64,000 nucleotides of DNA, taken from contig CAYFMJ010000001.1 in assembly GCA_964344235.1 (NCBI GenBank), positions 224,001-288,000 of the forward strand, in the 5' to 3' direction. The notes beneath the pieces are model-generated. The model was not told the DNA's origin. It did no database searches and saw only the letters and a list, made by a program, of their open reading frames with translations. Positions 1 through 64,000 of this stretch are shown piece after piece. The stretch is from an uncultured Methanosarcinales archaeon (GTDB taxonomy: Archaea; Nanobdellota; Nanobdellia; Woesearchaeales; GW2011-AR9). Both the position numbers and the translations under genes were made by a program. Positions within the stretch are counted from its first letter, which is position 1, and every line of letters begins with the position of its first letter.

Positions 1-22
1 AGTGATTGTGGGAATATAAAAA

Positions 23-511
23 ATGAGATCAAAAAAACAATTGGCGGGGAAAATCTTGAAAGTATCTCCTAAGAAGGTACGTTTTGCAGATGATGCTCTA
101 GACGATATTAAGAAAGCGATTACTCGTTCCGATATTCGTGGTCTTATTGCGATTAAGAAAATTACTAAATCTACGGCCAATCAACAGTCTCGAGTGAGAG
201 CAAGAAAGATTGCAGCACAGAAGAAGAAGGGACGTCAGCGTGGCTTAGGAAGTAGGAAGGGTGGAAAGTACTCTATTGTTTCTCGAAAGAAACAGTGGAT
301 GTCAAAAGTGCGAGCACAACGACAGTTCTTGCGAGAGTTACGTGAGAAGGGCTTACTGACACCAACAAATTACCGATCATTATATGCAAAGAGCAAAGGT
401 GGTTTTTTCAGGAATAAGCGACACATTAAGTTGTATATTACTGAGCAGAAGCTGGTGGAGAAAGTAGAGAAGAAAGCTGATACGAAGAGTAAAACGGAGA
501 GTGAGAAATAA
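23..511 (+). CDS. rpl19e: 50S ribosomal protein L19e
   Basis: KKQLAGKILKVSPKKVRF, ITRSDIRGLI, GSRKG, WMSKVRAQR motifs; spc-cluster context. Confidence 0.96.
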   Translation: MRSKKQLAGKILKVSPKKVRFADDALDDIKKAITRSDIRGLIAIKKITKSTANQQSRVRARKIAAQKKKGRQRGLGSRKGGKYSIVSRKKQWMSKVRAQRQFLRELREKGLLTPTNYRSLYAKSKGGFFRNKRHIKLYITEQKLVEKVEKKADTKSKTESEK

Positions 512-526
512 TCATAATCATTGAAA

Positions 527-1108
527 ATGGCATTACGAAAACCAAAAACAATCTTGTACCGAAGAAAGCGTGAGAAGCGGACTGATTATAAGAGGCGGAG
601 ACACTTATTACTATCGGGAAAACCGCGGTTGGTTGTTCGCTTTACCAATCACCGAATAATTGCGCAAGTGGTTAAATTTGCAGCGGTAGGAGATGCTCAT
701 GTTGCAGCAGTTGATTCAGCTGCATTATTGAAGAAGCATGGTTGGAAGTACTCTTACAAGAACACTCCTGCAGCATATCTGACTGGTTTAGCAATTGGTA
801 AGTTAGCAGTAGCGAAGGGTGAGAAAGAAGCTATTTTAGATACAGGATTCCAGACACCGCTACGGAAAGGTAAGCAGTATGCATTCTTGAAAGGTGTACT
901 TGATAGCGGTTTAGAGGTTCCTCACGGCGGGGATGAGATCTTTCCGGATGAAGGGAGAATCAGTGGAGAACATATTGCTGCGTATGCAAAGCATTTGCAG
1001 AGTAGCGGTGAATACGAAAAACGATTTACGGAATATTTAAAAAACAATGTTAAGGCTGAAGAGATCACAGCTCAGTTTGAGAAAGTGAAGCAAGCATTGG
1101 TGGGATGA
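527..1108 (+). CDS. rpl18: 50S ribosomal protein L18
   Basis: YRRKREKRTDYKRR, RLVVRFTN, NTPAAYLTG, ILDTG, GRISGEHI; ATG at 527 chosen over TTG at 521. Confidence 0.95.
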   Translation: MALRKPKTILYRRKREKRTDYKRRRHLLLSGKPRLVVRFTNHRIIAQVVKFAAVGDAHVAAVDSAALLKKHGWKYSYKNTPAAYLTGLAIGKLAVAKGEKEAILDTGFQTPLRKGKQYAFLKGVLDSGLEVPHGGDEIFPDEGRISGEHIAAYAKHLQSSGEYEKRFTEYLKNNVKAEEITAQFEKVKQALVG

Positions 1109-1118
1109 GTGAAGAATA

Positions 1119-2015
1119 ATGGCAGATACTAGACAAAATCAACGGAGATCTCCACGGGGAGAACAACGTCGTAGACCAGCAGCGGAAGCTCCGAAGCCGG
1201 AATGGAAGCCAACGACGAGTCTTGGGAAAAAGGTAAAAGCAGGAGAGATTACGTCTATTGATCAAGTGTTTGATCAGGGACTTTCTATTTTAGAACCGCA
1301 AATTGTTGATGCGTTATTACCTGATTTACAGGAGGATTTATTGTTGATTGGTCAGGCGAAGGGTAAGTTTGGTGGTGGTCAGAGAAGAATCTTTAGACAA
1401 ACTCAAAAGAAAACACGAGAAGGTAACAAAATCCATTTTATGACCTGTGCAGTTGTTGGAAATAAAGATGGGTATGTTGGCGTTGCACCAGGGAAAAGTA
1501 AGGAAACAGTTCCAGCACGGGATAAAGCAAAGCGGAAAGCTCGATTAAATTTAATTAGAATTCGAAGAGGATGTGGAAGTTGGGAAACAGATGCTCGTGA
1601 ACCGAATTCAGTACCGTTTGCAGTTACTGGGAAGTGTGGTTCTGTTAAGATTACATTAATGCCCGCTCCACGAGGTAAGGGTCTTTGTATTGAGAAGGAA
1701 TGTGCGAAGGTCTTAGAGTTAGCGGGAATTAAAGATGTCTGGAGTAAGACAAAAGGGCAAACGAAGACAAAGTTGAATCTTATTTATGCATTAATGGATG
1801 CACTGAAAAAATTATCAGAAGTTAAAATCAAACCTGGCGATGTTGCAAAGCTTGGTATCGTAGAAGGTCGGAGCGGAGAAGCCCCTGAAGTTGTTGTTGA
1901 AACAGCGGAAGTTATGACTCCGGAAGAAATTCAAGCGGAGGCTGCCGAAGAAGAGAAACCGGCGGGCGAGAGTAGTGCTGTGAGCGAAGAAAAAGCTGTA
2001 GCAGCTGAGGAATAA
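1119..2015 (+). CDS. rps5: 30S ribosomal protein S5 with acidic C-terminal tail
   Basis: WKPTTSLGKKVKAGEI, VVGNKDGYVG, RRGCGSWE, LMPAPRGKGL, GIKDVWS. Confidence 0.96.
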   Translation: MADTRQNQRRSPRGEQRRRPAAEAPKPEWKPTTSLGKKVKAGEITSIDQVFDQGLSILEPQIVDALLPDLQEDLLLIGQAKGKFGGGQRRIFRQTQKKTREGNKIHFMTCAVVGNKDGYVGVAPGKSKETVPARDKAKRKARLNLIRIRRGCGSWETDAREPNSVPFAVTGKCGSVKITLMPAPRGKGLCIEKECAKVLELAGIKDVWSKTKGQTKTKLNLIYALMDALKKLSEVKIKPGDVAKLGIVEGRSGEAPEVVVETAEVMTPEEIQAEAAEEEKPAGESSAVSEEKAVAAEE

Positions 2016-2019
2016 ACAA

Positions 2020-2502
2020 ATGGCAGAACAACAAGCAGAAACTGTCCAGAAACCAGCTCCGAAGAAAGCTGAGGGAAGCGGAAAGATTGCGGTTGTGTTA
2101 GTTCGGGGTTTAGTTGGAGTTCGTCAGGGAGTGAAAGATACTTTGCAGTTATTACGTTTGACACGGAAAAATAATTGTGTTGTTGTGCCAAATACGCCAG
2201 AGTATATGGGTATGATTCAGAAAGTAAAAGATTATATTACGTGGGGAGGCATTAGCGACGCAACATTTGCTCAGTTAGTTGAGAAGCGAGGAGAGGAGTT
2301 TCAGGGGAGAACTCAGGATGCTAAAGGAAAATATAATTATAAAGCGCTTGATGTTAATGGTAAGAAGTTAAAACCATATTTTCGATTAAACCCACCACGG
2401 AAAGGATTTGGAAGAAAAGGTATTAAGATGCCCTTCAAGTTAGGCGGTGCGCTTGGAGATAGGGGGGAGAAGATGAATGATTTAGTGGGGCGGATGTTAT
2501 AA
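2020..2502 (+). CDS. rpl30: 50S ribosomal protein L30 (archaeal uL30)
   Basis: IAVVLVRG, TLQLLRL, GMIQKVKDYITWG, FRLNPPRKGF, GDRGEKMNDLVGRML. Confidence 0.95.
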   Translation: MAEQQAETVQKPAPKKAEGSGKIAVVLVRGLVGVRQGVKDTLQLLRLTRKNNCVVVPNTPEYMGMIQKVKDYITWGGISDATFAQLVEKRGEEFQGRTQDAKGKYNYKALDVNGKKLKPYFRLNPPRKGFGRKGIKMPFKLGGALGDRGEKMNDLVGRML

Positions 2503-3098
2503 TGAATGTCTTCAAAGTTATTGGTGCTGTACTTACAAGTCCTACTGGGTTTTTTGCTAAGATAGGCAAGGGCAAAGATAATTTAGGATTTGCGTTTGGA
2601 TATTATGCTTTATTGTTATTAGTGGGAACAATTATTGGTCTGTTTATGAATTTACTACTTGTTAATCTTATTCCAATCTATGGTCAAATAGTGGCTGGTT
2701 CGGCAGTTTCATTAGTTGGGTCAACGATCTTTTCGTACATTCTTAGTTTAGCGTTTGGTTTCGCATTTGCAGGATTGTTACATGTATGGATTTTGATCTT
2801 TGGTGGGGAGAATAGTTATGTGAAAACGTATGAATTAGGTGCGTATGCAGGAACACCGTCAATGTTGTTTGGTTTTATCCCTATCTTAGGATGGTGTGGA
2901 TCAATCTGGTCATTGATCTTGCTGATTATTGGTACACAGCAAGTTCACAATATTGAAAGAACGAAAGCAATCTTAATGTATGTAGTGCCGTTTGGAATTT
3001 TGTTTTTGTTAACAATTATTGGCGCAATTATTGCTTTAATGGTATTTGGGAGTCTGTTACCTATTTTTACTTCGCACCTTAACGGGGGTCTGCTATAA
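2502..3098 (+). CDS. Yip1-family multi-pass membrane protein
   Basis: VLTSPTGFF N-terminus, about five hydrophobic segments, LHVWILIFGG..YVKTY...AY and WSLILLIIGTQQVH pattern. Confidence 0.7.
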   Translation: MNVFKVIGAVLTSPTGFFAKIGKGKDNLGFAFGYYALLLLVGTIIGLFMNLLLVNLIPIYGQIVAGSAVSLVGSTIFSYILSLAFGFAFAGLLHVWILIFGGENSYVKTYELGAYAGTPSMLFGFIPILGWCGSIWSLILLIIGTQQVHNIERTKAILMYVVPFGILFLLTIIGAIIALMVFGSLLPIFTSHLNGGLL

Positions 3099-3100
3099 AA

Positions 3101-3589
3101 ATGGTAGTTAGAAAACGCAAGAAAGTAACCAAGTATAGAGCTCACACAACCCACGGTGGAGGGCATCGTAAGAAACGACGAGGAGCAGGTAGCCGTGGAG
3201 GAAGAGGTAGAGCTGGAACTGGTAAACGAGCTGGTCAGAAAGTTGCGGGGGGTAACGTTATTACTGGTAAGAGTGGTTTCAGACCGCGAAGAATGGCTGC
3301 GAAGAGTAGAGGGATTAATGTTGGAGAATTCACATCACATTTTGTTGAGAAGCTAGTAGCTGCGGGAAAGGCAACGAAAGAAGGAAATGCGTTTGTGATT
3401 GATTTGGGTTCATTAGGATATACAAAATTATTAGGTACGGGCACACCAGCCGTTGCAGTTAGAGTAACAGTTGGGAGCAGCAGTGCTCGTGCAACCGAAA
3501 AGATAGAGGCTGCAGGTGGTTCTGTTAACGTTGCTGGGAAAAGTACAGATGTTGTTGAACCAGTGAAGCTGAAAGAGAATACAGAATAA
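3101..3589 (+). CDS. rpl15: 50S ribosomal protein L15
   Basis: KYRAHTTHGGGHRKKRRGAGSRGGRGRAG, KLLGTG, AxEKIEAAGG. Confidence 0.96.
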   Translation: MVVRKRKKVTKYRAHTTHGGGHRKKRRGAGSRGGRGRAGTGKRAGQKVAGGNVITGKSGFRPRRMAAKSRGINVGEFTSHFVEKLVAAGKATKEGNAFVIDLGSLGYTKLLGTGTPAVAVRVTVGSSSARATEKIEAAGGSVNVAGKSTDVVEPVKLKENTE

Positions 3590-3590
3590 A

Positions 3591-4976
3591 ATGGGTTTTG
3601 TTGACAAAATTGCTTCTTTCATCCCTGAAGTACGGGGTCCAACGCAGAAGCGATTACCGTTTAAGGAAAAGTTAAAGTGGACTCTACTGATTTTAGTATT
3701 GTTTTATGTGTTGGGTTTAGTGCCATTATACGGTTTAGGTGAGAATGCATTGGAACAGTTTGAGTTCCTTGCTATTATCTTAGGTGCTTCTTTTGGAAGT
3801 ATTATTTCATTAGGGATTGGTCCTTTAGTAACTGGTTCTATTGTGTTACAGTTATTATCAGGAACAGGTATTTTAAATATTGATACAACGACAACTGAGG
3901 GTAGAAAGAAATTCCAAGCATTGCAACGGGTTCTGGGAGTATTCTTTGTTGTGTTTGAAGCGTTTATTTACGTTTACATGGGCGGTTTAGCACCAGCGGA
4001 AGCGTTTATTGGAACGTCATTGTATTCACAATTTCAGTTGTTGTTAGTATTCCAGTTAATCTTAGGTGGAATGTTAATTATGTTTATGGATCAGGTTGTT
4101 TCGAAATGGGGTTTTGGTTCAGGTATTAGTTTATTCATTGCAGCGGGTGTTTCGCAACAGGTGTTCATTCGAGCGTTTAATTTTATTAAACCAGCAGGTT
4201 CAGAGTATTCGGCAGGAGTGATCCCACAATTCTTTCAAGCGTTATCTGTAGGAGATGTAACGACGGCAGGATTAAGTATTGCAGCGGTTATTTCAACGAT
4301 TGTGGTGTTTGCAGTATGTGTCTATGGGCAAGCGATGAAAGCAGAGATCCCGTTATCATTCGGGAGAGTGCGAGGATATGGCATGCGGTGGCCGTTAAAT
4401 TTCTTTTATACATCAAACATTCCTGTTATTTTAATTGCTGCATTGATGGCAAATATTCAGTTATTTGCTAGGCTGTTAGAGAATTGGGGTTGGCCGATTT
4501 TAGGAACGTTCTCTGGACAAACTCCGGTTAGTGGTTTAGTGTTCTGGTTAAGTCCGCCGAATGTTGTGCAGAATATTATTCAGGGAAATTTCACATTAAT
4601 TAATCTTGGACAAGCAGGAGTGTACATTTTACTGTTTATGTTAGGTTCAGTTGTGTTTAGTATCTTTTGGATGCAGACGGCAGGCATGGATGCACGGAGT
4701 CAAGCGAAACAAATTATGGCGTCCGGATTACAAATTCCCGGTTTTAGAAGAGATGAGAGAGTGTTAGAGAAAATTCTAAAGCGATACATTTGGCCATTAA
4801 CTGTGGTGGGTGGGGCAGCTGTTGGGTTATTAGCGGCGGTTGCTGATTTAACTGGGGCGTTGTCGAATGGAACAGGTATTTTGCTTGCTGTGATGATTAT
4901 CTATAAGTTGTACGAAGAAATTGCTAAGCAACATATGATGGATATGCATCCTGCGATGCGGAAGTTTATGGAATAA
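3591..4976 (+). CDS. secY: Preprotein translocase subunit SecY
   Basis: LPFKEKLKWT, LGIGPLVTGSIVLQLL, SKWGFGSGISLFIA, FFYTSNIPVIL, GTGILLAVMIIY. Confidence 0.97.
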   Translation: MGFVDKIASFIPEVRGPTQKRLPFKEKLKWTLLILVLFYVLGLVPLYGLGENALEQFEFLAIILGASFGSIISLGIGPLVTGSIVLQLLSGTGILNIDTTTTEGRKKFQALQRVLGVFFVVFEAFIYVYMGGLAPAEAFIGTSLYSQFQLLLVFQLILGGMLIMFMDQVVSKWGFGSGISLFIAAGVSQQVFIRAFNFIKPAGSEYSAGVIPQFFQALSVGDVTTAGLSIAAVISTIVVFAVCVYGQAMKAEIPLSFGRVRGYGMRWPLNFFYTSNIPVILIAALMANIQLFARLLENWGWPILGTFSGQTPVSGLVFWLSPPNVVQNIIQGNFTLINLGQAGVYILLFMLGSVVFSIFWMQTAGMDARSQAKQIMASGLQIPGFRRDERVLEKILKRYIWPLTVVGGAAVGLLAAVADLTGALSNGTGILLAVMIIYKLYEEIAKQHMMDMHPAMRKFME

Positions 4977-4991
4977 TAGCTTGGTTATTGA

Positions 4992-5098
4992 ACGTATTAC
5001 GTCCGTTCTTGTGAGTGGGGCACGGCGGACTCCGTACTCTTTCAGAGTACCCGCCTCGACTACGTCAGGGCGCCACTCACCCACCTAACGTAATACGT
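4992..5098. ncRNA. Candidate structured non-coding element (long branched hairpin), identity unknown
   Basis: Perfect 11-bp stem ACGTATTACGT/ACGTAATACGT, inner GTGAGTGG/CCACTCAC, GGCGG/CCGCC and GTACTCT-TTC-AGAGTAC stems; GC-rich against an AT-rich background. Confidence 0.55.
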
Positions 5099-5114
5099 CC
5101 ATAATTCAACAAAA

Positions 5115-5122
5115 TTTATAAA
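5115..5122 (+). promoter_or_regulatory. TATA box for the DUF106 gene (probably leaderless mRNA)
   Basis: TTTATAAA preceded by an A-rich BRE-like tract, centred about 26 nt upstream of ATG 5145. Confidence 0.5.
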
Positions 5123-5144
5123 CACAAATCTTGGTGTATAGAAA

Positions 5145-5903
5145 ATGGCCTTTTTAGATCCAGTATTGAATCCGGTAATGCAACCGTTACTTAATCAAAG
5201 TCCATTCTGGGCAATTGTTATTCTCGCATTTGTTATTACATTGATTATTACGTTAGTGTATAAGTACGCAACGAATCAAAATGAGATGAAACGGCTGAAG
5301 GATCAGCAGAAAGAGTTTCAGAAAAAGATGAAAGCGTTGCGAGATAATAAAGATGAGATGATGAAAGTTCAGAAAGAAGCCATGAAGATTAATGGTCAGT
5401 ATATGAAACACTCTTTCAAAGCGACTATTATTACGTTTTTACCAATTATCTTGATTTTTGGGTGGATGAATGCACATTTAGCGTACGAACCAATTTATCC
5501 AGGAGAACAGTTTAGTGTGACTGCAGAGTTAATTCCTGGTGTTTCAGAAGCAGATTTAGAAATTGATGAAGGATTAGAGTTATTGAGCGAAAAGAAGCAA
5601 GCTGCAGTAGAGGATATGGTGACGTGGAATTTGAAGGGAGAAAGTGGGACACATTTCTTTACGGTAAAGACAGCTAATTCAGAAGCAGCGAAGAAAGTAT
5701 TAATTACAAAAGAAGTGATGTATGAAGAACCAATTTCGTTATTTGACCATTCAGATGTTAATCAGGTTACGATTAATTATAATAAGCTTAAACCGTTAGG
5801 GAGACAGTCAATCTTTGGTTGGGAACCTGGATGGTTAGGGTTGTATATTATTCTGTCAATCGTGTTTAGTATTGCTCTTAGGAAGGTTCTGAAGATTTAT
5901 TAG
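5145..5903 (+). CDS. DUF106 / EMC3-TMCO1 (Oxa1 superfamily) membrane protein
   Basis: TM then coiled coil (NQNEMKRLKDQQKEFQKKMK), MKHSFKATIITFLPII, C-terminal GWLGLYIILSIVFSIALRK; usual position after secY. Confidence 0.88.
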   Translation: MAFLDPVLNPVMQPLLNQSPFWAIVILAFVITLIITLVYKYATNQNEMKRLKDQQKEFQKKMKALRDNKDEMMKVQKEAMKINGQYMKHSFKATIITFLPIILIFGWMNAHLAYEPIYPGEQFSVTAELIPGVSEADLEIDEGLELLSEKKQAAVEDMVTWNLKGESGTHFFTVKTANSEAAKKVLITKEVMYEEPISLFDHSDVNQVTINYNKLKPLGRQSIFGWEPGWLGLYIILSIVFSIALRKVLKIY

Positions 5904-6002
5904 AAAGCTTTTTAAAAGAGTGTTGTTCTGATATAGTGTCTCGATAGAGATAGACAATGAGGCGACTCGGTCAAGTAATGTTTACTTCTGAGATTGCTTT
6001 GT

Positions 6003-6126
6003 CTAAAAATCCTATTGCGCGTACTGGGACACCACACTTCGTATGGCAACCCAGATACGCTTCATCTGGCCATGCCATGATTACCTTCGGTAACCAATGG
6101 CAATCATGGCACAGACGGATTTTTAG
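6003..6126 (-). ncRNA. Candidate three-way-junction RNA, copy 1
   Basis: P1 CTAAAAATCC/GGATTTTTAG closes two long arms; shares CCGTCTGTGYCAT...GYCATT...ATGGCATGRCCAG with the copy at 42404-42531; G-U pairs mostly favour the minus strand. Confidence 0.6.
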
Positions 6127-6150
6127 TTAACAGATGTGAGGATAATAAAA

Positions 6151-6426
6151 ATGCCACGAGGAATGTTTAAATCAGGACGATTACGGAAAATCTTTGTACG
6201 GACGCCTGGAGCAAAAACTGTTGTTCATTACAGACAGCGGAAGCCCAGTAAAGCAGTGTGTGCAAATTGTAAGAAACAGCTAGCAGGAGTTCCACGAGAA
6301 CTTCCCGCAAAGATGCGGAACATGCCCAAAACGGCTAAACGGCCAGAACGACCGTTTGGTGGAGTTTTGTGTTCAGTATGTATGAGAAATAGAATGAAAC
6401 AACAGGCACGAGGTGGGGCACAATGA
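6151..6426 (+). CDS. rpl34e: 50S ribosomal protein L34e
   Basis: VRTPG, KPSKAVCANC, RPERPFGGVLCSVC; ATG 6151. Confidence 0.95.
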   Translation: MPRGMFKSGRLRKIFVRTPGAKTVVHYRQRKPSKAVCANCKKQLAGVPRELPAKMRNMPKTAKRPERPFGGVLCSVCMRNRMKQQARGGAQ

Positions 6427-6857
6427 GTATCTTTGATGTAGGAAGAGTATGTGTAAAGCTTGCTGGTCGAGATGCTGGTAAGAAATGTGTTGTTGTTGAA
6501 AATCACGGTAATTTTGTATTAGTTGATGGTTCAACACGAAGACGGAAGGTTAACGTAAACCACTTAGAACCGCTTGACCAAACCGTTTCTTTGAAAAGTG
6601 GTGCTTCGCATGCGGATGTTGCAAAGGAATTCGAGAAGCTTGGCTTACCAGTATGGGAGAAGAAGAGTAAGAAACCTGCTGAACGACAGAAGAAGCAGAA
6701 AGTTAAGAAGACAAAAGCTCCTAAAGCAGCGAAGAAGGCTGAGAAGAAGGAAGCTCCTGCAAAGGTTGAAGAAACAGCTACAGAAGAAGCAAGTGTTGAG
6801 GCAGCAGTTGAGAATGCAGAAGAAGTGAAAGATGTTGTGGAAGAGAAGAAAGGATAA
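6423..6857 (+). CDS. rpl14e: 50S ribosomal protein L14e with Lys/Ala/Glu-rich tail
   Basis: FDVGRVCVKLAGRDAGKKCVVV, RRRKVNVNHLEP. Confidence 0.94.
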   Translation: MSIFDVGRVCVKLAGRDAGKKCVVVENHGNFVLVDGSTRRRKVNVNHLEPLDQTVSLKSGASHADVAKEFEKLGLPVWEKKSKKPAERQKKQKVKKTKAPKAAKKAEKKEAPAKVEETATEEASVEAAVENAEEVKDVVEEKKG

Positions 6858-6878
6858 ACTTTCTTCGGAGGAAATACA

Positions 6879-7353
6879 ATATCAGATGATAATAGAAAAG
6901 TATTGTTTGTGGATGACCTTAGCAATATCCCTTACGAAAAAAGGCGCCTCTCAAGAGAACTTCCGGGCCAAATTGACTATGCTGGTTCAATCAGAAGCAC
7001 GTGAAGCTATAGGTGGGGCCAACTATGCGGTTGTTTTAGTTGACCCTTCTGTTGATGAAATTAATGAGATTACTGACGGAGAATACATCGAATTGGATAG
7101 AATAGACCGTGGTGGCCATGGTTTTGGTAGGCCAAGATCTAATAGGCAGTCCGGTAGAGAATTACTTCAACGTGGCCTTGATTTCATGGCAGAAGCAAGA
7201 GGTTCAGGGGCTTACGTTATATTGGCTCATTTCCTTGATCACGGGAGAGAGTCCACTTTAACTTCTGATTTTGATGCATCCATTGGTAAGCCATACAATG
7301 GTGATGAGCTAGTTAGGGTAATCAGAGAAGGATTAAGTTCACATCAAAGATAA
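6879..7353 (+). pseudogene. Frameshifted CheY-like receiver-domain gene
   Basis: GGAGG at 6867-6871, ATA at 6879, frame A reads SDDNRKVLFVDD...YAGSI to TGA 7002-7004; frame B continues EAREAI...YAVVLVD...KPYNGDELVRVI. Confidence 0.65.
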
Positions 7354-7358
7354 TTTTA

Positions 7359-9005
7359 TTATTTTATATTCTCGTATAATGTTTCCAGATTAAGTTCCAA
7401 TGCAGTTACCGGTACGATGATCTCCCAATTTGTTAAAACTTGCGGATGGATTTCTCCAAGAACCCCGATAACTTTTTTGTTTATGAGAATATTAGCAGCC
7501 CGTCCAGCAATGTAACTTGGATGGTCAGTCTCTTCTACACGTATCTCTACACCTAAATTGTCGGCAAATGCTTGCAATATTTGTTTTATTTCCGTGAAAT
7601 CTGTAGTTTCATGACATAATGTTACGGCAAGTGTCTCTGTTTCTTTAATTCCAGTGTCAGCATCGCCGCCAGGTGAAAAAGTTCTGCCTATTTCAAACAT
7701 ATTTTGTGGATATTCGTGATGTTGGTTAATGGTTAATGTTTTAAGTAGGCTAGGTAAGATTGCGTTCCGTAGATGGTCCTGTTCTCCTAAAGCGTTTTTT
7801 AGTGGAATTAATGGGCAATCTGTCCCCATTTTGCCATTAAGGTCAGATTCTGTTGCAAGATGGTAGTTCTTTGCTTCAGTTAATTGTAATCCAATAAGAA
7901 TTTGTCTGATTTTTGCTGCGAATTTCTCTAGCGGTGCCTCTTCTCCGATGGTGGAGACGTTAGGAATCTCTTCTTTAAAGTTTTCGTAACCATATGCAAT
8001 TGCAATATCTTCCACAAAGTCAGCTTGATGTAAAATATCTGAACGGTAGGCTGGGATTAGGACGTTACCGTCTTTGTAGCCGAAACCCATTCTCTCAAGA
8101 AGATTTTGTGCTTCTTGTTCTTTGAGATTTAGGCCGAGACGTTTATTTACATAATCTAGATCAAGTTTCATTTCTTTTGGTGTTAAATTAGGGGTTGTCT
8201 TAGTTTCCTTACCATATTCCAGAGTAAGGGTTTCAATCGTTCCGCCCATATCTGCTAATGCGGTGACAACCATATTAAGGCAAAGACTCAGTGTGTTGAA
8301 ATCAAATCCAGAACATTCGATGAACAGATCTTTTGTTTCATCTGTTACACAGCCAATAGTTTGTGAATTAATGATTGGTGGCATACTTAAGATATTGTCA
8401 GCCGCATCGATGAAGAAAGGATATTTTTGTTTTCCCTCTAATAAGTGTGCGTATTCTTTGCCTTTAGGGTGTTCTTCCAAAATGCGGTCTGCACTGATTG
8501 CTTTCGGAAAATCTAACGGTTGGAACGTAATGTTTTTCGGTTTGTCCGCTTTGTAGGTTATTGGGAACACAATTTTATCTAACGGATAGATGCCAATAGC
8601 ACACTTCTTTCTGTTTCTACCAAAGGTTACATGGAGTTTTTCTTGGATTTGAATGATTTCCCGTAATTTTTCTTCGTCAATGGTAATGTTTTTGATAATG
8701 GCACATGCAGTTTTCGGTCTGACTCCATCAACGCTAGGGTCAATGATTATTTTTTGGTTGCTAGGAGTGTTGTTGTATTGTTTTAACCCTGTATTTACAC
8801 CAATAAATGAGCTGAATGCCCTCGCAAAGCCTTGTTCCGATAAGAGATCCGGTCTGTTAGGGAAGATTTCTACGTGAATTTCATCTCCTTCAATGCCTTC
8901 AAGATCTGTTCCTAGCATAGAGATACGGTCTTTGAGCTCCTCGAGAGGCAACGTTTTTCCTACTAACTCTTCAAAGACTGTTTTGTTTAATGTTACTGTT
9001 GGCAT
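7359..9005 (-). CDS. pheT: Phenylalanyl-tRNA synthetase beta subunit
   Basis: MPTVT, EIFPNRPDLLS, QEKLHVTFGRNR, ILSMPPIINS, YRSDILHQADFVEDIAIAYGY. Confidence 0.96.
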   Translation of the reverse strand: MPTVTLNKTVFEELVGKTLPLEELKDRISMLGTDLEGIEGDEIHVEIFPNRPDLLSEQGFARAFSSFIGVNTGLKQYNNTPSNQKIIIDPSVDGVRPKTACAIIKNITIDEEKLREIIQIQEKLHVTFGRNRKKCAIGIYPLDKIVFPITYKADKPKNITFQPLDFPKAISADRILEEHPKGKEYAHLLEGKQKYPFFIDAADNILSMPPIINSQTIGCVTDETKDLFIECSGFDFNTLSLCLNMVVTALADMGGTIETLTLEYGKETKTTPNLTPKEMKLDLDYVNKRLGLNLKEQEAQNLLERMGFGYKDGNVLIPAYRSDILHQADFVEDIAIAYGYENFKEEIPNVSTIGEEAPLEKFAAKIRQILIGLQLTEAKNYHLATESDLNGKMGTDCPLIPLKNALGEQDHLRNAILPSLLKTLTINQHHEYPQNMFEIGRTFSPGGDADTGIKETETLAVTLCHETTDFTEIKQILQAFADNLGVEIRVEETDHPSYIAGRAANILINKKVIGVLGEIHPQVLTNWEIIVPVTALELNLETLYENIK

Positions 9006-9394
9006 GTTATCTCTAATTCTTTGTAATTTGTTTCTGGATCTAGTGTTCTGTGAAATTGAAAGGTGTTTTCGGTTCCGATTACGACTTCAGCAGTTGTGCA
9101 CACTATTGCCTCTTTAAGGTGGCCCCCGATTGTTTTACCTGTTCTGTCTGAAACTGATAGGTGAAGATGAACACCATTTTGTGAAAGTGTTCCTACAAGT
9201 GAAGTTATCTCATATGTTTCTTCAAACTTTGCTTCGGTGTTGTCTGCTAACCGTAGCACGACTTGTTTTACACTTCCAACACAGGTTATAATGAAACCTG
9301 CTTTTAGTTCTTCTTTTGCTGTAAATGTTTCCAATTCTGTTCTCATTTCTTGATTTGGTCTTAGTCGTAGCGCGTGTGTTTTCACTTCAACCAC
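8993..9394 (-). CDS. PPC-domain (DUF296) protein
   Basis: ALRLRPNQE, TCVGSV, EITSLVGTL, HLHLSVSD...GGHL. Confidence 0.88.
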   Translation of the reverse strand: MVEVKTHALRLRPNQEMRTELETFTAKEELKAGFIITCVGSVKQVVLRLADNTEAKFEETYEITSLVGTLSQNGVHLHLSVSDRTGKTIGGHLKEAIVCTTAEVVIGTENTFQFHRTLDPETNYKELEITCQQ

Positions 9395-10902
9395 ACTCTC
9401 ATTTCACGTAATTGTTTAATGTCATTCCGATACAAATTTCGAATATCAGTAATGTTCCAATATTCTGCGATAATCCTCCCCATCCCCTGGCCCCAGGCTA
9501 AGACGGGGCAATCAAAGCCGAGAAGTGGTTTCACTACTTCCGGACGGAAGATACCAGCTCCACCTAACTCTACCCATTCTTTCTTGACAGGATGGAAGAC
9601 ATCGACTTCCAAGCTAGGTTTAGTATATGGAAAGTGTGCGGGTCGCATTCTAACTTTTGGGAAACCCATTTTTTTGTAGAATTGGGTTAAATAACCTTTC
9701 AAATGTTTTAAGTTTGCATTAGGGTCAACAACAATACCATCAATTTGATAGAATTCAAATAAGTGTTTCCAATCTAAATCTTCATTTCTGAACACTTTAC
9801 CTACGTTAAAGAACTTAGCGGGTAGGTCTTCTTTCTTGAGTGTTGCGAGTGTTTGTGCTGATAGCACAGTAGTGTGGGTTCTCAGCAGTAACTGTTTTGC
9901 TTCGTCTTCTGAGAAGCTATATTGCCATCCAGTGCTGCCGGTGTCCCCACCATTTTCGTGAACTTCTTTGATTTTTTCCCAGATTTTTGGTAGAGTCGCT
10001 TGACCTTCTACGTAAAATGTGTCCTGCATTTCTCGGGCAGGATGGTCTTGTGGTACGAATAATGCGTCTAAATCCCAGAATGCAGATTGGACGTAATTAC
10101 CGCTCATTTCTTTGAAGCCCATGTCTAGCCAGATTCGCTTGATATATTCAATTGCTTCCGTAACAAAGTGTTTTTTGCCACCGTTAATTTTTGGAACGTT
10201 AATCTCTACGTCATACGCACGGAATTGTTTATCCTGCCATTCTCCCGTTTTTAACATGCCAGACGTGAGGCGGTTGACGACTTCTCCTGCGAGGTCTGCG
10301 TTTGCGATTATGGTGCCGTCTTCTGTTAAGGTAATTGTTGTTTCTTTGCTTTCTTCTATTTTGATGAATTGTTTTCGCCGCTTGAGGTCTTTGATAAGTT
10401 CTTTTTCCGCTTTTGTTAGATCGACAGTGTTAATGGGGAATTCTTTTTGAAGAAATTCTTCCTCTGGTTGCGGGGTTGCAAGAAATGTTTCTCCAACCTC
10501 TGTTATTTTGACTTGCAGTGTTTCGTCTTTCTTCGTTTCGATAGCGTTTTTACGTTTTAGTAAACCGAGACAGGCATTAACTTCTTCGCGGGACAATTTC
10601 GATTTTTTGGTAATGATGTTAAGCCCTTTGAATTCGTTGCTAAGAGCGCCGAGGAATGCTTTCTCTGGCACGCCGTGGTGTTTGTAGAGTTTACCGTTTT
10701 TGTCTAAGGAGACTCTTTCAATCTTCTTAGAATGGATCTTGAGCAGTTGTTTATTTTCTAGCCATTGCAATGCTCGAGTGACTTCTACTTCACTGAGTTT
10801 GGTCGCTTTTGCTATCGCTGAGAGTTCTGTATGGTCTCGTAATGCAGGTAAAACAACTCGTTCTAATGGGTGTAATTTAGCGATAATTTTAGCTGAATCC
10901 AT
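9382..10902 (-). CDS. pheS: Phenylalanyl-tRNA synthetase alpha subunit
   Basis: FWDLDALFVPQDHPAREMQDTF, LLRTHTT, VFRNE, HLFEFYQIDG, FPYTKPS, LGGAGIFRPEV. Confidence 0.96.
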   Translation of the reverse strand: MDSAKIIAKLHPLERVVLPALRDHTELSAIAKATKLSEVEVTRALQWLENKQLLKIHSKKIERVSLDKNGKLYKHHGVPEKAFLGALSNEFKGLNIITKKSKLSREEVNACLGLLKRKNAIETKKDETLQVKITEVGETFLATPQPEEEFLQKEFPINTVDLTKAEKELIKDLKRRKQFIKIEESKETTITLTEDGTIIANADLAGEVVNRLTSGMLKTGEWQDKQFRAYDVEINVPKINGGKKHFVTEAIEYIKRIWLDMGFKEMSGNYVQSAFWDLDALFVPQDHPAREMQDTFYVEGQATLPKIWEKIKEVHENGGDTGSTGWQYSFSEDEAKQLLLRTHTTVLSAQTLATLKKEDLPAKFFNVGKVFRNEDLDWKHLFEFYQIDGIVVDPNANLKHLKGYLTQFYKKMGFPKVRMRPAHFPYTKPSLEVDVFHPVKKEWVELGGAGIFRPEVVKPLLGFDCPVLAWGQGMGRIIAEYWNITDIRNLYRNDIKQLREMRVWLK

Positions 10903-11006
10903 TGCTATTTAGAATGATGGTTGCTTTATAAAATTAATGGGGTTGGTTTTTGTTGTAATGTTTCGAGAAGATAAATTGTTTTAAATCTGAAGGGAATACC
11001 TTTACT

Positions 11007-12101
11007 ATGTTTGATCCTCATTGGCATGCACGTGATGGTGTACAGCGCCATAAAGAAACGGTTGAACACTCTCTGCGTGTAGCATATGCAGCGGGATTGG
11101 ATGCCATTGCAGCGATGCCGAATACTGCTCCTCCGTTAGTAGATTTAGATTCTTGCCGGAACTATTTGAAGTTGACAGAAGGTTCCAATGTTCCCGTACG
11201 TTTTTATGTTCATATTGGATTAACGCCAGATGTAGAGCAAGTGAAACGAGCTGTTGAGGCGTGGAGGCAAGAGCCAAGAATTATTGGCATGAAGGCGTAT
11301 TGGGGAAGGTCAACAGGGAATTTAGGTATTGTTGACAGAAATGATCAATTTCGTGTACTAAATGTGCTTGCTGAAGAGGGATATACTGGTGTTTTAGTGA
11401 GTCATTGTGAGAAAGAGGCGGAAATGGATGATACAGCGTATGATCCAAAAAACCCTCGAACGTGGAGTACACTGGCTCGGCCGGAGAGCGCAGAGATTCA
11501 ATCTTTTAGAGATATCTTTCTTGCTGCTACTGTCGCTCGGTTTCGAGGAACGGTTCATGTGGCTCATGTGAGTACGACGGAGGTCGTTGATACGATTCAT
11601 GATTATAATCAGAACTTGACACAAGACGATGTTGGTGATACTGTTCTGCTGAGTTGTGGGATTACGCCACATCATTTATTTCTTGATTATACAAAACTTG
11701 ATGACCCTCAAACAGGTCCGTGGTACAAATGCAATCCACCGTTACGGTCACCGGAAACGCAGCAACGTTTGTTGCAAAGGTTGTTGGAAGGCAAGATACC
11801 AATAATTGAAAGTGATCATGCTCCTCATACAAAAGATGATAAAAATCAGGGGATGCCTGCCTCAGGCTTAGCGAGTGGCACTGCTTGGCCGTTTGTTGTG
11901 GAACATCTGAAGCAGTTAGGAATGTCAAAAGAGAGAGTTCGGGAAGTTACATTTGAGAATGCCGTTAGATTGTATGGTCTTGGTGGAGACTTGAGAGTTT
12001 TTGGTTATGAAAGGCGTGATCCTAATTTGCAAGTGTTGAAAGCGTTGCAGGGAGATTATCCTCACGACCCATTTGTAGATATGTTTAAAGTAGAAGACTA
12101 G
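11007..12101 (+). CDS. pyrC: Dihydroorotase (amidohydrolase superfamily)
   Basis: DPHWHARD, AMPNTAPP, HCE, HVAHVST, CNPPLRS, ESDHAPH. Confidence 0.85.
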   Translation: MFDPHWHARDGVQRHKETVEHSLRVAYAAGLDAIAAMPNTAPPLVDLDSCRNYLKLTEGSNVPVRFYVHIGLTPDVEQVKRAVEAWRQEPRIIGMKAYWGRSTGNLGIVDRNDQFRVLNVLAEEGYTGVLVSHCEKEAEMDDTAYDPKNPRTWSTLARPESAEIQSFRDIFLAATVARFRGTVHVAHVSTTEVVDTIHDYNQNLTQDDVGDTVLLSCGITPHHLFLDYTKLDDPQTGPWYKCNPPLRSPETQQRLLQRLLEGKIPIIESDHAPHTKDDKNQGMPASGLASGTAWPFVVEHLKQLGMSKERVREVTFENAVRLYGLGGDLRVFGYERRDPNLQVLKALQGDYPHDPFVDMFKVED

Positions 12102-12721
12102 TTCCGTATGACCTTAATTCTCTCAATAGTTTTGGTCCTTTGAATATCAGGGGTGTGGGTATTTGGACAAGAAACGTTGAGTTCGTACCTATCAACGAGG
12201 TGAACAAGCTTTGTCATATTGATTGTTCTCGCTAAATCATGAAGGGCTTCATCTCCACTTTTCTGTGGCGTGGGCATGAGATTAATTGTTAGTGGAACAC
12301 CATGTTTTTCGTAACTATCTAATCTTGCGGCAATCTCTTCAGCGCCGTCTCCTGGTAAACCCATCCAATTAATCATAGAATGGGTTGCGGGATAGCGAGT
12401 AATCGTTGGGCGGGGATTGCCGGGCCAAGGATCTGCTGTTACTGTTCCTACGACGACTCTATCAAAGCCAAGATAATGAAGAACTGTTGGGGGGATCTCG
12501 CCATTTTTATTGAAACCAGCGGCATTTGATAATTCGAACATTAGTCTTGGATCGTTTGTTGGGTTATCAAGAACGAGGCGCTCTAGCCCTACTGCGTGTA
12601 GTTGCTGCGCTGCTGTGACAAATAATTCGTGTGCTACTTGTGGGTCTCTTCTTGTAGCATGAAAAAGAGCTGGTTTAAAGAGCTCGTAGCCAATTTCCAC
12701 TGCACGTCGTACGAGGTTCAT
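12098..12721 (-). pseudogene. pyrD: C-terminally truncated dihydroorotate dehydrogenase
   Basis: NAAGFNKNG, GTVT, GNPRP, INWMGLPG, LNVSCPN then a stop 20 codons after the SCPN motif; later KxxPD, NT and GGxSG motifs absent. Confidence 0.7.
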
Positions 12722-12793
12722 GCTTCGTGAAGAATGAGTGAACGTTTATAACAATTTAGATAGTAAGAAATAAAGAAAAGAAACTAGGAAGAA

Positions 12794-13588
12794 TTATTTA
12801 TTCTTCCACATGGTATCAAACATTTGATCCATGGCTGTGGTGAAGTATGGTGTTTTTACCCATACTCCTAAATCGTAGGATGGGTGGACTTCATTATCAT
12901 CCATGGTCATGAATACCATGTCGGCATTGTCAACAGTAACAAACCGTGATTTGATTTTTTCGTTATGTTTGACTTCAGCAACGCCTTTCAAGCTGTCTGC
13001 AACTTTTCGGTTTTCTTTGGTTAATGGAGCGGCAATTCTTACTTTTACGCCGCGTTTCTTTGCTCTTTCTAAACTGGAACGTAAGCCTTCTGCTTTTCGC
13101 ATGAAGCCTTTATCAGAAGTCATGATGTTAACACTTTTCTTTGCGTTTTTAATTAACAGATCAAGATGGTTGTAAAGGTTGTTACGACCTCTTAAACATC
13201 CACTCATTTCAGATGGTTCAACAAGTGAAATGCCGTTTGTATGGAGAGTTTCTAATTCAGTCATTAATGGAGAACTTTTAACTGTATCGAGTCGTTTTAC
13301 TTTCTCAAGGGCATCAGCATGCATGTTCTTTTTTACTCTGTCAACAACTTCTGTTGGAGGGATGGCAATGTATTTGATTGGTTTCCCTAACTTCATAACA
13401 ACGAAGCCTTTCTTCTCTAAGCTTTCAAGAACGTCGTAACTTCGCGAACGTGGAACGTCTGCAATGTCAGAAAGCTCTCCTGCGGTGGAAACGCCTCGGC
13501 TTAGTAACGCCGTCCATAATTTTACTTCGTACAAATTCAAGTCGAAGTATCTTCGTAATTTGCTTAATAATTCATCTTTTACTATCAT
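12794..13588 (-). CDS. TrmB-family transcriptional regulator
   Basis: LNLYEVKLWTALL, AGELSDIADVPRSRSYDVLESLEKKG wHTH plus PLD-like effector domain; GGAGGGG RBS before ATG 13588. Confidence 0.9.
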   Translation of the reverse strand: MIVKDELLSKLRRYFDLNLYEVKLWTALLSRGVSTAGELSDIADVPRSRSYDVLESLEKKGFVVMKLGKPIKYIAIPPTEVVDRVKKNMHADALEKVKRLDTVKSSPLMTELETLHTNGISLVEPSEMSGCLRGRNNLYNHLDLLIKNAKKSVNIMTSDKGFMRKAEGLRSSLERAKKRGVKVRIAAPLTKENRKVADSLKGVAEVKHNEKIKSRFVTVDNADMVFMTMDDNEVHPSYDLGVWVKTPYFTTAMDQMFDTMWKNK

Positions 13589-13790
13589 TTTTAACAACCC
13601 CTCCTTTTTTGGTGTGGCATAGAACCTCTACCCAAAAAGGCCCGATGCATGCGTGATTTTGTTTTTTGTTACTAGGTCATCAGTAACACGGACTACTATT
13701 AAAAGGTTGTGGTTTTGCATCATATAGCTTTTTTGCGTTTTTATCGTCGAGAAGTTGGAAAATAGATACAGAATTATATGGTTTATATGG

Positions 13791-14834
13791 TTATATTTTG
13801 TACCTTAGAATAGCAGCAATACCGCCTAAACCATTGAGCTTTTTTCCGGGTTCGTTATCTGAAGAAAGAATATGGATGTCTCCTTGTAGTGCATCTATTT
13901 GTTTTAACTGCTCATCAAGTTCGTGGTACGAATTATCTTCCCGTTTCTTTTTAATGAATTCATCCGTAACTAATAATGAGCGGACTGCACCGGCCTGAAT
14001 TGCCTGCTGGGATTCTTTCCAACCATATGCAGCGAGGTTATTTTTCTGAATTTCTTTGAGTAGTTCTTCCACTAATATTTGTTCTTGCCGTACTCTACTA
14101 TTTTTCAGTGTTTGTTTCAACTCTGGACGTTTGAGTGTTTCATCTAAGGAGCGTTCGCTCACATCGGAACACGTTGCAAGTGTGATTTTACTCTGCAGTT
14201 CTTGGTTTTTTATTTTTTTCAATAAGTCTTCTTTATAGAATGCAGGTGACGCTACGATAATTGCTTCAGGGTTATGACGGTCGTTGTACACTTCCAGTGC
14301 TTTTGTTAATTCATCATGAAATTGTTTTTTAATTGTTACATCTTTGTTTTTCTTTGGTACATCTCCTTTGATCTTTACAAGAACTTCATACCCAAACTTC
14401 TTTGTGAGTGCGAAGATAGCTTCTTCTCTATCAAATATAAGGAGGAGGTAGTTGTATTTTTGTTGTGCTGCTTCTTTAAGCCGTTGTTTTTGAAAGCTTA
14501 ACCAGATGGGTTTTTGAATAGTGATGTCGGAGCGTTCTTCAATCGGAATAGCGTGGTAACTGTCTTTCGGAATATCTTCGGGTCCTTCTTTGATTTTACC
14601 ATTAACCCTTACTGAGGTGTCAGTGAGCTCAACCGTTTCTGCTTCGATTGTTAGCGTAAGCGTTTTTTTTACGGTCTTTGCGTTTCCAGAGCCTCCAATC
14701 TTTAGTTTTCTCGTGGTTTTTCCTTTGACTAAATCGCCTGGTTCGATGATGTGTGATAAGTACCATAAGTCATCGGGATCAGTAACTCGTAAAGAGACTA
14801 GTCCTGTTTTGAAGTTTGATTTAGAGATGTTCAT
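13791..14834 (-). CDS. pelA: Pelota / Dom34 ribosome rescue factor
   Basis: DDLWYLSHIIEPGDLVKGKTTR, VRVNGKI, SYHAI, C-terminal LNGLGGIAAILRY. Confidence 0.94.
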   Translation of the reverse strand: MNISKSNFKTGLVSLRVTDPDDLWYLSHIIEPGDLVKGKTTRKLKIGGSGNAKTVKKTLTLTIEAETVELTDTSVRVNGKIKEGPEDIPKDSYHAIPIEERSDITIQKPIWLSFQKQRLKEAAQQKYNYLLLIFDREEAIFALTKKFGYEVLVKIKGDVPKKNKDVTIKKQFHDELTKALEVYNDRHNPEAIIVASPAFYKEDLLKKIKNQELQSKITLATCSDVSERSLDETLKRPELKQTLKNSRVRQEQILVEELLKEIQKNNLAAYGWKESQQAIQAGAVRSLLVTDEFIKKKREDNSYHELDEQLKQIDALQGDIHILSSDNEPGKKLNGLGGIAAILRYKI

Positions 14835-14875
14835 GGTGGTTGGAGAAGTGCTTTGCTATAAAATGGTTTTGGAAC

Positions 14876-15241
14876 TTATTGTCTAAACTCAACGTTTTCC
14901 TTCGACTTAAATTGCCTATCTCCTGTGACAAATGGGTAATTATATGTTTTTGCGTAGATGTAACCCACCGCATCAAAAAAAGAAATTTTTTCTTTTTTGT
15001 GTTTGTGGCGAAACAATATTGCCTCTTTTAAGATTATCTTCGTGACATGTACACTGTAGGGAGTCAGTTTTCTAAACCAGTATTCAGCGGTTTGCTTTCC
15101 GTCTTCACGTAGCAAAACCGAGTAGAATTCAGCTAAAGTAGTGTCTGTAATGACGAATTCTTCAGCGAGATACTGTGAAAAATTGGCATTACCCTCGGTG
15201 ATTTCAATGAGAGCATATGTGTCAAGACATTTCTTTTTCAT
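14876..15241 (-). CDS. PIN-domain (VapC-like) toxin
   Basis: LDTYALIE, SFFDAVGY, VTGDRQF acidic PIN residues. Confidence 0.88.
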   Translation of the reverse strand: MKKKCLDTYALIEITEGNANFSQYLAEEFVITDTTLAEFYSVLLREDGKQTAEYWFRKLTPYSVHVTKIILKEAILFRHKHKKEKISFFDAVGYIYAKTYNYPFVTGDRQFKSKENVEFRQ

Positions 15242-15459
15242 ATGAATTTACTCTCCAAGTCTTTTCTGACTTCTTTGAGTATTTTTTTTGTTGATTTTTT
15301 GAAATGGATAGAACCAAAAAGCTCATTGAGGACATTCTTTTTTTTGTGAACTTCAATTGTTATTTCCTCTCCTGGAGCGAGGGATAATTCGTTTACAACT
15401 TTTTTTGGAATGATAATTCCTAGAGAGTTGCCCCATTGCTTGGTTTTTACAGTGGCCAT
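15238..15459 (-). CDS. AbrB/MazE-type antitoxin (VapB-like)
   Basis: KQWGNSLGIIIPK, LAPGEEITIEV; ATGA overlap with the PIN gene. Confidence 0.88.
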   Translation of the reverse strand: MATVKTKQWGNSLGIIIPKKVVNELSLAPGEEITIEVHKKKNVLNELFGSIHFKKSTKKILKEVRKDLESKFI

Positions 15460-15483
15460 GTATAACTTTTTGGTATAACTTTT
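15460..15483. promoter_or_regulatory. Direct repeat GTATAACTTTT x2 directly upstream of the antitoxin start; putative operator
   Basis: Copies at 15460-15470 and 15473-15483, between the start codon and a TTTAAA box. Confidence 0.45.
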
Positions 15484-15569
15484 ATTTAAACTTTTTGGCG
15501 ATATTTGCCGCCTTCTTTCAATATTGAAAAACAGAATACTTTATATAGTGAAAACGTTTATCTTTTCGT

Positions 15570-16796
15570 ATGAGTTTCGCAAAAAAGGGGCAGGCTGCAG
15601 CGGGAGCAGCGGTGTTGGTGTTTATCATTGCTGGCCTGTTAGTGTTGTTTATTTTAGCAATTCCTGCGGAGGATAGGGCTGAGATTTTGGGGGAGGATGT
15701 AAAGAGTAGTTCTAGTAGTAGTTCATCAAGCAGCTCTGATTCTGATAGCGATGAGTTTGAAGATCTCGTGGCGGAGGAAGAGTTATTTGTGATTAGTCCA
15801 GGAAGGATAGATTATTTGGCGCAGAAAGAAGTGGAACATCCGCTGCCAGCAGTAAGTATATTTACGACAACTGATACAACAACGATTGCTGAGAAAAATG
15901 TTGCGTACGCTAAGAAAGGTGTGTTCTCGGAAGAAGTGTCAACATTTTCATTCTCGTTAAGCGATGTTGAGAATACAGAAAATGTGTTGTTGGGGCTACA
16001 TGTTGATGCGGTGAAAGGGGGTTTAGTGGTTTTATTAAATGATGAAGAAGTGTTCCGGTCAGAAGTGGCAGTGGGTCCGTTAGCACCAATTTCTTTACCT
16101 GTTAACTCATTAGCAGAGGAGAATGTTATTACAATTGCAGCGATCTCTCCTGGGTTAGCGTTTTGGAGAACACATGAGATTACAACGAGCAACTTGGTTG
16201 TTGTAGCTGATGTTACAAGCTTTGATTCGCAAAGTTCTAAATCGTTGTTCCTAGTTTCTGATACGGAGAAGAAGAATTTAGATACTGTGAAGCTAAAGTT
16301 CCAACCAAATTGTGTGTTTAGTAAAGTGGGGAAGTTAACAGTTTCTGTTAATGGAAATGTTGTGTACCAAGCGGTTCCAGATTGTGGGGAAGTGATGGTG
16401 CCATTAGAGTTAGACCCAGATGTGATTGAGGAAGGCGAGAATGAAGTAGTATTCCATACCGAGGAAGGGACGTATTTATTATCAAATGTGGTGGTGGAGT
16501 CTGACTTAAAAGATGTTGAGTTCCCAACGTATTTCTTTGATATTGAGCATGAGCAATTTGAAGATGTACAAGATGAAGAGTTACGTGTACGGTTACAGTT
16601 AGACTTTGTTGATGTGGTTGTTTCTAAACGAGGAGATGTTGTATTTAACGGCCATGTAGAAAGTTTTGATACGAAGGAAGTGCAGTTAACGTTTGATTTA
16701 AGTGAGGATATTGTGCAGGGAGTGAATGCGCTTAAGATTAAGCCGAAAAAGACTCTTGAGGTTAGGGAGTTACGTGTTGAATTGGTTGAATCATGA
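15570..16796 (+). CDS. Secreted acidic beta-rich protein with class III (pilin-like) signal peptide
   Basis: KKGQ followed by a hydrophobic stretch; Ser-rich linker; repeated beta-sandwich-like segments. Confidence 0.6.
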   Translation: MSFAKKGQAAAGAAVLVFIIAGLLVLFILAIPAEDRAEILGEDVKSSSSSSSSSSSDSDSDEFEDLVAEEELFVISPGRIDYLAQKEVEHPLPAVSIFTTTDTTTIAEKNVAYAKKGVFSEEVSTFSFSLSDVENTENVLLGLHVDAVKGGLVVLLNDEEVFRSEVAVGPLAPISLPVNSLAEENVITIAAISPGLAFWRTHEITTSNLVVVADVTSFDSQSSKSLFLVSDTEKKNLDTVKLKFQPNCVFSKVGKLTVSVNGNVVYQAVPDCGEVMVPLELDPDVIEEGENEVVFHTEEGTYLLSNVVVESDLKDVEFPTYFFDIEHEQFEDVQDEELRVRLQLDFVDVVVSKRGDVVFNGHVESFDTKEVQLTFDLSEDIVQGVNALKIKPKKTLEVRELRVELVES

Positions 16797-16866
16797 GTAA
16801 GCTTTTTATAGCCTGATTGTTTGTTTTTTCTTGATAGAAGTTTCGTTAACGAAAAAAGAGGAGATT

Positions 16867-18804
16867 ATGGTAGATGATGGCCCTTCAAGGGAGGAGATGA
16901 GCTGGTTTAGGAAAACTGCACGTCAGTTTAGAAGAGATGCTGAGAAAGTTCGCAGAGATGCGGGTGGTGCTCCTCGTTGGAAGCTGGGTGCTAAAAAAGC
17001 AGGGGTTAAAGTTGTTGCGGGAACAGCAGCAGTTGGTGGGGCAGCGTGGAGTGCTGCCAGTGCTGCTGGAAGGGGCGCAGCAAATCAAGCGAAAGGGGCA
17101 GCGAGTAATATCAGTTTTTGGATTTTAATTTTGGGTCTTGTTCATTATTTCCTTCGAATTTGGATTGGGTTTACGGAAGGATTGGCATTAGTATTGGTGT
17201 TTTCTATTGCATTCTGTTTTGCGGGATGTTATGCGCTAGCGTTGAAAGTAGAAAGAGACCGGATTGCCATTTTGATTCCGGTAATAGCGTTTTTAATTTG
17301 GTATTTTGCCTTTGATGCAGCGTTCGATACGCAGTTTTTACTTTACTATATTGCTTCAGTTGTTATCTTGATGGTTATTGTAGGGGCGATTACGCGAGGG
17401 AAAGCAATCGCACCGGAGTTATATGGTTTTATACCAGTAATCTTTTTGTTCTTAGATATTGGATTATTGCCGTTTCTAGTCGATTCATTAAATTGGCCAA
17501 TTACACCGTTAGTTGAGAATTTAATTTTATTTATGCCGTGGTGGGCGTTCTTTGGGTTGCTAACTCTACCGTCGAATGCTACAGGCAGTGGCACAGCTAA
17601 TGGATTAATTGGGTTGTTGAAGCTAGTGGGAATTTTATTTATCATTTTTACATTTATTGCGCCAACGATTCCAGATGTTGGGTATGATTCAACTGCTTCG
17701 GCGATACCACAAGCAGCACAGTTTGAAGAAGCGCAAGCGAAGTTACGGGCAGGCTTACCTCAACAAGAACACCCATTTATTTCAAATTTAGCGTGTATTT
17801 TTGGTGGGCAATATGCCGATGTTTCGGGTTGTGTGAAAGAACGGAATGAGGCAAGAGAGTTGCGCCATCATTGTGAAGAAGTAGAGGGGATCGACCCTTC
17901 AGATACGTTTGCCTATGATGAATGTATAAAGGAGCGGAAAGCACAGAAAGAGAATTCAGCTGGCCAGTTGGAGGGGGCGTTTGACAGATTTATTAGTGAA
18001 CCAATTGTGTTCAAACTGGGTGTGGATGAACGGTTCTTTAATGATGTAGTGAGTTTGTCTCTAACAGAGCAACCACGGTATACTGCAGTCTTAGAATTTG
18101 AAAACCCACCGCAACAACAAATTGGTGTTGAATTAGTTTGTAGTTTTACCAAGAAAGGGAGTAAGGATAGTATTCCGGGTGTTGTTGAAGAAGCGCAACG
18201 CACTGTAACAGCAGGCCAAGGGAAGCAAAATGTAGTGTGTTCTCCAGACCAGCCATTAGAAACTGGAAAATACTCCATTTTCTATAATGCAACACTGGTT
18301 GGTTTAGAATCAAAATCGTACTTGGTGCGGTTCTTTATCGGATCGCAAGATGCGGAAGCGCAAGTGAAGACACTTGATTTAATCGGTAAGGTTGAGGGAG
18401 GGATAGATCAATTTGTTGAATCACAATCGGGAAAAGAATTTGCACTGTTAAAGTTTGGGTTTGGTAATCCGGTTTCGTATCCGATAGTTAACAGCGATAC
18501 TGCTAATGAACTCGCGTTAGCAGTTGAGAATAACGGCCCTGGAGAAGTTGTTGAAATCACCTCCCATGAAATTGATTTTGAGTTAGGTGGGTTTTCAGCT
18601 TCCTGTGGAAAAGGAGGGAAAGTTCTCATTCCAGGTGATGTAAAGAAGGGAACGGATTTAATTCCACAAAGTTGTCCTATTACGAGTTACCCTGCTGATC
18701 CAGTGAACTCTCATGGATATGGATATACGAGAGAGACGTATGAAGGAACGCTTGTGTATGATTACCGTATTACGCTGAAGGAGGATATCGTGATCAATGA
18801 ATAA
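16867..18804 (+). CDS. Hypothetical multi-pass membrane protein with Cys-containing extracellular domain
   Basis: GAGGAG RBS before ATG 16867; about seven TM segments, then a soluble region with spaced Cys. Confidence 0.6.
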   Translation: MVDDGPSREEMSWFRKTARQFRRDAEKVRRDAGGAPRWKLGAKKAGVKVVAGTAAVGGAAWSAASAAGRGAANQAKGAASNISFWILILGLVHYFLRIWIGFTEGLALVLVFSIAFCFAGCYALALKVERDRIAILIPVIAFLIWYFAFDAAFDTQFLLYYIASVVILMVIVGAITRGKAIAPELYGFIPVIFLFLDIGLLPFLVDSLNWPITPLVENLILFMPWWAFFGLLTLPSNATGSGTANGLIGLLKLVGILFIIFTFIAPTIPDVGYDSTASAIPQAAQFEEAQAKLRAGLPQQEHPFISNLACIFGGQYADVSGCVKERNEARELRHHCEEVEGIDPSDTFAYDECIKERKAQKENSAGQLEGAFDRFISEPIVFKLGVDERFFNDVVSLSLTEQPRYTAVLEFENPPQQQIGVELVCSFTKKGSKDSIPGVVEEAQRTVTAGQGKQNVVCSPDQPLETGKYSIFYNATLVGLESKSYLVRFFIGSQDAEAQVKTLDLIGKVEGGIDQFVESQSGKEFALLKFGFGNPVSYPIVNSDTANELALAVENNGPGEVVEITSHEIDFELGGFSASCGKGGKVLIPGDVKKGTDLIPQSCPITSYPADPVNSHGYGYTRETYEGTLVYDYRITLKEDIVINE

Positions 18805-19660
18805 GGCAATTTTTGTCATGGCCCTTAGTATTTTGTTGTTTGTTGTAAGTTGTGGTCCAGGAAGTGGCGATGATGTGTTACAGTATAATTTCCAAACAGG
18901 AACAAGTGGTTTACAAATCGATTTATTTGAAAATGCTCCTCCCAGGGAGATTTATCAAGATTCTTCGTTTGGCATTGCGGTTGAATTAGATAACCAGGCA
19001 GCGTATGATATTCCTGGGGGGATTGTGACAATTGTTGGTTTAGATCAAACGTATTTCTATGTGTTTCCTCCAGAACAACCGTTTGGTCCATTGCTGGGAA
19101 GGAGTGCGTTGAGTCCTTCGGGGGATAAAACAGTTGTTGAGTTTAGTGGACAGACCCATAAGTTGTTGGGGAATGCAGAGAAACATATGGCAAATTATAT
19201 TGTGAAAGTCAATTATGTTTCGGAAATGGAGTTTACTGATACTGTGTGTATAAACCCACAGCTGTATGCGGTCTATGATTCTGGCTGTGAGTTAGATGAT
19301 ACGAAGTCATACTCTGGCCAGGGTGCACCTTTAGCAATAACAAAGATGGAGGAGATTATTTCTCCTGGTGGTAATCCTCGTGTTGAGTTCCGGTTATTTT
19401 TGAAAAATAGGGGAAGAGGAGATGTAGGAACCGTTGTGTTCGATAGAGCGCAACTTGGTGGTAAGCCACTAGATTGTCATTTCCAACGTTCAGGGTTAAA
19501 TGAGAAAGAGATACAGTTAACTGAGAAAAAACAGGATGCAGTATTGATTTGTAAGATGTCCTTATTGCATGACTTAAGTTCTTATACAACAACAATTAAT
19601 GTTCATTTTCGGTACGATTATGAGTTACAGAGTAAAGAAAGAGTGACGTTGGTGAAATAG
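18797..19660 (+). CDS. Hypothetical lipoprotein-like surface protein
   Basis: Signal ending LLFVVSC (lipobox-like); beta-rich body with Cys pairs. Confidence 0.6.
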   Translation: MNKAIFVMALSILLFVVSCGPGSGDDVLQYNFQTGTSGLQIDLFENAPPREIYQDSSFGIAVELDNQAAYDIPGGIVTIVGLDQTYFYVFPPEQPFGPLLGRSALSPSGDKTVVEFSGQTHKLLGNAEKHMANYIVKVNYVSEMEFTDTVCINPQLYAVYDSGCELDDTKSYSGQGAPLAITKMEEIISPGGNPRVEFRLFLKNRGRGDVGTVVFDRAQLGGKPLDCHFQRSGLNEKEIQLTEKKQDAVLICKMSLLHDLSSYTTTINVHFRYDYELQSKERVTLVK

Positions 19661-20077
19661 ATGAGAAAAGTTTGGTTGTTGTTGGTTGTAGTATTGGCTT
19701 TTTCGGCCGGAGGTGTTGTGGTTGAAGATTCTTCGCTGTTTCCACACTTTACCACGTTCTTTTCTGATTTTTCTGGGTCTGTTGTATACGATGTTGTTGA
19801 TGTGATTAATAATGTTGAAGGAGAGGTTATTGAAGTGAGAATTACGGAAGAAGGGTTTGTGCCTTCTGAAGTTGTTGTAGGGAAAGGGCAAGAAATTGTG
19901 TGGAGGAATGAGCGGAAAACTAAATCGTTAGTGTATGGGATGAGGGAGATTGATGATTTGAGAAGTCCTTATTTATCTGAGGGAGATGTGTTTATCTGGT
20001 CTGTTTCTGAGTTGGGAAGTTATGTATATGTCGATGCAGTTACGATTGGAAGAACTGGGAAGATAATTGTTCGTTAA
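19661..20077 (+). CDS. Secreted cupredoxin-like protein lacking Cu ligands
   Basis: VRITEEGFVPSEVVVGKGQEIVWRN and SPYL.EG....GSYVYVD; no Cys or His at ligand positions. Confidence 0.6.
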   Translation: MRKVWLLLVVVLAFSAGGVVVEDSSLFPHFTTFFSDFSGSVVYDVVDVINNVEGEVIEVRITEEGFVPSEVVVGKGQEIVWRNERKTKSLVYGMREIDDLRSPYLSEGDVFIWSVSELGSYVYVDAVTIGRTGKIIVR

Positions 20078-20313
20078 GCTTTTGCTTTGGCGATGGCAGC
20101 TTCGATTTTTTTCTCATGGAAGCCAATGATTATCTCTTTATTAATTTCTAAGACTGGTGTTACTAACTGACTTGTTTTCTCAAGTAGGTCATCCCAGTAT
20201 TTACTTTCATCCATAACATCTAAGAATTCAAATTTGATCCGTTTTCGTTTAAGCCACTTTTGTAAGTCCATTGACCACTGACAACTGGGGCTTCCGTAGA
20301 GTTTGATATCCAT
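20074..20313 (-). CDS. Glutaredoxin/NrdH-like protein (CxxS)
   Basis: LYGSPSCQWS, VTPVL, IIGF. Confidence 0.8.
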   Translation of the reverse strand: MDIKLYGSPSCQWSMDLQKWLKRKRIKFEFLDVMDESKYWDDLLEKTSQLVTPVLEINKEIIIGFHEKKIEAAIAKAKA

Positions 20314-20365
20314 TACGGAGCTAGGGAGATAGTTTTATATATATTTTTTCGTTTATTTTGAAGTT

Positions 20366-20716
20366 ATGAACGAAAAAAAGGTGTTGGTGATAGCGAATGT
20401 TTCTTTAGTTTTGATTGCGATGTTGCTTTCATTAACGTTATTTGGTGTTGAATTACCATCATTGGGTCAGGCAATACATACATTAGATTCCTCTGAACCA
20501 TTTTGTGTCGTTGAGTTTAATAGTGAGGCCAGGGAAATGATTGATATTGATGCGTGTTGTATTGCAGCACGGAAACAATTGAAGTGTGTTACGCAAGGAG
20601 CTGAGGTTGGAGGAGAGGATGTTAGTTTACATTGTTCTACCGCTTCATCTGTTCCGAGTTATTGGTTGAATAATAAAGCCCATTATTATTGTACAGAAAC
20701 GGGGATTTGGCGATGA
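20366..20716 (+). CDS. Hypothetical membrane-anchored Cys-rich protein
   Basis: N-terminal TM, six Cys in the soluble part; overlaps the GH3 start. Confidence 0.55.
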   Translation: MNEKKVLVIANVSLVLIAMLLSLTLFGVELPSLGQAIHTLDSSEPFCVVEFNSEAREMIDIDACCIAARKQLKCVTQGAEVGGEDVSLHCSTASSVPSYWLNNKAHYYCTETGIWR

Positions 20717-21798
20717 AGTTTACAATGAGAAGTACGCAGGAGAAAGTGTTTATTGTTCTTGTAGTGGTGGTGTTAGTTCTTGGTTCATTAAATGTAGTGA
20801 AAGCAAAGGGTTTGTTGATCCCCGAGCAACCAGGCATTATGATTGAAGAGGGGGTGGTTGAGTTAGATTCATTAACGCTTGAACAGAAAATTGCACAAAT
20901 GGTGATTGTGCATGGTGGTTTACACAACAGAGAGGCGTGGAAAAAGATGCAACTGGGTGGGATTCATCAGTTTGCTCTTGCATCACCGCAGTTGTTTAAG
21001 GATATTGTTGGATCATTTCAAGAGGATATGGAAATTCCATTTTTTGTGACAGCTGATTTAGAGGGGTGTTTAAACCCGTTTGCGGCTTTCCATAATTCAA
21101 CGTTTATCAGTGAGATTAGTAGTGTGGAACAAGCGTTTGAGAAAGGGAAGCAGGAAGGAGCATTTTTACGATCACTTGGATTTACATTGAACTTTGCACC
21201 GGTTGTTGATTTGGATGATCATATCTGGGATTGTCGTTCGTTTCCCGGAGGGCCAGCAGAAGTGGGAGAGTTAGCGGGGGCGTATGTTAATGGTTTACAG
21301 AGCCAAGGTGTTATTGCAACAGCAAAGCATTACCCAGGGAAGACATTAGTAATATTAGACCCTCATAAAGAGTTAGTAGTGGCAGAGATTGGTGAAGATG
21401 ACTTGCATCCCTATGAATACTTGGTGCAAGAGACGGATGTGGCAAGTATTATGGTGAGTCATTTGATTGTTTTTGGTGCACTTGATTCTTCGGGAGTTCC
21501 ATCTGTCGTTTCAGGAGAGGTTATTGGGAATTTACGGGAAGAGTATGGTGGATTAATTATTACGGATGACACAATGATGTTGGGTCTTAGAAAGTTTTTT
21601 GATACCGCTGATGAATTGTATGTTGCGGTGTTTCAGGCAGGGGCAGATTTAGTGATTAATTTTGATGAAGACCCCGAAGAAATTTATAGGATGATTCAGG
21701 TTGTTGCGAGTGCAGTTGAAAGTGGAGAGATTAGTCAAGAAGCGATTGATAATTCGGTAAGAAGAATTTTAGAAGCGAAAGGATTTATTGTTGTTTAA
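20713..21798 (+). CDS. Glycoside hydrolase family 3, NagZ-like, with N-terminal signal/anchor
   Basis: TLEQKIAQM, DLEG, NFAPVVD, RSF, AKHYPG...DPH, IMVSH, IITDD. Confidence 0.85.
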   Translation: MKFTMRSTQEKVFIVLVVVVLVLGSLNVVKAKGLLIPEQPGIMIEEGVVELDSLTLEQKIAQMVIVHGGLHNREAWKKMQLGGIHQFALASPQLFKDIVGSFQEDMEIPFFVTADLEGCLNPFAAFHNSTFISEISSVEQAFEKGKQEGAFLRSLGFTLNFAPVVDLDDHIWDCRSFPGGPAEVGELAGAYVNGLQSQGVIATAKHYPGKTLVILDPHKELVVAEIGEDDLHPYEYLVQETDVASIMVSHLIVFGALDSSGVPSVVSGEVIGNLREEYGGLIITDDTMMLGLRKFFDTADELYVAVFQAGADLVINFDEDPEEIYRMIQVVASAVESGEISQEAIDNSVRRILEAKGFIVV

Positions 21799-22540
21799 TT
21801 TTATTTGCTTGTGGTTCTACCTTCTTTTCTTTATACGTTGTTAGGGTTGTGTGGTGTAGTGCGATTGTTTGATTGTCTTCTAGCGGTTCCCAGATGATTT
21901 CTTGTAGTTGTGGGATAATTTCAGAACTTACAACGACCATCTCTTCAGTTCTGCCTAAAGACATTTGCAGGTATTTTTTGTGGGAACCTTTACGTATGGC
22001 GATAAATGATACCTCTTTATTTGAGAAGATAAAGTTTGAACTGGTATTGTTATTTAATGATTGCAATGCTGTTTTGATTGCTTCTGTTGCTTTTGCTGTT
22101 TGTAAATTCGTTAGGATGGAGTAAAATAATTGTTCAGAATCTGTTGAGCCCCTTGGCGTGAATTCTGGTGAGAATGGAATGGCCTCTTCAATCGTACCAT
22201 TGTGGCAGAAAACAAATTCATTCTTTTGGAATGGATGAGTGTTGGCCATACTCTTGTTCCCTACACTACCATAGCGAGCATGAATTATTGCTAGGGTTGT
22301 GTTGAGGTTGCGGAATTGTTCTACTAGTGGGTCTTCGAAGATTGGTTGCAGTGATTTGTGGATGTTCCATTCGCCGTTTTGTAAGAATGCGATACCCCAG
22401 CCGTCGGGATGTGTCCAGGAACCCAAGCCTTTTTCGCTATTATTTTCATGGAGCATGGTTTGGTCCCTCGCCATCTCAATAAGGCCTTCAAATAAGGGGT
22501 TTAGGTCCACGTTTCCTGTAGCAATAAGCATTCGACACAT
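21785..22540 (-). CDS. Class II glutamine amidotransferase (YafJ/EgtC-like), copy 1
   Basis: N-terminal MCRM, DGWGIA, HAR, NTHPF, FCHNGTI, TDSE. Confidence 0.88.
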   Translation of the reverse strand: MCRMLIATGNVDLNPLFEGLIEMARDQTMLHENNSEKGLGSWTHPDGWGIAFLQNGEWNIHKSLQPIFEDPLVEQFRNLNTTLAIIHARYGSVGNKSMANTHPFQKNEFVFCHNGTIEEAIPFSPEFTPRGSTDSEQLFYSILTNLQTAKATEAIKTALQSLNNNTSSNFIFSNKEVSFIAIRKGSHKKYLQMSLGRTEEMVVVSSEIIPQLQEIIWEPLEDNQTIALHHTTLTTYKEKKVEPQANKIKQQ

Positions 22541-22677
22541 TTTGAATATAGTAAAGTGTATACTGGTATAATTGTTGTATTTAAATACTTTTCGATGTAG
22601 TGGTCTATATCTGTGTTTTTTCCCTTTGGCTGGCGTTTTTTGTTTCTTTTTTTGTTTCTGGGTAGAAATCGCGTTGT

Positions 22678-23289
22678 TTATTGTTGATTTGGCGTAGAAA
22701 AGAGGATCATTCTATGGTCTCTGTACTTTTTGGTTCGTAATGAGTCAAACGCGTCTTTCATGACGTTTTCGGGCACAGAGAGGCCGCCAAGAGCGGGATC
22801 AACGAGATGGAAGTAATTATTGTTGTATCCATGTATAATTATGTAATTTGAGGTGTTTCTCTTTTCATTACGGATGGGTTTGACGTTTAACCGTAGGAGG
22901 AGGATATTATTTTTTGAGAGTTCTTTTATTTCATTAAGTGTGATTGTTCGTTCTGTTATGGGGATATTGTTTGTTATTGCTGCTTTTCTGTGTTTATCTT
23001 CAGAGAATTCCGCGTGGTGGACGTCTTCTTTTGTGTAACGATAGAAACGGTAGTCGGGGAATGAGTAGTTTTGGGTTCCTACGACGATTTTTGGTTTGAG
23101 TTTGTGTTGGTGGGCATAGTTGGCTAGGGCGTAGATTGAAGAGGCTCTTGTTGGGAGGGTGGCAGTTTGGTGCCAGATATCAAATTCTTTTTCTTTTGTT
23201 TTTGGAATCTCTGGGTTGAAGTGATGAAGTACTGTTAATAGGGCAGAGGCTGCTGTGGTAAATGATGTTGATTGGATGTGCGGGATCAT
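22678..23289 (-). CDS. Peptidase C39-like protein with degenerate catalytic residues
   Basis: QSTSFTTAASAL (Thr at the Cys position), NYIIIHGY (Asn at the His position), HLVDP. Confidence 0.6.
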   Translation of the reverse strand: MIPHIQSTSFTTAASALLTVLHHFNPEIPKTKEKEFDIWHQTATLPTRASSIYALANYAHQHKLKPKIVVGTQNYSFPDYRFYRYTKEDVHHAEFSEDKHRKAAITNNIPITERTITLNEIKELSKNNILLLRLNVKPIRNEKRNTSNYIIIHGYNNNYFHLVDPALGGLSVPENVMKDAFDSLRTKKYRDHRMILFSTPNQQ

Positions 23290-23350
23290 TGTAGTGGGTA
23301 TAGTTGAGGTATATTAAAAATATCTTGTTTTTGAGTCACTTTGATTGAGT

Positions 23351-24091
23351 TCAATGTTCGGTTATTTCGAATGTAGTGTGGTTTATTGCAATTACTCTCT
23401 CAAAAGGTAATTCTTCCCAAGAAATACCGGGATAATGAAACTTCTCTGAGCTGATGATTAAACTTCCTTCTGTTCTTCCAATTTGCATTCTAAAGTAATT
23501 GGGGAGTGTTCTTGATGATGAATAGATGTAAGTATTTTCTTTGTTAGAAAAAATAATGTTGGAATTAGGTTTTAAATCTCGTCCATTAAACGCATCTTTG
23601 ATGGCTTCTTTAATAGGTAGGTTTTTACTTAGTATTGAAAGGAAGAACCTTTCAGAGTCCGTATCCCCCAAAGGTTTAAATTTTTTTTCATTAAATTCTA
23701 ATCCCTGTCTTATAGTCCCGTTGTGGCAGAAGATAGATTCTCTGTTTTGGAATGGGGCATTATTTTCTAATTTGTTTTCTCCAATTGACCGAAATCTTGC
23801 GTGTAGCATTACAAAATTTGTTTTAATTTTTTTAATCTCTTCAGCTTGCACATCTTCATATATTGGTCTTAACGACTTTTTTAAAATAAAATTATCTTTC
23901 TCTAGGAATGCCATTCCCCATCCATCTCTGTGTTTCGGTCCCCTGGTTAAAAACATCTCCTGCACAATTTTATCTGATAAAAGAGGAATCATGTTGGTGG
24001 TTATCTCCTTTTTATCTTCGGCCATATGTTTCATGCCTTCAAATAAATAGTTCAGATCTACCTCTCCTAAAGCAACTAGCATCCTACACAT
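23351..24091 (-). CDS. Class II glutamine amidotransferase (YafJ/EgtC-like), copy 2
   Basis: MCRM, HRDGWG, HAR, FCHNGTI, DTDSE. Confidence 0.86.
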   Translation of the reverse strand: MCRMLVALGEVDLNYLFEGMKHMAEDKKEITTNMIPLLSDKIVQEMFLTRGPKHRDGWGMAFLEKDNFILKKSLRPIYEDVQAEEIKKIKTNFVMLHARFRSIGENKLENNAPFQNRESIFCHNGTIRQGLEFNEKKFKPLGDTDSERFFLSILSKNLPIKEAIKDAFNGRDLKPNSNIIFSNKENTYIYSSSRTLPNYFRMQIGRTEGSLIISSEKFHYPGISWEELPFERVIAINHTTFEITEH

Positions 24092-24092
24092 T

Positions 24093-25388
24093 TTATAATA
24101 ATGGCTTTAATTCCTCAAGCCCGGTTTTGAATCTCTCTGCCAAATATAAATTTGCCGCAGCTGATTGTTCGGGGGTTACAGCACTTCCGTTGTAAAGTGA
24201 AGCGTGCATTCTAAGGTGGTCCATAACATCGTCTGCGACGTTTCTCCTTGAACTAACCATCTGTGTGGCGGTGGCAAGATATGGCTGATCTCTTCTGGGT
24301 AGCCCTCCTGCCGCGAAGGTTAGTGCTTCTTGAACGTACATATTTACGAGCGGATCTTTAATCCCTCTTTCAACTGCGGATTGTTCTAATCTCTTTAACA
24401 TTGTGTAGTCTGGAAGGACGACTCCCTCTGGGCCAAAATAAAAAGGTACACTCCGTGATGAAGACCCAAAGCCATAATTATCATTAACTGTGACTGGTAG
24501 GCCCTCTCTGATAATCCTGTCGTGAACTCCTTTGCTAAGTGCTTGTATTGAAAGAAAAACGTCAAGGGGACAAGAATCTCCCCCTCTTTGTTCGATTGTT
24601 CCTTTTGGGGGGAGTGCTTCTTTTGGTTTGACTCTTAGTGTTCCATATATTGTGTCGTCGGGGTCAAATCCCATGCTCTCTAACTCTTCTTCACTTATTC
24701 CAGATAATGCGGCCCAGTTTCTGTGTCTTCTGCGTCCGTAACCCATTATTTCCTCGACAGAGAGAGGGTATTCTTCCAGTTGTGCGCCAAACCTTGGGTC
24801 TGCAAATAGCGTGTTTCGCAGTAAATGGACTCTGGAGCAGTTGAAACGAGTTTCACCCTCGTCGGAGATTGGGGATGTTGAGGCTAATGCGATCCACATG
24901 GGGTCTAACGCTTGAAATAAACGGTATTGGTCCAATAGTCTGCCTTCTACTTGTGAAGTATGGTTCTGTGTTCCTACAATCCCCACTAACCGAGATAGGC
25001 CTTCTACTCCAATCGTTCTATGGTAAAAGATTGATCTTTGGCGGTTTGCGACAGTTTTTCCCACTCCTGTTGTAAACCTGCTGCCGGGGACAACAACTAA
25101 ATCATTTTCATCAGCTATGGCAAGGGTTCTTGTTAGTAGTGGGTCCATTTGCTGGTGCTCTTGATGAATTGTTTCTGCACCTCCGGGGGGCCCATTTATT
25201 TCAATAACATCTAGGGCCGGCTCTGAGGAGTATTCTACTCGCCCGTCTGACAAAAAAACACCTTGTCCGTTTCTAGTGAAACCATCTCTCCCAACAATTC
25301 TCAATTCTAGCTCTGTTCCGGTAGTTGATACTACTTCTAAGCCTACTTCTTTGGGTGGTTCTCTAGTTTGTCCTGTTGCCAAATTCAT
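24093..25388 (-). CDS. Glutamate-cysteine ligase family 2 (GCS2/YbdK/EgtA-like) carboxylate-amine ligase
   Basis: GTELEL, VIEIN, IALASTSP, SR, TIEQRGGD matching the GCS2 motif order. Confidence 0.65.
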   Translation of the reverse strand: MNLATGQTREPPKEVGLEVVSTTGTELELRIVGRDGFTRNGQGVFLSDGRVEYSSEPALDVIEINGPPGGAETIHQEHQQMDPLLTRTLAIADENDLVVVPGSRFTTGVGKTVANRQRSIFYHRTIGVEGLSRLVGIVGTQNHTSQVEGRLLDQYRLFQALDPMWIALASTSPISDEGETRFNCSRVHLLRNTLFADPRFGAQLEEYPLSVEEIMGYGRRRHRNWAALSGISEEELESMGFDPDDTIYGTLRVKPKEALPPKGTIEQRGGDSCPLDVFLSIQALSKGVHDRIIREGLPVTVNDNYGFGSSSRSVPFYFGPEGVVLPDYTMLKRLEQSAVERGIKDPLVNMYVQEALTFAAGGLPRRDQPYLATATQMVSSRRNVADDVMDHLRMHASLYNGSAVTPEQSAAANLYLAERFKTGLEELKPLL

Positions 25389-25596
25389 AAAAAATACGCG
25401 GTGGTTACTCTGTCCTTAGATTTCTTTAATCTACTTATTTAAATATCTTCCGATTCCAAAAAAAGTTGCTTTTTGTTGTTTTTGGCTCGTCTTGGGTGGT
25501 AATTAGTTTTTCTTTTGAACTTTCAACCAAAATATGGCCTATTTTTTTAATTTAATTTAGAAAATAATTTAAATAATTCTCCTTTTTGTTATTTTC

Positions 25597-26136
25597 ATGG
25601 AATTTACTAAAATTGACTCAAAAGAGATTATTAATTTGGGGGGTCAAGTGGCGTATATTGAAACGTATGCCAATGGTGATAGCGATATTAAGCGCAAGAA
25701 GATTAGTTTAGAAACACAGGAAGGAGTTATTGTTTTAGCCCGAAAGGGAGACACGTTAGTTATGGTTAACCACCATAGGCCGGAGTTTGGTGCTTTTTCC
25801 GTTGAGTTCCCGGGAGGAGGTCAAGAAAAGGGAGAGCAATCTATTTTGGCCGCAATGAGGGAATTCCAGGAAGAAACAGGTTTGATTGTTGAGAATGTAA
25901 AATCACTTGGCAGATTGTTTATCTCGGTTTACCTTAAGGGTGGATTAGAAGTTTTTGTGGGAAAGGTTGGTGATACTCCCTCTAAAGTTGAAAAAGATGC
26001 GGACGAATTTATTTTAGAAACATTATTTTTAACAAAAGGAGAAATAGAATCTCTTATTGCTAAGAATAAGATCACTTCAGCGCAAACTATTGCTGCGTTT
26101 TCTTTAGCAAAAACGAGGGGTTTTTTGGAGGCTTAA
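25597..26136 (+). CDS. Nudix hydrolase
   Basis: Nudix box GGQEKGEQSILAAMREFQEETG. Confidence 0.9.
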   Translation: MEFTKIDSKEIINLGGQVAYIETYANGDSDIKRKKISLETQEGVIVLARKGDTLVMVNHHRPEFGAFSVEFPGGGQEKGEQSILAAMREFQEETGLIVENVKSLGRLFISVYLKGGLEVFVGKVGDTPSKVEKDADEFILETLFLTKGEIESLIAKNKITSAQTIAAFSLAKTRGFLEA

Positions 26137-26967
26137 ATGAGTAATAGTTATTTTGTTATATGTGCGCATAACGAGGAGGGTACTCTTGAAAGTGTGACAG
26201 CTGACTTGCTTGAAAGGACAGATTCACCAATTGTAATTGTTGACAATGCATCGACTGATGCAACACCAAGGATAATCAAACGATTGCAACAGTCCCCACG
26301 GGTTTATGGGGTAGTAGAACCAACTCCTGGAAAGGCTCTGGCGCTAAGAGCTGGCTTTAAGTATGCACTAGCAAATGGGGCTGCTAATATTGCGACAATG
26401 GATGGTGATGGTGAACATCGTCCTGAACAAATGGTAGGCTTGATGGAAGCTCACGTTCTTGGGGATTATCCTGTCACAATTGGGACGCGATTTGGGAGTG
26501 TAGATGAGATGGCGGAAAAAGATCGTATTATTGCCAAAGCTATTGAAAGATTGACTGGAACGTTCCCCATTGATCCGAGATGTGGTGGTCGTGCATATAC
26601 TGTCAGTGTTTTAGCTCAATTATTGCCTGAATGTCTCTCAAGGACATATGGCTTGGAGGCTGAGCTTTGTTACTTGTCGCTTGATGCTGGAGAAGCAGTG
26701 CAATTCTACTCCCTTGACAATATTTACATCCGTGATAGGATCCAGCTTGAAGCAGCTCCACCTGGTTTGGAGGATTGTTCAAGTTCTGAATTAATTGATT
26801 TATATCGGGTGTTTGGCCGAGGCGACCTCCAAGCAGGAAAAAAACTTCTTGCTGCACATGATCTATTGAACGAAGCTTTTACGACGGGAACATCGTTTTT
26901 TGGTGATGTTGAAGCAGCAGGGGATAATTACGTTAAAAGAGGCAGTGTTACTGCTCCTTCAGCGTAA
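26137..26967 (+). CDS. Glycosyltransferase family 2
   Basis: ICAHNEE, VDNASTD, GKALAL, MDGDGEH. Confidence 0.85.
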   Translation: MSNSYFVICAHNEEGTLESVTADLLERTDSPIVIVDNASTDATPRIIKRLQQSPRVYGVVEPTPGKALALRAGFKYALANGAANIATMDGDGEHRPEQMVGLMEAHVLGDYPVTIGTRFGSVDEMAEKDRIIAKAIERLTGTFPIDPRCGGRAYTVSVLAQLLPECLSRTYGLEAELCYLSLDAGEAVQFYSLDNIYIRDRIQLEAAPPGLEDCSSSELIDLYRVFGRGDLQAGKKLLAAHDLLNEAFTTGTSFFGDVEAAGDNYVKRGSVTAPSA

Positions 26968-27052
26968 TTATCCCAAAAGCTTTTTAAAGAACTCCTATCC
27001 CTAGCCACTATCAGGGTATCTAAACAAAACATCCGGGTTCAAACAAACAAAA

Positions 27053-27769
27053 ATGGCCAAAAATACAAAGAAAAAAGTTAGTAGAATTAAAACAAAACGA
27101 AAGAACTGGTTTAAAGTTATTGCTCCAAAGTTATTTGGTAACAAAGAAATTGGGGAATCATACTTAACGGCTGCAGAAGATGCAGTTGGACGATCATTGT
27201 CAGTTAATTTACGAGAATTAACAGGAAATGTGAAAGATCAGAATACACATGTACAATTTAGAATTACTGGTGTAAAAGACAACCAATTACAAACTGAACC
27301 GATTGGGTATAAATTAAGCGCTTCATACGTTAAGCGGTTAGTGCGAAAAAATACTGCTCGGATTGATGATCATTTTATTCTAAAAACAAAGTCTGGTGAA
27401 ACAGCTATTCTAAAAGGGTTTGTTGTTGCAAGAAATAGAATTCAGAAGTCTGTGAAAACGGAAATTAGAAAACAACTTCATGCAGCGTTACAGGAAGAAT
27501 TGGCGAAGGTTTCGTTCTCAGAGTTTGTTGGTAATTTAGTTGCGCATAAAGTGCAGGGTGGCTTGAAGAAGAAGTTAAGTAAAGTATACCCTCTACGAGA
27601 TGTAGCGATTCGTGTGTTAACATTGGTTGAGAAGAAGAGTGCCATGGGCAGTGGTGCAGTTGAACAGCCTGCTGTTGATGAAACTCCTGCAGCTGAGGAA
27701 CCAGCACAAGAAGAAATTCCTGTTGAAGAAGTAGCAGAAGATTCAGAAGCGCAAACAGCTGAAGCGTAG
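27053..27769 (+). CDS. rps3ae: 30S ribosomal protein S3Ae
   Basis: KNWFKVIAPKLFG, GRSLSVNLRELTG, YVKRLVRKNTARID, KVYPLR. Confidence 0.95.
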   Translation: MAKNTKKKVSRIKTKRKNWFKVIAPKLFGNKEIGESYLTAAEDAVGRSLSVNLRELTGNVKDQNTHVQFRITGVKDNQLQTEPIGYKLSASYVKRLVRKNTARIDDHFILKTKSGETAILKGFVVARNRIQKSVKTEIRKQLHAALQEELAKVSFSEFVGNLVAHKVQGGLKKKLSKVYPLRDVAIRVLTLVEKKSAMGSGAVEQPAVDETPAAEEPAQEEIPVEEVAEDSEAQTAEA

Positions 27770-27781
27770 GTGTTGCTTCTT

Positions 27782-28390
27782 ATGAAATTTTTAACGTTTA
27801 CAGATGTTCATGCGGAGAAGAAAGTCATAAAGACTCTTGCGAAGAGAGCGATGCAGGATGATGTTGAATTTTCTATCTGTGCGGGGGATTTCTCTAATTT
27901 TGGCAGTGGGTTTCATGTGTTGTTAGAGGCGTTTGAGAAAATAAAGAAACCATTGTATGTTGTCCCCGGGAATCATGAGGAACATAGTGACTTTGATGGA
28001 GAGTTAGAGAAGTATGAATTCTGTCAAAGTCTCCATGGGAAAGCTATTGAGATTGGTGGTTACGTTCTAATGGGTTTTGGTGGCGGTGGTTTTTCCTTTG
28101 AAGATGCGCCTTTCCGGAAAGTATCACGTGGTTGGTATGGGAAGTATAAAGATAAGAAAACAATTCTGGTAACGCACCAAGCACCGTTTGGGACAACTCT
28201 TGATGTACTCGACTTAGGTGGCGGAGAGCGGCATGTTGGCAATAAGGATTATTTGAAGTTTGTTAAGAGAATGAAGCCGAAGTTAGCGATTTCTGGACAT
28301 TTACATGAAACGTTCGGAGAAGTTGATACCGTTGGAAAAACGAAGTTAATCAATCCCGGTGATGAAGGGATGGTTGTTGAGCTCCCTTAG
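27782..28390 (+). CDS. Calcineurin-like metallophosphoesterase
   Basis: TDVH, AGDFS, PGNHE, VTHQAP, SGHLHE. Confidence 0.9.
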   Translation: MKFLTFTDVHAEKKVIKTLAKRAMQDDVEFSICAGDFSNFGSGFHVLLEAFEKIKKPLYVVPGNHEEHSDFDGELEKYEFCQSLHGKAIEIGGYVLMGFGGGGFSFEDAPFRKVSRGWYGKYKDKKTILVTHQAPFGTTLDVLDLGGGERHVGNKDYLKFVKRMKPKLAISGHLHETFGEVDTVGKTKLINPGDEGMVVELP

Positions 28391-28408
28391 AGATTCTGAC
28401 CTACTGCG

Positions 28409-29347
28409 TTAAATTTGCGGAATAAATACTTTCTTTGTTGTTATGGCAATGCCTTTGTCTTTAGTGTTTATTTCTACTCCGGACATTGCAGCAATGCCAA
28501 CGCAGATAAGCTCTCCTTTTAGAGAAAGAACTGCAACAGTTTCCCCTTTCTTGAAATTCTCAAGTTTACTAATCCCTGGGATTGCAACATCTCTACCGTG
28601 AGAAACGCTTTCGATTGTGGTGTCAAAGATCCAACATTTCGCTAAATGTTTTGTAGCATTCTCAATTGGTTGTAAACAGTAGCGTAAGTATTTTTCGTTC
28701 TGTTCTTCTTTGTAATAATGTAATGCGTCTTGGAGGTCGTTTAGCGTAACTAAGTTATCTTGCTCATTAAATGGCCCGGCTTGTGTTCTGCGTAGCTCAA
28801 CCATGTGGGCGCCTGTCTTAAGCGCTTGCCCAAGATCGTGGCAAAGTTTTCGAATATACGTTCCTGCTTGACATTTTACGCGAAACAACACGTCTTGTTT
28901 TTGGATTTCAATAATTTCAAATTCATAAATCTCTCGTGTTCGAAGTTGTCTTTTCACCGCGCTCTTCACAGGGGGAAGTTGTTTGATTTTACCAATAAAT
29001 TGGCTGATTGTCTCTCGTAATGTTGTTTCTTCCACCGGCTTATGAAGGTGCATTAAACATACGTATTCTTTCGGTGCTGTGAGAAGAAATTGGGTAATCC
29101 TCGTTGCACTGCAAATCGCAATTGGTTGCACGCCAGCTACTTGGGGATCGAGGGTCCCAGAATGTCCTGCTTTCGATACGTTGAGAATTTTTTTAACATA
29201 ATCGGACGTTTGATGGGACGTTGGTCCTCTCGGTTTGTCAATGTTGATAATGCTGTACTGGAGAAGTTCTTCTGTTGAACGTTCTTGTGGCGGTTTACCA
29301 AACTCTCCCATAGCTTCTTTTTTTACAAATAATTGTCTCTGTTTCAT
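28409..29347 (-). CDS. cbf5: H/ACA pseudouridine synthase Cbf5 (TruB family)
   Basis: IDKPRGPTSHQ, GHSGTLDP, CQAGTYIRKLCHDLG, LRRTQAG, PUA domain. Confidence 0.95.
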   Translation of the reverse strand: MKQRQLFVKKEAMGEFGKPPQERSTEELLQYSIINIDKPRGPTSHQTSDYVKKILNVSKAGHSGTLDPQVAGVQPIAICSATRITQFLLTAPKEYVCLMHLHKPVEETTLRETISQFIGKIKQLPPVKSAVKRQLRTREIYEFEIIEIQKQDVLFRVKCQAGTYIRKLCHDLGQALKTGAHMVELRRTQAGPFNEQDNLVTLNDLQDALHYYKEEQNEKYLRYCLQPIENATKHLAKCWIFDTTIESVSHGRDVAIPGISKLENFKKGETVAVLSLKGELICVGIAAMSGVEINTKDKGIAITTKKVFIPQI

Positions 29348-29383
29348 TACTGTTGAAAGAAAGAAGGTATTTTAAAAAATCTT

Positions 29384-29737
29384 CTACGCTTTCACAGCTT
29401 TCTTTGCTGCTTCGACTTTTTCTGCTAATTTGGACTTCGGTTTTTTCTCAACTTTTGGCTGTTCTTTTATTGTTACACCAAATAAGTTTGCTTTCACAAC
29501 ACCTTTTTCATCTTTGGTTACGTTTACTTTGATGTGGTGTGGTGGGTTTCGAATACCGTGTTTCCATAATTCATTGTTTACTTCTTTTCCTAATTTGATG
29601 TTGTCAGATTTCATGTGGCGAGCGAGGAATTGTCGTAATGCTGTTACCGCTTTCTTCGTTCGTTTCCATCGGGGAACTTTCATGTACTCTTTGCGAAGAG
29701 GTACGTTGTATGTTCTTTCGATTGTTTTTGCTGCCAT
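29384..29737 (-). CDS. rpl31e: 50S ribosomal protein L31e
   Basis: ERTYNVPLR, RTKKAV, NNELWKHGIRNPPHHIKV. Confidence 0.95.
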   Translation of the reverse strand: MAAKTIERTYNVPLRKEYMKVPRWKRTKKAVTALRQFLARHMKSDNIKLGKEVNNELWKHGIRNPPHHIKVNVTKDEKGVVKANLFGVTIKEQPKVEKKPKSKLAEKVEAAKKAVKA

Positions 29738-29742
29738 TGTAA

Positions 29743-29916
29743 TTATACTTTTGTTTTACCACGTTTCCAGTTTCGCTTCACATGTGTGTGGCGAGAAGGG
29801 TGTACTCGTCTTCCTTTACCATAAATTTTGAAGACTGTCCAGAATGGTGCCCATTTTGTTTGATCGTTTTTCTTAATCAGGCGTTTCTTTTTTGCTGGAT
29901 GTTTGTTTCGTGCCAT
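29743..29916 (-). CDS. rpl39e: 50S ribosomal protein L39e (missing from ORF track, 57 aa)
   Basis: Translated by hand: MARNKHPAKKKRLIKKNDQTKWAPFWTVFKIYGKGRRVHPSRHTHVKRNWKRGKTKV; canonical position between S19e and L31e. Confidence 0.92.
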   Translation of the reverse strand: MARNKHPAKKKRLIKKNDQTKWAPFWTVFKIYGKGRRVHPSRHTHVKRNWKRGKTKV

Positions 29917-29927
29917 TGTCTTAATTA

Positions 29928-30359
29928 TTATTTTTGTTTTGCAATCTGTACTGCGATTTTGTCTAGGAATGAAGTTCCTTTTGGTGTGAGGATTCTTCCT
30001 TTGTGGTTGCCTTTCTCTGCTTGCTTTACTAATTCTGCTTTTTCAAGTTGTTGTAAGATTTTTCGAATAATGGATCCTGATGCTTTGTAAAATCGTTCTG
30101 GTTTGTGGCCACGATTCTTTTTTCCACCATACTTGGTTCGTAATTTTTCTGTGCCTACAGGACCTCTACTGGCGATAGTTCGTAAGATAGCAGCGGAACG
30201 GAAGTACCACCAATCTTGACTGTCTGGAAGGCGTTCTCTGTTTGTACCTGTCTTTACAAACTGGCTCCATTCAGTTGGTTGTACTAATTTCTGGCTTTTG
30301 AGTTCTTCCGCAGCTTTGGTAATTAATTGCTGTGGGTCTACGAATAAGATATGGGTCAT
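29928..30359 (-). CDS. rps19e: 30S ribosomal protein S19e
   Basis: FVKTG, DWWYFRSAAILR, KYGGKKNRGHKP, SGSIIRKILQQLE. Confidence 0.96.
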   Translation of the reverse strand: MTHILFVDPQQLITKAAEELKSQKLVQPTEWSQFVKTGTNRERLPDSQDWWYFRSAAILRTIASRGPVGTEKLRTKYGGKKNRGHKPERFYKASGSIIRKILQQLEKAELVKQAEKGNHKGRILTPKGTSFLDKIAVQIAKQK

Positions 30360-30464
30360 AGTGTTTCGGGGAGGTGGGTTCTTTATAAAGTTTACTGCTG
30401 TTCTATGAGGGAAAGGTTTAAATATACTGATTTTCTTCTTTGGATGATCAAAGAGGGAGTTTGG

Positions 30465-31937
30465 ATGAAGAATAAGGCATGGCGCGTTGTATTATTACTG
30501 GTTCTTGTTACGTCGTTGTTTTTGAGTGGATGTAGTTTGCCTGATAATCCTGAAACTGAAGAAGTGTTTGATTATGTTGTTACGTTTGCTTGGGCTAAAG
30601 ATATTGGTGTTTTGAAAGAGCCTCTAGCACCGTTTGATGGTTTAGTTAGGATACTACTGTTAGTTGTTTTAATTTTGGGTTTGATGAAGGGTGGTGAAGC
30701 TATCGGGTTAGATACCGGTGTAGCTGCGGGTATCGCAATCGCAGTTGCGAGTATGGTGGCTTTCTTGGTTCCATCAACAATCATTTTTGCAGGTGCAACA
30801 GGTTATACGGTTATATTTTCGATATTAGTTGCTGGTTTACCAATAGCTCTGTTATTTTTAGCATTCTTTGCGTTTAATGCGCGAACGACGTTTGGAAAAT
30901 GGGGAAGGGTCATTGTGATGACTATTTCTGTGGTTGTACTGCATCTTGTCCGTACGGCTCTTGAAAGTTATTTGGACCCTTGGCAGATTGGTGATTTTTT
31001 TGAGGCTCCATGGACTGCAATAACTAGGCTCATTAGTAGTGGGGATCTGGGGTCTGGTGGTATTGTTGAAGGAGTTACTCATGCAGTTGCTGATCCAGTC
31101 CATTCAATATTTGGATTTGTGTTATTCCTAGCATACATTCTTTTATTTTGGTCAATATTCCAAGCACTGACTACTCTTGGTGGAGCGAACCGTCACAGAC
31201 CAAATGCTTTTGGGAGGGCTGGCGATTGGGTTAAGAATCATATCTCAGGTACTGAAGCAAGTAGATTAAGAAGAAGCCAATCAAGAGAAGCGACAAGAGT
31301 TTTGAATGACTTGGTCGTTGAGAAAGAGATTAAGGGGGAGTTAGAGGATTTGAGGAAAAAGAAGCTTAATACTTACATGAACCATGTGTCTGATGTCGGT
31401 GGTGCTACGCCGCAGTTTAAGTCTTTAGAGGATTTAACAACGTTTGAGAACGATTTTAAGAAGGTCTATGATGCTTTCAAAAAATTGTCTGATGACCGAG
31501 ATTGGAAAGCAAGTCAAAGAAAAGAATCGATAGAAGTGCAGCGCCTTATTAAGCGTATGGAAAGCCACGACATTGATACTGAAAATATTGCCGTTCAAGA
31601 ACAGCAGTTATTAAAGAGATACGTTGCTGTTCGTGATCAATTAAGGAAAGCTTCTGCTGCTTTTACAACATTGATGCGGGCTCATTTTGCTTTGTATAAA
31701 CGGGTTAAGATAATGTATGATGCCCTAGGTAGATCTGATAAAACGGCGTTGTTGAAACCAGTGCCTCTGCCGGCTGGGGCAATAAATAACCTGAAAAAAG
31801 TGCAGGCTGCTGCCGTTACGTTTGACGATGCTCTTGGGCAGGCCATCAAATTTGAGGATGAAGCAATTGCAAGTACTGGAGTGTTAAGTAAGATGGTTGA
31901 CGATGTCAATGAATCTTGGATTGCACGTACTTCTTAG
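30465..31937 (+). CDS. Hypothetical lipobox membrane protein with C-terminal helical domain
   Basis: ATG 30465 after AGAGGGAG; LFLSGC lipobox; several TM; charged helical tail. Confidence 0.6.
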   Translation: MKNKAWRVVLLLVLVTSLFLSGCSLPDNPETEEVFDYVVTFAWAKDIGVLKEPLAPFDGLVRILLLVVLILGLMKGGEAIGLDTGVAAGIAIAVASMVAFLVPSTIIFAGATGYTVIFSILVAGLPIALLFLAFFAFNARTTFGKWGRVIVMTISVVVLHLVRTALESYLDPWQIGDFFEAPWTAITRLISSGDLGSGGIVEGVTHAVADPVHSIFGFVLFLAYILLFWSIFQALTTLGGANRHRPNAFGRAGDWVKNHISGTEASRLRRSQSREATRVLNDLVVEKEIKGELEDLRKKKLNTYMNHVSDVGGATPQFKSLEDLTTFENDFKKVYDAFKKLSDDRDWKASQRKESIEVQRLIKRMESHDIDTENIAVQEQQLLKRYVAVRDQLRKASAAFTTLMRAHFALYKRVKIMYDALGRSDKTALLKPVPLPAGAINNLKKVQAAAVTFDDALGQAIKFEDEAIASTGVLSKMVDDVNESWIARTS

Positions 31938-33028
31938 AAAGTTGGCTGAACTCTTTCACTAAAGCTCACTTCCTGTGCGTCCGCGACATTCATTAGGTGT
32001 GCTGCCCATGCTTGGTCAGCTTCCTCTAATGCTGCTTCTCGTGTCTGTTCAGCTGCAACCTCTAAATCAACTCTTGCAGGGATGTTAACTTCTTGTCCTG
32101 CGAAGTGTCGATCTTTCACATCATTAATGTAGTTTATTACTTCTCTAGGTTCTTCATCAAGTTCCTGTGAGAAACTGTTAGTAAACCTGAGTAATGATTC
32201 TGCACGTACTTCAAATAATTTAGGAGCTCCTGATTCGGCTGCTTGTTCTAAGTCCCATGCCAATTGGTTTTGAGCTCTTTCGATTGCAGCAGTTCTGTAG
32301 CTTCTAAGTTCTTGATTATCGTTTGCAGCTAATTGTACGTCGACATTACCAATCAATGTTTGATAAAATGCTTCGGTGATCGGTACCTGTGGGCCTTCGG
32401 AAGGTCCTGCCATTGGCTGTGAACCTGTGGCTTCGACAAACCTTCCTAACGATTCTGCAAATTGTTGTTCCATGTATTCTCCTTTCTTTTTGGTGGTTAC
32501 GGCGAACCGATTAGTTCCAATAACATTTGTAATCCCAGAAAGTGCAGTAGAATACACTATTCCATCATATGACACTGGGCCTTCTTGGTTACTGCCTGCT
32601 GGTCTTAATGGTTTTTCTGTAAGGCTTTCAAGGTCTGCTCTTTGAGCTTCATATTCTTCGATTAATCTTGGGTGCCAACCTTTTGATTGTAATGTTCTAA
32701 CGACTCCATTGATTCTGTTGTAGCTATCTTCAACCTTAACTGTTTGGGTTAATGCACCTACATCTTCAACAAGTGGCGTAATAGTGTGTTCCTCTCTCGC
32801 AAGGGTTCTTGCAACGTAGGTCTCAACTTTTTCCATCGGGTGAACTTTTGATCTTTCGTCGAGCATTTTTAATGCAATTGCTCTCTGAATCAGGGGTTTG
32901 TGGTCAGCTAAGTCTAATCCAAGATCTGCCATTTGCATACTAGCAATATTAATTCGTGCAGCGAAGCCGCTATATGTGGGCATTCTTAATGCCTCACCAA
33001 TTTTTCCCTGTAAATCGTATTGTGCCAT
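31934..33028 (-). CDS. Hypothetical acidic protein
   Basis: 364-codon ORF with own TATA; no recognised motif. Confidence 0.6.
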   Translation of the reverse strand: MAQYDLQGKIGEALRMPTYSGFAARINIASMQMADLGLDLADHKPLIQRAIALKMLDERSKVHPMEKVETYVARTLAREEHTITPLVEDVGALTQTVKVEDSYNRINGVVRTLQSKGWHPRLIEEYEAQRADLESLTEKPLRPAGSNQEGPVSYDGIVYSTALSGITNVIGTNRFAVTTKKKGEYMEQQFAESLGRFVEATGSQPMAGPSEGPQVPITEAFYQTLIGNVDVQLAANDNQELRSYRTAAIERAQNQLAWDLEQAAESGAPKLFEVRAESLLRFTNSFSQELDEEPREVINYINDVKDRHFAGQEVNIPARVDLEVAAEQTREAALEEADQAWAAHLMNVADAQEVSFSERVQPTF

Positions 33029-33073
33029 TTTACTATGTAGATACAGAGGTACTATATAAATCTTTTGTCTTTT

Positions 33074-33091
33074 TTGTCACTGAACAGTGAG
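33074..33091. promoter_or_regulatory. Imperfect palindrome TGTCAC-N6-GTGAGT upstream of a TATA box
   Basis: Same left half-site and similar TATA spacing as 35808-35825. Confidence 0.45.
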
Positions 33092-33150
33092 TAAGAATGT
33101 GTGTTGGGGGCCCGCAAGCCTTATAAACCAAATTATCTTTTCTGGGTTAT

Positions 33151-33705
33151 ATGAAAAAGCAGTGGTTGATGGTTGTACTAGTCTCTTTCTCAGCGTTTCT
33201 GGCAGGATGCTCTCCCGGTAGCACGTTTGATAATGTATGGAACAAGATCTTAGATGTTGGAAATGTGAAGTTTTTAGGGAATGGAGATGCAATTCTCGGG
33301 TTTTCTCGGCTCCTCATTTGGTTGTTTATTTTCACTGTATTTTATGCAGTTATTTTAGGAATGCGGGGGGGTAAGGATGAAAAAGGATATGCGCCAATGA
33401 GTTTCTTTACCAATGCACAAGCAGGTGTTATTTCAGCGATTATTGCAACGGTTTCAGCTATCTTTTTGCCTAAACAGGTATTAGCGGCAACAGGAGTGGG
33501 TTGGGCAACGTTTATGGGGCTGGTGTTAATTGGCGGGCCGATTGTAGGAATTGCATTATTAATGTGGAAATGGCCTGGGCATGATAAAGATGGTAAGAGC
33601 TTAGAGACAAAGTGGTCAGTAGCGACTAAGATTATTTTATGCGCATTATTACTATGGATTTTGGGAGCGATGCGGCATCATGTAGCGGGGTTGGGTTTAT
33701 CATAA
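33151..33705 (+). CDS. Hypothetical lipobox membrane protein, paralogue of the N-terminal half of 30465-31937
   Basis: FLAGC lipobox; TM pattern aligns by eye with the 30465 protein. Confidence 0.6.
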   Translation: MKKQWLMVVLVSFSAFLAGCSPGSTFDNVWNKILDVGNVKFLGNGDAILGFSRLLIWLFIFTVFYAVILGMRGGKDEKGYAPMSFFTNAQAGVISAIIATVSAIFLPKQVLAATGVGWATFMGLVLIGGPIVGIALLMWKWPGHDKDGKSLETKWSVATKIILCALLLWILGAMRHHVAGLGLS

Positions 33706-33706
33706 A

Positions 33707-34513
33707 ATGGTTAACGATGCAATAATCAGTGCGGAAGTGGGAAAAACGGTTGCACAGTTTATCGACTATGCGATGGTTGTTGTTATTATACTGATTATTT
33801 GGTATGTTGGAAAATTCTTTTTCGTTTCACCACCGACGAAAGCTGAGAGAGATGCTCGGAGAGCGGAAGCAAGTGCGAACCGTGAACGAGCGTTGGGCTG
33901 GTTCAAAGACAAGATGGAGGCGGATAAGAAAGCTGGAGAACATGGCCGAAGGCATGATGAAGTAGCATACATCAGAAGACATTTATTGGAAGCACAGACA
34001 AGAGCAAGACACGCTATTCATTCTTTAGAGTTAGCTGAAAGAGCGAGTGATGAAAGCAGTAGGCACAGGGTGGCTAGGACGATGCGTCGTGACTTACGAC
34101 GATTAGAACATGAGCTACATAGAGCTGTTCGCGCACTAGATCATAGAAAACATGATGAGAAACATTTCCCTGGTTTTGCTGATTTAGCTGGTTCGGCAGG
34201 GAGTTTATTGACGCAGGTTGAACATGCACTCCATACGGAACTTGACGAGTTGGAGGATGCTGTTGGGGAGAGTGGGGATACGTGGGATAGTGCTGTTGCG
34301 AAGTTGAAAGAAATGATTCATGACGATTTTGTTCGAGGCTGTGGCGCGATTGTGAAGAATTTGGATGAATTTATTAAGAATGATAAGATGGATTCTTTGG
34401 GGGATTTAGTGACTGCGAGTGCGAGAAGGCAAGCGCAACAAAATGCCGCGGCCGGTCAGGTTCAGCAGGGTGCAGGGAGACGACCGCGTGCAGTCGTGAG
34501 AAGAAGACCTTAA
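33707..34513 (+). CDS. Hypothetical single-TM helical protein
   Basis: One TM then Arg/His-rich helical region; starts 1 nt after the upstream stop. Confidence 0.55.
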   Translation: MVNDAIISAEVGKTVAQFIDYAMVVVIILIIWYVGKFFFVSPPTKAERDARRAEASANRERALGWFKDKMEADKKAGEHGRRHDEVAYIRRHLLEAQTRARHAIHSLELAERASDESSRHRVARTMRRDLRRLEHELHRAVRALDHRKHDEKHFPGFADLAGSAGSLLTQVEHALHTELDELEDAVGESGDTWDSAVAKLKEMIHDDFVRGCGAIVKNLDEFIKNDKMDSLGDLVTASARRQAQQNAAAGQVQQGAGRRPRAVVRRRP

Positions 34514-35763
34514 CTCTCTGGTGCAATAAATTCATAGATAACTGCTTCTACTGGTGCTTTGTCTGCGTCGTATGATGTAACAGCAAAGTAATTTGTTCCT
34601 GGGTTGAATTGCCAAGGTTCGTCATCTTCGATGTAAATGACAGGGACTTCTTCGCCTTCGATAATGGTTGTTTCCTCTGCTACCCTTACGTCAAGGAGAG
34701 CCTCAACGCCTTCATGTCTGCTGCCAATTTGAAGTTGGTGGTAATGGCCTGCATATACGCCCGATGCATGGCTAGCATATTCTATTGTTACTTCACTGGG
34801 GCCATTCCCAGTTACGTCCGCGGCGTTTATTGGAAGTTTGTGCGAAAGATAAATATCTACCTCTTCTGGTTTTCCTAAGCGGGTACGTTCTGCTTGTTTT
34901 TTCTCTTTGAGTCGTGCTAACTTTTCCTGTCCTGAGGAAATACTCTCCTCAAGTCTTCCATTGTCTCGTAACTTTGTAAGTCCTTTTCTTAATTTCTCTG
35001 GTATTTCGACTCCATCTGGGTCTTCACGAAACTTTGTAAATATGTTAATGGTGGCTTCTAGATTTGGAACACTATAGCCTGTATCGTAATCTGGGGAGAA
35101 AGGTTGGACGACAGCAGTAATTAGGGGTGTTTGTGAATATGCGCGCGGAATTTCCCAAGAATTGAAGTCTCCTTTTATAGTCATTTCTATACCTGTTTTT
35201 CCTTTAATGACCACCCTGTCAGGGGCTGCGATTGTTTCTACAAATGTTATTGTTTCTCCAAGAATCTCATACGCTAATGTTAGGTCGTGGTTGCCTGCAA
35301 CTCCTATGATTGGGGCGTATTCGTCTATTCCTTCTAGAAGTGGAATCATAGAAGTGTAACTTGTAGTAATTGTGTCTAGGATGAGTGGTGTTGTGATAGC
35401 ATCCCGTTTTCTTACTGCTTCTATAAGGATATCTTTTGTTCCTTCGTCAAGATCGGCGTGTTTTACAACGCCATTCTCGCCATGTTCTTCAACGATTTGC
35501 CTGATTGTGTCTTGCGCTGCTTGAAACTCTGGCTGCTGAGCTGCTTCATTTAAACCAGCAAGAACCCTGTCGATGGTTCTATCTTCACTGTCTCCCCGCG
35601 AATTAGCATCTTTTGGTGTGCCTTCAATAAAGTCACCAGTGAGAAAGACGGCGTCTACTTCGTCATCTGAACCTGCATAATCTGCAGCATATTGCCTAAG
35701 AACTTCTAATTTCCACGTTTGATCATGGATGTCAGTAGCGTGCAAAATGTTGAATTCGGCCAT
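34510..35763 (-). CDS. Calcineurin-like metallophosphoesterase with large insertions
   Basis: TDIH, TGD, GNHD, SH, GHYH in order. Confidence 0.8.
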   Translation of the reverse strand: MAEFNILHATDIHDQTWKLEVLRQYAADYAGSDDEVDAVFLTGDFIEGTPKDANSRGDSEDRTIDRVLAGLNEAAQQPEFQAAQDTIRQIVEEHGENGVVKHADLDEGTKDILIEAVRKRDAITTPLILDTITTSYTSMIPLLEGIDEYAPIIGVAGNHDLTLAYEILGETITFVETIAAPDRVVIKGKTGIEMTIKGDFNSWEIPRAYSQTPLITAVVQPFSPDYDTGYSVPNLEATINIFTKFREDPDGVEIPEKLRKGLTKLRDNGRLEESISSGQEKLARLKEKKQAERTRLGKPEEVDIYLSHKLPINAADVTGNGPSEVTIEYASHASGVYAGHYHQLQIGSRHEGVEALLDVRVAEETTIIEGEEVPVIYIEDDEPWQFNPGTNYFAVTSYDADKAPVEAVIYEFIAPES

Positions 35764-35807
35764 ATAATATCCATAGAATTAGTACTTTATAAGAGTTTTG
35801 GGTATTT

Positions 35808-35825
35808 TGTCACTGTTTGGTGACA
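35808..35825. promoter_or_regulatory. Perfect palindrome TGTCAC-N6-GTGACA upstream of a TATA box
   Basis: TGTCACTGTTTGGTGACA; minus-strand TTATAAA follows at 35792-35786. Confidence 0.5.
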
Positions 35826-36080
35826 TTAAGATATTCTGATCTTTTGACCCAGTGCTTGACCTGGAAGACCTGCTTCTACAAAAATAGCTCGGACTGCTCC
35901 TTTTCTCCCATGTAATGCTGAGATCTTGCCTGAAATAGCTTTTCCCGCTGGAGAAGTCCAGGTAACAGTTTTACCAATAAGTTTCTCTGCTTCTTCCACC
36001 GTTTCTGCTACTTGGAGAATCATCTGTTTATTATTTTGGTGGTGCCGTCCCTGACGGAAATGCATAATTGTTGCTTCCAT
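35826..36080 (-). CDS. rpl35ae: 50S ribosomal protein L35Ae
   Basis: FRQGRHHQ, LIGKTVTW, GKISALHGRKGAVRA, GLPGQALG. Confidence 0.93.
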   Translation of the reverse strand: MEATIMHFRQGRHHQNNKQMILQVAETVEEAEKLIGKTVTWTSPAGKAISGKISALHGRKGAVRAIFVEAGLPGQALGQKIRIS

Positions 36081-36180
36081 GAGACGTTTGAACTATGGGT
36101 TTTTTATAAAGGTTTTTGTTTGATTATGGTCATTCTTTACTATCTAAATTATTAAAAACAGAAGAGTTGGTTTAAGTTGT

Positions 36181-37695
36181 ATGATAAAAGGGCAGGTGGT
36201 AGCAGGTGATTTTGGAAAGATTGTTGTGAGGGTTAAGTCAGATCGACCTGTTGAATTGGGAGAATTGTTAGTTATTGAACATAATGGTGAAAAGTTTATT
36301 CTGCAAGTATATGATTTGTTGTATGGGAGTCAGATAAGTCAGCAGAATTTAGAGATGGTTGCAGGAATGGATTTAGAGGAATCTGGCTTTGTGATGATGG
36401 ATGAGAAATTGCGCAATTATCAATTGGCGCAGTGTTCGTTGTTGTTAACAGTAGGTTCTAGTACGAGAACGTGTAAACATTTGCCAACATTCTTTACAAA
36501 GGTTCGTAGTATCAAGAAAGAAGATTTGGCGTTTATTACAAAACCACGGAACCCATTGTTTTTGGGGGGGTTACGGAGTGGGAGTCAGCATATTGAGTTT
36601 GATGTCTTTCTGCCAGGGAAAGATGTGTTATCGCACCATGTGTTAATTCCTGCGAGTACTGGAAAAGGAAAATCGAATTTAATGAAAACGATGTTGTGGA
36701 ATCTTGCTGATACTGATTATGCAGGTGTGTTGGTATTAGATCCACATGATGAGTATTATGGCAGAGCGGGAGTTGGGTTGAAAGATCACCCTCGGCGGGA
36801 AAAAGTTGTATATTACACTCCTGTCAATCCTCCGCCGGGAGCAAGATCGTTGAAGATTCATGTTGAAAAATTAAAACCAGAACATTTTATGGGAGCGATT
36901 TCGTTAAGTGATCCGCAACGAGGTTGTTTACATGGGTATTACAAGAAGTTTCGTGAGAGGTGGATTGAAAGTATTTTACGGGAAGAAAGAATTGAGAATG
37001 TGAAGTTTCACGAGGATACACTTGCTGTTGTGAAGCGGAAGTTAATTGCGTTGTTAGGAATAGAGTTTGTTGATGGAAGAATGACTTGCCAGGGCATTTT
37101 TGATACTGTTGCTGGGGAAAATACCGTGTTTGAAATTTGTAAAGAGTTGGAGAGTGGAAAAATAGTTGTGATTGATACAAGTTTTTTTTCAGGAGCGTTA
37201 GAGATTATGGTTGGAAGTATTATTACATCTGAAATGTTTCAGAGGTATAAGAACTATAAACGGCGAGGAGAGTTGCGTGATAAGCCGGTTGTATCTGTTG
37301 TGTTAGAAGAAGCGCCTCGTGTATTGGGGAAAAAAGTGTTAGAAAGAGGAAGTAATATTTTTGATACATTAGCTAGGGAAGGTAGGAAGTTTAAAGTTGG
37401 TCTCATTGCAATTACGCAAATTCCATCGGAGATTCCACGGAATATTTTAGCAAACATGAACACAAAGATTATTCTCGGAATTGAGATGGCTGCGGAGAGG
37501 GGAGCGGTGATAGATTCTGCACCGCAAGATTTGAGTAAAGATAATCGAACAATAGCGGCGTTGGATAAAGGTGAGGCGTTGGTCACTTCTACATTTACAC
37601 GATTTGCAGTGCCGATTAAGATTCCACTATTTGAAGAAGTTGTTAAAAAGAAAAAAGAAGAAAAAACGTATCACGTGGATACTAGTTTGTTTTAG
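36181..37695 (+). CDS. herA: HerA-like ATPase (HAS barrel plus DUF87)
   Basis: Walker [28 protein letters not shown]-like [21 protein letters not shown]. Confidence 0.85.
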
Positions 37696-40066
37696 GTCTG
37701 GATTTTCTGATCTCAACTAGTGCTTGATAGCGACCAACAGTCCTTTCAAGAGGTTCTATATTGCCTATAGTAACTTCTCTTACCCCGTCAGCAAGACCAC
37801 TTGCGGCTCTAACATAGGTAATTACTGCTTCCCTTGCTGGCATATACTCTGGTGTTGCCAGTACGACTGCGTGACTGATTGCTGCTGCTCGTAAGTTTGC
37901 TGCAACTTTACCTTTAAGATCTGCCGCGATTACAGCACCGGCTTTAAACTCGTCTCTTGCGACTGATTCTGTTTTATCTAAGTAACGAGCAGGATTTCCT
38001 CTTACGGCAGAGGTGATCCCAATGGTCCCTTCTGCAAGATCTTCTAAGAGTCCAAATTCTGAAGGATCTTGTATTGTGCTTACAAATTCAAACCCTGCTT
38101 CAAAACCTTTTTGCAGTGGATCAACAGCATACAGGAATGTTCTTGCAGTTGTTGCTCGTTCCGTGTCTTCTGCATTAGAATATCTCTCTCGTGCAGATGC
38201 GAATGTGTCATATAGCTCTGCTCTTTTTTCCTCACCAGTTACTTCAACTAGTGAAACGAAGTCAGCGACATTTTCTGCTGTCAAATGACCATTCTCTAGA
38301 AGCCACTCAACATCTCTCCAAGCATCTCTCGTGGTTCTATCGTCTACTCGCCCTAGGTGTTTTGCTAGATAGACTGCGGCTTCTACTGATTCTGGTACTT
38401 TAACCTTTGCTTCACGGTAGATGGCCTCTGAAATTCTGTTATCTACATGACCTTCACCTAGTTTGTAACCTGCTAGGTCATCTTTCCAGGAAGTTTCAGG
38501 ATCTACAAGGTCTGATCTTCGTAGTGAGATCAAGTTTTCTGCATTGGCCACTGCTGCTGCTTTGTAGGATTGTCGGTCTCCGAATGCTTTTTTGTATAAG
38601 CTAAACAATGCTGCAGACGCGTCCAAACTTTCCTGTACTCCGTCATCTCCGAAGAGCGTTGCATTTGCTAGTTCAAATATTACCTCTGCTTTCTTTTCAG
38701 TTCCTACGTCTCTTTCGATTGAGCCGACTTTTTCGTGAACCGTTTTTGGATCGTACTGGCCAGTAATTATTCCACCAATGACTTCTAGTACTGACGGTAC
38801 AATAGAGTGCCTCTCGCCAGCCACTCTTTTGAAGAACTGGTATCCCGCTGAGATTGCTGAAGCACTTGGTTGAGCTGCGGTATCAAGTGTTGCTGCTTGT
38901 GCTGCTTGATCGACTGTTGATTGTTGTCCTTGAACCCTCCTTCTAAGAGCTCTGATATCGTCAGCAAGGGAATCACGTTCATCGATTTCGACCTCTTCGT
39001 CAGGGGCCGCAATAATATTACCTAAGTACAGTGCCCTCGCCTTTGCTTCTTGTACTCTCTCATAGATTGCTGTTATCACTGCCGCTTTAGGATCATCACC
39101 AAGAGCTCCTACAAAATTCTGAGGGCTGTCACCTCTTGCGATTGCCTCTAAGGCACATAGTGTCCAATCTCTTTTAGAAGGCGCCCCTTCTTCGGCTGTT
39201 TGTTGTGACCCTGCTAATGCAGCTTGATATCCTTCGTATCTTGTTCTTGTTTCCGCGTCTTCGATAGCGGCTATTGTTACTGCAGAACCTTCCTCCCCTT
39301 TGAGAATTGCTTCTGCTGCGGCAACCTGCTGCTCTAAATCTCGTACTTTTGCAGCGTTGCCATGCATCTCGACCAGGGCCTTATTTATTCCTTCATAGGC
39401 TGTTCGGTGATCTTCACCGTGATCTTTATCTGAGAACGGGTGTAATTCCCCTGGGTTACTGGCGATCTCAAAAAGAACGCCGACTCTCGCTGCTTGATCA
39501 TTGTAGTTTTGGTTCGCTGCAGCTAGCTCCTCTTCTAATTCTGGGACTCTGTCGGCAGTTTCTCTGGTTGCTTTCAGTCCTTTCATAAGATCTTCGTGAG
39601 CTCTCTGTTCGGGTGTTTCTAATGCAACATCTCCGTCGTTTTGTATACCTGATGCTAAGAAATCAGCGTCTGCTCGTGCGGCTTTATAATCATCTTCTGC
39701 TTGCTCCGCTCTTCCTTCTGCAAGGTCAACACGGTGTTCTAGTTCAGCAGAGTATACTCTTAAAGCGTCTAAATCACTTTGGTTTCTTGCACCGACTGCA
39801 GCTAGTGCTTTAACTCCTCTGTGGGCCATATGGGCATCACTAATAGCGTCAGTATCAAGTCGGCCATCTACAACTAAGTCTTTATAAGAATCAGGGATTT
39901 CACGAAGTCCTCCTGCGGGTCTCGGAATAGAACCGTCTCTTAGCCCCGTTCTAATTGCTTCCTGTAAATCTCTTCCCTCTAACCCTCGTAATTGTTCATG
40001 CAAGTCTGAATCTGCCATTGTAGTATCGTCTCCGTGTATATTATAATGAGAGTGCTCTATGAACAC
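37682..40066 (-). CDS. Large hypothetical Ala/Glu-rich helical protein (start may be 40018)
   Basis: 794-codon ORF, coiled-coil-like segments, no recognised motif. Confidence 0.6.
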
Positions 40067-40167
40067 TTCTCTTACTCGGGAGAACGGTTATTTATAAATC
40101 TTTTGAATGTTTGACTCCTCTCGAGTGGTCACTATCTTTTATGAACGGCCTCTGGTTTCGTTATGGT

Positions 40168-41076
40168 ATGAAGCATTCTGTGAAAGTAACGTTGATTCTA
40201 CTGCTGCTGTTTTTGATGGCACAATTTATTGGATTGGGGGTTGTGTACAGTTATATTGATACTGAACAGACTGCAGCTACGGGGGAAACGGTGTTTGAAG
40301 AATTGCCAATTGGGGAAAGACCTCCGGTGGAGGAAAGAACATCCTATCTGCCAATTTTATTGGCAATTATTATTGGGACAATTGTTATGTTGTTGCTAGC
40401 AAAGTATAAGTTGCAGAAATTTTGGAAAGTTTGGTTTGTATTTGCGGTAGTAATTGCGTTAACGGTGGCGTTTGGTGCGTTTCTGCCAGCGATTATCGCA
40501 TTTATTATTGGGTTAGTGTTAGGGGCCTGGAAAATCTTTCGCCCTCACTTGTACATCCACACGTTTACAGAACTATTTATCTATGGTGGGTTGGCAGCAA
40601 TTTTTGTTCCGTTGCTAAATTTGTGGTCGGTTAGCGTGTTGTTAGTGCTAATTGCGATTTATGATATGTATGCGGTGTGGAAATCGGGGCATATGGTAAA
40701 ACTTGCAAAGTCACAAACGAAGCAGGGTGTGTTTGCTGGTTTGTTAGTGCCATATAAATTACCACAAAAACCGTCAAAGAAAACAGTTAAGAAGACTGCA
40801 GCTAAAGTTGTTGCTAAAAGTAAAAAAGTTCCTCAGAAAATACGAACAGCAATTCTTGGTGGAGGCGATATTGGCTTCCCATTAATTTTTGCAGGGGTTA
40901 TATTGAAGGAAATCGGATTGTGGCAGTCGTTAATTATTCCTTTCTTTGCGTTAGCAGGTTTAGCGTTATTATTATGGAAAGCTGAAAAGAAGAAGTTCTA
41001 CCCTGCAATGCCGTTTATTGGATTGGGATGTTTTGTTGGGCTGGGAGTTGTGTGGTTGGTGAGTTTATTGTTGTGA
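40168..41076 (+). CDS. Presenilin/SPP-family intramembrane aspartyl protease
   Basis: YD (IYDMYAVW), LGGGD, PAMPF motifs; multi-TM. Confidence 0.9.
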   Translation: MKHSVKVTLILLLLFLMAQFIGLGVVYSYIDTEQTAATGETVFEELPIGERPPVEERTSYLPILLAIIIGTIVMLLLAKYKLQKFWKVWFVFAVVIALTVAFGAFLPAIIAFIIGLVLGAWKIFRPHLYIHTFTELFIYGGLAAIFVPLLNLWSVSVLLVLIAIYDMYAVWKSGHMVKLAKSQTKQGVFAGLLVPYKLPQKPSKKTVKKTAAKVVAKSKKVPQKIRTAILGGGDIGFPLIFAGVILKEIGLWQSLIIPFFALAGLALLLWKAEKKKFYPAMPFIGLGCFVGLGVVWLVSLLL

Positions 41077-41143
41077 TTTCTCTGCTTTGATATATTTATT
41101 TGATGCAATAAAACGTTAAAAAGTAGTGGTCTCGTGAGTATGT

Positions 41144-41542
41144 ATGAATCGTCTAGAGAAAGTGTATCTGTTTTGTGGCTCTTTGTTTCTCCCTTTTCTT
41201 TTTTATCGAATTTATGTTTTTCTTAACGGCGGTAAGGTTTCGTTCTTACGTGGTTTGACTGGACTGAAGGTTCACCATTATCATTACGGAGTTTTTCTCA
41301 TTACTGTTGTAGTATTGCTGTTGTTGTTCTATAAATTGTCTAAAATAATAGTTGTGCTGGCTGGTTTAGGCATAGGGACGATGCTTGATAGTTTTATTTC
41401 TTCTTTATTTAGGAGCTCGTCACGTGCCGGAGAAATTGTTAATTATAATACCGCACTTATTCCAACTTTGCTATTATTGCTGGGAGTTACGTTGCTGGCT
41501 GTTGCGCTTTCTAGAAATAGTTCTAATCAAACCCACGAATAG
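41144..41542 (+). CDS. Small hypothetical membrane protein
   Basis: Four hydrophobic segments, HHYHYG motif. Confidence 0.55.
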   Translation: MNRLEKVYLFCGSLFLPFLFYRIYVFLNGGKVSFLRGLTGLKVHHYHYGVFLITVVVLLLLFYKLSKIIVVLAGLGIGTMLDSFISSLFRSSSRAGEIVNYNTALIPTLLLLLGVTLLAVALSRNSSNQTHE

Positions 41543-42329
41543 GGGATTTGTATTTTACGTACCCACCAGCTGCTAACGATAATCCATCACGGGCAGCAAT
41601 GGTTTGTACGCCAGTGAGTCTCTGAATTTCTCTTGCTTGTTGTAATGGGTCTGCTTTTAACATTTCTAAGCCAAAATGGGTGATGATCGCAACCCTCGGT
41701 CGAACTTTGGAAACAATCTTGATTGCTGATTCTGTGTCGAGGTTAAGACCCTTACCCTCTTTACCGGGAAATGGTACGTTCATGATGAGGATGTCAGTTC
41801 CAGTAAGACTTTCCATTAGCTCATCTGTAAGAATTGTGTCTCCCGTATAGGCAAGTGTAAATTTAGGGCAGAATAATTTGAATCCAACTGCGTGTGGATC
41901 TGTGTGTTTTACAGGGAGTGCGTTGATTTGAACTAACTCAATCCCAATTTTGTGGTTCTGTTCTATGGGAATAATTCGTTCTGGTAATTTTTGATGATGC
42001 TTTGTTAAGATTGGGTTATTTTCTTCAGATGCTTGTAAGACAGACTTGCTCGCTAAAACAATACCCCTCTGTTCGATGCCGCCGTGAGTCATCGCATCCA
42101 CAACAGCGTTGAGGTCATTACAATGGTTGATGTGGTTATGTGATACTAGGACTGCAGTTGTATGGTGGAGATTGACTCCATATTCTTTCGCTTTCACCAA
42201 CGCACCCGGGCCGGGATCGAGATGGAACTGGAGGTCTTCTACTTGTACGATTATGCCGCCTGATGCACAGAGTTGCCTACTGACAACTGCGGGTGAGCCG
42301 GCAGTGCCTAAGAAAATAATACGAGACAT
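41523..42329 (-). CDS. Metallo-beta-lactamase-fold hydrolase
   Basis: FLGTAG, LDPGPG, SHNHINH, HTD, YTGDT, ITHF. Confidence 0.88.
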   Translation of the reverse strand: MSRIIFLGTAGSPAVVSRQLCASGGIIVQVEDLQFHLDPGPGALVKAKEYGVNLHHTTAVLVSHNHINHCNDLNAVVDAMTHGGIEQRGIVLASKSVLQASEENNPILTKHHQKLPERIIPIEQNHKIGIELVQINALPVKHTDPHAVGFKLFCPKFTLAYTGDTILTDELMESLTGTDILIMNVPFPGKEGKGLNLDTESAIKIVSKVRPRVAIITHFGLEMLKADPLQQAREIQRLTGVQTIAARDGLSLAAGGYVKYKSPIRGFD

Positions 42330-42403
42330 GCTATTTTGGGGTAAAAAGTGTTAATAAAGATTATTGTGGTTGGATAGTTGGGTTGGTGTGTTCTTTTCAG
42401 TAT

Positions 42404-42531
42404 GTGGGAAGACCCTACTCCGGAGACAAGAACCCCCTCACTCTGTAAGAGGAACCTTGTATCCTCCGCCTGGTCATGCCATCATTGTCTTTGACAATAA
42501 TGACATTGATGACACAGACGGGTCTTTCCAC
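42404..42531 (-). ncRNA. Candidate three-way-junction RNA, copy 2 (outer stem may extend to 42377-42540)
   Basis: 12-bp P1 GTGGGAAGACCC/GGGTCTTTCCAC; arms equivalent to 6003-6126 with compensatory changes. Confidence 0.6.
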
Positions 42532-42592
42532 TCACCTAACGTTTCATAATCTTTAAAAGATTGGTTTTTGGCTAGGGTTTAGGGGGAAAACT

Positions 42593-44215
42593 ATGTCAAA
42601 TAATGTGCAACCGATTTTTATCATGCCGGAAGATACACAACGAACTACTGGAAAAGACGCGCAGCGCAACAATATAGCGGCAGCGAAAGCAGTAGCACAA
42701 GCTGTTCGGACAACTCTTGGACCAAAGGGAATGGATAAAATGATTGTTGATGCCGCTGGAGAAGTTGTAGTCACGAATGATGGGGTAACGATATTGCAGG
42801 AGATGCAGATTGAACATCCTGCTGCGAAGATGATTGTTGAAGTTGCGAAGACACAAGAAAATGCTGTGGGAGATGGTACCACAACGGCAGTTGTGCTGGC
42901 TGGGGAATTATTGAAGAAAGCTGAGGATTTATTGGATCAGGAGATTCATCCAACCGTTCTTGCGAAAGGTTATCGGTTGGCGGAAGTGGAAGCGCAGAAA
43001 GTGTTGCAGCAGATTGCCCGTGCAGTGAACCCGCAGCAACATGATGTGTTGAAGAATATTGCAATCACCGCCATGACTGGGAAAGGAGCAGAAGCAAATA
43101 AAGAGCAATTAGCTGAGTTGGTTGTGCAATCGGTTACAGACGTTGCAGATTCTTCTAATGAGTCTGTTACGGTGGATTTAGATAATATTAAGATTGAAAC
43201 GAAAGCAGGAGAGGCTGTTGATACTAGTACTTTGATTCGAGGGGTTGTGTTGGATAAAGAACGAGTGCATCCAACAATGCCAACGCAGGTGGAAAATGCA
43301 GCAGTGTTATTGTTGAATGCCCCTCTCGAAATTAAAAATACAGAGATCGATGCAAAGATTCAAATCACTGATCCGACACAATTACAAGCATTTCTTGACC
43401 AGGAAGAGAGAACGTTGCGAGAGATGGTTGAGAAAGTGAAAAGTGTTGGAGCGCGTGTTGTGTTATGTCAGAAAGGAATTGATGAGTTAGCGCAGCATTT
43501 CTTGGCGAAAGTGGGAATTCTGGCGGTGAGAAGAGTGCGCAAGAGTGATTTAGAAAAACTTGCAAAAGCAACTGGTGGGTCTATAGTGAATAATCTACGG
43601 GAATTGCAGTCAACAGACTTAGGGAGAGCGGGTTTAGTACGAGAGATAAAAGTTGGTGATGAAGAGATGATCTTCGTTGAACAATGTCCAAATCCAAAAG
43701 CCGTTACACTATTACTCCGAGGAGGAACAGAGCATGTTGCTGAGGAGATTAAGCGAGCCGTCACAGATGCGTTGGGGGATGTTGCAGCGGCTTTGAGAGA
43801 GGGAAAAGTTGTTGCAGGAGCAGGTTCTGTAGAGATGGAAATTGCAAAGGGGCTGCGGAATTATGCAAGACAGTTACAAGGGAGAGAACAATTGGCAGTG
43901 CAAGCATTTGCAGAAGCGATGGAAGTTATTCCAAGAACATTAGCAGAGAATGCTGGTTTAGATCCGATTGACGTGTTAACTTCATTACGATCAGTACACG
44001 ATCAGGGCCAAACGTGGTCAGGAATTAATGTGTTTACGGGGAATGTTATGGATGCGTGGCAGGAAGGAGTTTTGGAACCGTTGAAGATTAAGACACAAGC
44101 GCTTTCTTCAGCTGCTGAAGTGGCTGAAATGATTTTGAGAATTGATGATGTGATTCTTGGTGCGAGTAATGCAGCACCTCCTCGCATGCCACCGCAGGTG
44201 CAAGGGTTGATGTGA
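42593..44215 (+). CDS. Thermosome subunit (group II chaperonin)
   Basis: [44 protein letters not shown]. Confidence 0.97.
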
Positions 44216-44256
44216 AGTTCAAAAGACTTTTAAACAAAATTTGTTTCTTATGATTT

Positions 44257-45726
44257 ATGTCCTTAACTAACCTTATTAGTATTTTACGTGTTCTGACCCT
44301 TCCAGCGTTGCTATACTTCTTAGGAAATGATTCGTTATTCTCAACGTTCTGGGCGTTGGTTGTTTTTTTTATTGCAGTCTTAACGGCAGTGGTTGATGAT
44401 ATTCTATTCTATAAACGAGGAAGATCGAAAGTAGGTTCGTTTCTTGATCCATTAGCGGATAAAATTGTCATTGTAGGGATGTTGTTATACTTCGTTTTAC
44501 AAGGAATGTTTGAAGCAGTTTATTTAGTCGTCTTCATTTTACGTGACGTTATTGTTGGTGTTACTCGTTTTGTGGCGAATAGAGATGGCATTATGGTTCG
44601 GGGGAGAAGGTTGTATGTGTTGCTCTTAACATACTCTCTGTTTGCAGTCATTGCGGGGTTGTTGTTGGAACATTTCTTCACATTTGAGGGTTTCACCGTT
44701 GGCGGGAGATTAATCTTTACGCAAACTATTATTCTCTTTTTCACATTTGTGGCGCTTATTGTTGCGTTTATTTCAGTGCTTCATCATTTATTGAGATACA
44801 GCCGAGGTGCTATGCGGCGGAGGCATTACAAAAGAGTTGCAAATAGAAATATGGTGGTGTTGGCGAATAAGCGATCTCGCGGATACCACGATGGGTACAG
44901 AAGAAGATTATTGAAACTGTTTGCCAGACGGCGGAACGCCCCGGTGATGTTTTTTCCCCATACAAGAAATATGTTCAAAGGGTTACGTAACAAAGTAGCC
45001 GGGAAGAATCGTATAGTTATTGCAGGTGGTGACGGATCATTTGAGAGTGCATTGAATTACAAACCGTTTCACAAGAAGACATTGGGATTCTTTCCATTAG
45101 GTGCCGGGAATGCATTCTATTCCCATTTCTACAAGGGTAAACGGTTCGAATATTTACGGTCGAGGTTCCAGTTTCATGAACAAGAATTAGACGTATTAGA
45201 AATGACTTGGGATAAAGGGAAGAGACAGACGTTATTTCTAAATATTGGTGGTGACGCAGAAGTTATGCACCATAGTGTGAAAAGAACACAACATGGATTG
45301 AGAGATTATGTAAAAGCCTGCTGGAAAGTTATAGTGGATGTTCCAGTACAGTATGATTTGAATTGTAGTGTCGATGGGAAAAAGTATAACTGGAAGAACT
45401 CAGTAAGTATGGTATTAGCTAAAGTCCCCTATTTAGGTTTTGGTATACGTTCCATACCCGGTGAAGTTGATTTAGGTGATGGGCAGGTTTATGGTGCTGC
45501 AGTTGTGAATACTCATTCTTCATTTTTTAACAAAGGGATAAGAATTTGGGCTTTATTGTTAGGGATGTTTAACATTGATAAATCACCATTTGTTTTATTA
45601 CAGGGTAAGAAAATTGTTATCAAAAGTAAGCACCCATTTCCAATTCAAGCAGGAGGGGAATTTATTGGGTATAGCAGGTCTCTTTCCGTGAAAGTTGTGA
45701 GGAAGCAGAAAGTATTGATGATTTGA
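44257..45726 (+). CDS. Fusion: CDP-alcohol phosphatidyltransferase-like domain plus diacylglycerol-kinase-family domain
   Basis: TNLISILR and GSFLDPLADK at the N-terminus; GGDGS and PLGAGNAF at the C-terminus. Confidence 0.8.
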   Translation: MSLTNLISILRVLTLPALLYFLGNDSLFSTFWALVVFFIAVLTAVVDDILFYKRGRSKVGSFLDPLADKIVIVGMLLYFVLQGMFEAVYLVVFILRDVIVGVTRFVANRDGIMVRGRRLYVLLLTYSLFAVIAGLLLEHFFTFEGFTVGGRLIFTQTIILFFTFVALIVAFISVLHHLLRYSRGAMRRRHYKRVANRNMVVLANKRSRGYHDGYRRRLLKLFARRRNAPVMFFPHTRNMFKGLRNKVAGKNRIVIAGGDGSFESALNYKPFHKKTLGFFPLGAGNAFYSHFYKGKRFEYLRSRFQFHEQELDVLEMTWDKGKRQTLFLNIGGDAEVMHHSVKRTQHGLRDYVKACWKVIVDVPVQYDLNCSVDGKKYNWKNSVSMVLAKVPYLGFGIRSIPGEVDLGDGQVYGAAVVNTHSSFFNKGIRIWALLLGMFNIDKSPFVLLQGKKIVIKSKHPFPIQAGGEFIGYSRSLSVKVVRKQKVLMI

Positions 45727-45728
45727 AC

Positions 45729-45767
45729 CACTAGCCACTGGACAAGTGCCAATAGGGGTTATAAATC
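45729..45767 (+). promoter_or_regulatory. CACTAGCCACTGGACAA-N14-TATAAATC upstream element, copy 1
   Basis: Identical 17-mer and identical spacing at 53625-53587 on the minus strand. Confidence 0.75.
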
Positions 45768-45811
45768 CTTTTCTATTACTAAGTGTTCATATTTCTAATT
45801 AATCGGGAAAT

Positions 45812-46546
45812 ATGAAACTTAATAAAATGGAATGTGAAGATTTAGCCTACTGGGTTGGTGTTGCTCAAACTGATGGGTACCATAAAAAATACTTGCCAAA
45901 AAACCAAAATAATGTAACTCATTCCATGGTTCTACATGTGGGGTTCTGTTCAATTCCAATGCTTATTAAATTTAGGGAAATCTCAAGAAGCTTATTCCAA
46001 ATAAAAGGATCGACATATAGTGTTAACGGAAATAATTCCCTCGTCTTTAAATTTGGAATCACTAGGCTTCTTAATTTATTTAATGAACTTGACATTATTT
46101 TCTCCGACCCTCCACAACCACCTTTGTGGGTTATGAAGAATTCAACTTTCTTTGGGGCTTACTTGGCAGGGATTATTGACGGTGATGGGGATGTAAGGAT
46201 AAAACGACCGAGGTATCCTCAATGTGCAATAAGGATTAACTCAGGTTCTCCAGCAAACCATTTGTTAAGTGCAATCAAATCCAAACTTGGGATTGGGGCT
46301 TCACTTTCAACAAATCACCGTGATACGGTCTATCAAGGGAGGAGGATCATTGGACGCTCACATCGGCTCGAGTTTTATGTTTCGTCAAAGAATATTGATT
46401 TCTTTGAGCGATACGTTTTAGACCATTTAGCAATGGGGTACAAGAGGAAGAAAATTAGAGATTATGTCCAGGTCCGCAAAATCACGAAACATTTAAATAA
46501 AAAAATCTGGCTTAACGGAGCTTGCGGCGACCGTCGTATAAACTAA
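45812..46546 (+). CDS. Two-motif LAGLIDADG endonuclease-family protein
   Basis: LAYWVGVAQTDG and YLAGIIDGDG. Confidence 0.88.
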   Translation: MKLNKMECEDLAYWVGVAQTDGYHKKYLPKNQNNVTHSMVLHVGFCSIPMLIKFREISRSLFQIKGSTYSVNGNNSLVFKFGITRLLNLFNELDIIFSDPPQPPLWVMKNSTFFGAYLAGIIDGDGDVRIKRPRYPQCAIRINSGSPANHLLSAIKSKLGIGASLSTNHRDTVYQGRRIIGRSHRLEFYVSSKNIDFFERYVLDHLAMGYKRKKIRDYVQVRKITKHLNKKIWLNGACGDRRIN

Positions 46547-46640
46547 TCAACAATGTTGTTTAGATACTTTGGTTATTATTCCGGACTGTGGAATACTTTG
46601 CAGTCATCCGGGGACGCGAGTTCAATTCTCGCCGGTCGCC
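46526..46640 (+). tRNA. tRNA-His(GUG) with G-1:C73 and two BHB introns (46542-46569 at 15/16; 46592-46605 at 37/38); CCA not encoded
   Basis: Acceptor GCGACCG/CGGTCGC, T arm GCGAG-TTCAATT-CTCGC, anticodon stem CCGGA/TCCGG; removing both introns gives GTATAATGGTTA and CTGTGGA; TTTAAATA upstream. Confidence 0.85.
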
Positions 46641-46643
46641 CTC

Positions 46644-46650
46644 TTTTTTT
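46644..46650 (+). terminator. Oligo-T terminator after tRNA-His 1
   Basis: Seven T immediately 3' of the tRNA. Confidence 0.5.
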
Positions 46651-46807
46651 ACAAAAGTATTAAATAAAAGCGGTTTTTTCTAGAGGTTATGACAACACAA
46701 ACCAGAGTTGATTGTATTCATTGTTCGCAATGATTTCTCTAGTTGTCAGTCTGTTTTTCTAAATCAAAATCATCATCGGTAGAGCAAATGCTCCACCCAT
46801 TTTTTAT

Positions 46808-46904
46808 GCTTGCGGTAGTGTTAGTGGTGAGCACGCACGACTGTGATGATATTCTTTTTCTTCATAGAACTCGTGAAGCAGGAGTTCGAATCTCCTCCGC
46901 AGGC
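46808..46904 (+). tRNA. Second tRNA-His(GUG), G-1:C73, C1:G72, BHB intron 46847-46869 at 37/38; CCA not encoded
   Basis: Acceptor CTTGCGG/CCGCAGG, D stem GTGT/GCAC, anticodon stem CACGA/TCGTG, T arm AGGAG-TTCGAAT-CTCCT; CTGT pairs with intron ATAG between 3-nt bulges. Confidence 0.85.
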
Positions 46905-46941
46905 CTGAGTCGTCTGGACTTAAAGCAGGGAGATTAAGAAA

Positions 46942-47926
46942 ATGCAAGAACAAACACAAACATCTGAACCAAGAGTTACAGAAGATATTGGAGGTGATTT
47001 ATCTAGCGTGAGCAAGATAGACCAAGATATTCATTGTCGGCATAGATGTATCAAAGAATAAGTATGCGAACTGTCAAATACCCTTAAACCTCTTCATGGG
47101 TTTTGGTTATAACCCGGATTTAGCGAGATTTGGTGAGAGACTTGATATCCTAAACTTTTTCTCTTGGATGAAAAGGCTTCAGAGATCATGGGGTTCCACA
47201 TGGACTATCTTTGATGCGAGCGGTTACGCAATAGTTAACAAAGCTCCACAGAAGAAGATAACGAAATTAGGTAGTAAACCAACGGGAGAACAGATTCTTG
47301 ATGCATTAATAAGTGAACAGGAGAGACCAAAACGGGCAGAAGTAATGAGAAACTGTGAACTGCGATCCCGATACCTACAGAAGTTGGTAAGCGTTGTTGG
47401 AGTCCAGGCTGATTACATTGATTCTCGGGAGGTGTTTAGAAGTTCCCAGCAATATAGAGCAGCATTAGATGTGGCCCTGGAATTTGTAGAGCGTCTAAAA
47501 GCCGAGAGCCCGGATCTTGTCCGTAGACTTTCCCCTCCAAATCCAAACCCTGCCAGCAAGCTGTATCTGCCTCTCGAAGTCGCTGAAGCAATTTACCTGT
47601 GGGAAATTGGAAAAGTGGCAGGAAAATTTGGGCCGACAGCTGAATTATACTTTGATCAAGCAATTCTTGGGGCTTTTGAGGACAACGCTCAACCATACGA
47701 AACATTTCGTTGCCCTTTTGGTCCGAGAAGACCAGGATACTTGAGTGACAGAAACGTAATCTGGACGCGCTCACCTGACTCATTTGTAGAAGAGATTTTA
47801 CAGACTGATTCAGAATATGGTTCTTTTGTTGCTCGGTATTTGGATCCGTTTAGGGAGCAAGGGGAACCGGTTAAAAGTTGTGCCATAAGAATGAGGGATA
47901 AAATGACGCTCATAGAGGTACTTTAA
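46942..47926 (+). CDS. Class Ic aaRS-like / cyclodipeptide-synthase-like protein, frameshifted near the 5' end (track ORF 47096-47926)
   Basis: By-eye element order resembles the TyrRS catalytic domain (LFMGF, TIFDASGYAIVN, GVQADYIDSRE, YLPLEVAEAIYL, KFGP, NVIWTRSPDSF); no HIGH or KMSKS; RBS plus ATG 46942 lies in another frame. Confidence 0.45.
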
Positions 47927-47927
47927 A

Positions 47928-48608
47928 ATGAAAAAGTACAAAACTATGGGCATCCTGGGTGGTATGGGGCCCGAGGCTACTGCTGAACTCTATCTTCGGA
48001 TAGTGAGAATCTTTCAGAGGAAATATGGAGCCAAGTATGATGATGATTTTCCTGAAATTATTATCATCAACTTACCAATTCCCGATGTTGTTGAAGGCTT
48101 TACTGCCGAGCAAGAAATTAAAAAGATGCTTCTTGATGGCGTCAAAAAGCTAGAGGGAGCGGGAGCAGATTTTATTGCTATTCCTTGTAATACCGTTACG
48201 TATTATTTAGATGAGATACAAGAATCTGTTTCAATTCCCCTCTTGAGCATTTTAGAAGAGACTGCTAAAGAAGTTAAGAAGCAGGGCTTTCTAAAAATCG
48301 GTGTTCTTGGTACAGAGTTGACTATCAATAAGAACATTTATGGAGACACTCTTTGTAATGAAGAGCTAATCTACCCTACGCTCGAAGAGCAAAGGGGCAC
48401 TACGAGGGTAATAATGAACATTCTCTCAGGAGAAAAGAAGCTCGAGGATAAATGTTTTTTACTGAGTGTGATTAAAAACCTGAACGTTCGGGGGGCCGAG
48501 AAAGTTATCTTGGGCTGTACAGAGTTACCTCTGTTAGTTAATGGAGGGGATTTTTTTGACACTATTGAAATTCTTGCTAGGGCATGTGTTAGGGAGGTGA
48601 TGCTCTAA
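47928..48608 (+). CDS. Aspartate/glutamate racemase family (RacX/YgeA-like)
   Basis: GILGGMGPEAT, IPCNT, GVLGT, ILGCTELP; both catalytic Cys present. Confidence 0.92.
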   Translation: MKKYKTMGILGGMGPEATAELYLRIVRIFQRKYGAKYDDDFPEIIIINLPIPDVVEGFTAEQEIKKMLLDGVKKLEGAGADFIAIPCNTVTYYLDEIQESVSIPLLSILEETAKEVKKQGFLKIGVLGTELTINKNIYGDTLCNEELIYPTLEEQRGTTRVIMNILSGEKKLEDKCFLLSVIKNLNVRGAEKVILGCTELPLLVNGGDFFDTIEILARACVREVML

Positions 48609-48673
48609 AGCTTTTGTTTTTCGTTCCCACAAAATTATATAAACAATAAAGTAATCATGGAGGATAATATACA

Positions 48674-49948
48674 ATGAAATTACAATTAGCGAAAGGGGTA
48701 GATGACGTTTCTCCGGAAGAGAAGATTCTGAAGAATAAAGTAGTGAATATTATTACGAACACGTTTGAGAGATATGGCTTCGCGCCATTGGAAACTCCTG
48801 CTATTGAGAGATACGAAACACTTGCAGCAAAATATGGGGCGGGTGTAGGGAGTGATGTGCTGAAAGAAACGTTCAAATTAACAGATCAAGGGAAGCGAAA
48901 GCTTGGTTTACGGTTTGAGCTAACGACTTCTTTAGCGAGATATGTGGCAATGAACCCAACGTTAAAGATGCCATTTAAGCGATATGAAGTTGGTAAAGTC
49001 TTCCGAGATGGACCCGTAAAACTGGGCAGGGTACGAGAATTCTGGCAATGTGATGCTGATACGATCGGAACGTCTTCAATGATTGCAGAGGCTGAACAGA
49101 TTGCAATTATTAGTGAAGTATTTACGACGCTTGGTTTTGCATATGTGATTAACATTAATAATAGAAAAATTCTGAATGGGATTTTGAATCAAGCTGGTAT
49201 TGAAAAGAAGAAAGAAGCGATTATTGCCATTGATAAGTTGGATAAAATAGGGGCAGCGGGAGTTAGGGATGAGTTGAAGAAAGAGGGTTATAGTAAAAAG
49301 CAAATTGATGGCGTTTTAGCTCTTGTTTCTAAAAGGATGAGAATAACTGAGTTACGTAAAAAGTTACGTGATGAAGAAGGTGTTGCCGGGTTGAATGAGT
49401 TACGGGAACTACAAACATATTTGAAGAGACTGTGTGTAAAGAATGTGCAATTTGATGTATCGATGGCGAGGGGTCAGGCATATTATACCGGAACGGTGAT
49501 TGAAGCGTTTTTCAAAAAGAGTTCCATTACCTCTTCTATTGCTGGCGGTGGTCGGTATGATGACATGGTTGGTGGTTTTTTGGGAGGAGGTAGAGTTGTT
49601 CCTGCTGTGGGAATTTCGTTTGGTATAACGCCTATTATGGAGCAACTCAAATTGCAGGGGGATGCTTCGGTAAAAACTCCAGCTCGTGTATTGGTGATTC
49701 CTATTAATACTGTTGAGGAATCTTTACAAATTGCCAAACAGTTGCGCGAAGCGAGTGTACCTACAGATTTTGCGTTAGGAAAGAAAGGTGTTTCAAAGAA
49801 TTTACAGTATGCTAATGCACTTGGTATTCCGTATGTTGTGATTGTTGGGCCTGATGAAGTGAAGAAGAACAAGGTGTTATTGCGGGATATGAAAACTGGT
49901 TCTGAAAGTTTGTTGAGTGTTTCGGGAGTGGTGAAGAAATTAGGATGA
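48674..49948 (+). CDS. hisS: Histidyl-tRNA synthetase
   Basis: LRFELT, VFRDGPVKLGRVREFWQCD, RGQAYYTG, GGGRYD, anticodon-binding domain. Confidence 0.96.
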   Translation: MKLQLAKGVDDVSPEEKILKNKVVNIITNTFERYGFAPLETPAIERYETLAAKYGAGVGSDVLKETFKLTDQGKRKLGLRFELTTSLARYVAMNPTLKMPFKRYEVGKVFRDGPVKLGRVREFWQCDADTIGTSSMIAEAEQIAIISEVFTTLGFAYVININNRKILNGILNQAGIEKKKEAIIAIDKLDKIGAAGVRDELKKEGYSKKQIDGVLALVSKRMRITELRKKLRDEEGVAGLNELRELQTYLKRLCVKNVQFDVSMARGQAYYTGTVIEAFFKKSSITSSIAGGGRYDDMVGGFLGGGRVVPAVGISFGITPIMEQLKLQGDASVKTPARVLVIPINTVEESLQIAKQLREASVPTDFALGKKGVSKNLQYANALGIPYVVIVGPDEVKKNKVLLRDMKTGSESLLSVSGVVKKLG

Positions 49949-50112
49949 ATCAGCAACAGAAATTAAAAGCGATCGGATATGTGTTCCTACTTATTTTAGT
50001 GTTAAATTTAGTGTTATTTGCGTTGAAGTTAATTACGACAATTGTGTTCTGGGCGATTATTTTAGTGGGTGCGTTGTTTGTGTATAAGATTCTCCCAAGG
50101 TTAAAGAAGTGA
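49945..50112 (+). CDS. Small two-TM protein (55 aa, missing from ORF track)
   Basis: ATGA overlap with the hisS stop; MNQQQKLKAIGYVFLLILVLNLVLFALK...PRLKK. Confidence 0.6.
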   Translation: MNQQQKLKAIGYVFLLILVLNLVLFALKLITTIVFWAIILVGALFVYKILPRLKK

Positions 50113-50158
50113 TTTTTTGTGGGATAAATATTTAATTAGGCACTAGTTTTCTCGCTAT

Positions 50159-50950
50159 ATGATCCGTGAAGAAAGATTGCTTGCTGTACAACGATGGCTT
50201 CAAAGCTATCCTGAAGTAATTTCTTTTCAAGAATGGAGCGGCCAACAATCTGTCCCTCTTGATAGGTTAGCATCAGCGATTAGACAAGCAGAAATAAATG
50301 GGATTATTGAGCCAGGACAAAGCTGTATTGATTTGGGGTCGAGCGTTGGAAATGCTGTTTTTCTCTTTGCTGCTGCGGGTTACTCTACGACGGGGTATGA
50401 GCTCTCAGAAGAGGCGATTACTATTGCACGTGAAAGAGGTGAATTGATACTTGAAGCAGAAGAGAGAGGCTTAGAGGTTGCAGAATTTTCATTTTTTCAT
50501 CAAAGTTATTTTCCGAGGGAATATATTGATTTTAGGAGTAGTGGTGATTCTTTAGCGGTAAGATTAGAGGCTGAGATCGAGGGGGGTTTAGTCTTTGACA
50601 AGCCGGGGGTGATAACTCCTGAACAGCTCGCTCATTACGACATTTTTTACACATTTCCATACGATGTGCAGATGCCTTCTATATTTGAACTGTTTGATTT
50701 ATATGCTAATGATGATGCAGTTTTGTTTGCTATAGAACATCAGAAAGATCATGTTGTTTATGATGCTCTTCGTGCATTTGGTGGTAGGGTCGTTCGTTTC
50801 TGCGACCCTGATATATTTGCAGGAGATAAAACAGCACAGGCTGAGATTCAGAAAAAAGCTGCCAAATTTGTGTGGCATAATCTCCGTTGTTATGTTAAGA
50901 AAGATTTTGACTATTCGAAAGCGGAAGAACGCGCCTTAAGATTGTTATAA
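50159..50950 (+). CDS. Class I SAM-dependent methyltransferase
   Basis: IDLGSSVG motif I, TGYELS motif II. Confidence 0.75.
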   Translation: MIREERLLAVQRWLQSYPEVISFQEWSGQQSVPLDRLASAIRQAEINGIIEPGQSCIDLGSSVGNAVFLFAAAGYSTTGYELSEEAITIARERGELILEAEERGLEVAEFSFFHQSYFPREYIDFRSSGDSLAVRLEAEIEGGLVFDKPGVITPEQLAHYDIFYTFPYDVQMPSIFELFDLYANDDAVLFAIEHQKDHVVYDALRAFGGRVVRFCDPDIFAGDKTAQAEIQKKAAKFVWHNLRCYVKKDFDYSKAEERALRLL

Positions 50951-50958
50951 TTCGGAAT

Positions 50959-51870
50959 TCACCATTCATCATCTTCATGTCGTGTGTAGACCGTACAGCC
51001 GTCTTTTGTTACAATCATAGAATGTTCAAATTGCGCTACCATCCCGCCAGACACTTCTACCAATGGAGGGTATTCTTTCACAATACCAGAGCGGATGAGC
51101 TCTCGTAAACCAAGTGCAGTTGTTCCTTTACCAAATTTGCGGGTAAGCCAGCGGGTGGTGAATGGTAGACCATTCAGTGGTTTTACGAAGTCAAGAATTT
51201 TACGTGCATGAGGGGAACGAACACCTTTCTCTTTCTCTACCATAAAGATGGTTGCTTTCCCCTGCTCTTTAATCATCCCCTGGCCGTCTGTGACGAATGG
51301 TTCAATGGCAATTTGCCAGTTTTCTTGAAGCGTTGTTTGATTTTTGCTGTCAAATGATGGAATGGAAACGCCAGCATGCACAATATATGGTTCGATTGTA
51401 TGGCCAGATAGGTTTTTTACAGTTGTTAGGTTATGATTTTCTGCTTCTGTGATTTGGGCTTTGCCTAATTCTGTTATTTTAACCCCCGCTTGTACTTTTT
51501 CAATTGCTGCTTTCAACGCGTTTTGTGATGCTTTGATTAAATCAGCATGTTTGTTAGTGTTACCAACTTCAACCGTCATTGCATTATCTGCGATGTAGCC
51601 ATCAATGTGGACTCCAATGTCTATCTTTACGAGGTCGCCTTCTTTAAGCGTAGTAGTGTCATCCTCTTCAGGGCAGAAGTGGGCAGCGGTATCGTTGATG
51701 GCCATTTGAGCCCAGGCTATTTGGCCGCCTAGTTCGATGATGCGGTTTTCGCAGAAATCCATGACTTCTAAACAGCTAGCTCCTGGAATGAACTTAGCGG
51801 CGCCTTCTCTTCGTACCTGTGCAGCTACTTTTCCCGCTTTAAGGATTTTGTTAAGCGTTTCTTGGTTCAT
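50959..51870 (-). CDS. map: Methionine aminopeptidase type II
   Basis: AAHF, KIDIGVHIDGYIADNA, LSGH, AIEPF, QFEH. Confidence 0.95.
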   Translation of the reverse strand: MNQETLNKILKAGKVAAQVRREGAAKFIPGASCLEVMDFCENRIIELGGQIAWAQMAINDTAAHFCPEEDDTTTLKEGDLVKIDIGVHIDGYIADNAMTVEVGNTNKHADLIKASQNALKAAIEKVQAGVKITELGKAQITEAENHNLTTVKNLSGHTIEPYIVHAGVSIPSFDSKNQTTLQENWQIAIEPFVTDGQGMIKEQGKATIFMVEKEKGVRSPHARKILDFVKPLNGLPFTTRWLTRKFGKGTTALGLRELIRSGIVKEYPPLVEVSGGMVAQFEHSMIVTKDGCTVYTRHEDDEW

Positions 51871-51905
51871 TAATGAGTAGAATTGAGTCGGAATTATAAA
51901 AGTGT

Positions 51906-52688
51906 TTATGGAAAGAGGTGATGATATAGTTGTTGTGCTTTTACATACATGTCTCTAGGATTATCTACGGCAATAAAGTCAACTACGGGAATAACGGAAG
52001 AGTCATTACCTTCTGGGTCGTCTCCGAAATAGACGATTCCATCAAGGCTAGTATGTAATTGTTCGCTGAGGTATTTCGCAGCGGTTCCTTTGTCGTGAGG
52101 AGTTATGTCAATAGTAGAGGAGCCACCGGGTTCGATATTGCCCCTAAGGCTTTGTGTTGCGAATCTCTGCTGCAATTGGGTGGACCATGCTCGCCTTCTT
52201 GCTTTCTCTGGGTCAAATTGATTTTTTAGATCTCTCGGAGCATTATGGCCAAGAAAGGCTACTTGAAAACCATAACCGTTTGTGATTTGTTGCCCGTAGG
52301 CTGACTCCTCCGAAAAGCCGTTCTCGTCAAGAAATGAACGTGCTACTTGTTGTATGTATCTTCTTTCTTCTGCAGTGAACCCTGCGTCATATATTGGTTC
52401 TAGTCCGTCGGGACCATATGCAATGCACACTGCCCCATTGTTTGGGAGAATATAGTGGAAAATTGGGGGGGTTGCGGCAAGAAGTGGTTCGGTCACTGTT
52501 GCTTGGAGGTAGCGTGTGTTTCTACCGCTAATGAATGCGAATGGAACGTCGTGGTTTGAGAATTTTCTGATAAGTTCTATTACTTCTGGAGAGAGTGGGT
52601 GGTCTCGCTCAGCAGCACAGTGGTCGACGTCAGTTAATATGATTTGTTTTGGAGTTCTAACGTCTTCTACTCGCTCTACACGTGCCAT
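51906..52688 (-). CDS. HAD-IIB hydrolase, phosphomannomutase-like
   Basis: TDVD, ISGR, GGSSTIDITPHDKG, YFGDD..GND; start set at ATG 52688 because the longer track ORF runs through the 5S gene. Confidence 0.78.
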   Translation of the reverse strand: MARVERVEDVRTPKQIILTDVDHCAAERDHPLSPEVIELIRKFSNHDVPFAFISGRNTRYLQATVTEPLLAATPPIFHYILPNNGAVCIAYGPDGLEPIYDAGFTAEERRYIQQVARSFLDENGFSEESAYGQQITNGYGFQVAFLGHNAPRDLKNQFDPEKARRRAWSTQLQQRFATQSLRGNIEPGGSSTIDITPHDKGTAAKYLSEQLHTSLDGIVYFGDDPEGNDSSVIPVVDFIAVDNPRDMYVKAQQLYHHLFP

Positions 52689-52773
52689 CTTCTCTTTTTG
52701 GGTTGTTGTTCTCTTAAACAGAATTAAAGAAATAACCATAATCTTTATAAATAGATGCGGGGGTGAATGTGAT

Positions 52774-52882
52774 GGACGGCCAGAGGGATGGAAATCACCT
52801 AGACTCGTTTCGAACCTAGAAGTTAAGGCCATTTCCGTGTTGGAGTGTACTGCATTTTGTGGGAAATCCGACAAGCTGTCCC
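52774..52882 (+). rRNA. rrf: 5S rRNA (stand-alone)
   Basis: Helix I GGACGGC/GCTGTCC; ACTCGTTTCGAAC, AGAAGTTAAG, GTACTG, GGGAAA hallmarks; TTTATAAATA at 52744-52753. Confidence 0.88.
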
Positions 52883-53572
52883 CTTATTTTTTAGTGAGAT
52901 GCTTGCTAATTTCTTCTTTAGTTCTCTGAACTGGTCTTCATTTCGCGCTGTTGCGGCATAACTTTCAATAATTAAGTTAGTAACTCTCTTTTTTCTTGGG
53001 TGTTTAAATCCAATTTTCTCCCTAAAAGCAATGAAATTCTCCTTTCCAGTTATAGATAATAGAAAGCTCTGGTCCCTTTTGCTTGATCTATGGTTTCTTA
53101 TTATTTTGTTTGACCTTATCCCCAAATTGAGTAGAACCTGCTTGACTTGAGATAGGATTTTATAGGAATTGGAGGAAAGAGTAATGTTCCTTTTCCATTC
53201 GTTAGTTTTTCTATTTAGTCTTAGGGCGGCACATCCCTCATCATCATAAAAAGTACGAAGAAACTCTCTTAACATTCTGTCCGATTCTAAGAACGCTTTA
53301 GGGATACTGATGTTGTGGCTGTTGTAACTTTGTAGATACTTTTTCAAGTGATTGACTATATGCTTGCCGTATACTGCCACATATGGTGTTCCACTGTTCA
53401 TTTTGCCTCCGGACATTCCAGGATTACCAAATTGATTTTTTATATCCAACTTAAACTCTTCAATCAGTGTAGGGCAAGTGTTGAAATACATGATTTGTCG
53501 GTCTGATAAATGGCCATCCCCGCAAATTCTCGCGACAATTCTTACTAGTTGCATCTCTTTCATCCGTAACAT
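52823..53572 (-). CDS. LAGLIDADG-family protein (intein/DOD-like type), free-standing
   Basis: IVARICGDG and FLRTFYDDEG, IPKAF, LLNLGI; no intein splicing motifs seen. Confidence 0.82.
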   Translation of the reverse strand: MLRMKEMQLVRIVARICGDGHLSDRQIMYFNTCPTLIEEFKLDIKNQFGNPGMSGGKMNSGTPYVAVYGKHIVNHLKKYLQSYNSHNISIPKAFLESDRMLREFLRTFYDDEGCAALRLNRKTNEWKRNITLSSNSYKILSQVKQVLLNLGIRSNKIIRNHRSSKRDQSFLLSITGKENFIAFREKIGFKHPRKKRVTNLIIESYAATARNEDQFRELKKKLASISLKNKGTACRISHKMQYTPTRKWP

Positions 53573-53586
53573 TTGGGGGTATACTT

Positions 53587-53625
53587 GATTTATATTTTCT
53601 ACCTATGGTTGTCCAGTGGCTAGTG
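53587..53625 (-). promoter_or_regulatory. CACTAGCCACTGGACAA-N14-TATAAATC upstream element, copy 2
   Basis: Plus strand TTGTCCAGTGGCTAGTG at 53609-53625 and GATTTATA at 53587-53594. Confidence 0.75.
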
Positions 53626-53692
53626 CCTTGGGCTAATTATTATCTATCTTCCATAAGCCTTTTAAACGATTCTTGGGCTATTTTGTGTATAG

Positions 53693-54433
53693 ATGAAAGC
53701 AATTATTCTTGCAGGTGGCTATGGTACGAGGTTAGGTGAAATCACTAAAGAGAAAGCAAAACAGCTGCTGAAAGTAGGGGACAAATTTCTTATTGATTAT
53801 GTTGTAGAGAAAGTTCTTGCATTACCTGAAGTGAGTGATGTGTTTATTGTGACAAATGCCAAATTCTATGTTGATTTTTATGAATGGTTTCATGGTAAAC
53901 AGCTTGACAAAGTGAAAGTACTTAATGATGGGACGTGGACGAAAGAGGAACGGCTAGGTTCAGTTGGGGATTTGCAGTTTGTTATTGACAAAGAAACAAT
54001 TGATGATGATTTGTTAGTTGTTGGTGGAGATAATTTGTTTGAGGACAATCTAGATACGTTTCTGGAATTCTTTAAGAGGAAAGGTTCAGCAATTATGGTA
54101 CATGATGTGCAATCGCTTGAAACGGCGAAGCAGTTAGGGGTTGTTGAAGTTGGTGAAGGAGATAAAATTATTTCTTTTGTTGAGAAGCCAGAGCATCCTG
54201 CATCGACGTTAGCTTCAACATTGATTTATGGTATTAGGAAAGAGCACTTACCGTTGATTAAAGAAGCTATTGCGGCAGGATTTCATGATCGAGCAGGAGA
54301 TTTCATTAAGTTTCTTTCTGAGAGAGAACCGATGTTTGCGTTGCCTCTTTCAGGAAGATGGTTTGATATTGGAACTGTTGAACAATTAGAGTTAGCTAAT
54401 ACTGTGTACGGGGAGAGGAACAATGAACATTAG
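53693..54433 (+). CDS. Sugar-phosphate nucleotidyltransferase
   Basis: AIILAGGYGTRL, GGDN, FVEKP, WFDIGT. Confidence 0.9.
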   Translation: MKAIILAGGYGTRLGEITKEKAKQLLKVGDKFLIDYVVEKVLALPEVSDVFIVTNAKFYVDFYEWFHGKQLDKVKVLNDGTWTKEERLGSVGDLQFVIDKETIDDDLLVVGGDNLFEDNLDTFLEFFKRKGSAIMVHDVQSLETAKQLGVVEVGEGDKIISFVEKPEHPASTLASTLIYGIRKEHLPLIKEAIAAGFHDRAGDFIKFLSEREPMFALPLSGRWFDIGTVEQLELANTVYGERNNEH

Positions 54434-55724
54434 TGTATTTGGGGCAGGATATGTTGGTTTGGTCACGGGAGCGTGTTTAGCTAACCTCGGCCATACTGTT
54501 TTGTGTGTGGATATTGACGCAGCAAAAATTGCAATGGTGCAACGAGGAGAAATTCCATTTTATGAGCCTGGCTTGAAAGAATTAGTTGCAGCAAATACTG
54601 AAAGGGGCAGGTTGGCATTTACGACGGATGTTGAGGAGGGGGTGCAGTTTGGAGACGTAGTGTTTAATTGTGTTGGAACACCAAGTGGAGAAGATGGTAA
54701 AGCTGATCTGCAGTACGTGTTTTCTGTGGCGGAAAGTGTTGGAAGATTTGCAGTAGGTAAAAAGTTTCTTGTGAACAAAAGTACTGTGCCACCAGGTACT
54801 GCAGCGAAGTGTATGGAAAAAATAAAAACTGTTAATGCTAGGTCGGAGGTTAAGGTTGTTTCGAACCCAGAGTTTTTGGCTGAGGGGAAAGCGGTGCATG
54901 ACTTTAAACACCCCGATAAAATTGTTGTTGGTGCTCGTGATAGGGGTGCGTATGCAGTGATGCGGCGTGTCTATACTGGGCGAGTTCGGACATATATCCC
55001 CTTCCTAGAAACTGATTGGGAGACGGCAGAGATGATTAAGTATGCTAACAACTCTTTTCTGGCAACGAAGATCAGTTTCATTAATGAAATTGCTGGCATT
55101 TGTGACGTTGTGGGAGCAGATGTCAAGTTAGTAGCGCAAGCAATGGGTTTGGATTATCGAATTAGTCCGAAGTTTTTGAATGCCGGTGTTGGCTATGGGG
55201 GGAGTTGTTTCCCAAAGGATGTTCGAGCGTTGATTGCTCGTGCTGCAGAGGAAGGGTTTAATGCAGATTTGTTGAAAGTAGTTGATTCTCGGAATAGCTC
55301 GCAGAAGAAAGTGTTGTTTGGGAAAGTGGTCGAGCGGTTTAATGAGTTGTCAGGCAAAACGTTTAGCGTGTGGGGTTTATCATTTAAACCAAAAACAAGT
55401 GATATTAGAGAAGCCGTGTCTCTTGTGTTAATTGAGAAGTTACTAGGTGTGGGAGCTATAGTGAAAGTGTATGATCCTATTGCTATGGATGAAGTAAAGA
55501 AAGTGTTTGGTGAGCGGATTAGGTATTGCGATTCGTTGCAGGATTCAGTTGTAGGGAGTTCGGGTATTTTGTTGGTTACAGAGTGGGATGAGTTTCGAAG
55601 TGTTAATTTTACTGAACTTAGTAATTTAATGGCTGAGAAAGTGCTATTTGATGGTAGAAATATTTATGAGCCTGCGCTTATCCACGAAGAAGGTTTTGAA
55701 TATTTCGGAGTAGGGAGAAAGTGA
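54423..55724 (+). CDS. ugd: UDP-glucose/GDP-mannose dehydrogenase family (Ugd-like)
   Basis: GAGYVG, CVGTP, KSTVPPGT, SNPEFL, KYANN, GYGGSCFPKD. Confidence 0.9.
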   Translation: MNISVFGAGYVGLVTGACLANLGHTVLCVDIDAAKIAMVQRGEIPFYEPGLKELVAANTERGRLAFTTDVEEGVQFGDVVFNCVGTPSGEDGKADLQYVFSVAESVGRFAVGKKFLVNKSTVPPGTAAKCMEKIKTVNARSEVKVVSNPEFLAEGKAVHDFKHPDKIVVGARDRGAYAVMRRVYTGRVRTYIPFLETDWETAEMIKYANNSFLATKISFINEIAGICDVVGADVKLVAQAMGLDYRISPKFLNAGVGYGGSCFPKDVRALIARAAEEGFNADLLKVVDSRNSSQKKVLFGKVVERFNELSGKTFSVWGLSFKPKTSDIREAVSLVLIEKLLGVGAIVKVYDPIAMDEVKKVFGERIRYCDSLQDSVVGSSGILLVTEWDEFRSVNFTELSNLMAEKVLFDGRNIYEPALIHEEGFEYFGVGRK

Positions 55725-56809
55725 AGGTTCTTATCACGGGAGGAGCGGGATTTATTGGAAGTCATCTAGCAAGGGCATTGTTGTGGCAGGGCTATGACGT
55801 CGTTGCGGTTGATAATTTTAACTTTTATTATCCTAGAAAATGTAAAGAGTTTAATGTTGATTTAATACGACTAGCGGCGGGGAATGAGCCGCAGTGGTTT
55901 TCTCGGGATGATTTGAGAGATCCGTTTGCTCTTCTGAAACAGTATTTTGAAAAAGGTTTTGGGAGTGTTGTGAGCTCTGTTGGGACATTTGTGTTTTATG
56001 AAATGGATTTTGCTGATAATGATGCATTGGCTGGTGTTTTTGGGAAACATTCGTTTGATGCAATTGTTCATTTAGGGGCAATGGGCGGGGTGCCGTATTC
56101 AACAAAAGACCCACGATTGTACACAGAGGTGAATGTAGTGGGGACTGTTAACTTGTTGACCCTTGCGAAAGATCAGGGTGTAGCGAAGTTTTTATTTGCA
56201 TCATCTTCATCAGTCTATGGAAATAGGGAAAAAGAAAAAGTGTTGGAAACTGATGATGTAACAAATGCGATGTCGGTATATGGAGCAAGTAAAGTTGCAG
56301 GGGAAGTGTTATGTCATGCATTTCACCAGATCTATGGTTTAAAGGTAGGAGTAATACGAATATTTGGACCCGTTTATGGTCCATTGCAGAGGCCGTATGG
56401 CATGCTGCATCAAAGGGCAATTAATTATGTATTTAATGAAAAGCGGTTGTCCATCTACGGGAGGAATGGTTTAGAGACTGCAAAAGATTCAACGTATATT
56501 GATGATGAAGTGCGGGGATTTCTACAGTGTTTACAGTCAGATTTCGATTTTGAAATCTTTAATTTAGGGACGAGTCACCCTTTACCGATTCGAGTTTGGT
56601 TTGATGCAATTACTAAGGCGTCAGGAAAAGAAGTGTTATATGACGTTGTTGAAGTGGACAAAGCAGATGTTATCTCAAGTGCTGATATTGGTAAAGCTCG
56701 TGAGATATTGGGTTATGAACCACAAGTGAGCATGGAAGAAGGTGTTCGCAGACAGGTAGAAGTGTTTAAAACAATGCCGTTATGGTATCAACAGATGGAG
56801 AAAGTGTAG
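55721..56809 (+). CDS. NAD-dependent epimerase/dehydratase
   Basis: TGGAGFIG, ASSSSVYG, YGASK. Confidence 0.9.
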   Translation: MKVLITGGAGFIGSHLARALLWQGYDVVAVDNFNFYYPRKCKEFNVDLIRLAAGNEPQWFSRDDLRDPFALLKQYFEKGFGSVVSSVGTFVFYEMDFADNDALAGVFGKHSFDAIVHLGAMGGVPYSTKDPRLYTEVNVVGTVNLLTLAKDQGVAKFLFASSSSVYGNREKEKVLETDDVTNAMSVYGASKVAGEVLCHAFHQIYGLKVGVIRIFGPVYGPLQRPYGMLHQRAINYVFNEKRLSIYGRNGLETAKDSTYIDDEVRGFLQCLQSDFDFEIFNLGTSHPLPIRVWFDAITKASGKEVLYDVVEVDKADVISSADIGKAREILGYEPQVSMEEGVRRQVEVFKTMPLWYQQMEKV

Positions 56810-56814
56810 ATATT

Positions 56815-58095
56815 ATGGAAGCTGAAGGGAAGAAAAAAGTATGCATTGTAGGGTTAGGATACGTTGGTTTACCTCTAGCTAGTTTAAGTTCACGATATTT
56901 CTCAGTTACAGGATTTGATATTAATACCGATAAAGTTACAATGATTCAGCAGGGAAAATGTCCGATTGATGACACGTATACAAAAACGGTCTTTGAAGGG
57001 GGAAGTTTTGTTGCAACAACTTCTCCCGAAGTAATTAAAGATGCAGAGATTATTGTTGTGTGTGTGCCGACCCCTGTTGATGAGAAACATCATCCTGATT
57101 TAAGTCCATTGGAATCAGCAATGGGAATGGTTGCTGAACATTTGTGTAGAGGGCAGTTAGTGATTGTTGAATCCACTATTTACCCTGGCACGATGGAGGA
57201 AGTTGTTATCCCTATTTTGGAGGGTTCTAGGTTGCAGGCAGGCAGAGACTTTGGCGTTGCATATTGTGCAGAGAGAATTGATCCTGGAAATGAAAAGTGG
57301 GTGTTGGGGAATATTACAAGAGTATTGGCAGGCTTGACGACGGAGGATGCAGAGCGGGCTAAACAATTTTATCAAACGTTTATTGATGCCGAGGTAAAAG
57401 TTTTGGGTGCGTTAAAATCAGCAGAAGCTGTGAAGATCTTAGAGAACACGTTCCGTGATGTTAATATCGCGTTCATCAATGAGATGGCGAAGAGTTTTGA
57501 TGAATTAGGAATTAATTTGTTAGAAGTAATTGAAGGAGCGGCTACAAAACCATTTGGGTTTATGCCTTTTTACCCTGGTCCGGGAGTGGGAGGACATTGT
57601 ATCCCTGTTGATCCGTATTATTTAATTGAGAGGGCAAAGCAGAAAGGGTTTGATCATGAATTTTTGAACTTAGCACGTCGGATTAATCTTTCTATGCCAA
57701 ACTACGTTGTTCAAGTGTTACAGGAGGCATTGAATGAAATGGGGTTAGCGTTGTCTAATGCCCGCATTGGTGTTTTGGGGCTAGCATATAAGAAAGGAAT
57801 TGATGATGTGAGGGAAAGCCCCGCAGTGAAAATTGTGGAACGGTTGAAGTGTAAGAAAGCATCTATTGAGGTGTTTGATCCATACTTGCTTGGACAATCA
57901 ACGGTAGATAATGCGGTTGAATTATTTGGGAAAGTGGATGTTGTTCTTTTGCTGACAAACCATGATGAATTTAATGACTGTGAAGAAAAATTAATTTCTG
58001 CGGGGATTAAAGTGGTCGTTGATACGCGCAACCTTTTGAATCCTCAAACACTGAAACGTGCAGGAGTTGTCTACAGAGGGATTGGTAGAAATTAA
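56815..58095 (+). CDS. Nucleotide-sugar dehydrogenase (WecC/WbpA-like)
   Basis: GLGYVG, CVPTP, ESTIYPG, ERIDPG, KILENTFRDVNIA, GVGGHCIPVDP. Confidence 0.9.
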   Translation: MEAEGKKKVCIVGLGYVGLPLASLSSRYFSVTGFDINTDKVTMIQQGKCPIDDTYTKTVFEGGSFVATTSPEVIKDAEIIVVCVPTPVDEKHHPDLSPLESAMGMVAEHLCRGQLVIVESTIYPGTMEEVVIPILEGSRLQAGRDFGVAYCAERIDPGNEKWVLGNITRVLAGLTTEDAERAKQFYQTFIDAEVKVLGALKSAEAVKILENTFRDVNIAFINEMAKSFDELGINLLEVIEGAATKPFGFMPFYPGPGVGGHCIPVDPYYLIERAKQKGFDHEFLNLARRINLSMPNYVVQVLQEALNEMGLALSNARIGVLGLAYKKGIDDVRESPAVKIVERLKCKKASIEVFDPYLLGQSTVDNAVELFGKVDVVLLLTNHDEFNDCEEKLISAGIKVVVDTRNLLNPQTLKRAGVVYRGIGRN

Positions 58096-59897
58096 TCTTT
58101 GTAGTATAAAATATCGCTCGGATCGTGTCTGTATAATCTTTCCCCTAACCGTTTCTGATCAAAGATGTGGCCAATAATACCAATACTTCGCGCTAATGCA
58201 AAAAGGCCGTTCATATAACCAATAGAAATGATTTGCTCGATCTCTTCTTCTGAGAATGCTTGTGAAGACGTGAGTGCGTCGAGGAATACTGCGGCCATAC
58301 ACCCGTCGACGTTTAGAATTAAGTTTTCTGTTTTTTGCAATGTTAGTTGTTCCACTTGTAATGTGTAGGTAAGGTGTGGGGTTTGCGGAATGTTTTCTTT
58401 TGCAAAAGTCGTGAGGATTGCAACTCTTTTGTCAGGGTTCTTTTTTGATTTTGTTCTGTGACCAATACCAGGAATAGGTATGTTTTGCTGTTTCATCTCT
58501 TGGATGAATTGTTGTGGAGAGGTTTGAGCGTCAACAGCTTGTTTGAAGTAACGGCAGGCGGCGTCAGTTGCACCGCCAAAGCGTGGACCGATGGTTAGTA
58601 GTCCCGAACAGAGGGAAGATATAACATCTTTACCAGCTCGTGAAGCAACGATGGCGTTGTGAGCTCCAGATACGGCAGGACCATGGTCTGCAGTGAGTTT
58701 TATGCAAAGATCGAGAAACTGTGTGAAATATTCAGGAAGTTCTTTTTTGAACCAGAGGTGGCCAATAATGTTGCCAATAGACGCATTTTGCTCAACTAAT
58801 TGGGAGAGAGGAACATTGTTGTAGGTTGGCTCTTCTCCCCTGTCATCAGAGATTGTTGAAGTGATATGCGTGGGTTTTCTTTCTGGAATACTTATGGCTT
58901 CTACTGAGTTCGGTTGGTTCATGTCAAGCTCAGACTGCTGTATTTTTTTAAACGTTTCTTGAATGGTTGTTTCGAATGTTTCGAATGATTCCGGGACGAT
59001 AATGCCTGCTTCTCTGAGAGCGTTATTTTTTGCTTCTGCACTTTCTTTCTCATCTCCTGCTTTCGCGCCAGCATGACCAAACTGCACCTGCCAGGGGAAT
59101 AACGAGGCAGAGGTTCCAGAGACCCACATGACGAGTGGTTTAGTTATTTTTCCCTGCCGCTTAGCTTCTGCGATTTCATACTCAGCAGTACCGCCGATCT
59201 CTCCGAGTGCTATGATAAGTTTAATGTTGGGATTGGCTTCGTAGCGGAGGATATGTTGAAGAAGCGTTGACCCGGGAAATTGGTCACCACCAATAGCAAC
59301 ACCTTCGTAAATTCCATCCGTTGCCCGAGAGATTATGTTGAAGAATTCATTCATCATGCCAGCAGAACGTGAAATTAGGCCAACACTTCCCGGTTTGTAC
59401 AGATTAGCTCTAAGAATATTCTCGTTCATTCCACCAGCGTGTCCTATTCTGAATTGACCTGCGACAATCCCTCCAACTGTTGCGGGGCCGATAATTGTTT
59501 TGCTATGTTGACTTGCAAGTGCAATCAGCTCTTTACTTTGCCTTTCAGGAATGCCTTCAGCGACAATTGTTATTGTTTGAATTGTTGGCACGAGAATTGC
59601 TTCCTTTGATGACTGGAATGAAGACCTGAATGAAGCGAAGTTAATGAATGATGTTGTGTTGGGGTGTTTTGTTGCGGCAGTTGTTATTGAAGAGTAAACG
59701 GGGATGAGGATCTCTTTCTCACCAAAGAATGCTTTGTGATGACCAGTTCTTCCAGGATGAATAATTGCAGAGATGCTTGGGGTTTCTCGTTGTGACAGAT
59801 AATCAAAATCTAACATTCGCTGAATTGGCTTCGCTTTGAGGTTGTAGAAAAATGTGGTTGTTGTTCTATTGAATAATTCATATGGTTGTAACGTCAT
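58092..59897 (-). CDS. aclA: ATP-citrate lyase alpha subunit
   Basis: IIGPATVGGI, GVAIGGD, QFGHAGA phospho-His, DHGPAVSG, IGPRFGGA, IPGIGHR citrate-synthase-like domain. Confidence 0.93.
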   Translation of the reverse strand: MTLQPYELFNRTTTTFFYNLKAKPIQRMLDFDYLSQRETPSISAIIHPGRTGHHKAFFGEKEILIPVYSSITTAATKHPNTTSFINFASFRSSFQSSKEAILVPTIQTITIVAEGIPERQSKELIALASQHSKTIIGPATVGGIVAGQFRIGHAGGMNENILRANLYKPGSVGLISRSAGMMNEFFNIISRATDGIYEGVAIGGDQFPGSTLLQHILRYEANPNIKLIIALGEIGGTAEYEIAEAKRQGKITKPLVMWVSGTSASLFPWQVQFGHAGAKAGDEKESAEAKNNALREAGIIVPESFETFETTIQETFKKIQQSELDMNQPNSVEAISIPERKPTHITSTISDDRGEEPTYNNVPLSQLVEQNASIGNIIGHLWFKKELPEYFTQFLDLCIKLTADHGPAVSGAHNAIVASRAGKDVISSLCSGLLTIGPRFGGATDAACRYFKQAVDAQTSPQQFIQEMKQQNIPIPGIGHRTKSKKNPDKRVAILTTFAKENIPQTPHLTYTLQVEQLTLQKTENLILNVDGCMAAVFLDALTSSQAFSEEEIEQIISIGYMNGLFALARSIGIIGHIFDQKRLGERLYRHDPSDILYYKD

Positions 59898-61123
59898 GAG
59901 AGATCACTCTCCGCTATTTGAATGATTTTGGGCATTGATGTTTCTGGGCCATGCACTTCTATAGGGATCTGTAGGTTTGTGACAGTTTCTTTGATCTGGC
60001 GTAAGCCTTGTTCGTAATTTGGGCCACCTCTTCTGACGAAAATTTTGATATTTTGTTCTTTAAGTTGTTGTGCGTGCTCTTCAATGGCTTGGATAAACCC
60101 TTTAAACGTGTCTTTAACATCAGTGAAGTTAGCGATACCACCAACGATGAAGAGAATTTTTCCATTATTCTTTAGCATCATGGAAATAATGGATTTTGCA
60201 TATTCGTATGACTCCTGTGTTGAGGGGTTACCGCTGGATTCTCCATAATTAGCGATTTGATCCCCCTTGCCAAGATTAGCAATCATATCAAGATAGATAA
60301 TACTTGCTCCGCCACCTCCAAGGACGTTCCAAATCGTTCCCTGTTGGTTGAGGACGCTTAGCTTTAACGATGCCCCACTATTTCTATCGAGGTTTTCAAT
60401 GTATTCTTCTTCTGGAAATGGTTGTTTGCCAAACTCTTTTGGAAGTTCGGGGGAGATGTGGTTCTTGAATAATGAACAGCTGTCAATCTCTGCGACAGTG
60501 TCAAGTAAGTAAATGGTGTTTGTTGCTTCTTGTATGGTGAATGGGTTAAATTCAAGATAAGTAAAGTCAAGCGTGCGGAATTGTGAGAGGGCCTCTTTAA
60601 TGAATGATTGAATTGTTGGGTTTGTCGTGAGTTGTGATAGGTTGTCTGTTGTTAGTTCAGAGAGTGTTGGTACATAGACCGTTTTCACAGCATCCCAGTT
60701 TTCTTCAATATTAATTCCTCCCGTTTCTGAGAAATGAATTGTGTCGTGATCCCGTTCTGATTTTATTGCAAGATAATATTCTTTGTCATGTGGGATGAAT
60801 GGTTCGATAATGAAATGGGTTAATGTGTCGGTTGCTTTATCGATAGTAACTTGTTTGTGTTGGTGTTCTGTGATGAATTGTTTCACTTCTTCGAATGACT
60901 TGTTTGCTAGTACAAGTCCATATTTGCCTCTCTTGCCAAATAATTGGTCTGGTTTTACAACGAGGTTTGTGCTAAGAAGCCAGGGATGTTGCTCTGGAAG
61001 TGAGGCGAGGTTGGTTTCGGGAGTAATGGCAACTAGTTTAATGGCTAATGTGAAGCAGTTTTGTAGTATGTTTTGGAGAATAATCTGCTTTGCATCGTAC
61101 TCCCTAATTTTCTTCCTAGCCAT
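59894..61123 (-). CDS. aclB: ATP-citrate lyase beta subunit
   Basis: KIREYDAK, KPDQLFGKRGK, GGGAS, NYGE.SG.P, GGIANFTDV, RRGGPNY. Confidence 0.93.
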   Translation of the reverse strand: MARKKIREYDAKQIILQNILQNCFTLAIKLVAITPETNLASLPEQHPWLLSTNLVVKPDQLFGKRGKYGLVLANKSFEEVKQFITEHQHKQVTIDKATDTLTHFIIEPFIPHDKEYYLAIKSERDHDTIHFSETGGINIEENWDAVKTVYVPTLSELTTDNLSQLTTNPTIQSFIKEALSQFRTLDFTYLEFNPFTIQEATNTIYLLDTVAEIDSCSLFKNHISPELPKEFGKQPFPEEEYIENLDRNSGASLKLSVLNQQGTIWNVLGGGGASIIYLDMIANLGKGDQIANYGESSGNPSTQESYEYAKSIISMMLKNNGKILFIVGGIANFTDVKDTFKGFIQAIEEHAQQLKEQNIKIFVRRGGPNYEQGLRQIKETVTNLQIPIEVHGPETSMPKIIQIAESDLS

Positions 61124-61137
61124 AGAGGATTTTTTAG

Positions 61138-61446
61138 ATGGCGTATTTAAATAGATTCTGGAAGAATGTTATGGATTCAGAAAATATTAAAAGAGAAGGG
61201 AGTTTGGGCAGTAGAATGGTTTCAGATATTGAGGCAACAATGGAGATGGTTCTGCCAGTCCTTGTAACAGATGTAATGCAAGCTCTTGAAGAGCAAGGAA
61301 AGCATCCAGAAGCGGACTTTACACAGCGGTTACGGGTGGCGTTGTTACGGGTTGTGCCTAAATATCCAGAGATTGAACAGGACGTTTGGGAACCAGGGAA
61401 GAAGCAGGCACTGATTAGTGAGTTGTGTGAGCTGATTGAATTATAA
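61138..61446 (+). CDS. Hypothetical protein
   Basis: 102-codon ORF filling the gap before uppP; start uncertain. Confidence 0.45.
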   Translation: MAYLNRFWKNVMDSENIKREGSLGSRMVSDIEATMEMVLPVLVTDVMQALEEQGKHPEADFTQRLRVALLRVVPKYPEIEQDVWEPGKKQALISELCELIEL

Positions 61447-61447
61447 G

Positions 61448-62206
61448 ATGGTTTCGATATTGGAAGCAATCATTTTGGGAATTGTGCAGGGAATAACAGA
61501 ATGGGTGCCGATAAGTTCTAGTGGCCATTTGGTGTTGTTTGAAACGTTATTTGGTGTACAGCAACCAATTATTTTTGATGCGGTATTACATCTAGGAAGT
61601 TTAGTAGCGGTATTATTTGTCTTCTGGAAAGATATTATGCGTTTGATTCGAGGTTTTTTCCGATGGGAGAAGTTTTATGTGCGATATGTGTTGTGGTTAG
61701 CAATAGCTTCAGTACCGATTGCAGTTGTTGGTTTATTGTTTAATACACAGATTAAAGCAGCGTTTCATAACTTAACTGTTGTAGGAATTTCATTTCTGTT
61801 TACAGCGTTAGTGTTGTTTTTATCCCGGTTTGCGCGAAGTAGTGGAAGAAAGTTGGGTTGGCGTTCTGTGATTATGATGGGAATTATGCAAGCATTTGCG
61901 TTGCTGCCAGGGGTGTCCCGTTCAGGAATGACGATTGCGACAGGGTTACGACATGGCGTAAAACAGCAGGACGTGGCTCGGTTTTCGTTTTTATTGTTTA
62001 TCCCAGCGGTTGTTGGCGCAACGGTTTTGGAGATTGGGAGTATTGGCGAGGTGACAAACGTCGTTGCATTGGGTGTTGGTACGTTGGTTACAGTTATTGT
62101 GGGAATTATCACGTTACAGTTATTGTTGAACATTATTAAGAATCAGAAATTTCATTATTTTGGTTGGTATTGTTTGGTTTTAGGAATTATAGTGTTGGTT
62201 TTGTAA
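61448..62206 (+). CDS. uppP: Undecaprenyl-diphosphate phosphatase (BacA/UppP)
   Basis: LGIVQGITEWVPISSSGHL, PGVSRSG. Confidence 0.93.
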   Translation: MVSILEAIILGIVQGITEWVPISSSGHLVLFETLFGVQQPIIFDAVLHLGSLVAVLFVFWKDIMRLIRGFFRWEKFYVRYVLWLAIASVPIAVVGLLFNTQIKAAFHNLTVVGISFLFTALVLFLSRFARSSGRKLGWRSVIMMGIMQAFALLPGVSRSGMTIATGLRHGVKQQDVARFSFLLFIPAVVGATVLEIGSIGEVTNVVALGVGTLVTVIVGIITLQLLLNIIKNQKFHYFGWYCLVLGIIVLVL

Positions 62207-62263
62207 TTGGGCATCTTACCTCTCGTGCGCAATCTTTAAATAGCAGGGTTTTCTCTTTGTTGT

Positions 62264-62857
62264 ATGGGCAGGAAGAAGCGATTTAAAGTTGATTCTAAGA
62301 AGGCTATGGCGTGGTTTGTCATTTTCATCATGGCTTTTGGGGTTCTCGGTTTAGTTGGCGGGGGACTTGTCGGCTTAGGCAATGGTCAGGATTCTGCATA
62401 TGGTGTGGAGGAGTATAACGGTTTTACGTTTACAAGAGATTATAATCATCAATGGATTGTGGAAGTCAATGGACAGAATTTTGGGTTTAGCTATTTCCCA
62501 ACAGAATTAGAAAATATTATTTTGCCCGAGACAATGTCTGGTGTACTGGGTGCTGAGAAAGTGTATCTTGGTTTTATGCCAGAGGATGAAATCGATGTGA
62601 CATTGTATCGAAATGTGTTGCGGTCAGTGCTGGCGTTACGGGGCAAATTTGCTCCCGATGCGTGTATGGTAGATGAGGGGTGTGGTGATCTTCCGCTGCT
62701 GGATTGTGAAGTAAGCGAAGGGATTGTGTTACAGCATAGTGAGGATGTCGTGTTGAGTTCTGAGGGCAAATGCGTGGTTGTTGAAGCACCAAATGCATTT
62801 GAGTTGCAGAAAATAACAGAAAGGATTATATATACGTTTCTTGGTGTGATGAATTAG
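62264..62857 (+). CDS. Hypothetical single-TM protein
   Basis: Basic N-terminus, TM, YNGFTF, Cys-containing C-terminus. Confidence 0.55.
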   Translation: MGRKKRFKVDSKKAMAWFVIFIMAFGVLGLVGGGLVGLGNGQDSAYGVEEYNGFTFTRDYNHQWIVEVNGQNFGFSYFPTELENIILPETMSGVLGAEKVYLGFMPEDEIDVTLYRNVLRSVLALRGKFAPDACMVDEGCGDLPLLDCEVSEGIVLQHSEDVVLSSEGKCVVVEAPNAFELQKITERIIYTFLGVMN

Positions 62858-62868
62858 GGTGGTTTTAC

Positions 62869-64000
62869 GTGGATGATTCTGAAATCCGTGAAAAGAGAGA
62901 GAAATTAGTACAAAATTTTAAAGGTTTCTTTAGTTCTGCCAGTGAGAATGAAGCTGATCTTAAAGAACAACGGGAAAAAGTTATAGGTACTCTAAAACAG
63001 AAAACACATTGGCTGATTGGTTTAGTATTGGTAGGAATTATCTGGTTTACTTCAAAGTTGCGATTACAAAACTTACCTCTTCTGAAAGATATTACAACGG
63101 GAAAAGAAGTGCCACTGGCGCTGGATCCACATCTATTTTTGAAATACGCACGGCAAATTGTTGAGAATGGAGCGATGGTTGCACATGATGCTGCACGGTT
63201 TGTTCCAGTAGGGACGTCCACAGTGAATTATGTGTTTATGAGTTCATTTATTGCGTATTTGTATAAATTTATTCATTTCTTTTTCCCGTCTGTGACGTTG
63301 GAATATGTTACAGTTATTTATCCTGTTATCTGTTTTGCAATAGCGTTGGGCTTCTTCTTTTTACTTGTGAGAAGATTATTTGATTGGAAAGTGGGTTTGC
63401 TAGCAACTCTATTCTTAGGGGTTGTACCTGCGTTTTTACACAGAACGATGGCTGGTTTCTCTGACCACGAGGCGTTAGGTGTTATGCTGATGTTTATGGC
63501 GATGTATTTCTATGTGTTGGGTTGGCAGGCAAAAGGTATGAAGAAGACACTTGGGTGGGGTGTTTTAGCTGGATTGTTTACAGGTTTCATGGGTCTAACG
63601 TGGGGTGGTTGGAAGTTCTTAATCTTGATCATTAGTATCTTTGTGTTGATTGAATTTTTCTTCGATAAGATTGGGAAAAAAGATGTATATCAATATGTGG
63701 CGTGGGTTGTTGCTCTTGTTCTTGTGACAACAGTGTGGATCCCAATGTTTAGTATTAGTTTATTGTTGAGTTCGTTTACTACGGGGATTGCGTTTTTGGT
63801 ATTATTTATGTTGTTAGTTCATTTGGCTATTGTGAAGTATAATGTGTTAAGGATTAAGCAAAAGGTTGCAGGGAAAATGCCATTAAGTGTGGCGACGTTT
63901 GTGATTAGTTTTGTGTTGGGAATTCTGTTACTTGGAGTGATTGTAGGACCAAGTGCGCTTTCTCATAAAGTAGAAGAGATTAGTGACAATTTATTACATC
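62869..64000 (+). CDS. aglB: Oligosaccharyltransferase AglB (STT3), 5' part, runs off the window
   Basis: GTG start; translated by hand: LALDPHLFLKYARQIVENG and HRTMAGFSDHEALG; multi-TM. Confidence 0.88.
   Translation, partial: MDDSEIREKREKLVQNFKGFFSSASENEADLKEQREKVIGTLKQKTHWLIGLVLVGIIWFTSKLRLQNLPLLKDITTGKEVPLALDPHLFLKYARQIVENGAMVAHDAARFVPVGTSTVNYVFMSSFIAYLYKFIHFFFPSVTLEYVTVIYPVICFAIALGFFFLLVRRLFDWKVGLLATLFLGVVPAFLHRTMAGFSDHEALGVMLMFMAMYFYVLGWQAKGMKKTLGWGVLAGLFTGFMGLTWGGWKFLILIISIFVLIEFFFDKIGKKDVYQYVAWVVALVLVTTVWIPMFSISLLLSSFTTGIAFLVLFMLLVHLAIVKYNVLRIKQKVAGKMPLSVATFVISFVLGILLLGVIVGPSALSHKVEEISDNLLH

What the first reader, a model, noticed from the sequence alone, without database searches (positions are those of the whole stretch)
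6003..6126. Repeated covarying three-way-junction RNA motif (copy 1, antisense within the ribosomal cluster)
Seen: this element and 42404-42531 share CCGTCTGTGYCAT-N4-GYCATT-hairpin-ATGGCATGRCCAG on the minus strand. Both have a 4-nt bulge in arm 2, a TT/GT internal loop in arm 3 and 3-nt apical loops (GAA, GAA; AAA, AGA). P1, the arm-2 tip and arm 3 have different sequences that still pair. I could not match it to SRP, RNase P, 5S, tRNA, C/D, H/ACA or a known ribozyme core. A TTTTTATTAT tract at about 6153-6144 could be its minus-strand TATA. Inference: an undescribed ncRNA family (or ssDNA structure).
Basis: partly seen in the sequence, partly recalled or inferred. Interest (0 to 1): 0.75.

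Follow-up and report, generated by a model that had tools for sequence, protein, structure and literature searches.

The report
Folded miniature transposon relics, not RNA genes
The two Y-shaped elements are real, but they are old copies of a small gene-less jumping DNA element (a MITE) that is scattered through tiny Woesearchaeota-type archaea; its unusual feature is that its three-armed fold is kept better than its ends.

Summary
Window 6003-6126 and 42404-42531 (minus strand) share the stated motif and fold into the same three-way junction, and no Rfam family matches. They are not a two-copy RNA gene family. A covariance model finds 7 copies in this 1.19-Mb genome and copies in 29 of 151 sampled genomes of the same order, with 21 or more in some genomes. 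Young copies in relatives have unrelated flanks, tips 5'-GGC...GCC-3' and exact 9-bp target-site duplications. That is the signature of IS5-family/IS903-group transposition. Two sister genera have an empty site upstream of L34e. P1 is therefore the terminal inverted repeat, and its "covariation" is expected for such a repeat. The window copies are old relics with no tips and no duplication. Three things remain unexplained. The P2 tip and P3 truly covary, with G-U favoured 6:1 on one strand, and decayed copies keep the fold. Permuted, P3-less and nested forms exist. The loops are mostly C-GNA-G triloops, typical of stable DNA hairpins. No partner transposase was proven. Other agents of this scan reached the same MITE/IS903 reading for sibling repeats in this genome. 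Interest is moderate.

The parts
6003..6126 (-). Copy 1, type A element, from the P1 5' strand to the P1 3' strand. The covariance-model hit spans 5995-6131.
   Evidence: G000:C1:229995-230131, 144.9 bits with R1
6117..6126 (-). Copy 1, P1 5' strand (CUAAAAAUCC). This is the remnant of the left terminal inverted repeat; the GGC tip is lost.
6064..6116 (-). Copy 1, P2. It has the conserved base GUCUG/CAGAU, a U bulge, a 4-nt bulge, tandem TGCCAT boxes and a C-GAA-G triloop.
6019..6060 (-). Copy 1, P3, with the conserved GU/UU internal loop, a U-G wobble and a C-GAA-G triloop.
6013..6018 (-). Copy 1, junction strand J3/1 (GCAAUA). The family consensus is GRAGUA.
6003..6012 (-). Copy 1, P1 3' strand (GGAUUUUUAG).
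42404..42531 (-). Copy 2, type A element. P1 is 42520-42531 paired with 42404-42415, P2 is 42468-42519, P3 is 42422-42467 and J3/1 is 42416-42421.
   Evidence: G000:C1:266398-266536, 154.1 bits
5145..5903 (+). EMC3/YidC-like membrane protein gene, the left neighbour of copy 1.
6151..6426 (+). Ribosomal protein L34e gene. Copy 1 ends 25 nt upstream of its ATG (P1 end 6126; model hit end 6131). Sister genera have this intergenic region without the element.
41523..42329 (-). Metallo-beta-lactamase-fold gene, downstream neighbour of copy 2.
42593..44215 (+). Thermosome gene. The palindromic TATA-like TCTTTAAAAGA about 30 nt upstream of its ATG lies just outside copy 2.

Best explanation
Both elements are old, immobilised copies of a family of about 135-bp non-autonomous DNA transposons (MITEs) of one order of DPANN (Woesearchaeota-type) archaea. 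Shown: active copies end in 5'-GGC...GCC-3', carry terminal inverted repeats of 17-40 bp (which are P1) and duplicate exactly 9 bp of target. They sit at different loci in different genomes, and copy 1 is an insertion relative to sister genera. Inferred: they are moved in trans by an IS5-family DDE transposase of the IS903 kind, which cuts at the GGC tips and joins them to a 9-bp staggered cut. Matched changes in P1 and in the base of P2 reflect the two ends co-evolving with their transposase. They do not indicate an RNA helix. Also inferred, and less certain: the body (the P2 tip, the P3 arm with its GUU/GUU loop, and the GRAGUA junction strand) is kept as a fold of one particular strand. I think this is most likely single-stranded DNA folding back, so that one strand carries both ends side by side. 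The alternative is the 3'-untranslated hairpins of the parent transposase mRNA, inherited by the MITE. The window copies have lost their tips and duplications and cannot move. Whether the host now uses them is unknown.
For: Copy number and spread. There are 7 copies in G000. Relatives have up to 13, and some genomes of the order have 21 or more. Twenty-nine of 151 genomes of the order have a match, and in the phylum sample all matches were in this order. Transposon hallmarks. Near-identical 136-nt units sit in unrelated flanks. The census gave 9/9 duplications in 8 copies and 8/9 in 2, all with GGC/GCC tips. The G014 composite has further 8-10-bp duplications, and more were seen. An empty site lies upstream of L34e in G002 and G010 (A3). 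No flanking genes are shared between genomes. Nearly all copies are intergenic. IS903 signature. IS5/IS903-group elements give 9-bp repeats (PMC3281130, Table 2), and IS903B has ends GGCTTTGTTG... with a 9-bp repeat (PMC10569121). The only DDE_Tnp_1 gene of G000 ends ...CAGACGTAGGGTTATCATTTGTGCAAAGCC. That is tip GGCTTTGCA, then about 20 nt, then CGTCTGTGC plus a hairpin, laid out like the element's end. Homologues share this right end. Fold. 94.6% of cells pair and 34 of 44 pairs change on both sides. Controls with the partner slid by 1-3 columns give 30-47% pairing. G-U pairs on the sense strand number 66, against 11 A-C. Loops. 35 of 48 are triloops, 32 are C-NNA-G, 20 are C-GNA-G, and none is GNRA or UNCG. 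C-GNA-G is the very stable DNA mini-hairpin motif (PMC3201870, PMC13037366). DNA energy parameters give the same Y shape.
Against: No full-length insertion sequence carrying these tips and core at both ends was found. G015 has 13 copies and no PF01609 or PF01610 hit. The candidate transposase genes have no clear left inverted repeat. Beyond GGC, the tips differ between subfamilies while the core is conserved, which is the reverse of a classical MITE. The window copies and all other G000 copies show no duplication above chance, so their mobile origin rests on family membership and on the empty site. Whether the fold acts as DNA or as RNA is not settled: G-U bias and triloops are compatible with both.
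Confidence: 0.8

Rival explanations
1. The Y-fold is a functional RNA, either a structured non-coding RNA or a self-cleaving ribozyme. It uses the transposon only as a vehicle, or the host has adopted it. On this reading the window copies are expressed RNA genes.
For: The P2 tip and P3 covary strongly, and the unpaired nucleotides are conserved: the GRAGUA junction strand, the G-N-A junction strand and the GU/UU loop. G-U exceeds A-C 6:1 on one strand, and in G000 this runs against the local GC skew. Circularly permuted forms exist, as in small ribozymes. Old G000 copies keep 39-44 of 44 pairs although their tips and duplications are gone. All 7 G000 copies have the same orientation relative to GC skew.
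Against: No internal promoter or terminator is conserved. There are no GNRA or UNCG loops, and triloops dominate. P3 is dispensable: P3-less copies are multicopy in G105, and in G014 and G041 a whole nested element replaces P3. Young copies show no orientation bias relative to genes or skew. No known ribozyme or RNA family matches. In one permuted lineage the P1 cap reads GCC-9 nt-GGC. That points to a DNA head-to-tail junction as the origin of the permuted forms.
Confidence: 0.15
2. The fold has no function of its own. It is the automatic consequence of joining two inverted transposon ends that each carry transposase-binding repeats. The apparent covariation comes from comparing subfamilies descended from different parent insertion sequences.
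For: P1 and the P2 base are inverted repeats, as in any MITE. P2 holds tandem TGYCAT boxes on both strands, as sub-terminal transposase-binding sites do. The right end of the candidate insertion sequence already carries a hairpin next to CAGACG-TAGG.
Against: Repeats that bind protein in duplex DNA should not prefer G-T over A-C mismatches (66 against 11). They should not conserve a non-complementary GTT/GTT loop or C-GNA-G loops. P3 is a local hairpin inside one end, not a pairing of left end with right end, and it has changes on both sides in 14 of 16 pairs.
Confidence: 0.15
3. The elements are folded recombination sites (attC-like or dif-like) of the Xer-linked cassette arrays that other agents of this scan reported in this and related genomes.
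For: They are Y-shaped hairpins with extrahelical bases, which resembles attC logic. An array was reported about 89 kb beyond the window end (earlier notes e1-5776566 and e1-2591282).
Against: That array region contains neither the core motifs nor any model hit. The only hit nearby is an ordinary dispersed copy about 2 kb upstream of the array. The flanking direct repeats differ from copy to copy, so they are duplicated target and not a shared crossover core. Copies are solitary and lie between housekeeping genes.
Confidence: 0.02

Closest known systems
MITEs derived from IS5-family, IS903-group insertion sequences (for example MITEAba12 of Acinetobacter, mobilised by ISAba12; PMC6382973)
   Same: Size of about 110-140 bp, non-coding, terminal inverted repeats, exact 9-bp target-site duplications, many dispersed intergenic copies, and older copies without a recognisable duplication. 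The tips begin GGC, as in IS903 (GGCTTTGTTG; PMC10569121).
   Different: MITEAba12 is conserved in its inverted repeats and folds only weakly (about -24 to -27 kcal/mol; PMC6382973). Here the repeats vary beyond GGC, while an internal three-armed fold is conserved and covaries. Permuted, P3-less and nested forms exist. No partner insertion sequence with matching ends was found. The host is archaeal.
bcr1 repeat of the Bacillus cereus group (about 155 bp; reviewed in PMC3184786)
   Same: A small mobile intergenic repeat flanked by short direct repeats. Its cruciform-like fold with two independent stem-loops is maintained by compensatory base changes.
   Different: bcr1 has 5-bp direct repeats and is known to be transcribed. 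I did not test for sequence relatedness and expect none. It is bacterial. For the present family transcription is unknown, and the duplication and tip signature points to a different transposase type.
Inverted terminal repeats of parvoviruses such as AAV (T- or Y-shaped single-stranded DNA hairpins; from my own knowledge, not tested)
   Same: About 125-145 nt of one DNA strand folds into a three-way junction with two small arms capped by 3-nt loops, and with tandem short protein-binding repeats in a stem.
   Different: Those are replication origins nicked by an HUH endonuclease at the ends of a linear single-stranded genome. Here the elements are chromosomal insertions with target duplications. 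This is an analogy of shape only.

Membership tests
Prokaryotic MITE | Short (under about 300-500 bp), no coding capacity | tested here: met
   Units are 124-145 nt with no conserved ORF. Copies lie between annotated-type genes.
Prokaryotic MITE | Terminal inverted repeats | tested here: met
   P1 is an inverted repeat of 10-40 bp in every type A copy. Young copies have tips GGC...GCC. The window copies keep P1 but have lost the tips.
Prokaryotic MITE | Target-site duplication of fixed length | tested here: met
   9/9 matches in 8 copies and 8/9 in 2 (G015, G044), and 8-10 bp in the G014 composite. This is not met for the two window copies or any other G000 copy, where the best matches do not exceed shuffled flanks.
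Prokaryotic MITE | Multicopy and dispersed, with presence/absence differences between related genomes | tested here: met
   7 copies in G000. 29 of 151 genomes of the order have a match. No flanks are shared between genomes. Empty site in G002 and G010.
Prokaryotic MITE | A cognate autonomous insertion sequence with the same ends | tested here: inconclusive
   All pairs of tips in G014 and G015 lie 130-340 nt apart. The IS5-family genes found share a GGCTTTGCA right end, but no left repeat was found.
IS5 family, IS903 group (as source of the transposase) | 9-bp direct repeats and ends beginning GGC | tested here: met
   compared with PMC3281130 (all IS5/IS903 entries have 9-bp direct repeats) and PMC10569121 (IS903B end GGCTTTGTTG, 9-bp direct repeat).
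IS5 family, IS903 group (as source of the transposase) | Co-resident DDE_Tnp_1 transposase in genomes with active copies | tested here: inconclusive
   PF01609 hits occur in G000, G014, G043 and G044, but not in G015, G041 or G042. These are draft assemblies, in which insertion sequences often fail to assemble.
Any Rfam family, including the self-cleaving ribozymes, 5S, SRP, RNase P and tRNA | A match to the family covariance model | tested here: not met
   The only gathering-level hit in the window is 5S rRNA at 52772-52884. On 17 family members the permissive scans gave only scattered microRNA-type noise. ARAGORN found nothing.
Integron attC or Xer/dif cassette sites | Located at cassette boundaries in arrays beside a tyrosine recombinase, with a shared crossover core | tested here: not met
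   The core is absent from the reported array. The flanking repeats differ in sequence from copy to copy. Copies are solitary.
REP/RAYT or IS200/IS605-type palindromic elements | Hairpin ends, no terminal inverted repeats and no target duplication, moved by HUH enzymes | tested here: not met
   Fixed 9-bp duplications and inverted tips are present. I did not search for RAYT or TnpA genes.

The most novel reading that the evidence does not exclude
The three-armed fold is a functional single-stranded module under its own selection, either RNA or fold-back DNA. It might recruit the transposase, or it might be a new catalytic or regulatory RNA. On this reading it rides on the transposon, survives circular permutation and outlives the transposon's ends. 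All seven decayed copies in this genome keep it, and all seven have the same orientation relative to GC skew.
Probability: 0.3. Interest if true: 0.65.

Novelty: new variant of a known kind. Interest (0 to 1): 0.38.

Why it matters
The result removes a false lead: this is not a new two-copy RNA gene in a ribosomal-protein cluster. It also gives a covariance model and clear hallmarks (GGC tips and a 9-bp duplication) for annotating a repeat family found in about a fifth of sampled genomes of this archaeal order. Such repeats break assemblies and mimic structured RNAs in covariation screens. One question stays open: why does a DNA transposon conserve its internal fold, with a preferred strand, more strictly than its ends? 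If that fold works as single-stranded DNA or RNA in transposition, it would be an unusual mode of end recognition for a DDE transposon, and it could be tested with a small set of synthetic substrates.

Tried and rejected
1. Known RNA families. Rfam at gathering and permissive thresholds, on the window and on 17 family members, gave nothing consistent. ARAGORN gave nothing.

2. Hammerhead, hairpin-ribozyme and loop-E readings of the junction, checked by eye. The order and length of the junction strands do not fit a hammerhead. The GUCUG/CAGRY pairing covaries, so it is a helix and not a catalytic core. The middle base of the G-N-A strand varies, so the junction is not a canonical AGUA/GAA loop E.

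3. Xer/attC cassette site. This lead came from earlier scan notes. The array region lacks the core.

4. ISL3 parentage. The tips resemble GGCTCTT, but PF01610 is absent from five genomes.

5. The insertion sequence in G014 contig C50 has ends CAGGTGAC..., which are unrelated.

6. Search for a full-length parent. I looked at pairs of tips in G014 and G015, transposase loci in G043 and G044, homologues of the G000 transposase in relatives and metagenome contigs, and partial model hits. The partial hits proved to be elements with extra hairpins in P2 or P3. No element with both ends was found.

7. My genome-collection pattern scan was too loose and mostly hit GC-rich bacteria by chance. Only 10 model-confirmed copies, on 8 of the 88 loci re-scored, came out of it. 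The eight viral-contig pattern hits were all false.

8. Conserved gene neighbourhood of the permuted form. The flanks are unrelated housekeeping genes.

9. Orientation bias relative to neighbouring genes. 12 antisense against 6 sense, which is not significant.

Full report
**1. The observation**

Read on the minus strand, window 6003-6126 and 42404-42531 share CCGTCTGTGYCAT-N4-GYCATT...ATGGCATGRCCAG. This exact pattern occurs only at these two places in the 1.19-Mb genome. Each element folds into the same Y shape:
- a closing stem P1;
- a long arm P2 with a single U bulge and a 4-nt bulge;
- an arm P3 with a 2x2 GU/UU internal loop;
- 3-nt apical loops.

The energies are -63.1 and -69.1 kcal/mol, with z-scores of -8.5 and -8.0. 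Ten of 44 pairs differ on both sides between the two copies and still pair. Rfam gives nothing on either strand. Both elements are intergenic. Copy 1 lies between an EMC3/YidC-like gene and L34e. Copy 2 lies between a metallo-beta-lactamase-fold gene and the thermosome gene.

The proposed TATA box is not one. The T-rich tract is the complement of the A-rich spacer between a GAGGA ribosome-binding site and the L34e ATG at 6151. A relative that lacks the element (G010) has a similar A-rich spacer before its ATG.

**2. It is a large dispersed family**

A covariance model built from the two copies (R1) finds 7 copies in this genome. It also finds 13, 7, 2, 1, 1 and 1 copies in six of 40 relatives. 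A better model built from 24 diverse copies (R2) finds the family in 29 of 151 sampled genomes of the order. That is 25 of the 116 genomes of good quality. In a sample of the phylum, all matches were in this order.

Three caveats apply to these numbers.
- One of the 29 genomes (G172) and one source of two rows of alignment A4 (G045, locus L083) are flagged as unpublished. The tally, A4 and model R2 rest partly on them.
- MAGs labelled "Methanosarcinales" that carry the element are probably mislabelled.
- No viral contig carries the element.

**3. It is a transposon**

In G015 the copies are near-identical 136-nt units in unrelated flanks. A census that required GGC/GCC tips and matching inverted ends gave perfect 9-bp direct repeats of flanking DNA in 8 copies and 8 of 9 matches in 2 more. 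The repeat sequence differs at every site (TTCACCACC, TTAAAGAGG, CTAACTTCA, GTAGGTTAG, TAACATCCT, AGTAGGATA, CAATCTTCA, TACACAATT and others). Copies with mutated tips, and the G014 composites, add further cases.

The region upstream of L34e in two sister genera aligns with this genome on both sides. It lacks about 135 nt exactly where copy 1 sits. Copies in different genomes share no flanking genes.

P1 is therefore the terminal inverted repeat of a MITE. Matched changes in P1, and in the GUCUG/CAGRY base of P2, are what co-evolving transposon ends look like.

A 9-bp duplication with ends beginning GGC is the signature of the IS903 group of the IS5 family (PMC3281130, Table 2; PMC10569121, where IS903B has ends GGCTTTGTTG... 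and a 9-bp repeat). MITEAba12 is a bacterial precedent of the same kind (PMC6382973).

**4. The partner transposase is not proven**

- ISL3-type transposases are absent from five genomes.
- G000 has a single DDE_Tnp_1 gene, at contig C2:51104-52162. It ends ...GTGCAGAAATCTATGCTGCACAGACGTAGGGTTATCATTTGTGCAAAGCC.
- Read from the tip inward, this is GGCTTTGCA, about 20 nt, CGTCTGTGC and then a hairpin. That layout matches the element's end. In the forward direction it reads hairpin, CAGACG, TAGG, inverted repeat, GCC.
- More than 6,000 homologues exist, several named IS5-family transposase of Woesearchaeota, Nanoarchaeota or "archaeon". Those I fetched share the GGCTTTGCA right end, but none has a convincing left repeat.
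- G015, which has the most active copies, has no such gene in its draft assembly.

The enzyme assignment therefore rests on the signature of the ends and the duplication. I put it at about 0.6.

**5. What is not ordinary**

(a) The fold covaries strongly. On 24 diverse copies, 94.6% of cells pair and 34 of 44 pairs have changes on both sides. Shifting the 3' partners by 1-3 columns drops pairing to 30-47%. P3 is a local hairpin inside one end of the element, and 14 of its 16 pairs change on both sides. The alignment was fitted to the model, which favours the structure somewhat.

(b) One strand is favoured. Non-Watson-Crick cells are G-U on the sense strand 66 times and A-C 11 times. The U-G wobble and the non-complementary GUU/GUU loop of P3 are conserved. 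In G000 this runs against the local compositional skew.

(c) Beyond GGC the tips differ between subfamilies (GGCTCTGTAG, GGCGCTGTCC, GGCACAATTC, GGCTTCATCC, GGCTAATATG), whereas the core is conserved.

(d) Several variants exist:
- P3-less copies (3 in G105).
- Copies with extra hairpins in P2 or P3.
- Nested composites in G014 and G041. In these, an outer element in the opposite orientation has its P3 replaced by a whole inner element, and it is the composite that is multicopy.
- A circularly permuted form, type B. Here P1 is a short capped hairpin and P2 is the open closing stem. It occurs in at least ten genomes, with four copies in G122. Type B sits between unrelated housekeeping genes. 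In one lineage (G043) its P1 cap reads ...GCC, 9 nt, GGC... This is what two abutted element ends separated by one duplication length would look like. Type B therefore probably arose from a head-to-tail DNA junction, either a tandem copy or an excised circle. This is inference, but it weakens the ribozyme-like reading of the permutation.

(e) The seven G000 copies, and those of G002 and G010, have no tips and no duplication above chance. Even so, they keep 37-44 of 42-44 scorable pairs. All seven G000 copies have their sense strand on the C-rich strand. Contig C1 has a monotonic GC skew.

**6. DNA or RNA?**

Of 48 apical loops, 35 are triloops. Thirty-two are C-NNA-G, 20 are C-GNA-G, and none is GNRA or UNCG. 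d(C-GNA-G) is the classic very stable DNA mini-hairpin, and its stability depends on that closing pair (PMC3201870, PMC13037366). With DNA parameters the same Y shape is predicted. No promoter or terminator is conserved inside the element. Young copies show no orientation bias relative to genes or skew.

I therefore lean towards a fold of one DNA strand, or towards hairpins inherited from the 3' end of the parent transposase transcript, whose coding strand is the sense strand. I cannot exclude an RNA role.

**7. Comparison with known elements and verdict**

The family meets the tested defining features of a MITE, except that no partner insertion sequence was demonstrated. It carries the IS903-type signature. 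Its fold conservation resembles bcr1 of Bacillus cereus, a mobile repeat whose cruciform-like structure is kept by compensatory changes (PMC3184786). It is not an Rfam family, not a known ribozyme and not a cassette recombination site.

A large survey reports a high MITE density in a Woesearchaea genome (PMC11602168). I found no description of this family, or of its permuted and nested forms, in the papers I could search.

Other agents of this scan independently read sibling structured repeats in this same genome as IS903-type MITEs whose folded middle is better kept than their ends (e1-5776488, e1-5776595, e1-761382). My result agrees with theirs. It adds the census, the order-wide distribution, the empty site, the strand and loop statistics, and the permuted, P3-less and nested architectures.

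The finding is real but is a new variant of a known kind. Interest is moderate.

Noticed in passing
G000 contig C2:51104-52186 (outside the window; locus L186:1057-2139); also L239-L244, L235, L255, L256: A very large family of IS5-type DDE_Tnp_1 genes (more than 6,000 homologues) has a sharply conserved right end, ...GTGCAAAGCC, just after the stop codon. I could not find a matching left inverted repeat. They may be one-ended, decayed or domesticated transposases.
   Followed up: partly
window about 5935-5975 (+): A non-coding motif GATAGA..TTGAGGCRACTCGG upstream of L34e is conserved between this genome and two sister genera that lack the element. It may be a promoter, a leader or a small structured signal of the L34e-L14e unit.
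   Followed up: no
G000 contig C1, whole 412 kb: GC skew is strongly and monotonically positive (about +0.2) along the entire contig, so the contig seems to lie in one replichore. All four family copies on it are on the minus strand.
   Followed up: partly
G000 contig C10:11122-11276 (locus L009): One family copy has a P2 tip nearly identical to that of window copy 1, but it has two extra hairpins in P2 and a reduced P3. This suggests exchange of modules between copies.
   Followed up: no
L031 and L032 (G015 C43:16540 and C31:3607): Two copies are interrupted inside P3 by the same unrelated insert of about 250 nt. The remaining 3' end of the element lies downstream. This is a nested insertion that was itself copied.
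   Followed up: no
L022, L026, L028 (G014): Three of the seven composite elements carry an extra 54-nt hairpin-forming insert in the outer element's P2, at the single-base bulge.
   Followed up: no
They may contain introns that the default search misses.
   Followed up: no
L191 (G042 C13:9264-9399): One family copy lies inside a 797-codon open frame on the opposite strand, unlike the otherwise intergenic copies.
   Followed up: no

Follow-up and report, generated by a model that had tools for sequence, protein, structure and literature searches.

The window, that is, the whole stretch of 64,000 nucleotides analysed here (C1:224001-288000 of genome G000, which has 1.19 Mb, 39% G+C and 96% completeness), contains two LAGLIDADG genes that run at their 3' ends into structural RNA genes and that are preceded by the same promoter arrangement (Table 1). 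The 17-mer CACTAGCCACTGGACAA is present in two exact copies on opposite strands, and 14 nt past each of them stands the TATA box TATAAATC; the 17-mer, the intervening spacer (box 2) and the TATA box are together called the module in what follows. When up to three mismatches to the 17-mer are allowed, the window yields just these two matches, whereas 0.13 are expected, and two or more matches were obtained in none of 100 shuffles. The first copy begins 2 nt past the stop codon of a CDP-alcohol phosphatidyltransferase/DAG-kinase gene. Given the distances between TATA box and start codon, a short leader is predicted for the first LAGLIDADG gene, and the mRNA of the second is probably leaderless. 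Both ORFs match LAGLIDADG_3, with scores for PF14528 of 55.8 bits in protein 2 and 21.7 bits in protein 1 (22.7 in the genome scan) at a cut-off of 22.5, and their mutual similarity is not detectable (BLASTP E = 1.1). Coordinates, spacing and protein comparison thus bear out the original observation that identical 17-mers lie 14 nt before a TATA box ahead of two unrelated LAGLIDADG genes.

Table 1. Features of the window at the two LAGLIDADG loci (positions within the window).
Feature	Coordinates	Strand	Description
CDP-alcohol phosphatidyltransferase/DAG-kinase gene	44257-45726		
17-mer, copy 1	45729-45745	+	distal heptamer CACTAGC, proximal heptamer CACTGGA, then CAA; 48.5 bits
Box 2 (BRE-proximal spacer), copy 1	45746-45759	+	14 nt, GTGCCAATAGGGGT; weak match to genome consensus CCACNGGTAGANNN
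TATA box, copy 1	45760-45767	+	TATAAATC; start codon 52 nt downstream
LAGLIDADG gene 1	45812-46546	+	244 aa; motifs ..VAQTDG.. and ..IIDGDG..
tRNA-His copy a, intron-containing	46526-46641	+	abuts cassette 1; boundaries set by eye against relatives
Second tRNA-His	46809-46904	+	GTG anticodon, 25-nt intron; Rfam tRNA, 42.4 bits
5S rRNA gene	52772-52884	+	abuts cassette 2; 51.7 bits
LAGLIDADG gene 2	52823-53572	-	249 aa; motifs ..RICGDG.. and ..FYDDEG..
TATA box, copy 2	53587-53594	-	TATAAATC; ATG codons 22 and 31 nt downstream
Box 2, copy 2	53595-53608	-	CCATAGGTAGAAAA; near genome consensus
17-mer, copy 2	53609-53625	-	54.1 bits

The ORF of the first LAGLIDADG gene crosses the promoter and the 5' exon of tRNA-His copy a and ends in its first intron, and the final 62 nt of the second are antisense to the 5S rRNA gene. 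Both loci are empty in same-family relatives. At the second, the gap between the 5S rRNA gene and an NTP-transferase gene measures 99-198 nt in five of these relatives and 808 nt in G000, where it is occupied by the module and LAGLIDADG gene 2; at the first, the tRNA-His gene is found about 45-165 nt past the CDP-OH/DAGK gene in six of them. When compared with these empty sites, each inserted cassette begins at the 17-mer, and because G000 holds exactly module and ORF at both places, each cassette is essentially a module plus an ORF. The two window proteins are patchy in distribution, each having orthologues of at least 40% identity in just two of 120 sampled families. Among the ten further endonuclease loci, two have tRNAs beside them according to standard models, which miss multi-intron tRNAs. 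The tRNA-His copy a itself is called neither by ARAGORN nor by Rfam, and it carries an extra insertion in the D-loop region, beside the endonuclease gene, that is absent from its counterparts in relatives. The gap between the 5S rRNA and NTP-transferase genes appears as a hot spot, empty in the five relatives mentioned and holding other small ORFs in three (e.g., 91 aa in L171 and 160 aa in L174).

The pair is not special to the two window genes, contrary to what had been supposed. A position matrix seeded on the matches to the 17-mer, and then iterated, was used for a census of the module across G000, and it recovers 25 sites at 35-62 bits with none between 10 and 35 bits; the reversed matrix, run as a control over the same genome, gives a single hit of 10 bits. 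All 25 sites align without gaps, so the spacing from heptamers to TATA box is fixed: 14 nt separate the 17-mer from the TATA box in every one of them, and the same spacing is kept in relatives. The module spans about 39 nt and consists of tandem heptamers of the CACTGGA type, a second box and the TATA box, with the genome consensus agc-CACTNCC-CACTNGA-CAA-CCACNGGTAGANNN-TATAAA, and conservation falls off abruptly on both sides. The direct repeat that had been noticed within the 17-mer is real, since across relatives it resolves to the tandem heptamers CACTGGA-CACTGGA-CA. The 39 nt hold 44 bits of information (distal heptamer, 7.7; proximal heptamer with CAA, 16.4; box 2, 10.9; TATA box, 8.9), whereas 16.5 bits suffice to specify 25 sites; this points to a composite nucleoprotein site, on which more than one protein would probably act. 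Roughly half of the sites have a start codon 21-29 nt past the first T of the TATA box, as in leaderless transcripts, and the remaining sites have leaders ending in the Shine-Dalgarno sequence GAGGTGAT; from these distances, the 17-mer would occupy roughly positions -58 to -42. Box 2 extends into the position of the BRE. A role of the motif at the RNA level has been rejected, since it sits upstream of the predicted start sites; in the corresponding Rfam search only 5S rRNA was found in the window and nothing near the orthologues.

The genes headed by the module in G000 form a coherent set. All 12 free-standing LAGLIDADG genes have it, as does an operon made of a small conserved protein gene followed by radA (Rad51 family, 270.8 bits). 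Other repair genes headed by the module are hef (helicase plus ERCC4), lhr, radC and the gene of a Zn-ribbon-HRDC protein; to these are added a nuclease operon (DUF4186 followed by an RNase-H-fold nuclease), two integrases of the XerC/D type, an operon ending in a yrdC-like gene, and a few further genes that are uncharacterised. When three LAGLIDADG Pfam models were scanned over the whole of G000, the matches comprised the module-headed ORFs and two regions inside long frames of 1461 and 1185 aa, which are read as inteins; these two intein-type copies are absent from the 25 module-headed units. As the scan finds just these matches, every detectable free-standing LAGLIDADG gene of the genome has the module. 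The proposal of a shared regulon site is therefore supported in a form much wider than the one put forward, with 25 units in G000 and the radA operon across the order.

Some of these units deserve a separate description. The operon at C8:1907-2847 of G000, found also in L110, L116 and L117, is a conserved module-driven unit in which two micro-ORFs precede the yrdC/Sua5-like gene; the micro-ORFs encode 39-42 aa (MVDLSTRTIRQLFEQQVR...SFDYQFSGGW) and 33-43 aa (M..KQRI..LL.KYE..). In the modules at C8:1907 and C1:381738 the leader is identical too, over about 30 nt as far as the Shine-Dalgarno sequence, and past it the two diverge, the former leading to the micro-ORF/yrdC operon and the latter to a 41-aa ORF and a lysine-rich basic protein of 188 aa; since both module and leader are shared, they are true duplicates. 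At C2:8177 (L003) the module is followed by a short ORF (MAKRGQKQ...) whose match to Lhr (C3:49010-52021) is confined to the N-terminus, and from this match the pair looks like a duplicated promoter with a 5' lhr fragment.

Conservation outside G000 has been followed mainly at the radA operon. Of 80 related genomes, 48 have a module upstream of it according to the G000 matrix, and retraining the matrix on those radA sites raises the number to at least 70, although the RadA proteins of those genomes are merely 64-84% identical. Across relatives the proximal CACTGGA-CA stays invariant, 14 nt ahead of the TATA box, whereas the distal heptamer is variable; in many relatives CACTGGA occurs twice, and at times both heptamers change in concert, giving CACTTGC twice, CACTGGT twice or, in G074, CACAGGA twice. 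In five relatives examined for the genes concerned, the module heads those of Lhr, Hef, integrases, LAGLIDADG proteins (some of them with HTH), Bro-N, Nre, a PD-(D/E)XK nuclease, a C5 methylase and YrdC, as well as the radA operon. A strict pattern (CCACTGGWCA, 16 unspecified bases, WWWWA), which would overlook variant heptamers, was run over 117 sampled genomes of Woesearchaeales and matches 72 of them, compared with none of 34 from other orders of the class, and a control pattern gives 5 hits over all 151 genomes; the 45 genomes of the order in which no copy was found have thus been scored by a pattern blind to variant heptamers. Box 2 is uniform within a genome and dependent on the lineage, reading for example GGACCCYCGGAAAG in G033 and GTATACAAATT in G005. 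This uniformity could stem partly from promoter copying rather than from selection at each site. The radA gene of G033 has the GGACCC-type box 2 in common with the other module sites of that genome. Two classes of box 2, GGACCCYCGGAAAG and AACACCCTCRAAAA, are found behind one proximal heptamer in G033, and they may mark two sub-regulons.

This distribution bears on the origin of the module. One reading takes it merely as the terminal sequence, or the portable promoter, of a self-copying mobile element, with no regulon behind it. Both window cassettes start at the 17-mer, conservation falls sharply at both ends of the module, and the modules at C8:1907 and C1:381738 have been duplicated together with their leader, all of which would be expected of such an element. 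However, in at least 70 of the 80 genomes the module stands at the orthologous radA operon despite the RadA divergence given above, and hef and lhr have it as well; neither a second end nor a target duplication nor a transposase has been found associated with it; and the genes attached to it are unrelated yet functionally coherent, so that this reading is very improbable. Of the earlier suggestion that the 17-mer is the conserved left end of a LAGLIDADG-carrying element, the position stands, as the module is outermost in the cassettes, and the nature does not, as it is a host promoter element and not an end specific to the element. In other families, the motif is found upstream of three of the four orthologues of the window endonucleases. 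In G062 the sequence upstream of the endonuclease is CCATTAGCACTGGACAT and the radA promoter has CCATTGGACACTGGACAT; in G097 a single TCACTGGACAA is found in both places; in G026 the endonuclease has CACTGGACACTGGACAT and the radA match was not found in the genome; and in G074 no motif is seen upstream of the endonuclease, the radA promoter having CACAGGA twice. Both orthologues that can be compared (G062 and G097) match the radA promoter version of their own genome, and on this sequence comparison the endonuclease cassettes carry the host's own version of the module.

The feature is real and is undescribed in the literature searched, and it is read as a promoter-proximal regulatory element that defines a regulon. 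Quite probably, it marks a recombination and repair regulon of Woesearchaeales, being the binding site of a putative factor, and endonuclease cassettes carry this site along with them. The 17-mer would be the upstream half of an archaeal promoter module of fixed geometry, in which a distal heptamer that varies is followed by the invariant proximal CACTGGA-CA, then by a 14-nt box that is specific to the lineage and extends to the BRE, and last by a near-consensus TATA box. A sequence-specific factor would dock on it, probably as an oligomer on the repeated units next to TFB and TBP, and would control in common radA, hef, lhr, radC, the HRDC protein gene, nucleases and Xer-type integrases. The free-standing LAGLIDADG homing endonuclease genes, the two of the window among them, would then be compact cassettes of module and ORF inserted beside structural RNA genes, in which the module would tie the expression of the enzyme to the host recombination machinery required to mend the breaks that it makes. 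The stronger proposition of an undescribed, order-specific regulon with a new CACTGGA-repeat factor, of which homing-endonuclease cassettes beside tRNA and rRNA genes are obligate members, has about an even chance of being right. Copy number, spacing, gene set, conservation and range within the order have been shown for the module itself, as have the insertions; that a factor binds it, that DNA damage or recombination is the trigger, and in which sense transcription is regulated are points that we infer. The signal suggested by the genes would be damage, replication stress or the cell cycle; DNA damage is taken from gene content, and a cell-cycle or recombination-competence programme fits equally well.

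The sign of regulation is read from the position of the site. Since it lies wholly upstream of BRE and TATA box, activation is somewhat favoured. An operator of the SOS kind, on which a repressor would occlude TFB and TBP until DNA damage occurs, would leave the same regulon with the opposite sign, and this we regard as unlikely. The near-consensus TATA box (8.9 bits) and the extension of box 2 into the BRE describe a core promoter that would be strong unless blocked, and the gene content resembles that of bacterial SOS regulons, which also hold integrases and mobile elements. On the other hand, the best-conserved part of the module lies 15-31 nt upstream of the TATA box, whereas characterised archaeal repressors act mostly on the BRE/TATA region or on the start site. 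Just upstream of the BRE is where the site of the activator GvpE is found (PMC2241852).

The closest architectural parallel is indeed the GvpE UAS of haloarchaeal gas-vesicle promoters, which consists of two short repeated portions directly upstream of the BRE and whose fixed distance to BRE and TATA box is essential (PMC2241852). The module likewise has two repeated portions directly upstream of the BRE at an invariant distance, an activator-type architecture, and it differs in sequence, in taxon (the UAS being known from Haloarchaea), in the genes controlled (gas-vesicle genes) and in number, with about 25 sites compared to two promoters. In terms of function, the nearest system is that of Sulfolobales, in which a DNA-damage-responsive element, ANTTTC, is associated with the Orc1-2 regulon (PMC6061795). 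In both cases a short promoter-proximal element marks an archaeal regulon related to damage or recombination; the Sulfolobales element is bound by a dedicated activating factor, whereas the factor of the module is putative, and the Sulfolobus regulon (ups pili, ced, tfb3) differs from the set formed by radA, hef, lhr and the endonucleases. The ANTTTC hexanucleotide is absent from the module consensus, and no Orc1-2-type paralogue was found in the 96%-complete G000.

With regard to the mobile genes, two other systems offer a comparison. Bacterial LexA/SOS boxes control mobile-element genes, among them integron integrases and functions of prophages or ICEs, so that selfish recombinases carry a host operator, as the Xer-type integrases and homing endonucleases here carry the module; that system differs in its bacterial transcription machinery, palindromic operator, mode of action by repression and known regulator, and no LexA-like candidate has come to light here. 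In phage T4, the seg and mob genes encode free-standing homing endonucleases; they have promoters of their own and lie beside the genes that are targeted, SegB being in the tRNA cluster, and collaborative homing belongs to the same comparison. As in the present case, they are compact cassettes of promoter and ORF between conserved genes, patchy in distribution and adjoining, for likely targets, tRNA or rRNA genes; the T4 genes belong to a phage, whereas the cassettes of G000 are cellular and are all placed under one host regulon promoter. In the literature covered, which is only part of what exists, neither promoter motifs nor regulons were found described for Woesearchaeota or for any other DPANN archaea, and the only archaeal DNA-damage regulatory network that can be cited is that of Orc1-2 in Sulfolobales (PMC6061795). 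If the stronger proposition of an order-specific regulon is true, DPANN archaea would here have their first network of the kind, and homing endonucleases would for the first time be seen to adopt a host repair regulon systematically, with selfish DNA cutting licensed only when the host RadA/Hef/Lhr machinery is switched on; such recombination-coupled expression would explain how free-standing homing endonucleases persist in genomes of 1 Mb. In practical terms, a 44-bit module of fixed geometry provides a computational handle on the whole regulon in hundreds of uncultivated genomes and a bait for finding the regulator, and it flags as candidate recombination or repair factors the small protein encoded before radA, the two micro-ORFs before yrdC and the Zn-ribbon-HRDC protein.

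As to the protein that reads the module, it had been suggested that the LAGLIDADG proteins themselves possibly do so; they would then be autoregulators of the WhiA kind, or the 17-mer would be the target that they cleave. In favour of this, 12 of the 25 sites precede LAGLIDADG genes, and three of the paralogues have HTH domains, which neither window protein has. However, the 12 paralogues are too divergent for one site (the two window proteins being without detectable similarity), and the window proteins and most paralogues retain an acidic residue in each motif (TDG/GDG and GDG/DEG in the former), so that, as far as the motifs tell, the window proteins are more likely active nucleases than regulators. 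WhiA, the LAGLIDADG-derived transcription factor of Gram-positive bacteria, has the fold in common with these proteins; it has lost its catalytic residues and is conserved clade-wide, in contrast to the patchy window proteins with their acidic residues. In addition, the module is kept at radA, hef and lhr whatever the endonuclease content of a genome, and its tandem 7-nt repeats are unlike the usual targets of LAGLIDADG enzymes, which are long, pseudo-palindromic and of about 20 bp. The paralogue combining LAGLIDADG with HTH_7, considered separately as a WhiA-like regulator and rejected, was looked for in 40 relatives, where no orthologue was found (the hits fall in long open frames and are probably inteins), and it has no WhiA match in the PDB. 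Self-binding is, on these grounds, hardly credible.

Another reading, drawn by analogy with Orc1-2 of Sulfolobales, would have the single Orc1/Cdc6 recognise the heptamers as sites of the mini-ORB kind. Its attraction lies in the sequence CCACTGGA of the proximal unit, which is identical over 8 nt to the core of the Pyrococcus ORB/mini-ORB oligonucleotides (PMC1904270), in one ORB at the origin of G000 itself, which reads TTCCACAGGAAA, and in the fact that Orc1-2 is a DNA-damage regulator in Sulfolobus (PMC6061795). Against it, six Woesearchaeal origins conserve TTCCA, GAAA and the GGGGT string and vary in the central three bases, whereas the module has no TTCC, GAAA or GGGGT and its invariant CTG falls precisely on the variable ORB positions; the ORB dyad TTCCA-N3-GAAA with GGGGT is thus missing from the module, and the common part is just the central CCACTGGA. 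Moreover, ORB and module do not co-vary in G074 or in G005, and just one Orc1/Cdc6 gene is present (one Cdc6_C hit in G000). This possibility is quite improbable, and a dedicated CACTGGA-repeat factor is preferred to it. The probable replication origin of G000 was located at C1:130514-131202 (L196:4014-4702), beside the orc1/cdc6 gene, where an AT-rich palindromic stretch lies between two inverted ORBs, one being TTTCCTGTGGAAAC with a C-string and the other TTCCATAAGAAAT with GGGGTG; ORBs of a similar kind are found beside orc1 in five relatives.

Other candidates for the factor have been considered among the proteins of G000. The genome encodes one TFB and one TBP, and an alternative TBP was discarded on account of the single TBP gene. 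The reverse complement of the module loosely resembles the mycobacterial RecA-independent promoter motif (PafBC); a PafBC-like WYL regulator was rejected, no WYL domain being found in G000. The small protein encoded before radA is kept in at least 56 of 80 genomes; at L005:1636-1893 and 56 related loci it has 80-129 aa and the signature ..PEKKFRAGAISATVW..NDLPKA.., with no match in Pfam, NCBIfam or PDB sequences. Its structural model (pLDDT 89) shows four strands followed by one helix, a topology compatible with PC4, the best fold matches being weak (Pur-alpha, E = 0.24; best Z, 4.9) and the nearest ESM-Atlas clusters unnamed and partly phage-derived. A short TFB-like gene was also discarded as a TFB3-like factor, since of 40 relatives G009 alone has it, whereas the module is widespread. 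This gene, at C1:404868-405563 (L157:865-1563), encodes 232 aa, in which a Zn-ribbon at the N-terminus is combined with just one TFIIB cyclin repeat, and adjoins a truncated integrase; as it is limited to G000 and G009 among 41 genomes, it may be a TFB-like factor of a mobile element.
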